This document shows, in pieces, positions 1 through 64,000 of a stretch of DNA of 64,000 nucleotides (positions within the stretch are counted from its first letter, which is position 1; every line of letters starts with the position of its first letter). Origin of the DNA: Octopus sinensis (Eukaryota); contig NC_043001.1 in assembly GCF_006345805.1 (NCBI RefSeq), forward strand, positions 28,892,001 to 28,956,000. The letters are read 5' to 3'. The notes under the pieces are model-generated. The model saw only the letters and a list, made by a program, of their open reading frames with translations, was not told the origin of the DNA and made no database searches. The translations under genes and the position numbers were made by a program.

Positions 1-2
1 GC

Positions 3-785
3 TCGATCTGTAGAAAAGGTGTAGGTAGAAACTCTATAAGATGCACCAAGTGTAAGCTATGGACACATAAGAGGTGCAGCAATGTCAAAGGAAGGCTAAC
101 TAGGAAGATGGTTTTTGTATGTGGCAGATGCTCAGGAACAATTAACACTGAAGATGCTCTGAGACCAACTTCCGTCACTTTCCAGGGAGAAAAGCTAGAA
201 GTAGTTGATAGTTTCCGTTACCTAGGTGACCAAGTCAGTAGCGGGGGCGGGTGCGCTGAGAGTATAACTGCTAGAGTAAGAATAGCCTGGGCAAAGTTTA
301 GAGAGCTCTTACCTCTGCTGGTGACAAAAGGCCTCTCGCTCAAAGTAAAAGGCAGACTGTATGATGCATGTGTACGTACAGCCATGCTACATGGTAGTGA
401 AACTTGGGCTGTGACTGCTGAGGATTTGCGTAAGCTCGCAAGAAATGAAGCTAGTATGCTCCGATGGATGTGTAACGTCAGTGTTCATAATCGACAGAGT
501 GTAAGTACCTTGAGAGAAAAGTTGAACCTAAGAAGTATCAGTTGTTGTGTGCAAGAGAGACGTATGCGCTGGTATGGTCATGTGATGAGAATGGCTGAAG
601 ATAGTTGTGTGCGAAAGTGCCACACCCTGGCAGTTGAGGGGACCTGTGGAAGAGGTAGACCCAGGAAAACCTGGGTCGAGGCGGTGAAGCACGACCTTCG
701 AACTTTAGGTCTCACCAAGGAAATGACCAGTGACCGAGACCTTTGGAGGTATGCTGTGCGTGAGAAAACCCGGCAAGACCAGTGA
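3..785 (+). CDS. Partial RTE ORF (PHD-type finger plus RT C-terminal region), 5' incomplete
   Basis: Frame is open from base 3 (SICRKGVGRNSIRCTKCKLWTHKRC...) through ORF 108..785 to TGA 783-785 with no stop. Confidence 0.88.
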   Translation, partial: SICRKGVGRNSIRCTKCKLWTHKRCSNVKGRLTRKMVFVCGRCSGTINTEDALRPTSVTFQGEKLEVVDSFRYLGDQVSSGGGCAESITARVRIAWAKFRELLPLLVTKGLSLKVKGRLYDACVRTAMLHGSETWAVTAEDLRKLARNEASMLRWMCNVSVHNRQSVSTLREKLNLRSISCCVQERRMRWYGHVMRMAEDSCVRKCHTLAVEGTCGRGRPRKTWVEAVKHDLRTLGLTKEMTSDRDLWRYAVREKTRQDQ

Positions 786-835
786 GAACAGTCAAAATCA
801 AGATCAAACCAAATTGAGGTCGATCAACATCAGGG

Positions 836-1545
836 CCCCCGTGCAGGTGACACGTAAAAGTACCATCCGTTCGTAGCCGTTCGCCAGCCCTGTCTGGCCC
901 CCGTGTAGGTGGCACGTAAAAGCACCATCCGTTCGTGTTCGTTGCCAGCCTGGCCTGGCCCCCGTGCCGGTGACACGTAAAAGTACCATCCGTTTGTGGC
1001 CGTTTGCCAGCTCTGTCTGGCCCCCGTGCCGGTGACACGTAAAAGCACCATCCGTTCGTGGCCGTTTGCCAGCTCTGTCTGGCCCCCGTGCCGGTGACAC
1101 GTAAAAGCACCATCCGTTCGTGGCCGTTTGCCAGCCCTGTCTGGCCCCCATGTCGGTGACATGTAAAAGCACCATCCGTTCGTGTCCGTTGCCAGCCTCG
1201 CCTGGCCCCCGTGCCGGTGACATGTAAAAGCACCATCCGTTCGTGGCCGTTTGCCAGCCCTGTCTGGCCCCCATGTCGGTGGCATGTAAAAGCACCATCC
1301 GTTCGTGCCCGTTGCCAGCCACGCCTGGCCCCCATGCCGGTGACACGTAAAAGCACCATCCGTTTCGTGGCCGTTTGCCAGCTGTCTGGCCCCCGTGTTG
1401 GTGGCACGTAAAAGCACCATCCGTTCGTGTCCGTTGCCAGCCTCGCCTGGCCCCGTGCCGGTGACACGTAAAAGCACCATCCGTTCGTGGCCGTTTGCCA
1501 GCTCTGTCTGGCACCTGTGCAGGTGGCACGTAAAAAGCACCCACT
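836..1545 (+). repeat. Tandem array, 11 full 61-62 bp modules plus terminal core, in the RTE 3' UTR
   Basis: Core gtgNNggtgRcacgtaaaagcacc at about 841, 903, 964, 1026, 1088, 1150, 1211, 1273, 1334, 1395, 1455, 1517; two variants (A gccgtttgccagctctgtctgg, B tccgttgccagcctcgcctgg). Confidence 0.97.
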
Positions 1546-1710
1546 ACACTCAGGGAGTGGTTGGCGTTAGGAAGGGCATCCAGCCGTAGAAACACTGCCA
1601 GATCTGACTGGGCCTGATGAAGCCTTCCAGCTTCACAGACCCCAGTTGAACCGTCCAACCCATGCTAGCATGGAGAACGGACGCTAAATGATGATGATGA
1701 TGATGATGAT

Positions 1711-1877
1711 ATATACGACGGACTTCTTTCAGTTACCGTCTACCAAATCCACTCACAAGGCATTGGTCGGCCTGAGGCTATAGTAGAAGACACTTGCCCA
1801 AAGTGCCACGCAGTGGTATTGAACCTGGAACCATGTGGTTGGTATGCAAGCTACTTACCCACACAGCCACTCCTGCA
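1711..1877 (-). mobile_element. tRNA-derived SINE family A, 5' half
   Basis: Reverse complement of head gagtggctgtgtggtaag...ggttcagtcccactgcgtggcaccttgggcaagtgtc with A-box- and B-box-like motifs. Confidence 0.85.
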
Positions 1878-2149
1878 GCAATGTGGCCACTTATTCATCT
1901 TGTGGAAGATTGCTGAACCAGCAGAGTTTCTTTGAGGGTGATGCTCAATGTTATCAGTACATACACCATGAACAAAGCTAGATTTTTCAGGGTGAATCCC
2001 ACCAACTGACATGAAAACAAGATCAATCGTGCAACGGGGTTTTTTTTTTTTATCTCTGAGCATTCGTCCAAGCAACAGGTTAATGAGTGTCGAGAGACAT
2101 TATTAAGTACATGATTGCACATCAATGAAGCATAAGAAAAATAGGGATT

Positions 2150-2754
2150 AAAATAATGATGATGACGATGGCTGTGATAGTGATGATGGTGGCAGGGTGA
2201 TGATGATGATGAAGTTCGCCCCTAGTGGGTAATAATAAAACAGATGATGATGAAGATTGTGGTGGTAGTTTAGGAGGTGTTTGGTTGTGGAGGTAGCGGT
2301 GATGATGATGATGATGATGGTAGTGGTGGTGGTGATGGTGGTGGTGGTGGTAAGATGGGGTAATAGTGGTGGTGGGGTATGATAGTTGTGGTCGTGGTGG
2401 AGGGGTGTGATAGTGTGAGTAGTTGGGGGTGGTGATGATAGTAATAATAATGATGATAGTGGTGATGGTGGTGGTGGTGGTGGTGGTGTGGTGATGATGA
2501 TGACGACGATGAGGATGATGTTGATGGTAGTGGCAATGGTAGTGGTAGTGGCAGCAGTAGCAGCATCAGCAGCTGTGTTGATGTCATCCATGGCTGGAGT
2601 GGCAATGGTGGTAACGACGATGATGATGACAATGATGACGACGACAATGATGACGACGATGATGACGACGAAGATGATGATGATGATGGTGGTGGTGATG
2701 ATGATGATGACGACGACGATGACAATGATGATGATGATGACGACGACGATGACA

Positions 2755-2797
<43 letters not shown>

Positions 2798-2845
2798 CAA
2801 TGATGATGACGATGATGATGATGAGGAGGTGGATGGTGATGATAG

Positions 2846-2899
<54 letters not shown>

Positions 2900-2957
2900 C
2901 AATGATGATGACGATGATGATGATGAGGAGGTGGATGGTGATGATAGTGATGATGAC

Positions 2958-2998
<41 letters not shown>

Positions 2999-3046
2999 CA
3001 ATGATGATGACGATGATGATGATGAGGAGGTGGATGGTGATGATAG

Positions 3047-3089
<43 letters not shown>

Positions 3090-3120
3090 AGTGATGATGG
3101 TGATGACAATGACAGCAATA
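2150..3120. repeat. (GAT/GGT)n compound microsatellite with ~100-bp higher-order unit
   Basis: gaggaggtggatggtgatgatagt recurs at 2823, 2925, 3024 inside (gat)n. Confidence 0.95.
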
Positions 3121-3149
3121 AGTAAACCTTTATTTTGTGTATTTTTTTG

Positions 3150-3330
3150 TTTGATGGCTGAAGAGAAATATGAGGAGCATAAGATATCGGATGCATAACG
3201 TCTTGCTTACCTGAGCACAGACACATTAAAGCTCTGATATCTGGCAACTGACCTGGTAGACACCCACAAGATCATCCACCATCTTTCCAACAACAACCTT
3301 GGACACACCTATGTCTAACACAGGTGGACA
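3150..3330 (+). pseudogene. CR1/L2-clade LINE ORF2 C-terminal fragment (5' piece)
   Basis: Translates YLATDLVDTHKIIHHLSNNN...SNTGGH, which continues at 4829 (AYKIKK...). Confidence 0.7.
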
Positions 3331-3566
3331 TTCTTTTACTTGTTTCAGTCATTTGACTGCAGCCATGCTGGAGCATCGCCTTAAAAGGTTTTTTTGTCAA
3401 AGGAATTGACCCCAAGACTTATTTTTTAAGCTTGGTACTTATTCTATCAGACTCTTTGTCTGAACTGCTAAGTTATGGTGATGTAAACACACCAACACTG
3501 GTTGTCAGGCAGTGTTGGTGGGGACAAACACAGACACAAAGACACACACACATATATACGTGTGTG
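3331..3566 (-). mobile_element. SINE A, 3' half
   Basis: cttttacttgtttcagtcatttgactgcagccatgctggagc tail plus body up to the CA microsatellite. Confidence 0.85.
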
Positions 3567-4100
3567 TATCATCATCATCATCATCATCATCGTTTAACGT
3601 CCGTTTTCCGCGCTAGCACGGGTTGGACGGTTTCGACCGGGGTCTGGGGAGCAAGGGACTGCCCCAGGCTCCAGTCTAGTCTGGCAGAGTTTCTACAGCT
3701 GGATGCCCTTCCTAACGCCAACCACTCCGCGAGTGTAGTGGGTGTTTTTTACGTGCCACCTGCACAGGTGCCAGAGGGGTCTGGCATCGGCCACGTTTGG
3801 ATGGTGCTTTTTTTATGTGGGGGGGGTGCAGAAATATAGGGGAGCACCAGTGGGGAGGGGTGGTTCAGAGAAATGGTGACAGGTTCTAGGCAGGTAGAAC
3901 GTAGGATATCAAGAGAGGGGTAATGCATGGCGAAATAGCGTATTGAAGAGGGGGGTTCGAAGAGTAGACACCTATTATGGTGGTGGGAGAAGCGACATCC
4001 GGTATGGATGGAGCAAAAATATAGAGATATCCAGTATTGGTGGTGGGGGTGGGCAGGACGGCTGCACCGCGAATACATGATGGTTGATGAATACACGAGA
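3567..4100 (-). mobile_element. Composite non-autonomous element: RTE 3' tail plus a ~150-bp unit (same family as 56185-57120)
   Basis: (cat)n tail, one array core, then sequence matching 56190-56880 in reverse. Confidence 0.8.
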
Positions 4101-4313
4101 GGCGAGATGGGTAATGGATAAATTAGTTAAAATAATTAGATAGATATAGAAATTAGTTAAAAATAGTTAGATAGATAAGAAAGCATGTATGATTGATGGG
4201 GAAGTGAAATAATAAATAAGCATTCAACTTATCTGTTAGATGAATGAATGAATGAAAGAGCAGAAGTTTGGGGCTGCGTATATATATATATATATATATA
4301 ATATATATATATA

Positions 4314-4538
4314 TGTCAGGCGTGTGGAAGAGAATGTAATTTGGCAGGAGGACTTAAATGACATGCAAAGGTACATGAAGCCCAGTTACCGGCTATTACC
4401 AGTAAAGGTTTTAGCTGCCAATTCTGTACAAGACATTGTAGATCTTTAGCTGGGCTAAAAAATCACATTCGATCACAGCACCAATAACAGTTAAGCTTCG
4501 TGCAATGGCCATACTCAATAACGAGGGGCAGTCATCAT
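4314..4538 (+). pseudogene. BovB-like RTE LINE 3' end with two C2H2 fingers and a (CAT)n tail
   Basis: CQACGRECNLAGGLK*HAKVH...[23 protein letters not shown] (4314-4487), short UTR ending cagtcatcat; (TA)n on both sides. Confidence 0.7.
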
Positions 4539-4541
4539 ATA

Positions 4542-4588
<47 letters not shown>

Positions 4589-4623
4589 GTATATATACAT
4601 ACACACAACACACGCACACACAC

Positions 4624-4654
<31 letters not shown>

Positions 4655-4659
4655 TGTAT

Positions 4660-4820
4660 GTATACAATGGGCTTCTTTCAATTTCCACCTACCAAATCCA
4701 CTCACAAAGCTTTGGTCAGCTTGAAACTACAGTAGATTCTTGCCCAAGGTGCCATGCAGTGGCATTGAACCTGGAACCATATAGTTGAGAAGCAAGCATC
4801 TTATCACACAGCCACACCTG
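4660..4820 (-). mobile_element. SINE A, 5' half (partner of 3331-3566)
   Basis: gggcttctttca...ccaaatccactcacaaagc...cacacagccac. Confidence 0.8.
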
Positions 4821-4828
4821 TACCTAGA

Positions 4829-5174
4829 ATGCTTACAAGATAAAAAAAACAACATGGTACTCATGACTTTTGGAAACATTTTTTCACAGTCAGAATTGCT
4901 GAAGCATGGAATAAACTATCTGCATCAGTTATTAGCAGTTGAGACACTACATCCTTCAAAACTTCCATGCTTCCCAAAATTTGCCAACAGTATACCTGAT
5001 GCTCTTCACCCCCATTTCTTCTTTCTTCCCCCTTTTTTACTTCCCAAAGACTTTTACACTGTGTACCATTCACTCCCTATACATATTCCAGGTACTGTTC
5101 ATGCAGTTTTAGTTACTCTTTCTGATGAGTTGTAGTACACCTGAGCACTGTACACAATCAGTTCATTATTATAA
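4829..5174 (+). pseudogene. CR1/L2-clade LINE 3' end with (ATT)n tail
   Basis: KQHGTHDFWKHFFTVRIAEAWNKLSASVISS*DTTSFK; typical FF.R....WN.LP motif; ends cattattat. Confidence 0.8.
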
Positions 5175-5179
5175 TCCAC

Positions 5180-5402
5180 TAAGGTGGCAAGCTGGCAGAA
5201 TCATTAACACGCTGGGTGAAATGATTAGTGGTATTTCATCAGCTGTTGTGTTCTGAGTTCAAATTCCACCGAGGTCGACTTTGCCTTTCATCCTCTCAGG
5301 GTCGATAAATTAAGTACCTGTTGCATACTGGGGTTGATCTAATCAAATGACCCCCTCCCGAAAAATTTCAGGCCTTGTGCTTAGAGTAGAAAAGATTATT
5401 AT
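5180..5402 (+). mobile_element. tRNA-derived SINE family B
   Basis: ggcaagctggcagaatcattaac...gagttcaaattcc...gactttgcctttcatcct...gtcgataaattaagtacc; the central part resembles, from memory, a Meta-type SINE domain (unverified). Confidence 0.8.
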
Positions 5403-5597
5403 GATCCACTGAAAACAAATAAGAGAGAACAGATGAGCAGCTGAACATTAAAGGCAGCAGAGAATGTTTTTGTTGTTTAATTTTAGGCTATCCCTAACTG
5501 AACTGATCTACGATGGTGCAATGGTGTTCCTGCAGCAACCATTCTATTATTTCGGTTGTATCTTCTGTTACTTGTTTCAGTCATTTAAGGCATCCCC

Positions 5598-5715
5598 TTA
5601 ACCCTTTTGTTACTCTATTTATTTTGAGATGCTCTGTGTTTCTTTCAATTACTTTAAATATAACAAAGAATTTAGTAAAATAACTTAGTTATCATTCAGC
5701 TAGTGATAGGAAGGG
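5598..5715 (+). mobile_element. Possible piggyBac-type MITE end
   Basis: ttaa followed by ccctttt start; other end not found. Confidence 0.3.
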
Positions 5716-5792
5716 ATATAGTAGATACATCTAACACATATTAGACTGGGAAGGCAAAACATTAAAACAGCAATGATAGTAGATGACAACGA

Positions 5793-6777
5793 TTATGATG
5801 ATGATGATGATGATGAAGATGAAGATGATGATGATGATGAAGATGAAGATGATGATGATGATGATGAAGATGATGATGATGATGATGATGAAGATGATGA
5901 TGAGATGATGATGATGAGATGAAGATGATGATGATGAAGATGAGATGATGATGAGATGATGATGATGAAGATGAAGATGATGATGATGAAGATGAAGATG
6001 ATGATGATGATGAAGATGAAGATGATGATGATGATGATGAAGATGAAGATGATGATGATGATGAAGATGAAGATGATGATGATGATGATGATGATGAAGA
6101 TGAAGATGATGATGATGATGATGATGAAGATGAAGATGATGATGATGATGATGAAGATGAAGATGATGATGATGATGATTATGGTACTGATGGTGGTGGC
6201 AACAGTGATGATGATGATGGTGGTGATGATGATAGTGATAATGATGATGATAATGGTGATGCTGATGATAATAGAAATGGTGGTTGCATTGGTGGTGGAG
6301 ATAGTGGTGCTGGTGCTGCTATTGATGATGATGATGATGATGATCATCATCATCATCATGAAGACAATGACAACAACAGCAAAAACAATGATGATAACAA
6401 GGATGATGATGGTGGTGGGGGTGGTTATGCTGCTGCTGCTGCTGCTGCTGATTATGATGTTGATGACAATGAAGATGGTGATGGTAGTGATGGCTGCAGC
6501 ATCAATGATTATAATGACGACAGATATGGTGATGATAATAGTGATGATGATGTTTATGATAATGATGATGATGATGATGATGGTGATGGTGATGGTGGTA
6601 GTCATATGCATACTGTCGATGCTACTGATGATGATGATGATGAGAGAAATGATGTTGGTGGAAGCGCCGGAGAAAGTAGCTTAGTAACAACAACAATGGC
6701 ATCAGCAATGGTGATGATGCTGATAATGATGATGACAATGTCACCAACTATTACAATGACAGCAATGATGCTGGTAG

Positions 6778-6818
<41 letters not shown>

Positions 6819-6830
6819 ATGATGATCCAA
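5793..6830. repeat. (GAT/GAA)n microsatellite
   Basis: About 1 kb of gat/gaagat repeats decaying into ggt/gct variants. Confidence 0.95.
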
Positions 6831-6879
6831 AGGAGGCTGTGGAAGGTAATAATGATTTTCAATGAATGGATTGGAGCGA

Positions 6880-7062
6880 TCATCATCATCGTTTAACATC
6901 CGTTTTTCCATGCTGGAATGGGTTGGATAGTTTGACCAGAGCTGGAAAGCTGGGGTACTGCACCAGACTCCAGTCTGACTAGGCATGGTTTCTATGGTTG
7001 GATGCCCTTCCTAATGCCAACCACTTTACAGACTGTGCTGGGTACTTTCTATGTGGATTGGC
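6880..7062 (-). mobile_element. 5'-truncated RTE tail copy
   Basis: catcatcatcgtttaacatccgttttt...ggatgcccttcctaatgccaaccac. Confidence 0.85.
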
Positions 7063-7460
7063 ACAGGTGTGGCTGTGTGGTAAGTAGCTTGTTTACCAGC
7101 CACATGGTTCCGGGTTCAGTCCCACTGCGTGGTACCTTGGGCAAGTGTCTTCTACTATAGCCTTGGGCCGACCAAAGCCTTGTGAGTGGATTTGGTAGAC
7201 GGAAAGTGAAAGAAGCCCATTGTATATATGTATATGTATGTGTGTGTGTATGTTTGTGTGTCTGTGTTTGTCCCCCCAACATTGCTTGACAACCAATGGT
7301 GGTGTGTTTATGTCCCCGTAACTTAGCAGTTCGGCAAAAGAGACCTATAGAATAAGTACTAGGCTTATAAAGAATAAGTCCTGGGGTCGATTTGCTCGAC
7401 GAAAGGCAGTGCTCCAGCATGGCCACAGTCAAATGACTGAAACAAGTAAAAGATAAAAGG
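7063..7460 (+). mobile_element. SINE A, full length
   Basis: Head gtggctgtgtggtaagtagc, internal TA/TG repeat, tail gactgaaacaagtaaaaga. Confidence 0.9.
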
Positions 7461-7514
7461 TCCATTTTATTTGGACCAGCATGGGAACTTCTTATGTGGA
7501 CTGGCACAGGAAAC

Positions 7515-7610
7515 AAAATATTTTGCTCAAGGATTCAACATGCCACCCTTACCAGGAGTTGAACTCACAAACTTACAATCATGAGCTTAATGCTTTAACC
7601 ACTACACCCA
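7515..7610 (-). mobile_element. SINE family D head fragment
   Basis: ttgctcaagga...gaactcacaaacttacaatcatgagc...taaccact resembles 17060-17160 and 21070-21160. Confidence 0.55.
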
Positions 7611-7794
7611 CTTCTTTTACATTTCTACCACTTATCACTCCATAATTAGTCAATCAAACTGGAGAAGCATAAATATATATCTTTTTAATTTTTTATCTTT
7701 CACCTGTTTCAGTAATTGGAGCAGGTCCATGCTGGAGCAACACCTTGGAGGGTTTAGTTGAACAAATCAACTCCATATCAACAAATCAACTTCA

Positions 7795-7880
7795 TATGGC
7801 ATAATGGTAAAGAGTGTGGGTTACAAACCCCATAATTCTGAGTTTGATTCCAGGCAGTGACTTGAATAATAATAATAAAT
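7795..7880 (+). mobile_element. Very short tRNA-derived SINE with (AAT)n tail
   Basis: tggcataatggtaaagag (A-box-like), gagtttgattcc (B-box-like), aataataataat. Confidence 0.55.
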
Positions 7881-8038
7881 CAACTCCAGTTTTTATTTTT
7901 TAAAGTCTGGTGCTTATTTTATTGGTTAATTTTGTGAGCAGGCTGTTCTGTTGATTGGATCAACTGGGACCCTCATCAGTGTAACCAATAGAATGCCAGT
8001 TTAGCTTATGTATGTATATGTATAAATATATACAAATA

Positions 8039-8093
<55 letters not shown>

Positions 8094-8094
<1 letters not shown>

Positions 8095-8177
8095 ATCATC
8101 GATTAACGTCCGTTTTCCATGCTGGCATGGATTGGATGGTTTGACTGAGGTCTGGAGAGCCAGTGGCTGCACCAGGC
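8094..8177 (-). mobile_element. RTE tail copy inside (TA)n
   Basis: catcatcgattaacgtccgttttccatgc...gcaccaggc; (TA)n on both sides. Confidence 0.85.
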
Positions 8178-8180
8178 TAT

Positions 8181-8224
<44 letters not shown>

Positions 8225-8509
8225 TATATATAAATATATACACATATACATACACTCACACACATATATGTGTATGGGTGTGTGGATGTCCTCTTTCCCC
8301 ACCACTGCTTTGACAAATGGTATGGGTTAGTTTCCTTACATCCCTATAAATTAATGATTTAGCAAAAGTCACAAATAGAATAAGAGTTGGGATCAATTAG
8401 TTTGATTAAATCTTTCAAGGTAGTGCCCAAGCATGGACCCAGCCTATGAATGAAACAAGCCAAAGAAGAAGCTATAACAAAGAAGTTTAGAATGCAGAAA
8501 ATATGTTAT

Positions 8510-8725
8510 AAGATGGCAAACTGGCAGAATCGTTAGCATGCTGGGAAAAATGCTTAGAGATATTTCATCTGGTTTTATGTCCAGAGTTCAAATTCTGCTG
8601 AGGCTGACTTTGCCTTTCATCTTTCAGGGTCAATAAGTACCAGCTGAACACTGGAGTTGATGTAATTGATTTACCCATTTACCAAAACTGCTGGCATTGT
8701 GCCAAAATCTGAAACCAATATTATA
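8510..8725 (+). mobile_element. SINE B
   Basis: ggcaaactggcagaatcgttagc...gactttgcctttcatc. Confidence 0.8.
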
Positions 8726-8830
8726 AAACATTGCCCTTTTCAAGCCTAGCCAGGCTCATGGGCCCGGGTTCCCGGTTTCTGTGGCGTATGTGTTCCCCCC
8801 AGCTGGATGGGACACCAGTCCATCGCAGCG
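8726..8830 (-). mobile_element. Truncated SINE C (V-type motif) with 16-bp TSD
   Basis: ctggatgggacaccagtccatcgcag; tgaaaccaatattata duplicated at 8710-8725 and 8831-8846. Confidence 0.75.
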
Positions 8831-9003
8831 TGAAACCAATATTATACTATATTATATTATTTTATGTTATAATATATTATATTATATCGTGCTATATTAT
8901 ATTATATTATATATTATAATATATTATATCATAATATAATGTATTATATTATATCATAACACATCATAATATATAATATAATATATCATATGATATAATA
9001 TAT

Positions 9004-9193
9004 TATGACCTTCGAACGTTGGGCCTCACAGAGGCAGTGACAAAAGACCGAGATCTCTGGAGAGATGCTGTGACTGCAAAGACCCGACAAATAATGTGAG
9101 TTCATGGCTGTTTCCTGCACCAGTCTTGCATAGCCCCAGCCCATCCAAAATACCTTGGATTTCTGAATGACCTGCTGTGCTTGAGGAGACCTA
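9004..9193 (+). mobile_element. RTE subfamily 2, ORF end and UTR start (interrupted; resumes at 10078)
   Basis: DLRTLGLTEAVTKDRDLWRDAVTAKTRQIM*; UTR matches 22055-22180. Confidence 0.8.
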
Positions 9194-9199
9194 TATATA

Positions 9200-10075
9200 C
9201 ATCATCATCATCATCATCATCATTTAGCGTCCGCTTTCCATGCTAGCATGGGTTGGACGGGTCAACTGGGGTCTGTGAAGCTGGAAGGCTTCGTCAGGCC
9301 CAGTCAGATCTGGCAGTGTTTCTACGGCTGGATGCCCTTCCTAACGCCAACCACTCTGCGAGTGTAGTGGGTGTTTTTTACGTGCCACCTGCACAGGTGC
9401 CAGAAAGAGCTGGCGAACGGCCACGAAGGGATGGTGCTTTTACGTGTCACCGGCACGGGTCCAGGCAGAGCTGGCAAACGGCCACGAACGGACGGTGCTT
9501 TTACATGTCACCGGCACGGGGCCAGGCGATGCTGGCAACGGACATGAACGGATGGTGCTTTTACGTGCCACCGACACGGGGCCAGACAGAGCTGGCAAAC
9601 GGCCACGAACGGATGGTGCTTTTACGTGTCACCGGCACGGGGGCCAGCCGAGGCTGGCAATGGACGCGAATGGATGGTGCTTTTACGTGCCACCGACACG
9701 GTTGCCAGACAGAGCTGGCAAACGGCCACGAACGGACGGTGCTTTTACGTGTCACCGGCACGGGGGCCAGCCGAGGCTGGCAACGGACACGAACGGATGG
9801 TGCTTTTACGTGCCACCGACACGGGGCCAGACAGAGCTGGCAAACGGCCACGAACAGACGGTGCTTTTACGTGTCACCGACACGGGGCCAGACAGAGATG
9901 GCAAACGGCCACGAACGGACGGTGCTTTTACGTGTCACCGGCACGGGGCCAGGCGAGGCTGGCAATGAACACGAACGGATGGTGCTTTTACGTGCCACCG
10001 ACACGGGGGCCAGGCAGAGCTGGCAGACGGCCACGAGCGAATGGTGCTTTTACGTATCACCGGCACGGGTGCCAG
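9200..10075 (-). mobile_element. RTE 3' UTR copy with 11 modules plus terminal core
   Basis: (cat)n tail at 9200, then 11 copies of ggtgcttttacRt; near-identical modules to 836-1545. Confidence 0.93.
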
Positions 10076-10077
10076 AA

Positions 10078-10417
10078 GGAAATTGTAGTTGGGATACCTG
10101 TGCTGGTGGCACGTAAAAAGCACCATCCGAACATAGCAGATGCCAGTGACCTTGACTGGCTTCTGTGCTGGTGGCACGTAAAAAGCACCAACCGATCGTG
10201 GCCACTGCCAGCTCCCCCAGCACCTGTGCCGGTGGCACGTAAAAAGCACCCACTACACTCACGGACTGGTTGGCATTAGGAAGGGCATCCAGCTGTAGAA
10301 ACACTGCCAGATCAGACTGGAGACTGGTGCAGCCTCCTGGCTTCCCAGACACTGGTTGAACCGTCCAACCCGTGCTAGCACGGAAAACGGATGTTAAACA
10401 ATGATGATGATGATGAT
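10078..10417 (+). mobile_element. RTE subfamily 2, rest of 3' UTR (3 cores) and (GAT)n tail
   Basis: ggaaattgtagttgggatacctgtgctggtggcacg...aacaatgatgatgat. Confidence 0.85.
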
Positions 10418-10427
10418 AAATATAGTA

Positions 10428-10630
10428 TATTTATTTCTTTATTGTCCACAGGGGGCTAAACATAGAGGGGACAAACTAAAGGATTAAGTTGATTACATCA
10501 ACCCCAGTGTGTAACTGGTACTTATTTAATCAACCCCGAAAGGCGGAATTTGAACTCAGAAAATAATGGTAGACGAAATACTGCTAAGCATTTCGCCCAG
10601 TGTGCTAACAATTCTGCCAGCTCGCTGCTT
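10428..10630 (-). mobile_element. SINE B with internal deletion
   Basis: tatttctttattgtcc...ctgccagctcgc. Confidence 0.8.
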
Positions 10631-11137
10631 TTATATTATATTATATTATATTATATCATAATATATTATATTATATTATATATTATAATATATTATAATA
10701 TATTATATCATGATATGTTATATCATATTATAATATATTATATTATAACTCACATAGCAAGGAAAACATTTACACTTGATGTAGCATAGCTAGTTTGATA
10801 TATATTATTGACTGAATATATAATCTTTATCCTGGTATAGACTTAGCTTTGCTTAGTCCTGTGTATTGTTGCATGATGCTTATTGCAACACATCGATGAC
10901 ATCAATGTTGTCACAGAAATATATAAACAACTGAATCAGCTTGGTAACAGGGAAATTGGTATGAATATTTTCAACACTACACGTGATATTTTCCAGTTTG
11001 GTCATGATTATAAAGATTTCTGGTGTTGCTACAGACACAAACACACATATACACACATGTAACTATGTGTGTGTGTGTGTGTGTTTGTGTCTGCATATGT
11101 ACACACACATATGTACATATATGTATACATACATATA

Positions 11138-12200
11138 TTGGGTCATCCCATAAATAATGCATTTTTTAATACTCCTTTTATTTTTCAAAATCAAGATAAA
11201 CAAAGTTCTTTTTTTAATCTAAAATATACTCTCCTTCATTTTCTACAACACTCTTCTATCTAACTGGTAGACTTGCTAGGCCCCTCTTCCAAAGTTCACT
11301 TGTCTGTGACAAAAAATACTCCTCCAGTACTGTTCTGACCTCATCTACAGAATTCATAGCTTTTCTATCGAAGACTGTTGAATAAATGATAATCAGATAG
11401 GGCACTGTTCGTCGAATATAAAGGGTGGGGCATTGTTTCACATTCAAACTGCTCCAACCTTTGGAATGTCACCCTCGCTATTTGTGGCTGAGCATTATCC
11501 TGATGGAAAAACACCTTGCATCTTAAAACCAAAGATGATCATTTACCTTCTAGCGCTGACTTAAGCCACTCAGGCTGCTCCCAGATGATCTCCTTTTTTA
11601 TCGTTTGGTTTGGGTTTAAAATGCCAAAGTGGAGTAAATCTTTCATATCCCACCAAACAAATAACAACACCTTACATGTGTGAAGACCTTCATTAGCCTG
11701 GGGTGCTGGTGTTTCTCCCTTCCCCATCCACTGTCTTTGGCACTTAACAATTTTATAGGGAACCCATTTCTCATCATCAGTCTCTATTCGGTCCAAAAAA
11801 AGGTTCATTCATGAGACGTGACAGCAAAGAAGAGCACACATTCACTCTCTGCACATGTTTAGACTTGGGAAGTTTTGTGAAGAATCCATTGACCCAATTT
11901 GCTGACTTATCTGATGGCATGCAAGTGTCAATGAATGGTTCCTCAACAGTTACAATGGGATTTTGTTCCACCAAAGTTTGCAGGATGTCCTTGTCGAGCT
12001 TTACAAATCCTCCAGCTTGGAATTTCTAGAACCATCGTTGCTACTTGCTTACACTTATTGTCTGATCCCCACATACTGCATTAATATTCCTTGCACTTTC
12101 TGTTGCATTGTTGCCTTTATTGAACTCAGAAAGCAAAATATGCTGAATTTGCTCCTTTGTCACTTCTATTATGGCTTTAAAAAATAATTGTTAAAATCAA
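11138..12200 (-). mobile_element. Decayed mariner element
   Basis: Fragments EVTKEQIQHILLSEFNKG, FLDRIETDDEKWVPY, KVLLFVWWDMK, SVDEVRTVLEEYF; TIR ttgggtcatcccataaataatgc preceded by TA at 11136-11137. Confidence 0.85.
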
Positions 12201-13095
12201 ACTGCATTCTTCAAAACTTGCATTTCCGCTCCCTCACCTTATTTTTTTCCCTAAATTTCTTTTGATTCTTATGTTTGCGATACAGGGCATTTTGTGGGAT
12301 TTCACCCACAAAACATGTTCTGAATATTTTAATTTTCTCCCTCTCAATACCAAATACATTTTTTATTTTTGCAAATATTTTTTCTTGGTAATCCATGGAG
12401 AAAAAAACAGAGTATGAATCTTTAAGAATTTTACCCATCACTTCACTACTTTCAAAAAACTACACACTCCCAATGTTTTACTTTTAGTTTTTTGGAAAAC
12501 AGGGAAGTTTCTTCAGAAATAATGTTGTTTACCTGTTGCTTCTAGCATGTCAGGTTTTCTGGTGGTGATCTGGTATCTTTAAGTTTGCTATTTCAGTAGA
12601 ACTCTCTGCATGCAGGAAACATCATACAAAAGTGAAAGTGTGTAGGTGATTGGTGAGCAAGATGGGGGAAGGCGCATTGAGTGTTTCTTTAAGAAAAATT
12701 ATACTGTAAAAAATATATGTATTTCCCAGATTCGTAATCTCTGTATTTTTCTACATAGATAACAAATAAAAGAAAAAAAATTTTTTAAAGTTGCAAATTA
12801 AGAAATTGCGGGGAGGAGGGGGTGGGGATTAAAATTTTGAAAACGTAATTTCTGGACAAAATCATATTAACCCTCTTTTATACAATGAAACAATACATAG
12901 TTTGTGATCCTTCTCAAGAACAGAAAACACTTTCATGCAAACTGTACCCTCCCCCTTCACTTTTAAACAAGCAATAACTTCCATTATGCCATTAATTATG
13001 TATCTGTGGCTTCGATTCTGCCCATAAGAAAGAAGCAAATAATACAATGTGCCTGTAGGCCATAACACCTGGGCAATGCCGGGATGCATTGCTAG

Positions 13096-13131
<36 letters not shown>

Positions 13132-13175
13132 GTGTGTGTGTGTGTGTACATAAATATAAATAGATATACACATGC

Positions 13176-13234
<59 letters not shown>

Positions 13235-13379
13235 TAAATATAAATAGATATACCATGCATGCAATATATATATATATATATATTGATAAAGGTAAGATAA
13301 CAAAAGAAAGAAAGAGACCTCAATATTATGTAAATAGAGGAAATTTATCTATACAATATGTTACATTACTCGGTAGTCA

Positions 13380-13442
13380 AGATAAAACTCTGAGTTTCAG
13401 ATGCCGAAGTGGAAATCCACAACACCATCTCTTCGGTTATCT
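13380..13442 (-). ncRNA. Minimal type I hammerhead-like motif (mirror of 14940-15002)
   Basis: Reverse complement of the + strand motif. Confidence 0.6.
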
Positions 13443-14939
13443 GGCTATTTGAAAACGTTATAAAAAAATACCGTTAAAAATGAAGGGAAATTACTCTGTT
13501 ATAACTCTGCTTTGCCTGCGTACTTATACATCGCTCGCATTTTTCGTCATAAAAATTATATAAAAATACATAAAAATATATAAAAATATATAAAAATATA
13601 TAAAAATATATAAATCTTCTTGGGACATAACACAGAAGCATGTTCTATCCGTTTTCTTTAGGGACCAAAAACGTAACAGAAATTTAGTCACATGTGGGCA
13701 TGATCCGAAAAGCTCTGTCCTTGTATTTAGACATGTGGTAGGGTCTAAGCTGCTTTTCCAGATAAGCCATCTCTCCATGTCGCATAAACCGCACCTTCCG
13801 CTGCCGTTAGTATAGGGCTTACATCTGGCCAAAATCTTCCATTGTATGTTATAATCGACACCTTTATCTCTTAAAGACCAAATATGATTGGATATTGTGT
13901 CGCTTTTCTTTTGTTCCAGTGCCTAAAGCTCAAAGTGTGGTTATTGAACCTGGCCTTGAAATTACCCTCTGTCAGGCCCACGTATTTCTTTCTTCGTCGA
14001 AACGGTGTCTTTAGTGGTTATAGAGTTTACGGTAGCTTCATATATGATGGTCTTGGACATGCAAGCTCCATTTAGCGGGCACAATTCTTTATTCCTGCAT
14101 GAACAGCTGTTTTCTTCTTGTTTTTTTTGTATGTTATGATTGATTATGTTTTTTAAATTGGTAGTTGAACTAAAACTAATTTTTAAATTGTGTCTATTAA
14201 AGAGTTTCCTATAAGCATGGTTAACTGGAAAATGTCTATCTATCAGTGCTAGGAAATATTTACCTATATTGAAGGCCACCTCGGGTGAGTAAGGGGGCGT
14301 AAACCAGATGACCTTCCTATTTCTATTATTCCTTTTCCTTATTGTTGGGCTGGTGATAGGTGTATATTTTATTTTTTCGCTAAAACCACTATCTTTTAAA
14401 GCTTTATTATAAACTGGGGCAACGCTATTGAAGATGTCCTCATTAGATGAGAGGCTAGAACAAAAGGCACTGGAACAAAAGAAAAGCGACACAATTATCC
14501 AATCATATTTGGTCTTTAAGAGATAAAGGTGTCGATTATAACATACAATGGAAGATTTTGGCCAGATGTAAGCCCTATACTAACGGCAGCGGAAGGTGCG
14601 GTTTATGCGACATGGAGAGATGGCTTATCTGGAAAAGCAGCTTAGACCCTACCACATGTCTAAATACAAGGACAGAGCTTTTCGGATCATGCCACATGTG
14701 ACTAAATTTCTGTTACGTTTTTGGTCCCCTAAAGAAAACGGATAGAACATGCTTTCTGTGTTATGTCCCAAGAAGATTTTATATATTTTTATATATTTTT
14801 ATATATTTTTATGTATTTTTATATAATTTTTATGACGAAAAATGCGAGCGATGTATAAGTACGCAGGCAAAGCAGAGTTATAACAGAGTAATTTCCCTTC
14901 ATTTTTAACGGTATTTTTTCATAACGTTTTCAAATAGCC

Positions 14940-15002
14940 AGATAACCGAAGAGATGGTGTTGTGGATTTCCACTTCGGCATCTGAAACTCAGAGTTTTAT
15001 CT
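14940..15002 (+). ncRNA. Minimal type I hammerhead-like motif in PLE terminal repeat
   Basis: Stem I agataa/ttatct, core CCGAAGA, stem II gatg/catc, extra T then GAAA, stem III actc-a-gagt, GUU triplet. Confidence 0.6.
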
Positions 15003-15076
15003 TGACTACCGAGTAATGTAACATATTGTATAGATAGATATATATAATATATATATATATATATAGATAGATATAT

Positions 15077-15607
15077 ACTCTTTTACTCTTTTACTTGTTT
15101 CAGTCATTTCACTGTGGCCATGCTGAAGCACCAACTTTAGTTGAGCAAATCGACCCTAGGACTTATTCTTTGTAAACCTAGTACTTATTCTATTCCTCTC
15201 TTTTGCCAAACCACTAAGTTACAGGGACATAAACACACCAGCATCAGTTGTCAAGCGATGTTAGGGGGACAAACACAGACACACAAACATATACACACAC
15301 ACACAGACACATACATACACACACGCATATATATATATTATATATATATAGATAGATATATACTCTTTTACTCTTTTACTTGTTTCAGTCATTTCACTGT
15401 GGCCATGCTGAAGCACCAACTTTAGTTGAGCAAATCGACCCTAGGACTTATTCTTTGTAAACCTAGTACTTATTCTATTCCTCTCTTTTGCCAAACCACT
15501 AAGTACAGGGACATAAACACACCAGCATCAGTTGTCAAGCGATGTTAGGGGGACAAACACAGACACACAAACATATACACACACACACAGACACATACAT
15601 ACACACA

Positions 15608-15652
<45 letters not shown>

Positions 15653-15830
15653 ATATATACATACATATATATGACGGGCTTCTTTCAGTTTCCGTCTACC
15701 AAATCCACTCACAAGGCTTTGGTTGGCCCGAAGCTATAGTAGAAGACACTTGCCCAAGTTGCCACGCAGTGGGACTGAACCTGGAGCCATGTGGTTCGTA
15801 AGGAAGCTACTTACCACACAGCCACTTCTA
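15077..15830 (-). mobile_element. SINE A with its 3' half tandemly duplicated (period 284 bp)
   Basis: tactcttttactcttttacttgtttcag at 15077 and 15361. Confidence 0.9.
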
Positions 15831-15888
15831 TGCCTATCCTTCTATACTTACCACACAGCCACTCCTACGCCTATATATATATGTGTAT

Positions 15889-16077
15889 CGTGGGCGATTT
15901 TTTTTCCTCTGTCTTCCCTTCATTGGATCTTTCCTTTTCCTATGTTTCTGACGAAGAGCTCCGCTCGAAACGTTAAATCCTCCTTCTTTCTTTCCTTTCC
16001 TGAGTGTCCAATAATACTATATTTGTTCCACGTCCTTGTGTTGTGTTTTCTCTTTGTGTTTTCATGTTTGGATTAAC

Positions 16078-16080
<3 letters not shown>
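15889..16080 (+). mobile_element. Solo ~190-bp hammerhead-bearing unit (family H1)
   Basis: Homologous to 37578-37760 and 58596-58750; ends ggattaac then (TA)n. Confidence 0.75.
15944..15978 (+). ncRNA. Minimal type I hammerhead ribozyme motif
   Basis: gttt CTGACGA a gagc-tcc-gctc GAAA cg TT aaat: canonical core, palindromic ACGT stem III. Confidence 0.75.
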
Positions 16081-16131
<51 letters not shown>

Positions 16132-16134
16132 TAA

Positions 16135-16173
<39 letters not shown>

Positions 16174-16489
16174 TATATATATGTATATATGTACGCATGT
16201 ATATATGAACATATGTATATATACATATACAGAATATAAAAAGAAAATAATTTCACACTGAGTTCATAGTTTAATTCTGCACAAAAGCAGTTTCATTTGA
16301 ATTAACATCATTAAGTCCATAAATATGAAATTGCAATGCATAATTAATCTAAGTTAAATTAATCCTAAATATTAATCAGCTAACTTTTGTTCTTTTACCT
16401 GCGGTGTGTGTCACATTTACTTCAAAGGAAGGAGTAAAAAGGTTGAAGGGAGAGATAAAAAAAAAAAGAGAAATAAAAGTTGTTAAACA

Positions 16490-16850
16490 GAAGAGATGGG
16501 AGAGAGGATAGACAGAGAGGAAGTAAGAGAGATAATGAGTAGTGACTGAAAGTAAGGTGGTGTTCCTTTTTTTGTTTTTAAACGTTTATCAGTATTTTCA
16601 GAAAAGACATGCATACATTGAAAGAAAAATAGATACATACATACAGAGATACATACACACATTGTTAAATTAAAAGTGGGAGAGAGGGTGACCAAGAGGA
16701 AGTGAGACGGAAAGAGAGAGAAAGTGAGAGAGACAGTGAGTGGTGACTGTAAGGACGGTGGTGTTTGTTTTGTGTTTTTAAATGTTTATCAGTATTTTCA
16801 GAGTAGACTGATACATACATCAAAAGAAAAGTAGATACATAGTTAAAAAA
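16490..16850. repeat. Two diverged ~185-bp tandem copies
   Basis: gtgactg..ggtggtgtt...gtttatcagtattttcaga...tagatacata occurs twice. Confidence 0.7.
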
Positions 16851-16924
16851 AAAAATTAATTACAGCAAGTGTTGGATGTAACTTTCACTTTTCATTATCA
16901 CACTAGGATAAAATTTACACGCAA

Positions 16925-17165
16925 GTGGCTGAGTACTCCACAGACGTGCATACCATTAACGTAGTTCTCAGGAAGATTCAACTTCACACAGAATGTAACA
17001 AGGTTGGCCCCTTTGAATTACTGCTACAACTCTTTTTTACCAGCTGAGTGGACTGCAGCAAGGTGCGGTAGAGTGTCTTGCTCAAGAACACAGCATGCCG
17101 CAGGGAACCATACTCATAATCTTACAATCGTCAGCAGAATACCCCTAACTACTGAGCCATGCACC
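16925..17165 (-). mobile_element. tRNA-derived SINE family D
   Basis: Head atggctcagtagttag (reverse), gtgttcttgagcaagacact motif; homolog at 20925. Confidence 0.75.
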
Positions 17166-17714
17166 ATCACTCTCTTAACCATAGAGAAAAGGAGTGAATC
17201 GATAGAGACAGGGAAAGGAATGCCTCAGTCATTTAAAACAATAATTAGATTGAAATACAATCGATCTTTTCTAGCTTCTTTACTTTTAATGAGGAAAAGG
17301 AGGGGAAGAGATATAGTAATGAATAGAGAGGAAGTCTTTCAGGTGTTTAGGTTTTCATTCTGGGAGTTCTAGAAGGATCAAGTGTTAGTTCTCTCTTCTT
17401 TTCCCCACCCCTGGTACTTATTCACCTTCTTTCATAATTCTTCATGTCTTTTAGTTGGGGAATAAGACCATGTTTTTTTTTGAGGCACGTTCAACATTTT
17501 CTCTACAAACTACAAACTAGCCCCCCTCTCTTCCCCATTTTTCATACAAAAACTAATGTAAATTTCGAATGGGGTACAGCTGTGAAAAGAGTCTAGAAAA
17601 ATGGGTAATACCTCCTACAAAATGGGTGGGGAAGAAAAGTTTCCAACAGGTGGCTACACGAAATTCAACTCTACGCTTTACAGAGTGTCTTCTACTATAG
17701 TTGAAATTTACAGA

Positions 17715-17850
17715 AAAACCAAAGACAAAGACAGGTGTATAAAAAACAAACAGGTGTATTAGTTTAACACTTGGGAAGGTGAGAAAGTCTTTTATGTTTC
17801 GAGCCTATACTCTTCAACAGAAAGGAACATGAGGAAATAAACAGAGAGAG
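17715..17850 (-). mobile_element. Degenerate hammerhead-bearing PLE-type terminal unit
   Basis: cttt ctgttga a gag-tatagg-ctc gaaa cata aaag (17789-17824); downstream part resembles 27600-27700. Confidence 0.5.
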
Positions 17851-18329
17851 AATTAAAAAATTTTTGGAGTTTGCGGTCAATCAGGGCAGTCTTCTACTAT
17901 AACCTCCTATAATCCAGGGTTCTATTTCTTTGACTAAAGGGCCACTGTCAAATGACTGAAACAAGTCAAAGAATAAAAGAATACCAGGTGAACATTCTGT
18001 ACCACTAAACCAAGAAGGTTCTTTGAATACGTATTTCAAGGTTAAATAGTAATTCTGTTTACATTTATGCAACTGAGATATTTTGATTGGATTATATAGT
18101 TATTGGTTTTACATTACTTTCTATATTCTGTAACTGTCACAACATAGAAACATTTCTTATGGCACCAGCACACAATTTACAGATGCTTACATATTTTTAT
18201 GTTTTACATGAAGTTTTTACAGGTCCAGCTAATTTAAATTAATTTAATAGTTCCATTTACCTAAATCATCATGTTGTCACAAATATTATCTATTGTGTTA
18301 ATCAGACGACTACTGAGTATTAAAATAAT

Positions 18330-18750
18330 GGAGTGGCTGTGTGGTAAGTAGCTTGCTTATGAACCTTATGGTTCTGGGTTCCGTCCCACTGTGTGGCACC
18401 TCGGGCAAGTGTCTTCTACTATAGCCTCGGGCTGACCAAAGCCTTGTGAGTGGATTTGGTAGACGGAAACTAAAAGAAGCCTGTCGTATATATGTCTATA
18501 TGTATGTGTATGTGTGTGTGTATATGTTTGTGTCTGTGTTTGTCCCCCCCCCCAACATCACTTGACAACCAATGCTGGTATGTTTACATCCCCGTAACTT
18601 AGCAATTCAGCAAAAAAGATTGATAGAATAAGTACTAGGCTTACAAAGAATAAGTCCTGGGGTTGATTTGCTCAACTAAAAGCGGTGCTCCAGCATGGCC
18701 ACAGTCAAATGACTGAAACAAGTAAAAGAATAAAAGAGTAAAAACGAGTA
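18330..18750 (+). mobile_element. SINE A, full length
   Basis: Head and tail as at 7063. Confidence 0.9.
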
Positions 18751-19107
18751 AGTATAAACACATACATTTATTCTTCTTCTGTAATTCCTAGCTGGCGAAT
18801 GGACAGGGAGGCTGTCCTGCGGGTGCCACTGGATGTCAGACTCTGGTAATAATGTTAATCCATGTTTTCCAATCCATGGTGCTGGCTTCTGAATTTGTTT
18901 TGTCCCATGCACAAATGAATAAATGTTATCTGATAGTACCCATATAGTTTTTTGTCTGGTTTCCCATGTTTCCTGATTCTAGCCGCCTCAGCAGGGAAAC
19001 CACCCTCCTCCTTTTTCAGCTGAGCTTGGGACTAGCCATGGCATAGTTATATCATCTTCATCATCATCATCGTCATCGTCATCGTCGTCATCATCATCAT
19101 CACCACC

Positions 19108-19139
<32 letters not shown>

Positions 19140-19141
<2 letters not shown>

Positions 19142-19615
19142 TCATTATTTAACATCTGTTGTCCATGGGTTGGTCAGTTTGACAAGGGCTGATAAACTGA
19201 AAGGCTGCATCAAACTCCAGTCTGATTTGCCATGGTTTCTATGGTTGGATGCCCTTCCTAACACCAATCGCTCCAAGAGCGTAACGGGTGCTTTCGTTTG
19301 TCATCAGCATGGATGCAAGTTGCATGGCACTAGTATCTGGCATGACTACAATTTCACTTGGCTTGATGGGTCTTCTTCTCAAGCATGGCATATCACCAAG
19401 GGTCTCAGTCATTTGTCATTGCCTCCATGAGACCCAATACTTAAAAGATCCAATACTTTTACATGCCGCCGGTAGGGGTGCTAGTTAAGCAACACTGGTA
19501 TCAGCCACATTGCTTCCATGAGGCCCAATGCTTGAGTGGTGCTTTTTACATGCCATCAGCACAGGTACCAGTTATGGATACCAGCATTGGCCGCAACTAC
19601 AATTTCACTTACATG
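19140..19615 (-). mobile_element. Old RTE tail copy with decayed modules
   Basis: (cat)n tail, ggatgcccttcctaacaccaa, several decayed gtgcttttac cores. Confidence 0.75.
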
Positions 19616-19919
19616 CACACTAAATTCATAAATAAATACATATACTCATACACAATCATACTTTAACATAGAGACACACATATTTGCACTCATATTTACA
19701 AGCATACAATCAAACAGATTCCAAAGAGACTGGTGTTGGGCCGCACCCAAAAGATTTGTATTATTTAGTAAAATTAACAAAGAAAATCCATTCAACTTTA
19801 AGTAGCGAGTGGATAAACCAATGTTTTGGAGAGAGTCCTTATTCAGGAAAATGTTGATAAATATATATTTATGCATGCTTGTGTAAATCGCCAAAGGTCT
19901 CGAACCAGATGACAGCCAA

Positions 19920-20020
19920 GTCATCATCATCATCATCATTGTTTGATGTCTGCTTTCCATGCTAGCATGGGTTGGACAATTTGACTGAGGATTGGTGAGC
20001 CAGATGGCTGCACCAAGCTC
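19920..20020 (-). mobile_element. Short RTE tail copy
   Basis: catcat..tccatgctagcatgggttggac. Confidence 0.8.
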
Positions 20021-20560
20021 ACACACACATGTGTGTACACATGCACATGTAGATGGATTTTAAGAGCAAAAGAAAAGTAAGAGATTATTTTGTTTTACTT
20101 TGGGTAACAATAACATTTGCAGAATTATGTCTATATAGATGAGGAATTGTAAGTCAGTATAGATATTTGAATCATAATATAAATTGATTTTCGTTTCTGT
20201 ATTTGATTTGTAAGGTTCTTGATGTGAATTCATGTGTTGAAACGAATTCTGTTGACTTAAGAGCCATTAATAATATCACATACACAGATTCAACTCTACT
20301 TCTATACTGTTCGTCAATTTGTTAAATATCTAACCAACTAATTAACTGATTGTTTGCTTAATGTGCTAGTTAAACAAACAACTGATTGACTGTTTAACCA
20401 GTACGTTAAACAAGTAATCAATTAGTTATTTGGTTAGTTATTAACCAATTGACTCACAACAAAGAAGTAGAATCGAACCTGTAGATATGTTATTATTATT
20501 GGTATGATGACTCTCCAATAGCATTAAAACATTATACCCATTCAAGATTCAATGCTCTTA

Positions 20561-20745
20561 CCAGTTTGAATATATCAGTGGCACGTTTGAACTTGTAAAG
20601 AAGCCATTCACTGTTTTGTCATGGATAAAATTTCTTGTTGTAAAGTTGGAGAAAACTTCTCTACAGTGAGAAATTTCCTCCTTGACAAAACACAGTGAAC
20701 AGCTTGTTTTTGAGTTCGCATGTGCCACTGACATATTCAAACTGT
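20561..20745. repeat. Imperfect 185-bp foldback (MITE-like)
   Basis: Outer arms 20562-20593 / 20713-20744; inner arms ttcactg..ttttgtca..aaatttct; TTA on both flanks. Confidence 0.7.
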
Positions 20746-20924
20746 TTAGTGCTCCCACCCTCCAATTTATTTATGGTGAGTCACTGAATAGCTCCAGCAG
20801 CTGAATTATGCTGACAGGAATAACACAAGAGAAAATGTCTCTTTTATCTGCTCGCAGCACCATCATCCAGTTTCTGTAACTGAAGACGACATAACCACTC
20901 CAAAATGCTTGCATCACACAGTCT

Positions 20925-21170
20925 GGATAGGCTGAGCACTCCACAGACACATGAACTCATAACGTAGTTCTCAAGGAGATTCAGCATGACACAGAATGTA
21001 ACAAGGCTGGCCCTTTGAAATACAGGTACAACTCATTTTTGCCACCTGAGTGGAGTGGAGCAATGTGAAATAAAGTAATGTCTTGTCAAGGGCACAATAC
21101 ACCACCTGGAATTGAACTCATGACCTTACAATCATGAGCTGCATACTCTAACCACTAGGTTACACACCTT
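20925..21170 (-). mobile_element. SINE D
   Basis: actccacagac...acaaggctggccctttgaaa...ctctaaccact. Confidence 0.75.
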
Positions 21171-21383
21171 CACATGTTTACATATATACATACATATGTA
21201 CATACACACATATACATATACAAGCATACATACACACACATCAATCAACCCATCCATACAGACACATACATACATACATACATACATACATACATACATA
21301 CAAACATACATACATACATACATACATACATACATACATACATACATACATACATACATAATACATACATACATACATACATA

Positions 21384-21790
21384 TGATGAGAAACTATGCA
21401 CAGTCGTGGAAATTAGCTGCGCAGTGGATGTTAACATAAAACTCAAGATCAGTGAAAAAGAAAAATACCTACACTGAACTATTGAGAAATCTGCAGTTAC
21501 CCTATCCAGATTACAAGTTCAGGTTTATACCTGTAATTATTGAGGCCCTCGGATATTTAACACACTAAATACCAATCTTGAGAAATTAGGCTTCTCAAAA
21601 CGAGAAAGAAGAAAGCTAATTTGAAGACTACAGATCCACTCCGTCACTGGAACTGTAAAAATCTTCAATATATTATATTGAAGATATATTATATCTTCAA
21701 TATTATATTAATGACCGGCTTCTTATAGAAGAATCTATCAATGAGTTATAAAAAAAAGTCCCAAAATGCAAGTATGGTCTAAAAGAAAAA
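21384..21790 (+). pseudogene. 3' end of a restriction-like-endonuclease LINE (R4/NeSL/CRE-type)
   Basis: With frameshifts: CTVVEISCAVDVNIKLKISEKE..ELLRNLQ..FIPVIIEALG..LEKLGF..LQIHSVTGTVKI. Confidence 0.65.
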
Positions 21791-21976
21791 AAATTAAGGT
21801 CAACATGACAAAACCCTAGCTGCTAGTTAACAAGGCAGAGCTTGACTTCTCCCTCTTTTACTTAGTGCCATGAGACCTTGCTTAATATTTAGGATAGGAG
21901 TAGTTAGGAACTTTATGCACACCATTCAGTGAACCAAAAGTTACACAAACTATATAATAAGATCTTTGGCAGGCTT

Positions 21977-22754
21977 TGAGTGGGTGCTGAAAAATTCCTG
22001 GCTTTAGGTTAAAGAAAACACAAGAAGATCAGTTAATTATGATTTTATTCAACACCGAGATCTCTGGAGCTATGCTGTGACTGCAAAGACCCGGGCTGCT
22101 TCTTGCACCAGTTCCGCATAGCCCCTGCCCATTCAAAGTACCTTGGATTTCAGAACAACCCGCTGTGCTTGAGGAGACCTATTGAGTCAAGTACATGAAC
22201 GTCGAAATAAATATCAATGGATTGTGATACCTGTGCCGGTGGCACATAAAAGCACCATCCGAACGTGGCCAATGCCGGCGTCGCCTCGACTGGCTTCTGT
22301 GCCGGTGGCACGTAAAAAGCACCATCTGAGCGTGGCCGATGCCAGCGCCGCCCTGACTGGCTTCCGTGCCGGTGGCATGTTAAAAGCACCAACCAATCGT
22401 GGCCACTGCCAGACTCCCCTGGCACCTGTGCTGGTGGCACGTAAAAAGCACCCACTACACTTGCAGAGTGGTTGGCATTAGGAAGGGTATCCAGCTGTAG
22501 AAACACTGCCAGATCAGACTGGAGCCTGGTGCAGCCTTCTGGCTTCCCAGACCCCGGTCGAACCGTCCAACCTGTGCTAGCGCAGAAAACGGACGTTAAG
22601 CGATGATGATGATGATATTCACCTCTCAGATTCACACACTTATTGCAGTGGTCCTACAGCTTTTCTAAATCTTGTAAAAGAACTTGGATGGTTTAGCCTC
22701 CTACCAGGCCTTTTCTGATACCCTTAAAGCCAGGAATTTTTCAGCATCCTCATG
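21977..22754 (-). mobile_element. Mariner deletion derivative (~230 bp) interrupted by an RTE
   Basis: TIRs gggtgctgaaaaattcctggcttta / taaagccaggaatttttcagcatcc; remnant DHCNKCVNLRGEY|VE*. Confidence 0.75.
22055..22617 (+). mobile_element. RTE subfamily 2 3' end, 4 module cores
   Basis: RDLWSYAVTAKTR, UTR, modules, (gat)n tail. Confidence 0.9.
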
Positions 22755-22774
22755 TATGAGGAACCAAAATTTAG

Positions 22775-23140
22775 ATGTACTAGCTGTGAAGATGTGGCCG
22801 GCTGAAATTTCAGAGAAACATTTTATGACAATCTAATAGATGTTGCTTTCTATTGTGCTTTATTCTGACTTCCATAAGGGGAGATAAAAATCCAGTACTG
22901 CAAGCTAATCATATTCCTGTATTATTGTATATTTATAGTAATGCTGACTGAGTTTATGAGAGTTAATGGTCTTTGTCAGAAATAGAGCAGCATCTGTGAA
23001 GGAATAAGTGTTTAGTGGCATGATTCAAATGATGTATATATAACTTGCTGGGCAACTGTGCTATCAATAACACCATAGACCACCTGGCATCACATCTCTT
23101 TAAATGAAATATCATTAAATATTTATGTTACTTTGACTGT
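22775..23140. repeat. Unclassified interspersed repeat (inverted copy at 35505-35890)
   Basis: gctgaaatttcagagaaacattttatgaca...gaccacctggcatcacatctc matches the reverse complement of 35505-35890. Confidence 0.75.
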
Positions 23141-23199
23141 GCTGTTTTATTGAGTGCTAGTGGGACATGCTATTCTGCTAATTAATATACAATATAAGG

Positions 23200-23620
23200 A
23201 AGGCCAGATTAAGACCCATGGAGGCCCTAAGCACTTAAAAGACTTTGGTGCCCCCATATGCATATAGTCTAAAATATAAACAATCATACATCATAAAATA
23301 ATTTTTCATTTTTCAAAATGAAACAAAATTAAGAGTAAAATGGAAAATAATGTTTATTTTTATATACTTTCAATTTATTTATATTTGAAAAGTTTTCTCC
23401 TACTTTTTTAATTGTTAAGTCTTTAATCAGATCCACAAAATTATTCTTACGTAACACATCTACTTCTATACTTAGTAGATATAAGGCATCCTGAATATTA
23501 TTTTGGCAAGTTTAATGTAATTTCTTTTGTGCCTTAAACCATTTACCATTTCTGTGGTATCCCATTTCTCTTGATCCGCTAAGCATGTGGTTGTTTTGCT
23601 TATTGGTTAATCCAGCACTG
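23200..23620 (-). mobile_element. hAT-superfamily deletion derivative
   Basis: Minus-strand DALYLLSIEVDVLRKNNFVDLIKDL..KK (dimerisation-domain-like); termini ggccagattaa / ttaatccagcactg; no 8-bp TSD seen. Confidence 0.55.
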
Positions 23621-24239
23621 AGCATAGTGAAATGTCTTACCTTGATTTGGTTTGATGATTACAAACAGAAATAACTTTGTGGGGTTGTTTTTCACAGCAA
23701 ACAAATTGAGGAACTAGATGGTAAGTACTGTAAAGTAATCAATAACATGATTACCTGACAAGTGATACGCATCCTGGACTGCATCCAAAAAAATATCTCC
23801 TGATTGACAGGCATACAGTAACTCAACTAACACATCTACCTATTTGACCCACAGTTTCCTCTCTGCCTTTTCTCTTGATATTTCTAAAATGATCTTCACT
23901 CCTTTATGCAGGCTGGTCTTATGTTACTTCCACCAAGGCTCTCTCTTCCTCTCATTACACATTGTATCCACTTTGCCAGATGCTCCCCACCCACTAACAA
24001 CTCTTCCTAGTATTTTCTCTCCAGAATATCTTAATCATCATCACTATTATTGTCTGTGTTCCATACAGTCAGGGTTTACAAGGACTGCATTACGTTCAGG
24101 TATCTACTTTGGCATGGTTTCTACAACTTAAGTTCATGCTTAAAAAATTCTCGTCCTCATGGTCGCTGCCGCCGCCACCACTGTCAACATCACCATCACC
24201 ATCACCACCACCACCACCACCACCACCACCATCATCATC

Positions 24240-24472
24240 ATCTGTTTCTTTATTACCCAACAAGGGGCTAAACATAGAGGGGACAAACAAGGACAGACAA
24301 ACGGATTAAGTCGATTATATCGACCCCAGTGCATAACTGGTACTTAATTTACCAACCCCGAGAGGATGAAAGGCAAAGTCGACCTCGACGGAATTTGAAC
24401 TCAGAACGTAACGTCAGATGAAATACGGCTATGCATTTCGCCCGGCGTGCTAATGATTCTGCCAGCTCGCCA
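24240..24472 (-). mobile_element. SINE B
   Basis: tttctttattacccaacaaggggctaaac...ctgccagctcgcc. Confidence 0.85.
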
Positions 24473-24513
24473 CCCATCATCACTGTCATCACCACCATCG
24501 TCGTCGTCACCAG

Positions 24514-24546
<33 letters not shown>

Positions 24547-24864
24547 TTAATGTCTGTTTTCCCATGTTGGTATGGGTTGGGTCATGATCTTTAACATATA
24601 TCAGGAATCCTATTTTGATGAAAGCATATAAGTTAATTTTAGAATCATATTTAAGTGCAAGTTTTACTCTGGTTGATGTTGAGTGCTGTAACCATGATAA
24701 ATCTATAATTTTTACTGATCAATATTCAGTTGTTTGATCAATTAGACTACTTGTTAAATTGATAGATAAGTGGATAAGTTATCCACAGACTAAATGGCAG
24801 TGTTGGGTCTTTGGAAAACAGGTATGAACAAAAAATCTTTATTTCTATAGTCAATTATTGTTTG

Positions 24865-25162
24865 TTCCTTCGCAAGCCATGGCTGGCTCATAAGGGCCAG
24901 TTTCCTGGTTTCCTTGGTGTATAGGTTCCCCACCTGGATGCGATGCTGGTCCGTCGCAGGTGAACTGCAAGATGCAGGAGGAAAAAGTGAGAGAAAGTTT
25001 TGGCGAAAGAGTCAGTAGAAGTTCGCCATTACCTTCCGCCGGAGCCGCATGGAGCTTAGGTATTTCGCTCATAAACACACACATCGCCCAGTCTGAGATT
25101 TGAACCTGCAATCCCTCAACCGCGAGTCCGCTGCTCTAACCACTAGGCCATGTGCCTCCACA
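24865..25162 (-). mobile_element. tRNA-derived SINE C, full length
   Basis: Head gtggaggcacatggcctagtggttagagcagcgg..ggttcaaatc; V-type 3' motif cctgcgacggaccagcatc. Confidence 0.8.
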
Positions 25163-25769
25163 CAGTCAATTATGCAACATTTTAAATTATTATAACAAAG
25201 ACAAACAAAGAAAAAAAATAAGGAAAAGAAAAAAAGGTAAGGAGGGGCAAATCAGCAGAAGAGGGGGTGATGGGCCACACACCTTGGTACAAATGGTGTA
25301 CTCTGCTGTGCCCTATAGTAATAACCACAGTGATGTTGTTGCAGAGAATGGCCAGTGGCACTTGTTGCTGCAGCCACTCCATTTCGAAGAGCTCATCTCT
25401 TGGGTCAATCCAAGATTGTAGTAAAAAGCACTTGTCCAAAAATCCCTGCAGTGTGATTGAATCAGGGGTCTCATAATAGCAAGGTGACCTTCTTAATGAC
25501 CGTCTGTGTCAACTGTGAGTTGCAGAGCAAACTGAAGGCATTTTCAAGTCAGGACTTTAACTGAACTTTAATTAACTAAAGGTGAAGATAAGCCTTCAGG
25601 TATGGATATAATATTAAGGTTGGAGGCTGACAGAGAGAAAGGAAACGGAGGGAATAAAGTTTATGGATCTTTACGAAATAAAACTAAAATTCTGTTCTCA
25701 TACATATATACATAACTCTCTGCTCTGATGATAAAGCTGCCTCCCTTGGGGTTTGTAGTCTTGCCAGCT

Positions 25770-25990
25770 GCATGACAACTTCATAAATACTGGCACCTAG
25801 AAAAAAAGCATCCAGCACACACTGTAAAGGGGTTGGCTTTACAAAAGGCATCCAGCTGTATAAACCATGCCAAAGCAGACAATGGAGCATGATGTAGTCC
25901 TTAGACCCTGCAGTTGTTGTCAAACTCACCAATCCATGTAAGCATAGAACAATGATGATGACAATGATGACAACAGTCATGATGATGATG
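25770..25990 (+). mobile_element. Old RTE tail copy
   Basis: ctggcacctagaaaaaaagcatcc...ggcatccagctgta...(gat)n. Confidence 0.65.
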
Positions 25991-26279
25991 ATATATTCCT
26001 TCATTCTTTAATTTGTTTCAGTCATTTGACTGTGGCCATGATGGAGCACCGCTTTATTTTCTTTTGTGGATTGTGTTGTTCGAGAGAAGAGACTTCATAG
26101 ATCGCAGTGTGGTAGCATAGGCTTTTTACCAGAATGCATCAGCTCAAATTTTCCCTCATTTAGTTGCATTTTGTTTTTGTCTGCCCATTGACTCACCGCA
26201 TATAGATCAGACTGGAGTTCAGTTCAGTCTTCTTCGTTGATAATTTTCTGGAGGTTAGAGTCATCAGCGAATATTTTTG

Positions 26280-26605
26280 GTCACGACACTGACCGTGGGA
26301 TTGCACCTAGAAAGTTACCCTCCCAGGAACAAGTCCGGGTAAGGTTGTTTTATGGAAGACCAGCAGTCACCCATGCATACAGGCCTTCTCTCTCCTCACC
26401 ACCAGTGTTATCCAAGGGGAAAGGCAAGGGTGGATACAGCTTGGCACTTGTGACATCACAACTCATTTCTACAGCTGAGTGAACTGGAGCAACGGGAAAT
26501 AAAGTGTCTTGCTCAAGAACACAACATGCAGCCCGGTCTGGGATTTGAGCTCACAACCTCACGATTGTAAGCTTGACGCTCTAACCACTGAGCCATGTGC
26601 CTTTT
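26280..26605 (-). mobile_element. tRNA-derived SINE related to family D with a different 3' part
   Basis: gtgtcttgctcaagaacac, ctctaaccactgagccat head. Confidence 0.7.
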
Positions 26606-26649
26606 TATGATATTGTGTGTTTGTATGTATATGAATATATACATACATT

Positions 26650-26757
26650 TGACTGGGCCTGATGAAGCCTTCTGGCTTCACAGACCCCAGTAGAACCGTC
26701 CAACCCATGCTAGCATGGAAAACGGACGCTAAACGATGATGATGATGATGATGATGA
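26650..26757 (+). mobile_element. Short RTE tail copy
   Basis: gactgggcctgatgaagcc...gctaaac(gat)n. Confidence 0.85.
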
Positions 26758-26761
26758 TTCA

Positions 26762-27175
26762 AAGGCGCAGGAGTGGCTGTGTGGTAAGTAGCTTGTTTAC
26801 CAACCACATGGTTCCGGGTTCAGTCCCACTGCGTGGCACCTTGGGCAAGTGTCTTCTACTATAGCCTTGGGCCAACCAAAGCCTTGTGAGTGGATTTGGT
26901 AGACGGAAACTGAAAGAAGCCTGTCGTATATATGTATATATATATATGCGTGTGTGTATGTTTGTGTGTCTGTGTTTGTCCCCCCAACATCACTTGACAA
27001 CTGATGCTGGTGTGTTTATGTCACCGTTACTTAGCGATTCGGCAAAAGAGACCGATAGAATAAGTACTGGGCTTACAAAAGAATAAGTCCTGGGGTTGAG
27101 TTGATCGATTAAAGGCGGTGCTCCAGCATGGCTGCAGTCAAATGACTGAAACAAGTAAAAGAGTAAAAGAGTAAA
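26762..27175 (+). mobile_element. SINE A, full length
   Basis: Head ggagtggctgtgtgg, tail (aaaagagt)n. Confidence 0.9.
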
Positions 27176-27890
27176 TATATATACACACACACACACACAC
27201 GTATCTGAATGTATATAACTGGCATGCCAGTTATATACATAGTTCTCAGGGAGATTTAGCATGACATAGAATGCTACAAGGCTGGCCTTTTGAAATACAG
27301 GTACAACTCATTTTTGTCAGCTGAGGGAACTGACAATATATATATATGTATAAATTGAGGATATAATCATTAAAGGATTATACCAGTGGCCAGCATATAA
27401 TAAAACCACTGAATCATTAAAATTAATATTTAAGTATATAATTATGAATATATAATTATAATTAAGGGCGCTGGAGGAACAATGCCAATACGCTAGAAGT
27501 AGATGTCCAATGTCTATATAATTATATATTTATATTGACATAATTACATATTAATAGTTATATACTTATATATACATATATATATATTTTTCTCTCCTTG
27601 TTTAGACTTTTTCTATTCCTGAGCGCTATACTAATACATTTGTTTGTTTGTACTCCACCTGCCTTCATCTTTTGTTTATTTTTGTAAACTTTCCCTTTAT
27701 ATATATTGGGGTCTTACCTTTGCCTATATACATATATATATGTATAGATTGTTTGAAGTGGTATACAGATTCTATATATTTAGAAAGAGGTTGACAACCG
27801 GTTACCAAAAAAAAAAAAAGAATCTAATAGGTGTAAAACAATGTGTAGAGAATGAATATGGAAACAAAAATTTGAGCAAATGAATGGAGT

Positions 27891-29400
27891 GGGTGGAGAG
27901 AGGACTTTCGGAATATTCACATGATCCGATTACTCCCTCATAACTTTCAGGAAGATCGATATCTTTTAATGAAATTTTATATAAATACCTTTTAAATGGT
28001 CTAGATTACGGTTAAAAAGAAATTTGCGGAAAATAATTTTTCCGAAGGGGTGGAGAGAGGATTTTGGGAAAATTCACATGATCTGATTTTTTCCTCATAA
28101 CTTTTAGGAAAATGGGTATCTTTTAATGAAAGTAAATACAAATAACTTTCAAATGGCATAGATTATGATTATAAAGAAGTTTGTGAGGAAAATTTTTTCG
28201 CGGAGTGGAGGAGAGGTTTTTTGAAAAAAGTGGAGCACATAAGTTCATGTTTTATTTAATCCCTACCATCCTCTCTCTTGACCGATTTTGGCCAGTTTTT
28301 TTTTGCAGTTAAAAACCATGAGAAGAGCCATTTCGGTAACAAAAAAAAAAAAATTGTTGATATTTTTAGAGGTAAAAGTATGATTTAAGGGAGTTTCTAG
28401 CACATCCCAAGACAACCTTCATCATTTCTTTCTTACTCTTACATGTATTGATGTTTTTCAATACGTTTCTCCCCATAAACACATTTATGCTATAAAAAAT
28501 TTATGATTTTTTTCAACCTTACTCCCTGCCCCTGATTGTTTCTGTTTATAATCTAAAATATGGGAGAGCCTGAGGTCATTTCTGGCATTTATCCACAATG
28601 ATTTAAAAAAAAAAATAGGTATACTTTTTACTCTTTTACTTGTTTCAGTCATTTGACTGCGACCATGCTGGAGCACTGCCTTTAGTCGATCAAATTGACC
28701 CCAGGACTTATTCTTTGTAAGCCTAGTACTTATTCTAGCAGTCTCTTTTGCCGAACCGCTAAGTTACGAGGACATAAACACACCAGCATCAGTTGTCAAG
28801 TGATGTTGGACACACACACACATATATATACATATATACAACGGGCTTCTTTTAGTTTCCATCTACCAAATCCACTCACAAGGCTTTGGTCAGCCCGAGG
28901 CTATAGTAGAAGACACTTGCCCAAGATGTCACGCAGTGGGACTGAACCCGGAACCATGTGGTTGGTAAGCAACCTTTCTGTTAGAAAATGTTTTTTTCTT
29001 ACAGACACACACACGGCCTTGCCTAATTAAGATAGGAGTAAAAATCTAAATTATCATTTTTTTGTTGATGCTTATATCTCACCAATGGAGCATGCATGTG
29101 GTTTGTTGGTATCATTATTAAGGGGGAGGAAGGTAAAAAAAAATCATAAATTTTCCAAACTGTTTTTTTATAAAAAGATGCTCCTTGTCATTTCAAAGGC
29201 TCCAGTGAAAAACGATTGTTTTCATATTTTTTTCCTACACATTATTTTACACCTATTAGGCTGTTCTTTTTTTGTTTGTTTTGGTGACCGGGTGCTAAAC
29301 TAGATCCTGAAAGATATGAGGGAAAAAATCGGATTGTGTGAATTTTCTGAAGGTCCTCTCACCACCCCTTCAGAAAACATTTGGTGACCAGATGTTAAAC
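27891..29400. mobile_element. Unclassified DNA-transposon-like element with ~157-bp subterminal tandem repeats
   Basis: Units start 27891, 28048, 28203; inverted copy about 29305-29375; further inverted match about 28490-28530 vs 29121-29160. Confidence 0.45.
28620..28975 (-). mobile_element. SINE A
   Basis: Tail and head motifs in reverse. Confidence 0.88.
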
Positions 29401-29525
29401 TATATATTAACCAGAAAAAGGAGATAGTCAGGATTTGAATAAAAACTATTTATTTAGTGCTTTCATCCCTTTTAGGGATTCATTGTGAAAAATTTTTTTT
29501 GTAGAAAAATCATACCTTTCATATA

Positions 29526-30815
29526 CGAGGGACGTTCAATAAGTAATGTCCCTGACCCACTTGCAGTTGTTTGATCTAGCTGACATTTTGCATGTGAAAT
29601 TATTTATATCTCTATAGATTAAGTGGCAAATTACAGCTCTGAACTAATTGTGGTTTCTGATTCACAGGTGTTTGAACTGAGTCAAGTGTGAAATGGAGCC
29701 TGTTGAGTGTCGAGCAGTGATCCGGTTTTTGTATTTGAAAGGACGCACACCACGGGAGACTTTTGATGAAATGAAAGTAACTTATGGTGATGATGCCCCA
29801 TCATATGACTTGTAAAACGCTGGCATCGTGAATTCAAACATGGTCGGAACTCTGTGGAAACAGCTCCCAGATCTGGTCGCCCCACTTCTGCCATTGATGA
29901 GGCATCTGTCCGTCAAGTTGAGGCTGCCATTTTGGAAGATCGACGCATAATTATTCGCCAAATAACCCATGAGGTCAAGATTAGTACCGGGTCTGTGGAA
30001 ACTATCATTCATGACCATTTGCATTTGCAAAAGGTGTCTGCCAAATGGATTCCCAGATTGCTCACACCTTTCCAGAAGCAAGAACGCGTCGAGTGCTCGA
30101 GGATGAATTGGAGATGTGCCAAGAAGATGAATCAAAATTTTTCAAAAGTCTGATTACACAGGATGAAACCTGGGTCCATCACTATGATCCAGAGACCAAA
30201 GCCCAGTCAATGCAGTAGAAGCACCGTGACTCACCTCCTCCAAAGAAGGCATGGGTGCAGCCCTCCGCTGTCAAGGTCATGCTCACAGTCTTCTGGAACC
30301 AGGAGGGAGTAGTGAAGACAGATTTCCTGGCAAAGGGTACCACAATTACAGGAGCCTATTATGCTTCACTTTTGAGGAAATTAAGAGAAGCTATCAAAAT
30401 CAAGAGGCGGGGCAAGATCAGCAAAGGCATCCTCCTCCTGCAGGACAACGCTACGGTTCACAACTCGCGTGTCGCCAGATCAGAAGCACAGGCGTGCGGC
30501 TATGAACTCCTCCCCCACCCCCTACTCTCCTGACCTTGCACCCTCTGATTTTCACCTCTTTCCAGCCATGATGTTGTTTTTGAAAGGAAAGCATTTCCCA
30601 GATGATGGAGCCTTGATTTCTGAAGTCATGTCGTGGTTGGAGGACCAAGCTGGGGGTCTTCTACAAAACCGGTCTCCAGAGCTGCATCAAACGATGGGAG
30701 AAATGCGTAACTCTGGGTGGTTCCTATGTAGAAAAAGACTAATAACTGTGCCAAGTTTCGTTGCTCTACTGCTATGGGAAGTGGGTCAGGGGCATTACTT
30801 ATTGAACGCCCCTCG
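29526..30815 (+). mobile_element. Full-length 1290-bp mariner element
   Basis: 35-bp TIRs (cgagggRcgttcaataagtaatgYccctgacccac, 2 mismatches), TA TSD at 29524-5 and 30816-7. Confidence 0.96.
29693..30742 (+). pseudogene. Mariner D,D34D-type transposase, frameshifted
   Basis: MEPVECRAVIRFL..., PRSGRP, WIPRLL, QDETWV, LLQDNA, YSPDLAPSDFHLF, YVEKD*; about 4 frameshifts and 1 in-frame TAG. Confidence 0.93.
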
Positions 30816-31057
30816 TATATGAAAGTTAGCTGAAAAAAAAAAAATCTGGAGGTGAATTTGTTTTCTTGGGGTTTGGGAAGAGGATGTGGTTTAGTGGTGC
30901 TTTGTTATTTTGAATCTGCATGAGTGTGTATATTTATATGTTTGTATGTATGTGTAAGCATGTGATGTGTGTATGTGTGTGTGGTGAATTTTTAGAAAGA
31001 AAGAAAAAAAGAAAGAAAGAAAGAAAGGGGTATTTTTCTGAGATGGTTGAAATTGAT

Positions 31058-31118
<61 letters not shown>

Positions 31119-31149
31119 TATAAATATACACACATATATATGTATATAT

Positions 31150-31490
31150 AAATTGTAGTTAAGACACCCATGTTGGTGACACGTAAAAAGCACCATCCGA
31201 ACGTGGCAGATACTAGCGTTGCCTGACTAGCGTCCGTGTCGGTGACACGTAAAAGCACCAACCGATCGTGGCCGTTTGCCAGCCTGCTCTGGCTCCTGTG
31301 CCAGTGGCACGTAAATAACACCCACTACACTCACGGAGTAGTTGGCGTTAGGAAGGATATCCAGCTGTAGAAACACTGCCAAATCAGACTAGAGCCTGGT
31401 GCAGCCTCCATGGCTTACAAGACACTGGTTGAACCGTCCAACACATGCTAGCATGGAAAACAGGTGTTAAATGATGATGATGATGATGAT
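31150..31490 (+). mobile_element. RTE tail copy, 3 cores
   Basis: Modules plus (gat)n tail. Confidence 0.88.
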
Positions 31491-31588
31491 ATGTATGTAT
31501 ACATATAAACATATTGGGTGTGAATTAATAGCAAATATCAAATACTTTAGGTGCTTCTTTCATTTCTAGGAATTTCCTTATTTTTATA

Positions 31589-32060
31589 ATCATCATCATC
31601 GTTTAACATCTGCTTACCATGCTAGCATGGGTTGGATGATTTGACTGAGGTCTGGTGAACCAGATGGCTGCACCAGGCTCCAATCTGATCTGGCAGATTT
31701 TCTACAGCTGGATGCCCTTCCTAATGCCAACCACTCCAAGAGTGTAGTGGGTACTTTTACGTGCCACCGGCATGAGGGCCAGTCAGGCAGGACTGGCAAT
31801 AGCCATGCTCAAATGGTGCTTTTTATGTGCCACCTGCACAGGAGCCAATCCAGTGGCACTGGCAACGACCTTGCTCGAATGTTTTTTCATGTGCCACCAG
31901 CACAATTGTCAGTAAGGCAATGCAGGTAACGATCACGCTCAAATGGTGCTTTTTACGTGCCATCGACACAGAGGCCAGCTTGTTGCTCTGGCAACGATCA
32001 CGCCCGTATGGTACTCTTAGTACTCCACTAGCATGAATGCCAGTCATCGAATTTGATTTC
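31589..32060 (-). mobile_element. RTE tail copy with decayed modules
   Basis: catcatcatcgtttaac tail; 4-5 ggtgcttttt cores. Confidence 0.85.
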
Positions 32061-32119
32061 GTTTTTTATTAATATTTTGTTTATTATATTTGTTTATTAT
32101 ATTTGTTTATTTTCTATTT

Positions 32120-32530
32120 TACTTTTGTACTCTTTACTCTTTTACTTGTTTCAGTCATTTGACTGCGGCCATGCTGGAGCACTGCCTTTTAGTCGAGCAA
32201 ATCGACCCCGGGACTTATTCTTTGTAAGCCCAGTACTTATTCTATCGGTCTCTTTTGCCGAACCACTAAGTGACGGGGACGTAAACACACCAGCATCAGT
32301 TGTCAAGCAATGCTAGGGGACAAACACAGACACACAAACACACACACATATATATATATACATATATACGACAGGCTTCTTTCAGTTTCCGTCTACCAAA
32401 TCCACTCACAAGGCATTGGTCAGCCCGAGGCTATAGCAGAAGACACTTGCCCAAGATGCCACGCAGTGGGACTGAACCCGGAACCATGTGGTTGGTTAGC
32501 AAGCTACTTACCACACAGCCACTCCTGCGC
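32120..32530 (-). mobile_element. SINE A, full length
   Basis: Tail and head motifs. Confidence 0.9.
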
Positions 32531-32744
32531 CTGTATGATTTTATATTTAAATTAAATAAATAAAAAAAGTTGTATCGATTTCCTTTCAGAAGAATCCAAA
32601 TAAACTTGTTTCTTCCATTTCATTAGACTGTCAAGTGTCATTAGAGAGAAATTTGACTGCTGCTTTTTACAAGTCTATTGATTGCATAGAGGCCCCCAAG
32701 TGCAATAGCTTTCCTTTGTAGGTGTTATAAGGCTGCATTTATTT

Positions 32745-33165
32745 CTTATTTCTTTTCTACCCACAAGGGGCTACACACAGAGGGGACAAACAAGGACAGA
32801 CAAACAGATTAAGTCGATTATATCGACCCCAGTGCATAACTGGTACTTATTTAATCGACCCCGAAAGGATGAAAGGCAAAGTCAACCTTGGCGGAATTTG
32901 AACTCAAAACGTAGCAACAGACGAAATACGTATTTTTTTACTACCTACAAGGGGCTAAACACAGAGAGGACAAACAAGGACAGACAAACGGATTAAGTCG
33001 ATTATATCGACCCCAGTGTGTAACTGGTACTTATTTAATCGACTCTGTAAGGATGAATGGCAAAGTTGACCTTGGCGGAATTTGAACTCAAAACGTAGCG
33101 GCAGACGAAATACCGCTAAGCATTTCACCCGGTGTGCTAACGTTTCTGCCAGCTCGCTGCCTTAT
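32745..33165 (-). mobile_element. SINE B with duplicated 3' part
   Basis: acaaggggcta..ggacagacaaac..gtcgattatatcgaccccagtg occurs twice, ~190 bp apart. Confidence 0.85.
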
Positions 33166-33769
33166 TTATTTCTGTTATATCATTGATGGCCTGAATGCTA
33201 AGGGGAAGGGTTAATGGGATAAGAATCAACAAGCTAAAGGTACACAGCTCTTGTCTTGTTATTGATGTTGCAGTGTCTCCTTAACGAAGACACTAATTTC
33301 TCAACCATATATTTACACACATATTCATTAACAACGTTGCAATACATCAAGACAAAACATGAAGTTCTGAAATTAGATCAGTAAAATTGCTCAGTCATTA
33401 GGTGCAGCATCTAAATGTGCTTCAGATTACAAGACACTGCAGTGATGTCGATGATGGAGATGATGGAGATGCCAAACAAAGAAAAATCATTTACGGTGAC
33501 ATACATTGCATAAGTATTGATGAAGTCGATATATTTGTCATATCGAAAGTTTAATGACACTAAAATTTCTGAACACATGTACAAGCATGTTGCAAGCTAA
33601 CTGCCACCTGCTCCTTTATGTGGATATTGTATCAATTTCTTGAAGTTTCTTTCTTAATATTTTCTTTACATAGTTCACCTTAAAACACTCACCCAAAAAT
33701 TGGACCCATAGATAATAATTTATGTTCAGTTTACAAATATGCATATATTTATGTATACATATATATATA

Positions 33770-34075
33770 TTATATTAAATTAGAGATAAAACCACTATTA
33801 GGCAAATCAAACAATGAAAAAACATAAGCCATACATAAAATTAATTAATTTATATTATTTTAAATATAGATCAAAAGTATTAAAAGTTTAGATATATATT
33901 TAAAATAATATAAATTAATTAATTTTATGTATTGGCTTATGTTTTTCATTGTTTGATTTGCCTAATAGTGGTTTTATCTCTAATTTAATATAATATAATA
34001 TTTTACTATAAAATGGATTTAATCCTAAATCTGATTTTTCCCTGTAAGTTTGGATTTATTCCCTAATATTTTATT
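33770..34075. repeat. AT-rich foldback (~105-bp arms) followed by a ttttccctgtaagtttgga element
   Basis: aaattagagataaaaccactattaggcaaatcaaacaatg... vs ...cattgtttgatttgcctaatagtggttttatctctaattt. Confidence 0.85.
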
Positions 34076-34186
34076 ATATATATATATTATATATAATATA
34101 TATATATATAATATGTATGTATGCATGTATGTAAGTATGTTATGTATCTGTGTATGTATGTATGTATATTATGTTATGAATGTATG

Positions 34187-34600
34187 TAGGAGTGGCTGTG
34201 TGGTAAGTAGCTTGCTTACCAACCACATGGTTCCGGGTTCAGTCCCATTGCGTTGCACCTTGGGCAAGTGTCCTCTACTAAAACCTTGGGCTGACCAAAG
34301 CCTTGTAAGTGGATTTGGTAGACGGAAACTGAAAGAAGTCTGTCATATATATGTATATGTATATATTATTGTGTGGGTGTTTGTGTGTCTGTGTTTGTTC
34401 CCCAGCCCCAACATCGCTTGACAACCGTTGCTGGTGTGTTTACATCCCTGTAACTTAGCGGTTCGGCAAAAGAGACTGATAGAATAAGTACTAGGCTTAC
34501 AAAGAATAAGTCCTGGGGTCAATTTGCTCAACTAAAGGCAGTGCTCCAGCATGGCCACAGTCAAATGATTGAAGCAAGTAAAAGAGTAAAGTGAAAGTAA
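34187..34600 (+). mobile_element. SINE A, full length
   Basis: Head and tail motifs. Confidence 0.9.
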
Positions 34601-34760
34601 ACATGTGTGTCTGCATGTTTGCATACAGATTGAAGCCTCGTGCAGCCATCTGGTGCGCCAGTCCTCAGTCAAATCGTCCAACTCATGCTAGCATGAAAAG
34701 CGGATGTTAAACGATGATGATGATGATGATGCTATACATATATATATATATATATATATA

Positions 34761-35230
34761 TAGGGTACAAGGGGTATTTGAGAACACTTAATTATCAATA
34801 TATTGCACTTTTCAAACTAATTAAAGGTTAATATTTCTTTCAGACCTTGCGAGGAAGATAAAATGCTAACACACAAGAAATTAAAGGATGTGTAGTCATT
34901 GTTACTATAGAATACACCAATTTAGAAATTGCCAACTTTCTAAATGTTGCAGGGTTCTTTGTACACAAGGTTCAGATGGAATTGGAACTGGAAGCCACTG
35001 GTGGGAATGTTTCAGTCGCATCAATGAAATAAAAGATAATCTTACTGTCCAGACATTATAAGGACACCACATTTCATCCAACAGTTTCAAAAATTGATCG
35101 ATGATGATCCCAAAATATCAATGAGGTCCCTCACCAAAGAACTTCATGTGTTGGAGGGGATTATTAGAACTGTGACAACATGAAAAGATTTGATTTAAGT
35201 TGTATGGGAGGCCAATCCATATCTGCAAAG
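34761..35230 (+). mobile_element. maT (DD37D-type) transposon 5' fragment
   Basis: TIR tagggtacaaggggtatttgag matches the 63701 end; EIANFLNVAGFFVHKV..FIQQFQKLIDDDPKISMRSLTKELHV. Confidence 0.75.
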
Positions 35231-35504
35231 ACATGAGAACTGTTTGATTTATATAAACAGATATCATCATCATCATCGTCATTATCATCGTCATCATCAT
35301 CGTTGTCATCATCATCATCGTCATCATCATCATCGTCATCATCATCGTCATCGTCATCATCATCATCATCATCGTTGTTGTTGTTGTTCTTGTTCTAACA
35401 TCCAGTATTTCATGCTTGTAAAGGGGTCAAACGGAATTTGTGGACAGCATTATGCTGGACAGGGCTAAATAATTCTTGAATCAGAGTAATAAAATATTAC
35501 AGTC

Positions 35505-35890
35505 AAAGTAACATAAATATTTAATAGTATTTCATTTAATGAGATGTGATGCCAGGTGGTCTGTGGAGTTACTGGTAGCACAGTTGCCCAGCAAGTTATA
35601 GATACATCATTTGAATCATGCCACTGAATACTTATTCCTTCACAGATGCTACACTATTTCTGACAAACACCATTGATTCTCATAAACTCAGTCAATCTTA
35701 CTATAAATATATAGAAGTACAGCTCACTTCTGGACAGGAATATTTGACAGGAATATGATTAGCTTGCAATACTGAATTTTTATCTTCCCTTAGGAAAGCC
35801 AAATTAAAGGACAATGGAAAGCAACATCTATGAGACTGTCATAAAATGTTTCTCTGAAATTTCAGTCAGCCACATCTTGACAGCTAGTTC
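35505..35890. repeat. Inverted copy of the 22775-23140 repeat
   Basis: Direct sequence match in reverse complement. Confidence 0.75.
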
Positions 35891-36541
35891 TTAGATGAAC
35901 ATGATCTTAGTTGTTATTGTCCCATTAGTTCAGTATGAGTCAGACCTCCTACTATAATCTCAATGGCCAAGATGACCCCTAGAGGGAGATGGAATAGGTG
36001 GACATACAGACCCCTGAAAACTACGATCAGGTTAGAAAAATGTTCGTACATGCAGTGGGTGTAAGTACCAGGATTATTATTACTATTTTCTTCTTTCAAT
36101 CTTGTTTCCATTTCTTGCCAAGTGTCTTCCCCATACCTAAGGGCAAAGAAACTCACCGTATACATGATAGGTCATTTAAATAAACATACCAGATTGTTCA
36201 TTTTCAAATGTGACAGAAAAGAAAAGGGTGAAAGAAAGAAAAAGAAAAAAAAGGAAAAATTAGAAGAATAAAAAATAGAAAAAATTGAAAAAGAAAAAAA
36301 GGGGTAAAGGAAAGAAAATCCACTGTGACAATGCTCTTCTCAATACAATGCATTTCTTGCATGGATGGTAAGCCAGGGATCATTCTCAAATAATTTTTGA
36401 GAGCGATTAGGTTTGTTTTTAGTATTCTCATTTGTGAGAGCAGTTGAGTTTAAGATATTCTCATTTTAAAAATCATCTCCGACTAACTGTTGAGAGGACG
36501 TTGGTTCTGACTTGGTAGAGGTTTGTGCTCCCTCAGTGCTC

Positions 36542-36599
<58 letters not shown>

Positions 36600-36600
<1 letters not shown>

Positions 36601-37155
36601 GAGTGAGAGAGCAGTGCATGCAATCAAAGTGACACTGGGGTAAAATATATGAAGCCCAGTATACCCATCATGACAACCCATCTGATAAGGGTGCACTAGG
36701 CACAGGCATCACAACCGTATGTGTGCGATATAGTGATCTCATATCAAGATTAACAGAGCATGACTTTGCAGGTGGGACCCAGTTAGAATTTTCTTCTGGT
36801 CGAGTAGCCCATCTCACTCAAAATGTCCCTGAATAAGGAATATTTAAGGATGTTGAACAAACCACCCTGGTTTCCAAAGGCGAAATATCCAAACCTCCAA
36901 GAATTCCTTTCAACACACGGCTCTGATGCTCCCCCACTACTTCTGCTCATGATCAGAGAAGCACATATCGTCAGCCACTAAGGGACATGCTCAACTGGTT
37001 AAGGTCAAACAACTGACAAGCAAATCTGTGGTATTGAGCAGAATATTTGCTGTAGCCCATCTTTTATAATAATACAAATCAATGTACATAACACTTCCAA
37101 TCAGTTAAGATGAGAAGCCATGAGAGCCACTGTCTTGTACTGCATCAGGACATTT
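36600..37155. mobile_element. ~555-bp unclassified element embedded in (TTA)n
   Basis: Complex sequence bounded on both sides by pure (tta)n tracts. Confidence 0.5.
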
Positions 37156-37577
37156 ATTATTATTATTATTATTATCATTATTATTGTTGTTGTTGTTGTT
37201 ATTTTGATGCTATTAAAGGATATTTCCCAGTTTGATGCTTGCTAGGTCTTTTTATTTCATTGAAATAGTTCACGTTTAGCATGAGATTTATAATCTGCAT
37301 GTAACTATTGTGCATGTATGTAAAAGATTATCAATGAGTAAATGAAGATATCACCTGAATAGGTGTGAATGTAGCTAAAAATAACACCGAAAAAGGTTGT
37401 TGGAGTAGGAAAGAAGAAGTGATACCCAAGAGTTAATAGAATGTGAAATGGAGAAGAACCTGTTGGCACACATTGTAACAGTATTATCTATAACGAGGTA
37501 ACAAAGTAGATAGTTCTTGTTGAGGCTTGGACATGCTATCATGCAACCATCGATGTATCATTCTTTATATATATATA

Positions 37578-37760
37578 TAGTTAATCCAAACAAGAAAACA
37601 CAAAAAAACACAACAACGCGAGGACGTGGAACAAATAAAGTATCATTGGACGCTCAGGAAAGAAGGGAAGAAGGCGGGTTTAACGTTTCGAGCGGAGCTC
37701 TTCGTCGGAAACATAGGAGAAGGAAAGATCCCGAGAAGGGAAGACAGAGGAAAAAAATTG
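37578..37760 (-). mobile_element. Solo hammerhead unit, family H1
   Basis: Reverse homolog of 15889-16080. Confidence 0.75.
37678..37712 (-). ncRNA. Minimal type I hammerhead motif (CCGACGA core variant)
   Basis: gttt CCGACGA a gagc-tcc-gctc GAAA cg TT aaac; perfect 4-bp stem I. Confidence 0.7.
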
Positions 37761-38127
37761 CCAGCGGTACTCATGAGAAGCACACCATTCGAGCGTGATC
37801 ATTACCGTATCGCCTTACTAGCACTTGTGCTGGTGGCATGTGAAATATTCAAGCGAGGTTGTTGCCAGTGCCGCTGGACTGTCTCCTGTGCAGGTGGCAC
37901 GTAAAAGGCACCATTTGGGCATGGCCGCTGCCAGTACCACCAGACTGGCCCTCGTGCCAGTGGCATGTAAAAGCACCCACTACACTCTCGGAGTGATTGG
38001 CGTTAGGAAGGGCATCCAGCTGTAGAAACTCTGCCAGATCAGACTGGAGTCTGGTTCGCCAGACCTCAGTCAAATTGTCCAACCTATGCCAGCATGGAAA
38101 GTGGATATTAAATGATGATGATGATGA
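37761..38127 (+). mobile_element. RTE tail copy, decayed modules
   Basis: Three cores plus (gat)n. Confidence 0.85.
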
Positions 38128-38139
38128 CATATATATAAG

Positions 38140-38172
<33 letters not shown>

Positions 38173-38589
38173 AACATATACACACCTACACATTAAAAAT
38201 GGGGAAGGCTGGTTTATGGGATTACCTTAGGTTTCCTATCCATAGAGGTTTAACTTTATTGCATATTGTCAGATCCCAAAAACCTGTTGGCTCATGACCT
38301 CTTAAAAATATGCAGGGGGAAATGCCTCCCTACTCAAAGGCAACAATTGGGGATTATCTCCCTTTGCTATTTGCTATCGCCTTCTGCTTTCCACTCATCA
38401 GTAGGGTAAGCCAATCATTTATTATAATTATATTTTATAATTATACTTAAATAGAGAGCAGTCGCTACATTCCCTTCCATATTGGCTAACTCTGATGAGG
38501 GAAAGAAGAAACACCGGCACCCCAGGCTAAAGAAGGTCTTCATCCATGTAAGGTGTTCTTATCTGTTTGGTGGAATATGAAAGGTTTAG

Positions 38590-38873
38590 TCCACTTTGCC
38601 CCCATCTGATTATCATTTATTCTGCAGTCTTCAAAATCATTTGGACAGAAAAGATATGAATTCTGTAGATGAGGTCAGAATAGTATTAGAGGAGTATTTT
38701 TGTCACAGATAAATGAATTTTGAAAGAGAGGCCTTGCAAGTCTCTCAGATAGATGAAAGAGCATTGTAGAAAATGAAGGAAATTATATTTTAGATTAAAA
38801 AGGACTTTATCTTAATTTTGAAAAATAAATGAAGTATAAAAAAAAGATGCATTAATTATGGGAAGACCCAGTA
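38590..38873 (+). mobile_element. Mariner 3' fragment, same family as 11138-12200
   Basis: APSDYHLFCSLQNHL..SVDEVRIVLEEYF..ENEGNYILD*; TIR gcattaattatgggaagacccag followed by ta. Confidence 0.85.
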
Positions 38874-38912
38874 TATATACATATACATATACATATACAT
38901 ATATACAAATAT

Positions 38913-38952
<40 letters not shown>

Positions 38953-39355
38953 ATATTTATATATAATACACCCATATATAAGCAAAGAAGCTACTTAGAA
39001 ATCTCTATAGGGGGGGGGGTCGCTCCCCTGCTTGTATCAGGTGCAGATATAAAATTTTTATTTTCATACATAACATATAAACATGTACATTTTTTAGAAC
39101 ATTGTTATTTTATAGGATTTTGCTAGCAAATTTTAAAATTAACATAAACATTTATTTACATGAAAGATAATTACCAGTGAATTGTCATCTAATTCTTCCA
39201 GATCTTTCTGTTAAAACTGTACTGAAACCATTTGTGAGGAATTTTTATCACTGCAACCGGTTAAACATGTTTTAATGGAGACTACTGAAGCAAGCCAGCA
39301 TGCTTGCAACATTGGACCAGCCATATTGATGTGGCAATAAACTATTACTTGTCAG

Positions 39356-42521
<3,166 letters not shown>

Positions 42522-43189
42522 TATATATATACGTGTGTGGGCATGCGTTTATGTATAGATTATCATAAGAGATAAACATGCATACATACATATGTATGTA
42601 TGCATGTATGTATGTATGTATGTATGTATGTATGTATGTATGTATGTACGCTCGATTGATTTTGTAAACGCCTCCTTTTATACCTTCTCTAACAACTTTT
42701 TGTTGACGTAGAAATCCAGGTACTGTTGACACGTGATTCGTTATTTATCAGCTTGTGTAACACAATAGCATCAGAACAGAGAAGCAAGCAAGCACGTCAG
42801 GTGAGCAGATCTGTTAAGGCAACCACGCAATTACATATACAGGTGAAAAGTTTTCTTCACTTTGTGTGTTTGTTTAATATTTCATATTTCATCTTGTTGT
42901 GTCTAGGGGAGTCAGAAAACACATGAAAAGCAAAACCCACGACTGGGTGTGTGTATTTTGAATGAATTGCCCGAAAACTTAAACTTAATATTTATTTTAC
43001 AAAAAGAAAAATGAAAAAAAAATTAAAATATTGCTTCAGTGGTATTATTAATTTAAATGAATATTCTTAAAGCATTAGTGATCAAGGAATGAACTTATTT
43101 TATGCTCAATTCTCTATATTTTTACCTATGTTATGTATGTGCGTGTGTGTGTAAGAGGAGAGAAGAAGAGTACATGCATGTTTGAGTGT

Positions 43190-44045
<856 letters not shown>

Positions 44046-44356
44046 AGCATTTGCCCAAAGTCACTCAACAGTAAATCAAAGTTCCAGAAATACTTAATAA
44101 CCAGTTTTATTTTTTCATTCTAATTATGAATGCTTAATAATTGAATTCTGTGAGTTAAAATCACCAGTTGTTTTGCTGTTTTTTTCAACATTTGTCTATT
44201 TATTAGTGAAGTCTCATATGAAATAATTTTTCGTTATAATCTTGGAATTAAATGGGTTTTGATTTACTGTCAGGTGACTTGGCCAACCCTGTGTATGTGT
44301 GTATGTATATACATACATACTATATTATATATATATTATATATATATATATATATA

Positions 44357-44537
44357 ATAACATAAGGGACTAAAGCCATCTGAATATGGCTAGGGACAGG
44401 GCAGGGTGGTGGGGGTGTTACTGTTGCATTTAGCCCCAGGCGAACATCGATGTTCGCCCGGGGCTAAATGCAACAGTAACACCCCCACACCCTGCCCTGT
44501 CCCTAGCCATATCAGATGGCTTTAGTCCTTATGTTAT
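44357..44537. repeat. 181-bp near-perfect loopless palindrome
   Basis: Centre gaacat|cg|atgttc (44448/44449); arms 92 and 89 bp, 3 single-base indels and 1 mismatch. Confidence 0.95.
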
Positions 44538-44580
44538 GGAGCAGTTACTGTCTATATCTCATTTAGAAAATTATTATTGC

Positions 44581-44611
<31 letters not shown>

Positions 44612-44749
44612 GTACACGATGCACCAGGTTACTATAAAGTGGAAGTCAAAACTCCCAACTTAACCATCAATCTCATTGAAAGTGCATAATATATCATCAT
44701 CATCATCATATGTAAGAATAAGTAAATATTCAAAATGAATACTCATAAA

Positions 44750-44877
44750 AATGTTATTATTATTATCATTATTATCAATCATCATCATTATTATGTTATA
44801 TTATTATTATTATTATTATCATCATCATTATATGTTATTATTATTATTATTATTATTATATTATCATCATTATTATA

Positions 44878-44940
<63 letters not shown>

Positions 44941-45005
44941 CAGCGGTAAATCAAGTTATTTAGATTATTTAGATTGCCGCTGACGATGATGATAATAATT
45001 TAATG

Positions 45006-45067
<62 letters not shown>

Positions 45068-45090
45068 TATAATAATAATAATAATAACAA
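44750..45090. repeat. (TAT)n and (AAT)n tracts facing each other around a short inverted core
   Basis: tcagcggtaaatc (44940-44952) vs gattgccgctga (44972-44983). Confidence 0.8.
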
Positions 45091-45343
45091 CAACAACAAC
45101 ATACCCCTTCACACAAATTTCTTATCAAAACTATTTCCTCTTTGCTTGATAAGTATTTTGTTTAATTTACAAGCATTTGTTTAATTTACAATTAATCTCT
45201 CAATTTTTAGAGCTTTTCCCTCATACCCAATGTAAGGAAAAGAAAATTTGTTCCATATTGTTTGAACGTCTGCCGTAACAATCTGGTAGAATTCTTTTGC
45301 TGTGGCTGAAGTTTTTGATATCTGTTCTTCATGTTTACTTATG

Positions 45344-45720
45344 TACTAGCAGTATCGCCCAGCATTGCTCGGGTTTGTTTCGACCCTTTAGAATTGAAAA
45401 GTTTTGCATTATATAGCTTGTTATTCTTTTTAAGTGAACATTTTTCTGGTTGAAATACACTGAAAAATGGCGACGCAGCAGTCAAAAATCGTAAATGATA
45501 AAGATTTTCATAGAAAAAAAGCACCTTTTTGATGTAAATAATTTTTGGTGTTAACATGGTCCGATTTGAATTTTTTCTTCTACGGAAGGAAGAGCAAACC
45601 TTCTTCTATCATACTCTCAATTTTGGTCAACTTGCGCCGCAGGGTCTTAGAGGAGATAGTGTTAGTTGAAGGCTACAAAACCTGCCATACACAGACAACT
45701 TCAGCTTTATATATAGAGAT
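45344..45720 (+). mobile_element. Helitron/Helentron-type non-autonomous element
   Basis: Starts tactagcagtatcgcccagcattgctcggg, ends acacagacaacttcagctttatatatagagat, a pattern recalled from HINE/DINE-1-like elements. Confidence 0.55.
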
Positions 45721-46953
45721 AAATAATGTCGGAATACATCAGCCTTTGATGCCGTAGGAAATTCTGCAGGAAATCCAAATGTTAAATTACAGCTTTTACT
45801 TCTTGTTGCCATTATATAATTTTATATACTTAAATTATTACAGTTTGAATTTATGTAGGTATTTTTGTAAAATTATAGTACAATAATAATTCTGAAATAA
45901 TCTGAAAAGCAAAAGAAAATCATTTAATAAATGTATACATTTTCTAAAAAAATATTCACTTAACACATATGGAAAAGTTGTAATTTTACCACGTTGGAAG
46001 GGTACCTACCTACCTACCAGTTGCCTTATATCTCAATGTTTTTGTTATTTTACTCATCAGATGTTTTAAACGAGGTTTCTACAGTGGAATACAATTAAAT
46101 GTTTCATACCCATAAGCAATTTAGTATATATGTGTTAGAGATTATATGATTACTATAGAAAATTAGGGTATTTAATTGTGTAGCGGGGTATGTGAGGGGT
46201 CACATAACCCTAATTTTCATATGTTTTATTTAAAATACTATTTGAAACTCTGTGCATACTGTGGAACCTTAAAATGATTGTGTTTCACCCCTGCCCCACC
46301 AATATATACATACATACATATATATACATATATATACATATGCTTATATACATACATATATGTACATACCTTCATATATATGTATATATACATGCATATA
46401 TGGTTACAGGACGTCAAAAAAACGAGAACAAAATAAAAAACGAGAGCATAAAAAACAAAAAAAAAACATGGAAAACGAACTTTTTTCAAATAACGAAAGA
46501 AACAAATAGAGAAACAAGACAGGCAACATAAAGAATAATCCCTTCATCAGTTGTCACCTGTTTTATCTACTCCGCGTTTCGAAGGTTGATACAAGATGCG
46601 ACTTCGTTAAAACAGTCGTTCCGCAAAGCAAATTAAATAAAATTTGGGATTTGCGAATGGTTAAACTGGTAACAAAAACAGGACAGTAAGAACAAAACAG
46701 TGAAAGCAAACGGTAAGGGCTGTTAAGCCATAACGAGGTGAAGTGGTGAACGCTGGAGAAACGAGCTTTGACAGGAGACAGACAAAAGTGTGTCTTGTCT
46801 CTCATAAGGCAAAGGGAAGAAAGAAAGCCACTGGTCACGTGTAAGCAACGAGAGAGTTAAGGAGGAAGGGTGAGGGAGAGAGATGGAGAGAAAGAGAACG
46901 GTGAAGCGGAAGAGAAGAATTAGAGAAAGGGTGAGAAAGAAAAACTGAAAGAA

Positions 46954-46993
<40 letters not shown>

Positions 46994-47665
46994 TTATATA
47001 TATATATACACACATACACACATATAACATAATATATATATATGTATACTATACATATATATACCACATTAAATATGTGTGTGCGCGCATGATATATATG
47101 TATATATGTCTATATAGATGACACACACACAAATATATATATGTTTGAATATGTCACAAGAGATGAAACTTGGAGTCACAGTCAGCTTTACTCTATTGCT
47201 AGTATTGAGTCCTTTCACTTGTAAAGGTATGTTGCTATGTATTACTTACCAACCTTAGTCCACGCACACACAGACGTGTTTAAGTTAGAATAAAAAGTTT
47301 TCACAGACGTTTCATAATTTCATTCTAAGCTCTACAACTGTTTCATCCATATAAGTATTTATCTCAAATATAAAAATAAATAACTATTTCAAATAGAAAA
47401 AAAAGACAAAAATAGATAATACATTAACCCAGAGCGCATGTGATTTTGTAAGTTGAAAAACGAAAGAGCTTACACACAAAGACACACAAGATGTAAAATA
47501 CGTACTGTATACGAATTTCTTGCACAAAGGTTAGCGACATTCTGTTAAATAAAAGAATTTTTTTTAAAGTAAATAATTTTAAAATATGTTTTATCTAATT
47601 ATTGTAACTCTTTCAAGTAATTTTTAGAAAAGTTTATGTATATATATAAATATATATGTATATAT

Positions 47666-48902
47666 ACAAAGTCGACCACGGAGTGATATGTCACAAATTA
47701 CTCAGACTCGGCATAACAGGAAAAGTAGGTGAGTGGATACATGACTTCCTGAAGGACAGAAGCCAGATGGTTGCAGCCAATGGAGCCCTCTCGGGAAAGA
47801 CACCAATAGCAAGCGGGGTGCCACAGGGCACAGTCTTGGGACCCTTGCTGTTTTTGGTGGCGCTCTCTGACATGCCCTTGGTAGCACAAACAACATCCCT
47901 CACTAGCTATGCTGATGACACAAAGGTAGCACAGGCAATCAAAAACCCAGCTGATGCTGACCTTTACAAACAAGATCTGGATGCCATATACAAATGGGCT
48001 GAAGACCAACAACATGCAATTTAATGCTGGTAAATTTCAAGCCTTACAATATCAAGCTGTAAACACATATACATTACAACACAACTATACTGGTCCAGGA
48101 GGGATCGAAATCCAGTATCGAAATCAATACGGGACCTGGGGATAGACATGGAGTGACGATGCATCTTTTTCTTCACACATCGCGAAGGTGGCGACAATGG
48201 CAGACGACTCACTGGCTGGATCCTGAGGACATTCCGGATAGAGACTGCGAGACCATGTTGACACTATGGAAGACATTTGTCCTAAGCCGCCTGGACTACT
48301 GCTCCCAACTGTGGTCACCGCATAGTGTCAAACTAACCACAGAGCTTGAGACAATCCAAAGACATTTCACCACAGAGGATTTCCACCATGAAGAAAAGAA
48401 CTATGGGAGAGGCTTAGGGAACTCAATTTGTACTTGGAACGAAGACGAGAGAGATATGCAGTGAGTGATATACATATGGAAAATCCTGGAGGGACTAGCA
48501 CCAAATTTTGGAATTGAGAGCTGTTCCAATCCCCGTACAGGACGTCACTGTGTGGTTTGCCAAAGGGCCCGTCTTCACATCCAGGGTAAGGAGCAGATAC
48601 TGTAATAGCCTGGGATTCAGGGGCCCTCAGCTTTTCAAACAAACTGCCAAGAAAACTAAGAGATCACATGATGCGGATGTGGACATTTTCAAAAAACATC
48701 TAGACAAGCTGCTTTCCGGGATCCCAGATGAAACCACTGCAAGGTACGAAGGTAACCAAAGGGCAGCAGCTACAAACTCTCTCTTAGATCAGGGCCAGCC
48801 ACGGCAAACTGGACTTAGAGAGGGTAGCAACAAGGGCGGTGCCCCAGCATGGCCTCAGCCGGATGGCTGAAACAAGTAAAAGAATAAAAGAATAAAAGAA
48901 TA
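47666..48902 (+). mobile_element. 5'-truncated CR1/L2-clade LINE, RT domain to 3' tail, frameshifted
   Basis: KVDH, SGVPQGTVLGPLLF, YADDTK, LWKTFVLSRLDYCSQLWSP; tail gaaacaagt(aaaagaat)n. Confidence 0.92.
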
Positions 48903-48957
48903 TGAATATATATATATATATATATGATATATATATGTATATATGTGTATATGTATA

Positions 48958-48992
<35 letters not shown>

Positions 48993-49102
48993 ATAATATA
49001 TATATATATATAGATATATATATATATGAATATATATGTATATATGTGTAGATATATAGATATAATATATATATTATATATATATTATATATATATGATA
49101 TA

Positions 49103-49177
<75 letters not shown>

Positions 49178-49373
49178 AATATATATATTATATATGATAT
49201 ATATATATAGTATCTATATATATATATATATATTATGATATATATATATATATATGATATATATATTATATATATGATATTAATATTAATTATATATAAT
49301 ATATTAGATATGATATATATATATATATATATATATGATATGATATATATATGTATATGTGTGTATATATATG

Positions 49374-49404
<31 letters not shown>

Positions 49405-49544
49405 ATATATATGTATATATGTATATATATATGATATAATATATTATATATATATGATATATATATATATTATATTATATATAGATATATGATATAATAT
49501 ATATATTATTATATATATATATGATATATATATATATATATATA

Positions 49545-49586
<42 letters not shown>

Positions 49587-49671
49587 GATATATTATATAT
49601 ATGTATATGATATATATATGATATATATATATATATGTATATGATATATATGTATATATATATATATATAT

Positions 49672-49719
<48 letters not shown>

Positions 49720-49756
49720 ATATATATGATATATATATATATGATATATATATATA

Positions 49757-49791
<35 letters not shown>

Positions 49792-49806
49792 ATATATATA
49801 TATATG

Positions 49807-49837
<31 letters not shown>

Positions 49838-50157
49838 ATATATATATATATAGATATGATATATTATATATATAATATAGATATATATATATTATATATG
49901 TATGATATATTATATATATATATATGATTATATATATATATAGATATATATTATATATATAGATATATATATATAATATATGTGATATGTATGTATATAT
50001 ATATATGATATATATGTGTATATATATGATATATATATATATATTATGTAATATATTATATATATATATATGATATATATATATATATATATGATATATA
50101 TATGTGTATATATATGATATATATATTATATGTGTATGGTATATATATATATATATA

Positions 50158-50197
<40 letters not shown>

Positions 50198-50300
50198 ATA
50201 TGATATATATGTATATATATGATATATATAATATATATATGATATATATATGTATATGTATATGATATATGTGTGTATATATATATGATATATATTATAT

Positions 50301-50332
<32 letters not shown>

Positions 50333-50595
50333 ATATATATATATATATGATATGTATATATATATATATATCATATATATATATATATATGATATATATA
50401 TATATATGTATATATTATATATATATATATATATATGTATCATAATATGTATATATATATCATATTATATATGTATATGATAATATATATATATTGTATA
50501 TATATTATATTATGTATGTATGATATATATATTATAGATATATATATGATATATATATATATAATATATATATATATGATATATATTATATATAT

Positions 50596-50627
<32 letters not shown>

Positions 50628-51040
50628 ATATATATATGATATATATATATATGAATATATATATATATATATGATATATATTATATATATGATATATATC
50701 TATATATATATGGTAATGTATGATATATATTATATATATATGATATATATATGATATATATTATATATATGATATATATATATGTATATGATATGTATGA
50801 TATATGTATATATATATGATATGTATATGATATTATTATATATATATGATATATATATAATATATGATATATATATGATATATATATATATGATATATAT
50901 ATGATATAATATATTATATGATATATATATAATATATGAAATATATATATATATGATATATGATATCTATATATGATATATATATATATATATATAATAT
51001 AATGATATATATATATTATATATATATATATAATATATGA
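48903..51040. repeat. About 2.1 kb (TA)n / (TATATGA)n tract
   Basis: Direct inspection. Confidence 0.97.
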
Positions 51041-51584
51041 CATTCAGCCATTATTAATCTCTCAGCTGAAAGTTAAAATTGATTCAATTGTATTGTTTAT
51101 TAAAAAAATTTAGTATTTAAATATTAACATTTGCAATGAATTACATAATTGATTAGTCATATTATATGTGCATATTATTTCCAATAATTTTTTATTAACA
51201 CAAAGTTTTAGATTGTAAAATCTGTTGTTTCTTGTTCATCTTCAGGTCAGTCCTGATATGCAGCCCTATGTGATCAAAAGCATTCCATCTGTGACCATCT
51301 CATGTTTTTCTTTTTGCATGTCAGGGACTAATTAACCAATATAACCTTTATATATATATAACCTTTTTTTTAAGAGTGTGATTGAGATGTTTGTCTGATA
51401 TTTCTGGCAGATCAAACAACCACACAAAGTAGTGGTTCTCAATTTTTAAAATATTTATGGTAAACTGGAAATAAAATTTTAAAAATCACTGCTACGCTTT
51501 GCATGGAAAGTTAAAAAAATAAACTGTTTTAAAGTTAAAATAGAAAAAACATACAAAACTGTAGTAAAGGACATTTTATACTAC

Positions 51585-51960
51585 CACCACCACCACAACA
51601 TCACATTTTGCATATGAGTGTGTATGTGTCTGTCAGTGTGTGTTTGCATGTTCATTACATGTTAGGCCTCAGAGATTAAACAACACACACATTTACACAT
51701 ACATGTGTATATAAGTGTGTATGTATCTGTGTGTGTGTTTACGCATTCGTTAACCACCACCACCATGTCACATTTTGTATATGCGTGTGGTGTATTTGCA
51801 CATTCATTACATTAGGCCTCAGAGAATTAAACACACATGCACATCTATACATACATATACATTTGTGTATGAGTGTGTATGTGTCTGTTTGCACATTTGT
51901 TACGTACATTAGGCCTCAGAGAATTAAACACACACACATACATATACAAATGTGATGACT
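51585..51960. repeat. Decayed minisatellite, about 3 copies
   Basis: ttaggcctcagaga..ttaaacacac recurs at about 51663, 51812, 51910. Confidence 0.7.
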
Positions 51961-52365
51961 GACAAGTATGTGAGTGTATGTGTGTGTGAATACATAAATT
52001 TTTATGACGAATGACACACCACAATGCACATCTAAAGAGAGAGAGAGACAACAGGAGAGAGATAGGCCGTTATACAGAGAGAGATACAATTAAAGTGTTA
52101 GATATTCAGAGAGACAGAGAGAGAAAATGTAATGTCCTACAAAAGTCTAGAATCGGTTAACACACACATCTACACATACATATACATGTGATGACTGACA
52201 AGTATATAATGAATATTATTTACCCTGAGGTGTGCATGAACGTATGTCTACCTTAGTATATGTGTGAGAGTGTATGTGTGTGTGAGTGTATGTGTGATTG
52301 TCAATTACAACGATGTAAACTGCCTATGTGAAAGAGCTATACGATGGGCCATTTAAATCTTCAAA

Positions 52366-55290
52366 CTCTTTCCTCCCCTAACCAGAAGTCCCCTCTCTGC
52401 AGATTAGCTCAATAGCTAGCCTGCAGTGAAGGTCTCTGTCTACAGTTCATTTGTTATGAGTCCATGGGCAATGTCATACACATAGCTTCCCTCAGAACTG
52501 TTGACTGACATTGGAACCAGGAAGGGTTTTCACCACCTGCTTGTGCATATAGTTACTTGACTGTTTGTTGTCAGAGGTTGGTGTAACTTGCCTAGGACGG
52601 CCTTTGTTTGGTGAATGAGCTACTTGAATGTGGCTGTAGACACCGAGACACGCTGGTTTCAGTCTGTCAGTGGAAACTGTGTTTTGTCATCTGCCAACCA
52701 AGAGTTGAAATGACTTGTCTCACTTCATATGGGCCATCATAAGGTGACTGAAGAGGTTTTTATCATGCATCACAACAAACAAACATAAATTTCACATTGT
52801 GGAGGTCATTTGGTACTGATAACCTAGATGTACCATGTGTTGACATGGGACTAGGGTGTAAATGGCCCACACTGTCTCTCAGTTGCATATCTTTTGACAT
52901 CTGGATCTAACTGTGTTTGAAATTAACTCCCCCATCACCATAAGTGGTGCACTGTACGCCAAATTTTGAGGTTTTCTTTGGTGAAGTGCAGGTTCCCAGC
53001 ATCACCCATAAAAGTTGATCAATCTAGTTGGGCCCATTAAGTCTGGTTGTAAGGGATTCCTTCAAGCCATGGCGAAATTTCTCCACTAAGGTGTTGGTCT
53101 GGGGATGGTAGACTGTTGGGTGTTTCATTGTGATGCCAAAAAGTTCACATCATTCCACAGCTTCAAGGTGAACGGAGGTCCATGATTGGATGAAATGCTG
53201 TTTGGAACACTGAAACAGGTGACCCAGTTTGTGATGAAGGCACAGGTAATTTCCTGTATTTCCATGCTGCAGAGAAGTATAGCCTCAAGCCAAAAGTGAA
53301 GCAGTCCACTAAGGTTAGTAAGGATGGGCAACCTTGTGAAGGTGGTAGGGGGCCTTGAGGTCAATGTTGATGTGGCTGAAATCATCCTGTGGGGGTTCAT
53401 TGCTGCCAAGAGATGCTTTGGTATGCTGATGATTTTGGCTTGTTCACAAGGGATACACGTTTTGGTCAACTCCCCAATTTGCTTGATTATACCATGTCAG
53501 ATGAATTTACTTGATATCAGGCAGAGCCCATGAACGACATCAAAAACTTTCCAGCAGCAGGCTAATGGGTCGTGGTTTTCCAGCAGATACGTTGCAAAGT
53601 AGGGTTGTTCCATTGGAGTCAAAGTGCATGTCCTGCAAGGAAAGGAAGGTGATGGTGGTGTGGTAGGCCCTGATTTCATCATCTGTTTGTTGGAATGCAG
53701 CCATAGCCTCATAATCAAGACCTTTTGTTACCGAAGCTATGTAGGTGTCAGAGTAGGTAGGGGCTCTGGAGTGTGCATTAGTGACTGGGTTGATTTTTCC
53801 AGCTGTGTTGAATGTCTGTAGTGTACCCAGAAATGACTGATAACCATCACTGCTGACATGTAGACCATGGCTCTGACAGCTTGCTCATAGCAAAGATGTG
53901 CAGTGGACTGTGAACACTGTGAAAGTTCAATCTTCAAGAAAATATAGTAAAAGTGGCAGACACCTAGCAGTTCCCTATCAAATGTGTTGTATTTCTGTTC
54001 AGGTCACCATAGTTGTCAACTGAAGTAGGCTAGAGGTTGCCACTGGTCATTGATGTATTGTTCCAAAACACCTCCAATGGTTGTCGGAGGTATTGACTGT
54101 GAGTGCAGTCAATGCTAACATATAAGGATAGCAAAGCACAGTTGCTTTAACAAGAGCTTTTTTGTAGATTGAAGGCCGAGGTCATCGCACTGTCTCACTT
54201 CACTTGTCTTCTCATCAGTCTTGCTGTCGAGGGGATGAAACAATGATAACAGTTTACCATGCCCACAAATTGGTGCACAGCCTTGTTTGTGGCAGGGGTG
54301 TAGCATTGGTACCTGTGATTTGATGTCCTAGGAAGTCAATTCCTTAACACCAAAGACACATTAGTGGAGTTGATTACCACACCATATTGTTCAAGTCTAT
54401 CAAAAAGGGTCACTAGATGCTTTTTGTGTAACTCGGCATTTTGGCTTGCAATAAGGATGTCATCTAGGAATGCAAAGACAAAATGAAGACCCATGCACAC
54501 AGTGTCCATCAAGCGTTGGAAGGATTGTGTTGCATTTTCTAGGCCAAAGGGTGCATGTAGAAATTTGTACAACACCAAAAGAGTGATCACAGCAGTTTTA
54601 GGTACATTGTCATCTAGTACTGGTATTTGATGGTAACCTCAGATGAGGTCAACCTTCAAGAAAACTGAGTACCCAGCTATCTGGGTTGAGAATTCCTTTA
54701 TATGCAGAATGAGGTAGCAGTTGGGTGTTTGTTTGCATTGAGACAGCGATAATCTTTGCAAGGCTGCCAACCTCCAGTGGGTTTTGATGCCATGGGTAGA
54801 GGAGACAACCAAGGACTGCTTGATTGGTAAACAATGCCCAAAGCTTCCATATTGTCAAACTCAGCCCTTGCAATATCAAGTGCACTGGAGGGCTGGTAGA
54901 GGAGAGGTGATGTTTCACTCCATGGCAGGTTGTGGGTTTGGAGAATGTCAAGGTAGCGAGATTCGGGTGACACACAATGAGATTCAAGAATTCATTTTCA
55001 ATCTGAGAGATGGCTGCAATGTGAGGAACAGCATGTGCAGATGCTGCAGAGAAACAGTGGCTACGTGTTGCTGTTGATGAGTCCTGAAGATCAACCAGCA
55101 GTGAGTGTGCCCAAAGAAAATCTGCTCCTTATATACGTGTTTCAATTGCAACCCTACTATAAAATAGTGCGTCTCTTCAGGGTCTAATTTGATATCCCTG
55201 GTATGGCTATTTAATGATTTCTTTATAAACTCTGCATTGTATAATTTAGAGCTGTCCATTAAGTCAGATGTGAACAATCTCTATTTCAAG
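52366..55290 (-). pseudogene. pol: Decayed Ty3/gypsy pol (protease end, RT, RNase H, integrase, GPY/F)
   Basis: GADFLWAHSLLVDL, SSSPWLSPL..DYRCLN, PFGLENATQSFQRLMD..FLDDILIAS, CIPCEQAK, ISSNHGPPF, PLQSPYDGPYEV, TDRLKPA; no LTR identified. Confidence 0.9.
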
Positions 55291-55681
55291 TTTTTATTGG
55301 ATAATCATGTTTCAAAATCTTGTATAGTTTAATGATAATTATTCATTTATACTTCACAAATGCAAATTTCCTCATGTGCAAGCATCTCAATGCTTGCTCC
55401 TGTCTAGAATTTATTATTTATTATTATGTGAAGATCTTGTAAAATACTTCTAAACATAGGTCACATCTATGGTTCCAGGTCTGTATGATTTTGCAGTACA
55501 ATTAATTCCCATTTAATCATATAGTCCTTAAAAGACCAGATTAATTTGCTAGGACTCATTTGGAACCTTTTATTTTTGTCTTTAAATGAACTCAAATGAT
55601 TTGCCAGTCTCCTCTTGAAAATTAATAATGTCCCACCGATGTAAAAGAATTCCTTACTCTCAGATATAATTATACATCTAT

Positions 55682-56184
55682 ATCCCCCTAGTCGCCACTC
55701 TGTTTACTATTTCAGCCTCGCCTCGTTTTTGCATATTCTGTATAATTCACTAGTTATCGTTATAGATATTTAAGATCTATCTCCCTTACAGGGCTGATTA
55801 GAAATTGGCGGCCGGTTCTTCGGGGTTTCTCTCCCCTCTTTTTACATTGTCTGTCTGGACTCCTCTTCCTACTCCTCGACATGGCTATGCATACTTAAGC
55901 TAGTAACCTGCCTCACTCTTGATTCCGAATTCCTTTTGCCAAGTCTGTCCGTAAACGAAGTGATCCCAAGATAAGAAATCTTTGAACTTTAATTCATCCG
56001 TATCTCTATTTATTATTATTATTTATTAATTATTATTATTCTGATCCCCCTAGTCGCCACTCTGTTTACTATTTCAGCCTCGCCTCGTTTTTGCATATTC
56101 TGTATAATTCACTAGTTATCGTTATAGATATTTAAGATCTATCTCCCTTACAGGGCTGATTAGAAATTGGCTGCCGGTTCTTCG
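55682..56184 (+). repeat. 141-bp direct repeat, period 362 bp
   Basis: 55682-55822 equals 56044-56184 with 1 mismatch. Confidence 0.92.
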
Positions 56185-57116
56185 CGGCGCGCCCGCCCCG
56201 CCCTACCCACCCCCACCACCAATACCGGATATCTCTATTTTGCTCCAACTATACCGGATGTCGTTTCTCCCACCATTATAGGTGTCTACTCTTTGAACCC
56301 CTCTCTTCAATACGCTATTTCACCATGCATTACCCCTCTCTCGATATCCTACGTCCTACCTCCGCCTCCACCCCTCCCACTGGTGCTCCCCTATATTTCT
56401 GCACCCCCCCACCACCATTATAGGTGTCTACTCTTTGAAGCCCCTCTTCAATACGCTATTTCACCATGCATTACCCCTCTCTCGATATCCTACGTTCTAC
56501 TTGCCTAGAACCTGTCCTCTGAACCACCCCTCCCACTGGTGCTCCCCTAATTTCTGCACCCCCCCACCACCATTATAGGTGTCTACTTTTGAACCCCCTC
56601 TTCAATACGCTATTTCACCATGCATTACCCCTCTCTCGATATCCTACGTTCTACTTGCATATTACCTGTCCTCTGAACCACCCCCCACTGGTGCTCCCCT
56701 ATATTTCTGCACCCCCCCACCACCATTATAGGTGTCTACTCTTTGAACCCCCTCTTCAATACGCTATTTCACCATGCATTACCCCTCTCTCGATATCCTA
56801 CGTTCTACTTGCATATTACCTGTCCTCTGAACCACCCCTCCCACTGGTGCTCCCCTATATTTCTGCACCCCCCCCCATAAAAAAAGCACCATCCGAACGG
56901 CCGATGCCAGACCCCTCTGGCACCTGTGCAGGTGGCACGTAAAAAACACCCACTACACTCGCGGAGTGGTTGGCGTTAGGAAGGGCATCCAGCTGTAGAA
57001 ACACTGCCAGACTAGACTGGAGCCTGGGGCAGTCCCGAGCTCTCCAGACCCCGGTCGAAACCGTCCAACCCGTGCTAGCGCGGAAAACGGACGTTAAACG
57101 ATGATGATGATGATGA

Positions 57117-57120
<4 letters not shown>
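56185..57120 (+). mobile_element. Composite element: GC-rich head, 4 x ~150-bp units, RTE 3' tail
   Basis: Units start 56271, 56413, 56568, 56721; RTE core and (gat)n tail 56880-57120. Confidence 0.85.
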
Positions 57121-57159
<39 letters not shown>

Positions 57160-57162
<3 letters not shown>

Positions 57163-57975
57163 TAGTGTACATTTAAAACACAATGGGAAATTACCAATAA
57201 CAGGCAATTTCTACAAGCTAAGGACAGTCAAAACGACTGAAGACCACAGAAAAGTTTAAGCAATTTCAAAAGGAATGAAAAATAAAAACTTTTACCTTGT
57301 TTTTACAGTTATACCTATAGGTTTCGGGGTTTTTTTTTAGTAAATAAAATAAAATAATTTAATATACAAGGCAAATCCTCTTGAGTAACCGAGCCGTCCA
57401 AGACTAACAAATAATCATGAGACCGATAGCAAGTGTCTCATCTCTATGTGTAATTTTTTCAAAATCACTATGCAAGTGTAGTTTCAGTCGGCAGAAAATC
57501 AAGAATACCGAAACGAACTTTGAAAAGCTAATATCGATACTTAGATATCTATATAGAGTATTAAATTTATACAAATTTATTATCAGTGGCCTAGCATGCA
57601 TAAAAAGTCAATAGACTACATATCATTCAATATGAAATAGTGTACACAAAGAGAAATTGCCTGTTATTGGTAATTTCTCTTTGTGTTTTAAATATACACT
57701 ATTTTATATTGAATAATATGTAATCTATTGACTTTTTATGCATGCTAGGCCACTGGTAATAAATTTGTATAAATTTAATACCCTATATATATATATATAT
57801 ATATATATTCCTTGTTTATATATATATATATATATATAAACAAGGAAAATGCCACTTATATTTGAACACTATAAAAATATTCTTTTAAAAAGACTTTTCT
57901 TTTAATTTTTCTAAATTTAATTATTTAATTGTTACAGTTGAAAAGGTCTCAATGACTGAAACCGGTACTGAAATG
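57160..57975. mobile_element. AT-rich PLE-type terminal remnants with foldback and a degenerate hammerhead
   Basis: 57555-57650 vs 57700-57790 and 57160-57210 vs 57651-57705 are inverted; cag ttgaaaa ggtc-tcaat-gact gaaa ccgg ta ctg at 57935-57970. Confidence 0.5.
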
Positions 57976-58200
57976 TTCTTTATAAAATTATTTTAGCATT
58001 TTCTATCCTGACTTGTTTTTTCATATATACATATACACACATCCATCCATCCATCCATCCATCCATCCATCCATACATACATACATACTTACATACATAC
58101 GTAAATACATGCATACATAATACATACATACATACATACATACACACATACACACATACATACATACATACATACATACATACATACATACATACATACA

Positions 58201-58455
58201 TAACCTCTATTAAGTAATTCAATAGTGAAAGACATTATCCATATTACACAGAAAAATTTTTTTGAATAATATTTATTAAAGTATATTTAAATTTTTTTCT
58301 ATATAATATGGATAATGTCTTTCACCATTGAATTACTTAATAGAGGTTATTTCTCTTAATTACATATATCATATATGATGAAATTTGATTTAGAATTGCT
58401 AAATTGAATTTTTCCCTGTAAGTTTGGAATTATATTCCCTACTATCATTATATAC
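58201..58455. repeat. Foldback (~60-bp arms) plus ttttccctgtaagtttgga element
   Basis: taacctctattaagtaattcaat..ccatatta vs taatatgg..attgaattacttaatagaggtta; homologous to 63810-64000. Confidence 0.8.
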
Positions 58456-58543
58456 ATACATACATACATACATACATACATACATACATACATACATACA
58501 TGCATGCATGCATGCATACATGCATGCATACATACATACATAT

Positions 58544-58599
<56 letters not shown>

Positions 58600-58695
58600 C
58601 CAAACATGAAAACGCAAAGAGAAAACACAACAACGCTAGGATGTGGAACAAGTATAGTGTTATTGGACGCTCAGGAAAGGAAAGAAAGAAGGAGG

Positions 58696-58730
58696 ATTTA
58701 ACGTTTCGAGCAGAGCTCTTCGTCAGAAAC
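58696..58730 (-). ncRNA. Minimal type I hammerhead motif (H1)
   Basis: gttt CTGACGA a gagc-tct-gctc GAAA cg TT aaat. Confidence 0.75.
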
Positions 58731-58801
58731 ATAGAAAAAGGAAAGATCCAAGGATGGCAAATGAAAGACGTAAGATGGAATATACAAGTATTTATTATTA
58801 A

Positions 58802-58848
58802 CCACGACAATTGTTTCGACATACCAAGCATCGATTCCTCATGGGTGG
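58802..58848 (-). ncRNA. Second, degenerate hammerhead motif
   Basis: ccac CC-ATGA g...c GAAA caattg TC gtgg: stem I ccac/gtgg, palindromic stem III, GUC triplet; the core lacks one G. Confidence 0.5.
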
Positions 58849-61174
58849 AACACTCAACAACTCGTTCAGGAGCATCCGGCGGTGCCGATATATCTTGTCG
58901 GGTGATAAATAAATCCAACTCATTAACACAACAGTTCCGCAATGTAACTTCCCGTTTTGTTGAGAGAAAAGCAGCTAGATGGAGGAAATATATAGAAGAT
59001 CAAAAATAAAATCACAGATGGCAAAAAGAAAAACAAACACACAATCCGGCGAGAAAAGTATTAGATATAACCGTTAACAAATATGGATGTATAAACGCCT
59101 TCGGGCAAGCTGCATGGCGCGAGTACACTCGCTCATAGAAGCATCCGCAAAAATGTGAGCTACGCACATGTGAAGTTTGCTGCACTCACGATCACAAAGC
59201 TATCTACTTGGTGTTTGTAAAAATGTAGAGGTTAAAAATAAACTTAAGTCATCCATACCTTAAAATAAATTAAATTATGAAAACGGTTACTCAAAATTCA
59301 TTTCCACTGCATTGTGCGAAAGTACATTTATATACGTGTAGGAATTTCGAGAGTCGTTCAGAAATTCTATTAATGATCTTCTCGTTCATCCACAGAATAG
59401 AAAGGGATTCCTCAGAGCAGAGACGGTATCTCCTGGAAATTATATTCTATGGTTTCGCGTACCTTACTATGGACCAATTTATGCTGTACTTCATTTATCC
59501 TCCTTCAATCGCCATACAAAATCTGCCAAATATGTTGAATGTCTCTTATTGATTGTCTTAAAGCTGGCAACATGGTTATGATAACGATTCTTAAATGAAT
59601 CAGCCGTCTGCTCAGTGCAAACATACGGCCCTCCCCTTCTGTGCACGGTACATTTATATACAAGATTTTTACTCATACAGACATTCACCAAAGGACATTT
59701 TGATTTTTCTCTGCATGCGCATTTATCATATTTATTTGTATATAAGGCAATCCCAACTCCATTTACCGGTGCTGTTAACGTGTTAGCTGTATCATAAGTA
59801 TTTCTACTACCAAAAATTGATCGTAGTTGGTATTTATCCTTGCGGTTTACATCTCCTTGGTTGGTATTTAGATGCAAATGTTCGCTAGATCCAGTAGGTG
59901 GGTTTATTGGACCTTTGCCGCATTTTGATATTGTTTATGCGATGCACAAGCTGCTCTAAATTTGTAATGTTGGCGTAGGACACCTTCACGGCGTGTCGAT
60001 TAAAAATAGCATGATACCGATTAGATTTAGGAAAACATTTGTCCAAAGCAGCAAAACATTTTCCAACGATCTTGGTTGAAACATGCAAACCGAAAATCGG
60101 GTTGAACCAGAGGACATCCTGATTCCTATATCTGTTGTTAGGCTTATTTGATCGAGTGTGTTGTACAGGATTGGAACAAGCAGTTGGATTATTATGTCGC
60201 GTGTGTCTATGAGTTTTCATTGGTAGCACATTGACACGACCAATTCTTCCTGGTCTGTGTTTTTTTTATCTGATTGGGTTCTCAAACCGTGACGTTGTGG
60301 TGGTATGCAATGTATATCACACTTAGAAGAATTACCAATGTTGAGCATGTCAGCTTATTGTATATGTTGAATTTTTTACGGTACCCAGCCCTAGCCAGAG
60401 CAGTATTATAATAAGTTGCATGTGATAAGAAAATTTTATTATTAACGGATAATCTAGAGATTCTTGTAGAAATATTCTTAATTAGTCCCCGTATAATCGA
60501 AGGTGGATGGTTGGATGTTATGTTAATGTACTTAATATGATCATTTGGCTCATGAAATGGTTCAAATAATCCAGTATCAAGACAGAAAGTAGGGTCACTC
60601 TACGATAATCTTTACGTATAGTTAAGATGTTTAGTCCTAAATTTTTGAAAAGTCTTAGTTTTTCCTATGCCTTTCTAACTGTACTTTGCTAAAAAAAAAT
60701 AAGGCGTCATCCCTATATATACCCTCTGTTACTTCTGGAAAGGTAGACTGGATTAATGAAAGGATATATATTCCGACTGGGTCACTGGCTTGAGCAGAAT
60801 CATATGAGCCCATTGCTATATCAAATGCATTCTCCCTATCTAATCTACTTCATAATCTACCATCAAAATCTACTAGAGTGACTCGCGCGGCAAGTATAAT
60901 ATCTGTTTCGCGTCAGGACAAATCGGAATTTTTCATGCTAAAAATCAGGGCTTGATTAAGAACGATCGGTTAATAGTGGCATAATAGCTCACTATATCCA
61001 GTTGCAAGAATTTACTATTCTTACGAATTTCTAGAAGCTTAAACCATCCAAATACCTCTTGGGTATCGGACCAGAGGGCTAATCTAATACGCGCGCGCGC
61101 GTGTGTGTGCGTGTGTAAACGTAATATATTTATGTAAAGAATATACATACATTCAGATATATATACACGAGTAA

Positions 61175-61656
61175 TTATGCATCTTTCCAGGTGCATATTA
61201 CTCAGTTGGCAATAAAATGCAGACAGTTGGCCGGATGGATCCTTCGAACTTTCAAAATGAGAGAACAAGAAATCATGATGGCCCTCTGGAGGACTTTCGT
61301 TCTCAGCTGTCTGAATTACTGCTCGCAACTGTGGTCACCAAACAGTGTAAAATTAATGACAGAACTTGAGGCAATCCAACGAAGCTACACAAAGAACATC
61401 GACTCAATGCGACAAGTCAGCTACTGGGAGAGACAGAAAAAGTTAAGAATCTACTCCCTTAAACGAATGTAGGAAAGATATGCCGTAATATACATCTGGA
61501 AAATCCGAGAACTTGTACCAAACTTTGGCACTGCCAGTTACACAAATAGCAGAATGGGGCGCTACTGCATAATAGCAAAATTTCCAACATTGCTGTCTGG
61601 ACCAGATACTACAATAGTTTGGGCTTAAAGGGCCCACAACTCTTCAATATCTTGTC
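61175..61656 (+). pseudogene. CR1/L2-clade LINE fragment, same family as 47666-48902
   Basis: LAGWILRTF..LWRTFVLSCLNYCSQLWSP..ELEAIQRSYTK. Confidence 0.88.
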
Positions 61657-62251
61657 ATAAAGCTATGAGGATAAAAATAAACCATCTTTTTAACAATGCT
61701 ATTCAATAAAGCCACCTTCAGCTTTAACAACTGCTTCTATATGAGATCTAAATCATCTACATGCTCGAATCAAGTGGTCTTGGTTCATTTTGGACATTAC
61801 TCTGACTATGATAGCTTTCAAAGAATCTTTGCTTTTATGGGCGTGTTCATTGACCTCTCTCTCAACAATGGTCCACATGTAATAGTCCGATGGATTAAAA
61901 TTTAGGGAATTAGGAGGCCAAATGTTAGGGGTTATGTGATCATGAAAAGTTTCACCCATCCTGTGTTACTAGAGTCATGTGGCCTTCCATTGCATACATT
62001 ATCTATCCAGGGCTTAACAATTATTTCCAGGACCTCAGTGTAGGCAGCAGAGTCAACTCTAAGGCTTTGTGGAAAGAAGTATGGAGGCATCACATGTCCT
62101 TCATTGCTGACAACCCCTAAGACCATGACAGTTGCAGGAAATTTTGTATGCATAACACTTGGAACTTCAGAAGGCTCTGCACATAACCATTTGTTATTTC
62201 TTCTGTTAACTTTTTGATCTTGGTCGAAGTTTTTCTCGTTTGAGAAAAACC

Positions 62252-63159
62252 TGTAAGCAACGCTAATTGAAACAAATTCGCAAGCCCAGAAAATATTCGT
62301 TGGGAGTCAACAACAGTTATCCCTCCTGATCGAACATTCTACAATATTCCAGAAATTTCCAGGCAAACATCATTAACTCCCCGCTTGCTAATTTACTACG
62401 CATAACATCAAAATAACACGTAGGAAGTCGCTAGTAGCACACTGCCTATTTAAGCGTGCATTCCTGCTTAAATCAGTCTCTCCTCCAACTGTTGCTCCGA
62501 GACGTGATAAGGTCCACTGCGACCTAGAGAAAACCAGGCACATGAATTCAATACCTGATTTCCTACCAATAGCTCGTCATGGTGCTCTATGTCTAGTGCC
62601 TGTTGAAAGTAAATCTCGTAGCTTGATTTATTTCTATATACTCAAAGTCATCACGGAACATGGCAAGTTGTTCAGAACCTTTCTTCTTCCCAGAAATCTT
62701 TATTGAACATTGTATATTCACTGTACGTGTTCATTTATCACATATCGGAATAAAACCTTGAACATGAAGCTATTCACACAGGATGAGTGTTATTCTCTTT
62801 TGCTGCACAGAGCGTCGGCTGCGGTGTCATTCCGAAAAGCTCTACCTGCGACGATCTCATCTCAATCGAAGGAGAGGAGCTTTCTCCGTCCGGGTTGCGG
62901 ATCCGTGGAACAAGCTGCCAGACGAGATGGTAAAGATGCCGACGACCGCTTTGTTCAAAGCCTCCCTTGACCTCAAGTGGCCTGAACTCTTTACATGAAC
63001 ACCACCCTGTACTTAACTCCATGTCCCCCTACATGGCCTTGCTATTTGCTTTTGAGCCAAATTAACTAACTAACTAACTAAGAGGTATTTCATGGTTATT
63101 GGATTAATGATTCAGTCCAATTATTATTAGCGACATTTTTATTAGCGACTTCCCACGCT
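62252..63159. mobile_element. 908-bp insertion with 7-bp TSD (aaaaacc)
   Basis: TSD at 62245-62251 and 63160-63166; removing it restores the maT reading DLIWFFSNEK. Confidence 0.8.
62810..63081 (+). pseudogene. CR1/L2-clade LINE 3' end with (TAAC)n tail
   Basis: RRRGAFSVRVADPWNKLPDEMV..FKASLD; ttaactaactaactaactaa. Confidence 0.8.
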
Positions 63160-63714
63160 AAAAACCAAATCAAATCTTCTACTGGATTTTTCAGTTTGTT
63201 TAAGAGCCTTTTAGATCTGATGTAGTGGTTTTCTTTTGCTTTTCTGACAAATTGACCTTCCCCCATCATATAAGACTTATATCTGATGGTTTTGTGGACA
63301 ACATTTCTGACTGTTCCTTCTGACACATGGAGATCTTTTGCAATTGATCTCATAAATTTTGGGGATTGTAATCAATGGTCTGTTGAACTTGCTGGATAAA
63401 TTCAGGTGTTTTGATGATTTCAAAGTGTTCAGAATGCCTTTTATGCTTTGATACTGGTGATACATTTTCATCTTCAGTCTCTAGCTCCTTACAAACTTTG
63501 TAGACGAAACTTTTAAAAATCGAGATATTTCTAAATCACTATGCTCAGCCTTTATAATCAGAATAACAGCATGCCTCTTCATTTCTTGAGTAAGCTGAGG
63601 GTCTGCCATTATTACTTTCTGAAACAAGAATTATACAGAATTAGCAAAGAATGCAGCGATGACCCAAAAAAGGTATGTCCTCAAATACCTTACGCACCCT
63701 GTACATACATACAT

Positions 63715-63807
<93 letters not shown>

Positions 63808-63809
63808 AT

Positions 63810-64000
63810 AGGGAATATAATTCCAAACTTACAGGGAAAAATTCAATTTAGCAATTCTAAATCAAATTTCACAATATATAATATATGTATAGAATTTAGA
63901 GAAAAACCTCTATTAAACAATTCAATAGTGAAAGACGTTAATCACACCATATAGAAAAAGTTAAATATATTATAGAAAACATTATTCTAAAAATCAATAG
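63810..64000. repeat. Copy of the 58201-58455 / 34000-34075 family
   Basis: gggaatataattccaaacttacagggaaaaattcaatttagc. Confidence 0.8.

What the first reader, a model, noticed from the sequence alone, without database searches (positions are those of the whole stretch)
836..1545. RTE 3' UTR is an array of ~61-nt modules, each fitting a compact H-type pseudoknot plus a hairpin
Seen: every module has YGTG-NN-GGTG-R-CACG-TAAAA(A)G-CACC. This reads as S1 YGTG/CACG, a 2-nt loop, S2 GGTG/CACC, a 1-nt loop and an A-rich loop. Variation concentrates in the predicted loops (NN = CC, CA, TA, TC, TT, CT, CG; R = A/G). Units at 1149-1163 and 1272-1286 have CATG/CATG in S1. Each module then has a GCCAG/CTGGC stem with a variable loop. 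A downstream CGTG, conserved behind a variable 7-nt linker, could pair with CACG as an alternative. Established: A-rich loops crossing S1 are typical of H-type pseudoknots, and LINE RTs recognise 3' structures. Inference: a multimerised RNA module (RT or RNP loading, exonuclease block, or an unknown ribozyme) kept across all RTE subfamilies here. Caveat: the CATG/CATG change can arise from CpG decay alone.
Basis: partly seen in the sequence, partly recalled or inferred. Interest (0 to 1): 0.85.

Follow-up and report, generated by a model that had tools for sequence, protein, structure and literature searches.

The report
Tandem repeat in octopus RTE tail
This is a 12-unit minisatellite in the 3' untranslated region of an octopus RTE-type jumping gene; each unit carries a short conserved core that could fold as a small RNA pseudoknot, but nothing tested here shows that it does.

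Summary
Window 834-1541 holds 11 full units of 60-62 nt plus a terminal half unit. They are organised as 123-nt A/B dimers. The array lies between the stop codon of an Octopus vulgaris-type RTE ORF (783-785) and a 148-nt conserved tail followed by (GAT)n.

All 12 units carry YGTG-NN-GGTG-R-CAYG-TAAAA(A)G-YACC, and all 11 full units carry GCCAG-loop-CTGGC. Related insertions here and in two outside contigs carry 1.5-5 units just upstream of the tail. Between subfamilies the four tetramers and the hairpin arms stay 82-95% identical, while the positions between them are only 32-66% identical. The core therefore looks constrained.

The pseudoknot itself is not supported:
- S2 shows no compensatory change.
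- S1 changes on both sides only at its two CpG-bearing pairs.
- A rough energy estimate puts the knot at -0.6 to -2.9 kcal/mol, against -5 to -10 for nested folds.
- Two other pairing schemes use the same tetramers: an extended hairpin and an inter-unit helix.
- Rfam finds nothing.

Petrosino et al. 2022 already noted a repeat-filled RTE-2_OV 3' UTR.

My best reading is a conserved 3'-UTR cis element, probably an RNA recognition site, amplified as a minisatellite in one lineage. Interest is modest.

The parts
3..785 (+). 3' end of the RTE-type LINE ORF: RT C-terminal region with a PHD-like zinc finger. Stop codon TGA at 783-785. The ORF runs off the window start.
   Evidence: Hits are about 70% identical to Octopus bimaculoides proteins. 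A copy about 90% identical at the DNA level lies in O. vulgaris GCA_951406725.2.
786..833 (+). Short unique 3'-UTR leader between the stop codon and the array. The sister subfamily in L001/L124 has a leader about 110 nt longer.
834..1509 (+). Eleven full modules of 60-62 nt, starting at 834, 896, 957, 1019, 1081, 1143, 1204, 1266, 1327, 1388 and 1448. A-type (NN=CC, R=A) and B-type (NN=TC/TA/TT, R=G) modules alternate over part of the array.
1025..1049 (+). Example core (module 4): CGTG CC GGTG A CACG TAAAAG CACC. These are the four pairwise-complementary tetramers read as S1/S2.
1068..1083 (+). Example hairpin (module 4): GCCAG CTCTGT CTGGC. The arms are conserved and the loop is hypervariable (4-11 nt) between subfamilies.
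   Evidence: It is the only helix that recurs in every module of the whole-UTR MFE.
1510..1541 (+). Terminal half module (GGCACC TGTG CA GGTG G CACG TAAAAAG CACC). It abuts the tail and is present in every RTE-type tail copy that is not truncated further 3'.
1541..1688 (+). Conserved 148-nt 3' tail. It includes the stem-loop CACTC-NNN-GAGTG and the block GGTTGGCGTTAGGAAGGGCATCCAGC.
   Evidence: 18 tail copies in the window; consensus fold; the block is also found in unrelated metagenome contigs.
1689..1710 (+). (ATG/GAT)7 terminal microsatellite, the 3' end of the element.
9370..10073 (-). Second array of the same young subfamily: 11 full modules plus the terminal one, 5'-truncated, with no ORF. 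The A/B order differs from array 1.
39474..39744 (+). Sister-subfamily 3' UTR with about 5 modules. Further copies with 1.5-5 modules lie at 3741-3811(-), 10096-10250(+), 22228-22452(+), 31164-31315(+), 31750-32019(-), 37783-37977(+), 43400-43462(+) and 56882-56950(+).

Best explanation
**What it is (shown).** The block is a minisatellite inside the 3' UTR of a young Octopus vulgaris-type RTE-clade LINE. Its unit is an amplified copy of an older 3'-UTR segment. All related RTE subfamilies and their non-autonomous derivatives carry that segment 1.5-5 times, directly upstream of the conserved 3' tail.

The unit holds two blocks that stay constant between subfamilies while the positions between them drift:
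- a 25-26-nt core, YGUG NN GGUG R CAYG UAAAA(A)R CACC;
- a 5-bp GCCAG/CUGGC hairpin with a hypervariable loop.

**How it works (inferred).** These blocks are cis-acting elements of the LINE transcript. With the adjoining tail they help the element's own protein find its RNA for RNP formation or target-primed reverse transcription, as in LINEs with 'stringent' 3' recognition.

**The 12-fold array (inferred).** It is a lineage-specific expansion in A/B dimer steps by slippage, unequal exchange or RT template switching. It is tolerated and not required.

**The fold.** It is not settled. The hairpin and a CGUG/CACG stem are the better-supported parts. The H-type pseudoknot is one of at least three mutually exclusive ways of pairing the same four tetramers.
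For: **Position.** The array lies between the ORF stop and the tail plus (GAT)n.

**Repeat structure.** Tandem organisation with a 123-nt higher-order unit.

**Distribution.**
- About 55 modules in 12 insertions in the window.
- 4.5 modules in L001, and 4.5 in the RTE of L124 plus three further insertions there.
- A non-autonomous family with a 154-nt internal repeat keeps exactly 1.5 modules plus the tail, at 3741 and at 56950.

**Between-subfamily column identity.**
- Conserved: S1a 0.82, S2a 0.95, S1b 0.85, S2b 0.83, hairpin arms 0.76-0.86.
- Drifting: NN 0.48, R 0.56, linker 0.60, hairpin loop 0.32.

**Indels.** There are none in columns 7-21 of 70 modules, while the A-rich stretch varies from 6 to 8 nt.

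**Strand.** U.G at pair 7-21 in 16 modules fits the sense RNA strand only.

**Literature.** The RTE-2_OV 3' UTR is reported as about 600 nt made up mostly of a 'microsatellite' (PMC9115989).
Against: - No binding or retrotransposition data exist.
- Conservation alone cannot separate an RNA-level from a DNA-level constraint.
- The nested fold of single modules, dimers and the whole UTR is no more stable than shuffles (z +0.3 to +0.9).
- Nearly all stem positions are invariant, so covariation cannot confirm any helix.
- The sampled copies are mostly dead and decaying, and they share ancestry.
- Module number ranges from 1.5 to 12, so multiplicity has no demonstrated role.
Confidence: 0.5

Rival explanations
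1. Each core folds as a compact H-type pseudoknot: S1 CGUG/CACG, L1 2 nt, S2 GGUG/CACC, a 1-nt junction and an A-rich L3 of 6-8 nt. It is followed by the GCCAG hairpin. The array is a multivalent structured RNA platform.
For: - The pattern fits in 92.6-95.9% of cells.
- Loop lengths are sterically allowed. L1 and the junction never change length, while L3 does.
- Only 0.1-0.5% of shuffled 25-mers allow such a knot.
- All four conserved tetramers are explained at once.
- S1 pair states are associated beyond column shuffles (0 of 500 shuffles; Fisher p = 0.001 and 0.006).
Against: - S2 has 0 compensatory changes, 23 unpaired cells and 5 G.U.
- All S1 double changes sit at the two CpG-bearing pairs. 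The association weakens to p about 0.05-0.06 without the two young arrays. By hand count, roughly 9-10 compensating against 4 non-compensating independent events remain (binomial p about 0.09-0.13 for those counts).
- Single transitions show no wobble-over-mismatch bias: 12 against 7.
- The rough knot energy is -0.6 to -2.9 kcal/mol, against -4.9 to -7.3 for the extended hairpin and -7.8 to -10.1 for the MFE.
- About 9% of shuffled units hold some such knot.
- In the more distant RTE on L002 the similar-looking words form nested hairpins (8 bp, 5 bp and 14 bp; z = -3.7) and not a knot. That homology was judged by eye.
Confidence: 0.2
2. A neutral minisatellite. The unit has no function of its own. 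Similarity reflects recent amplification and common descent, and the uneven conservation reflects mutational heterogeneity (CpG sites, slippage-prone C-rich loops).
For: - Copy number varies from 1.5 to 12.
- The arrays show A/B higher-order structure and no positional orthology between the two 12-unit arrays.
- Folding is not better than shuffles.
- All double changes are CpG-type.
Against: Between diverged subfamilies, indel-free neighbouring columns differ two-fold in identity: 0.48-0.56 against 0.82-0.95. Equal neutral decay does not predict this. At least the terminal core plus hairpin is retained in every RTE-type copy and in a non-autonomous family.
Confidence: 0.22
3. The tetramers pair between neighbouring units, not within one. 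The 3' arm GRCACG of unit i pairs with the 5' arm CGUGNN of unit i+1. This makes a chain of long stem-loops, each enclosing the A-rich stretch, CACC, the linker and the GCCAG hairpin. A variant is a plain extended hairpin YGUGNN-GGU-GRCAYG with a conserved apical GGU(G) loop.
For: - R17(i)-N11(i+1) is Watson-Crick in 31 of 41 junctions, against 18 of 41 for the within-unit pair 11-17.
- The A/B dimer carries G>A in A and C>U in the next B, a non-CpG compensatory pair in this frame.
- The extended hairpin is the most stable local helix.
- L002 has an 8-bp version that pairs the NN positions.
Against: - The A/B signal is essentially one evolutionary event copied by dimer amplification, so the phase is close to a coin-flip.
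- These folds leave the conservation of GGUG and CACC unexplained.
- A-type units have a C.A mismatch in the within-unit extension.
Confidence: 0.12
4. A DNA-level element. The units are tandem binding sites for a host factor, or an internal or antisense promoter. For example, the minus strand reads TACGTG, an ACGTG-core site of the bHLH-PAS type.
For: Only the conserved sequence blocks themselves and the ACGT core seen directly in the sequence.
Against: - No motif library was available, so this was not tested.
- The U.G states at pair 7-21 and the strand-specific A-rich run are more natural for RNA.
- No promoter evidence was sought or found.
Confidence: 0.05

Closest known systems
3'-UTR recognition elements of 'stringent' LINEs and their partner SINEs (eel UnaL2/UnaSINE1, zebrafish ZfL2, R2, SART1/R1Bm). 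This comparison rests on my own knowledge of Kajikawa & Okada 2002 and related work.
   Same: A conserved short structured segment lies next to a terminal microsatellite at the 3' end. It is shared between the autonomous element and non-autonomous elements that it presumably mobilises.
   Different: Here the candidate element is repeated 1.5-12 times upstream of a further 148-nt tail. No binding or retrotransposition test exists for this RTE, and the fold is unresolved.
Repeat-filled 3' UTR of octopus RTE-2_OV, and microsatellite generation by RTE elements (Petrosino et al. 2022, PMC9115989; Tay et al. 2010, PMC2887409)
   Same: Same host genus and LINE clade. The 3' UTR is described as about 600 nt, mostly a 'microsatellite' that blocked PCR.
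   Different: The papers do not describe the roughly 61-nt unit, its conserved core and hairpin, the A/B dimer order or its spread over subfamilies. Identity of this copy with RTE-2_OV was not tested.
Internal tandem arrays of retrotransposons (SVA VNTR, mouse L1 5' monomers, Drosophila HeT-A/TART 3' repeats). From my own knowledge.
   Same: Head-to-tail units of tens to hundreds of nt inside a non-coding part of the element. Copy number varies between subfamilies.
   Different: Different sequences and positions. Mouse L1 monomers are promoters. No role is known for the units here.
Compact H-type pseudoknots with an A-rich L3 (luteovirid frameshift knots such as BWYV; preQ1-I riboswitch). From my own knowledge.
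   Same: Architecture on paper: stems of 3-5 bp, L1 of 1-3 nt, a junction of 0-1 nt, and an A-rich L3 of 6-8 nt able to lie in the S1 minor groove.
   Different: No sequence or covariance-model match, and no covariation for S2. The context is wrong for frameshifting or read-through: the first core starts 55 nt after the stop codon. There is no ligand or ribosome context.
HDV-like self-cleaving ribozymes of RTE and R2 elements (Ruminski et al. 2011, as cited in PMC5786205)
   Same: A structured RNA with nested double-pseudoknot topology in RTE-clade transcripts.
   Different: Those ribozymes sit at the 5' end and have a defined, larger fold. Rfam models find nothing here even at E <= 10.

Membership tests
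TE-internal minisatellite / VNTR | Head-to-tail units with a regular period | tested here: met
   Period 62, 11.5 copies; 123-nt higher-order unit with 91% matches; checkerboard identity matrix.
TE-internal minisatellite / VNTR | Copy number differs between copies and subfamilies of the element | tested here: met
   12, 12(+), 5, 5, 4.5, 4, 4, 3, 3 and 1.5 modules in different insertions.
LINE 3'-UTR cis recognition element (stringent type) | Lies in the 3' UTR next to the 3' terminal repeat of an autonomous LINE | tested here: met
   ORF stop at 785, array 834-1541, tail 1541-1688, (GAT)n 1689-1710.
LINE 3'-UTR cis recognition element (stringent type) | Shared with non-autonomous elements | tested here: met
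   The 154-nt-repeat family (3741, 56950) and short ORF-less copies carry at least 1.5 modules plus the tail. Whether the short copies are a true non-autonomous family or 5' truncations is not resolved.
LINE 3'-UTR cis recognition element (stringent type) | Conserved between diverged subfamilies relative to flanking UTR | tested here: met
   Tetramers and hairpin arms at 0.76-0.95 identity, spacers at 0.32-0.66.
LINE 3'-UTR cis recognition element (stringent type) | Required for binding by the element's protein and for retrotransposition | not testable with these tools
   Needs binding and retrotransposition assays.
H-type RNA pseudoknot | Two helices in crossing order with sterically allowed loops | tested here: met
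   4+4 bp, L1 2 nt, junction 1 nt, L3 6-8 nt; 92.6-95.9% of cells pair.
H-type RNA pseudoknot | Both helices supported by compensatory changes | tested here: not met
   S2 has 0 both-side changes in 70 modules. S1 has them only at the two CpG-bearing pairs.
H-type RNA pseudoknot | Competitive stability against nested alternatives | tested here: inconclusive
   The rough estimate with a generic penalty gives -0.6 to -2.9 kcal/mol, against -4.9 to -10.1 for nested folds. No pseudoknot-aware program was available, and tertiary contacts are not modelled.
H-type RNA pseudoknot | Chemical or enzymatic probing, or a solved structure | not testable with these tools
   None available.
Known RNA families (ribozymes, xrRNA, riboswitch or frameshift knots) in Rfam 15 | Covariance-model match | tested here: not met
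   0 matches at gathering score in the window. At E <= 10 on 780-1720 there were only four chance-level hits, E 1.9-6.4.
RTE clade of non-LTR retrotransposons | RT phylogeny placing the ORF in the RTE clade | not tested
   Only indirect evidence: an RVT_1 domain on the related P0069 plus a PHD-like finger, the trinucleotide-repeat 3' end, and literature on O. vulgaris RTE families with repeat-rich 3' UTRs.

The most novel reading that the evidence does not exclude
The core is a genuine miniature H-type pseudoknot, or a switch between the knot and the extended or inter-unit helices. Together with the GCCAG hairpin it forms a new class of LINE 3'-UTR protein-binding module. Its tandem amplification gives one octopus RTE lineage a multivalent RNP-loading platform.
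Probability: 0.15. Interest if true: 0.6.

Novelty: new member of a known kind. Interest (0 to 1): 0.3.

Why it matters
RTE elements are among the LINEs reported as expressed, and possibly active, in the octopus brain. How RTE-clade reverse transcriptases pick their template is, as far as I know, largely untested. A short conserved core plus hairpin, found beside the tail in all subfamilies sampled here, is a concrete candidate for that recognition signal. It also gives a handle for classifying the many ORF-less relatives. The 12-unit array explains why this 3' UTR resists PCR and short-read assembly. If the pseudoknot were real it would be a new small RNA motif, but on present evidence this is an ordinary TE minisatellite built from a conserved UTR segment.

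Tried and rejected
- **Rfam.** The scan of the whole window at gathering score gave nothing. The scan of 780-1720 at E <= 10 gave only chance-level hits. Ribozyme, xrRNA and known-knot readings are dropped.
- **Metagenome scans.** A 27-nt tail pattern gave 0 hits. A 16-nt tail pattern gave 120+ loci. None of them carried modules, and 32 shared only a 22-41-nt tail block. This says nothing about the module but shows the tail block is widespread.
- **Look-ups of close RT relatives.**
  - P0046/L123 has an unrelated 3' flank.
  - L002 has no array.
  - L001 and L124 were useful.
- **Nested folding.** Units, dimers, the whole UTR and an RNAalifold run on terminal module plus tail gave no consistent or unusually stable fold. 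The covariation term was -0.9 kcal/mol.
- **Upstream CACC pairing with GGTG (E-box-like palindrome).** Only 64% of cells pair. Rejected as a general feature.
- **Read-through or frameshift stimulator.** Rejected: the first core is 55 nt past the stop, and each unit has in-frame stops on the + strand.
- **Minus-strand ORFs through the array.** No Pfam match. They are a by-product of a stop-free repeat unit.
- **Other checks.** ARAGORN found no tRNA genes. Full-text search for the core and tail sequences found no paper.

Full report
**What is there**

Window 834-1541 is a tandem array with period 62, 11.5 copies and 86% matches. It fits better as a 123-nt dimer, at 91% matches.

- An ORF on the + strand runs off the window start and stops at 783-785. 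It encodes an RT C-terminal region with a PHD-like finger.
- Its closest named relatives are Octopus bimaculoides proteins at about 70% identity.
- A copy about 90% identical at the DNA level lies in the O. vulgaris assembly GCA_951406725.2.
- The array starts 48 nt after the stop.
- Its twelfth unit (1510-1541) is only the core. It abuts a 148-nt tail (1541-1688) followed by (ATG/GAT)7 at 1689-1710.

I did not test RTE clade membership phylogenetically. It rests on the trinucleotide-repeat end and on papers about O. vulgaris RTE families. Petrosino et al. [quoted passage not shown] The existence of such a repeat has thus been noted, though not analysed.

**Checking the observation**

The degenerate core pattern occurs 41 times in the window, against 0 in 100 shuffles.

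- All 12 units of this array carry the core.
- Eleven of the 12 keep all eight proposed pairs as Watson-Crick or G.U. Unit 1333 has an A.C mismatch.
- CATG/CATG at 1149 and 1272 is correct.
- All 11 full units carry GCCAG-loop-CTGGC.

Small corrections apply. NN = CT and CG come from other arrays. The 7-nt linker is nearly invariant within this array. The A-rich loop is as conserved as the stems.

**How widespread it is**

- An HMM of the unit finds about 55 modules in 12 insertions in the 64 kb, and the tail occurs 18 times.
- A second array of the same young subfamily lies at 9370-10073(-). It has 11 full units plus the terminal one but is 5'-truncated and has a different A/B order. There is no unit-by-unit orthology between the two arrays.
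- Other insertions carry 3-5 units.
- A non-autonomous family with a 154-nt internal repeat carries exactly 1.5 units plus the tail, at two sites.
- Outside the window, an ENA contig with an 87%-identical RT end (L001) and an O. vulgaris RTE in L124 each have 4.5 units behind a longer UTR leader.

Twelve units is therefore a lineage-specific expansion of a segment that is normally present a few times.

**Is the unit constrained?**

I compared modules from eight different insertion groups column by column.

| Segment | Identity between subfamilies |
|---|---|
| S1a / S2a / S1b / S2b tetramers | 0.82 / 0.95 / 0.85 / 0.83 |
| Hairpin arms | about 0.76-0.86 |
| NN | 0.48 |
| R | 0.56 |
| Linker | 0.60 |
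| Hairpin loop | 0.32 |

Columns 7-21 never gain or lose a base in 70 modules, while the A-rich run varies from 6 to 8 nt. Neutral decay of dead copies should hit neighbouring non-CpG columns equally. The contrast therefore points to selection in the active lineages. I put this at roughly 0.75, lowered because of shared ancestry and small samples.

**Is it a pseudoknot?**

*In favour*
- The four conserved tetramers are pairwise complementary in crossing order.
- The loop lengths are sterically fine.
- Only 0.1-0.5% of shuffled 25-mers allow such a knot.

*Against, or neutral*
- About 9% of shuffled 62-nt units contain some 4+4 knot, which is the fairer figure for a reading made after the fact.
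- On 50 and then 70 modules, S2 has no compensatory change at all: 23 unpaired cells and 5 G.U.
- S1 has both-side changes only at pairs 7-21 (CG>UA) and 8-20 (GC>AU), both built from CpG dinucleotides.
- Those S1 states are associated beyond column shuffles (0 of 500 shuffles; Fisher p = 0.001 and 0.006). The association falls to p about 0.05-0.06 once the two young arrays are removed.
- Collapsing by hand to independent events leaves about 9-10 compensating against 4 non-compensating changes (binomial p about 0.09-0.13 for those counts). Older copies have decayed at both sites, which alone produces such an association.
- Single transitions show no clear preference for wobble over A.C: 12 against 7.
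- A rough estimate (stacking plus a generic pseudoknot penalty) gives -0.6 to -2.9 kcal/mol for the knot. The extended hairpin gives -4.9 to -7.3 and the local MFE -7.8 to -10.1.
- Nested folding of units, dimers and the whole UTR is no better than shuffles (z +0.3 to +0.9). This fits either little structure or structure that nested models cannot see.

**Competing pairings**

The same words allow other folds.

- *Extended hairpin.* YGUGNN-GGU-GRCAYG pairs in 90% of cells, but A-type units have a C.A mismatch.
- *Inter-unit helix.* The A/B dimer carries A17 in A-type units and U11 in B-type units. The arm GRCACG of unit i is then perfectly complementary to CGUGNN of unit i+1. R17(i)-N11(i+1) is Watson-Crick in 31 of 41 junctions, against 18 of 41 for the within-unit pair. 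This is the only non-CpG compensatory signal in the data. It is essentially one event copied by dimer amplification.
- *A more distant relative.* In the RTE on L002 (70% amino-acid identity, no array) the similar-looking words TGTGTCGGTG...CACATTAAAATAACC sit in an 8-bp nested hairpin that pairs the 'NN' bases. A second A-rich+CACC stretch pairs with a downstream GGUG in a 14-bp hairpin. That UTR folds far better than shuffles (z = -3.7). GGUG/CACC complementarity may therefore be an old theme, but with nested topology. The homology was judged by eye.

**The hairpin**

GCCAG/CUGGC with a 4-11-nt loop is the most regular helix and the only one present in every unit of the whole-UTR MFE. It has one double change (ACUAG/CUAGC at 31163) and one wobble, which is too little to prove it.

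**Known families**

Rfam 15 gives no match at gathering scores. At E <= 10 on 780-1720 it gives only four chance-level hits. The first core begins 55 nt after the stop codon and each unit has + strand stops, so a read-through or frameshift role is out.

**Verdict**

This is a conserved, multimerised 3'-UTR module of an RTE LINE. The pseudoknot is an unproven reading and one of several, and none of the proposed functions has been tested.
- The most likely account is a cis-acting RNA recognition segment (hairpin plus core, working with the tail) amplified as a minisatellite in one young subfamily.
- It is a new member of a known kind: LINE 3'-UTR elements and TE-internal tandem arrays. Interest is modest.

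Noticed in passing
window 1689-1725, 9195-9222, 38100-38150, 39890-39930, 43609-43640, 57099-57160; L001 1391-1412: The (GAT)n 3' ends of most tail copies run straight into (TA)n or AT-rich microsatellite. Either the RTE endonuclease prefers (TA)n targets, or the element itself ends in (GAT)n(TA)n.
   Followed up: partly
window 1558-1593; L068 3852-3885, L034 3678-3711, L007 1014-1052, L047 531-567, L105 1412-1445 and about 25 more loci: The tail block GGTTGG(C/G)RTTAGGAAGGGCATCCAGC is 88-100% conserved in many non-octopus metagenome contigs with otherwise unrelated flanks. It looks like one of the deeply conserved SINE/RTE body domains. I could not assign it to a named domain.
   Followed up: partly
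window 56368-56874 (+) and 3812-4100 (-): A 154-nt tandem repeat (3.3 copies, 96% matches at 56368-56874) is joined to 1.5 modules plus the RTE tail at two sites. This looks like a non-autonomous element with its own, different internal array.
   Followed up: partly
window 9204-9400 versus 10220-10417: The 5'-truncated 12-unit copy (-) and a 3-unit copy (+) lie head to head. They form inverted repeats of 101 nt (92% complementary) and 94 nt (81%), which would give long double-stranded RNA in any read-through transcript.
   Followed up: partly
window 1551-1563; 19263-19275 (-): The tail stem-loop CACTC-NNN-GAGTG has a variable triloop. In the divergent copy at 19287 it shows a non-CpG compensatory change to CGCTC/GAGCG. 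This is better covariation than anything found in the modules.
   Followed up: partly
window 712-1658 (-) and 9253-10279 (+): The strand opposite the array is free of stop codons in all three frames, giving ORFs of 236-287 aa. There is no Pfam match. Most likely this is a by-product of the repeat unit.
   Followed up: yes
window 1711-1880 (-) and 7049-7250: Another abundant repeat, with a tRNA-like box-B motif seen by eye, lies tail to tail with the RTE copy and recurs elsewhere. ARAGORN calls no tRNA.
   Followed up: partly
window 2619-3106, 5791-6269, 19051-19145, 35263-35373: There are long (GAT)n/(ATC)n arrays of up to about 490 bp, the same trinucleotide as the RTE 3' end. They may be expanded RTE tails, as described for Lepidoptera by Tay et al. 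2010.
   Followed up: no
window 19287-19568 (-): A divergent relative has units of about 125 nt that start with GTGAAATTGTAGT and hold degenerate cores. The same GAAATTGTAG word marks the 5' end of several short copies (10090, 31150).
   Followed up: no
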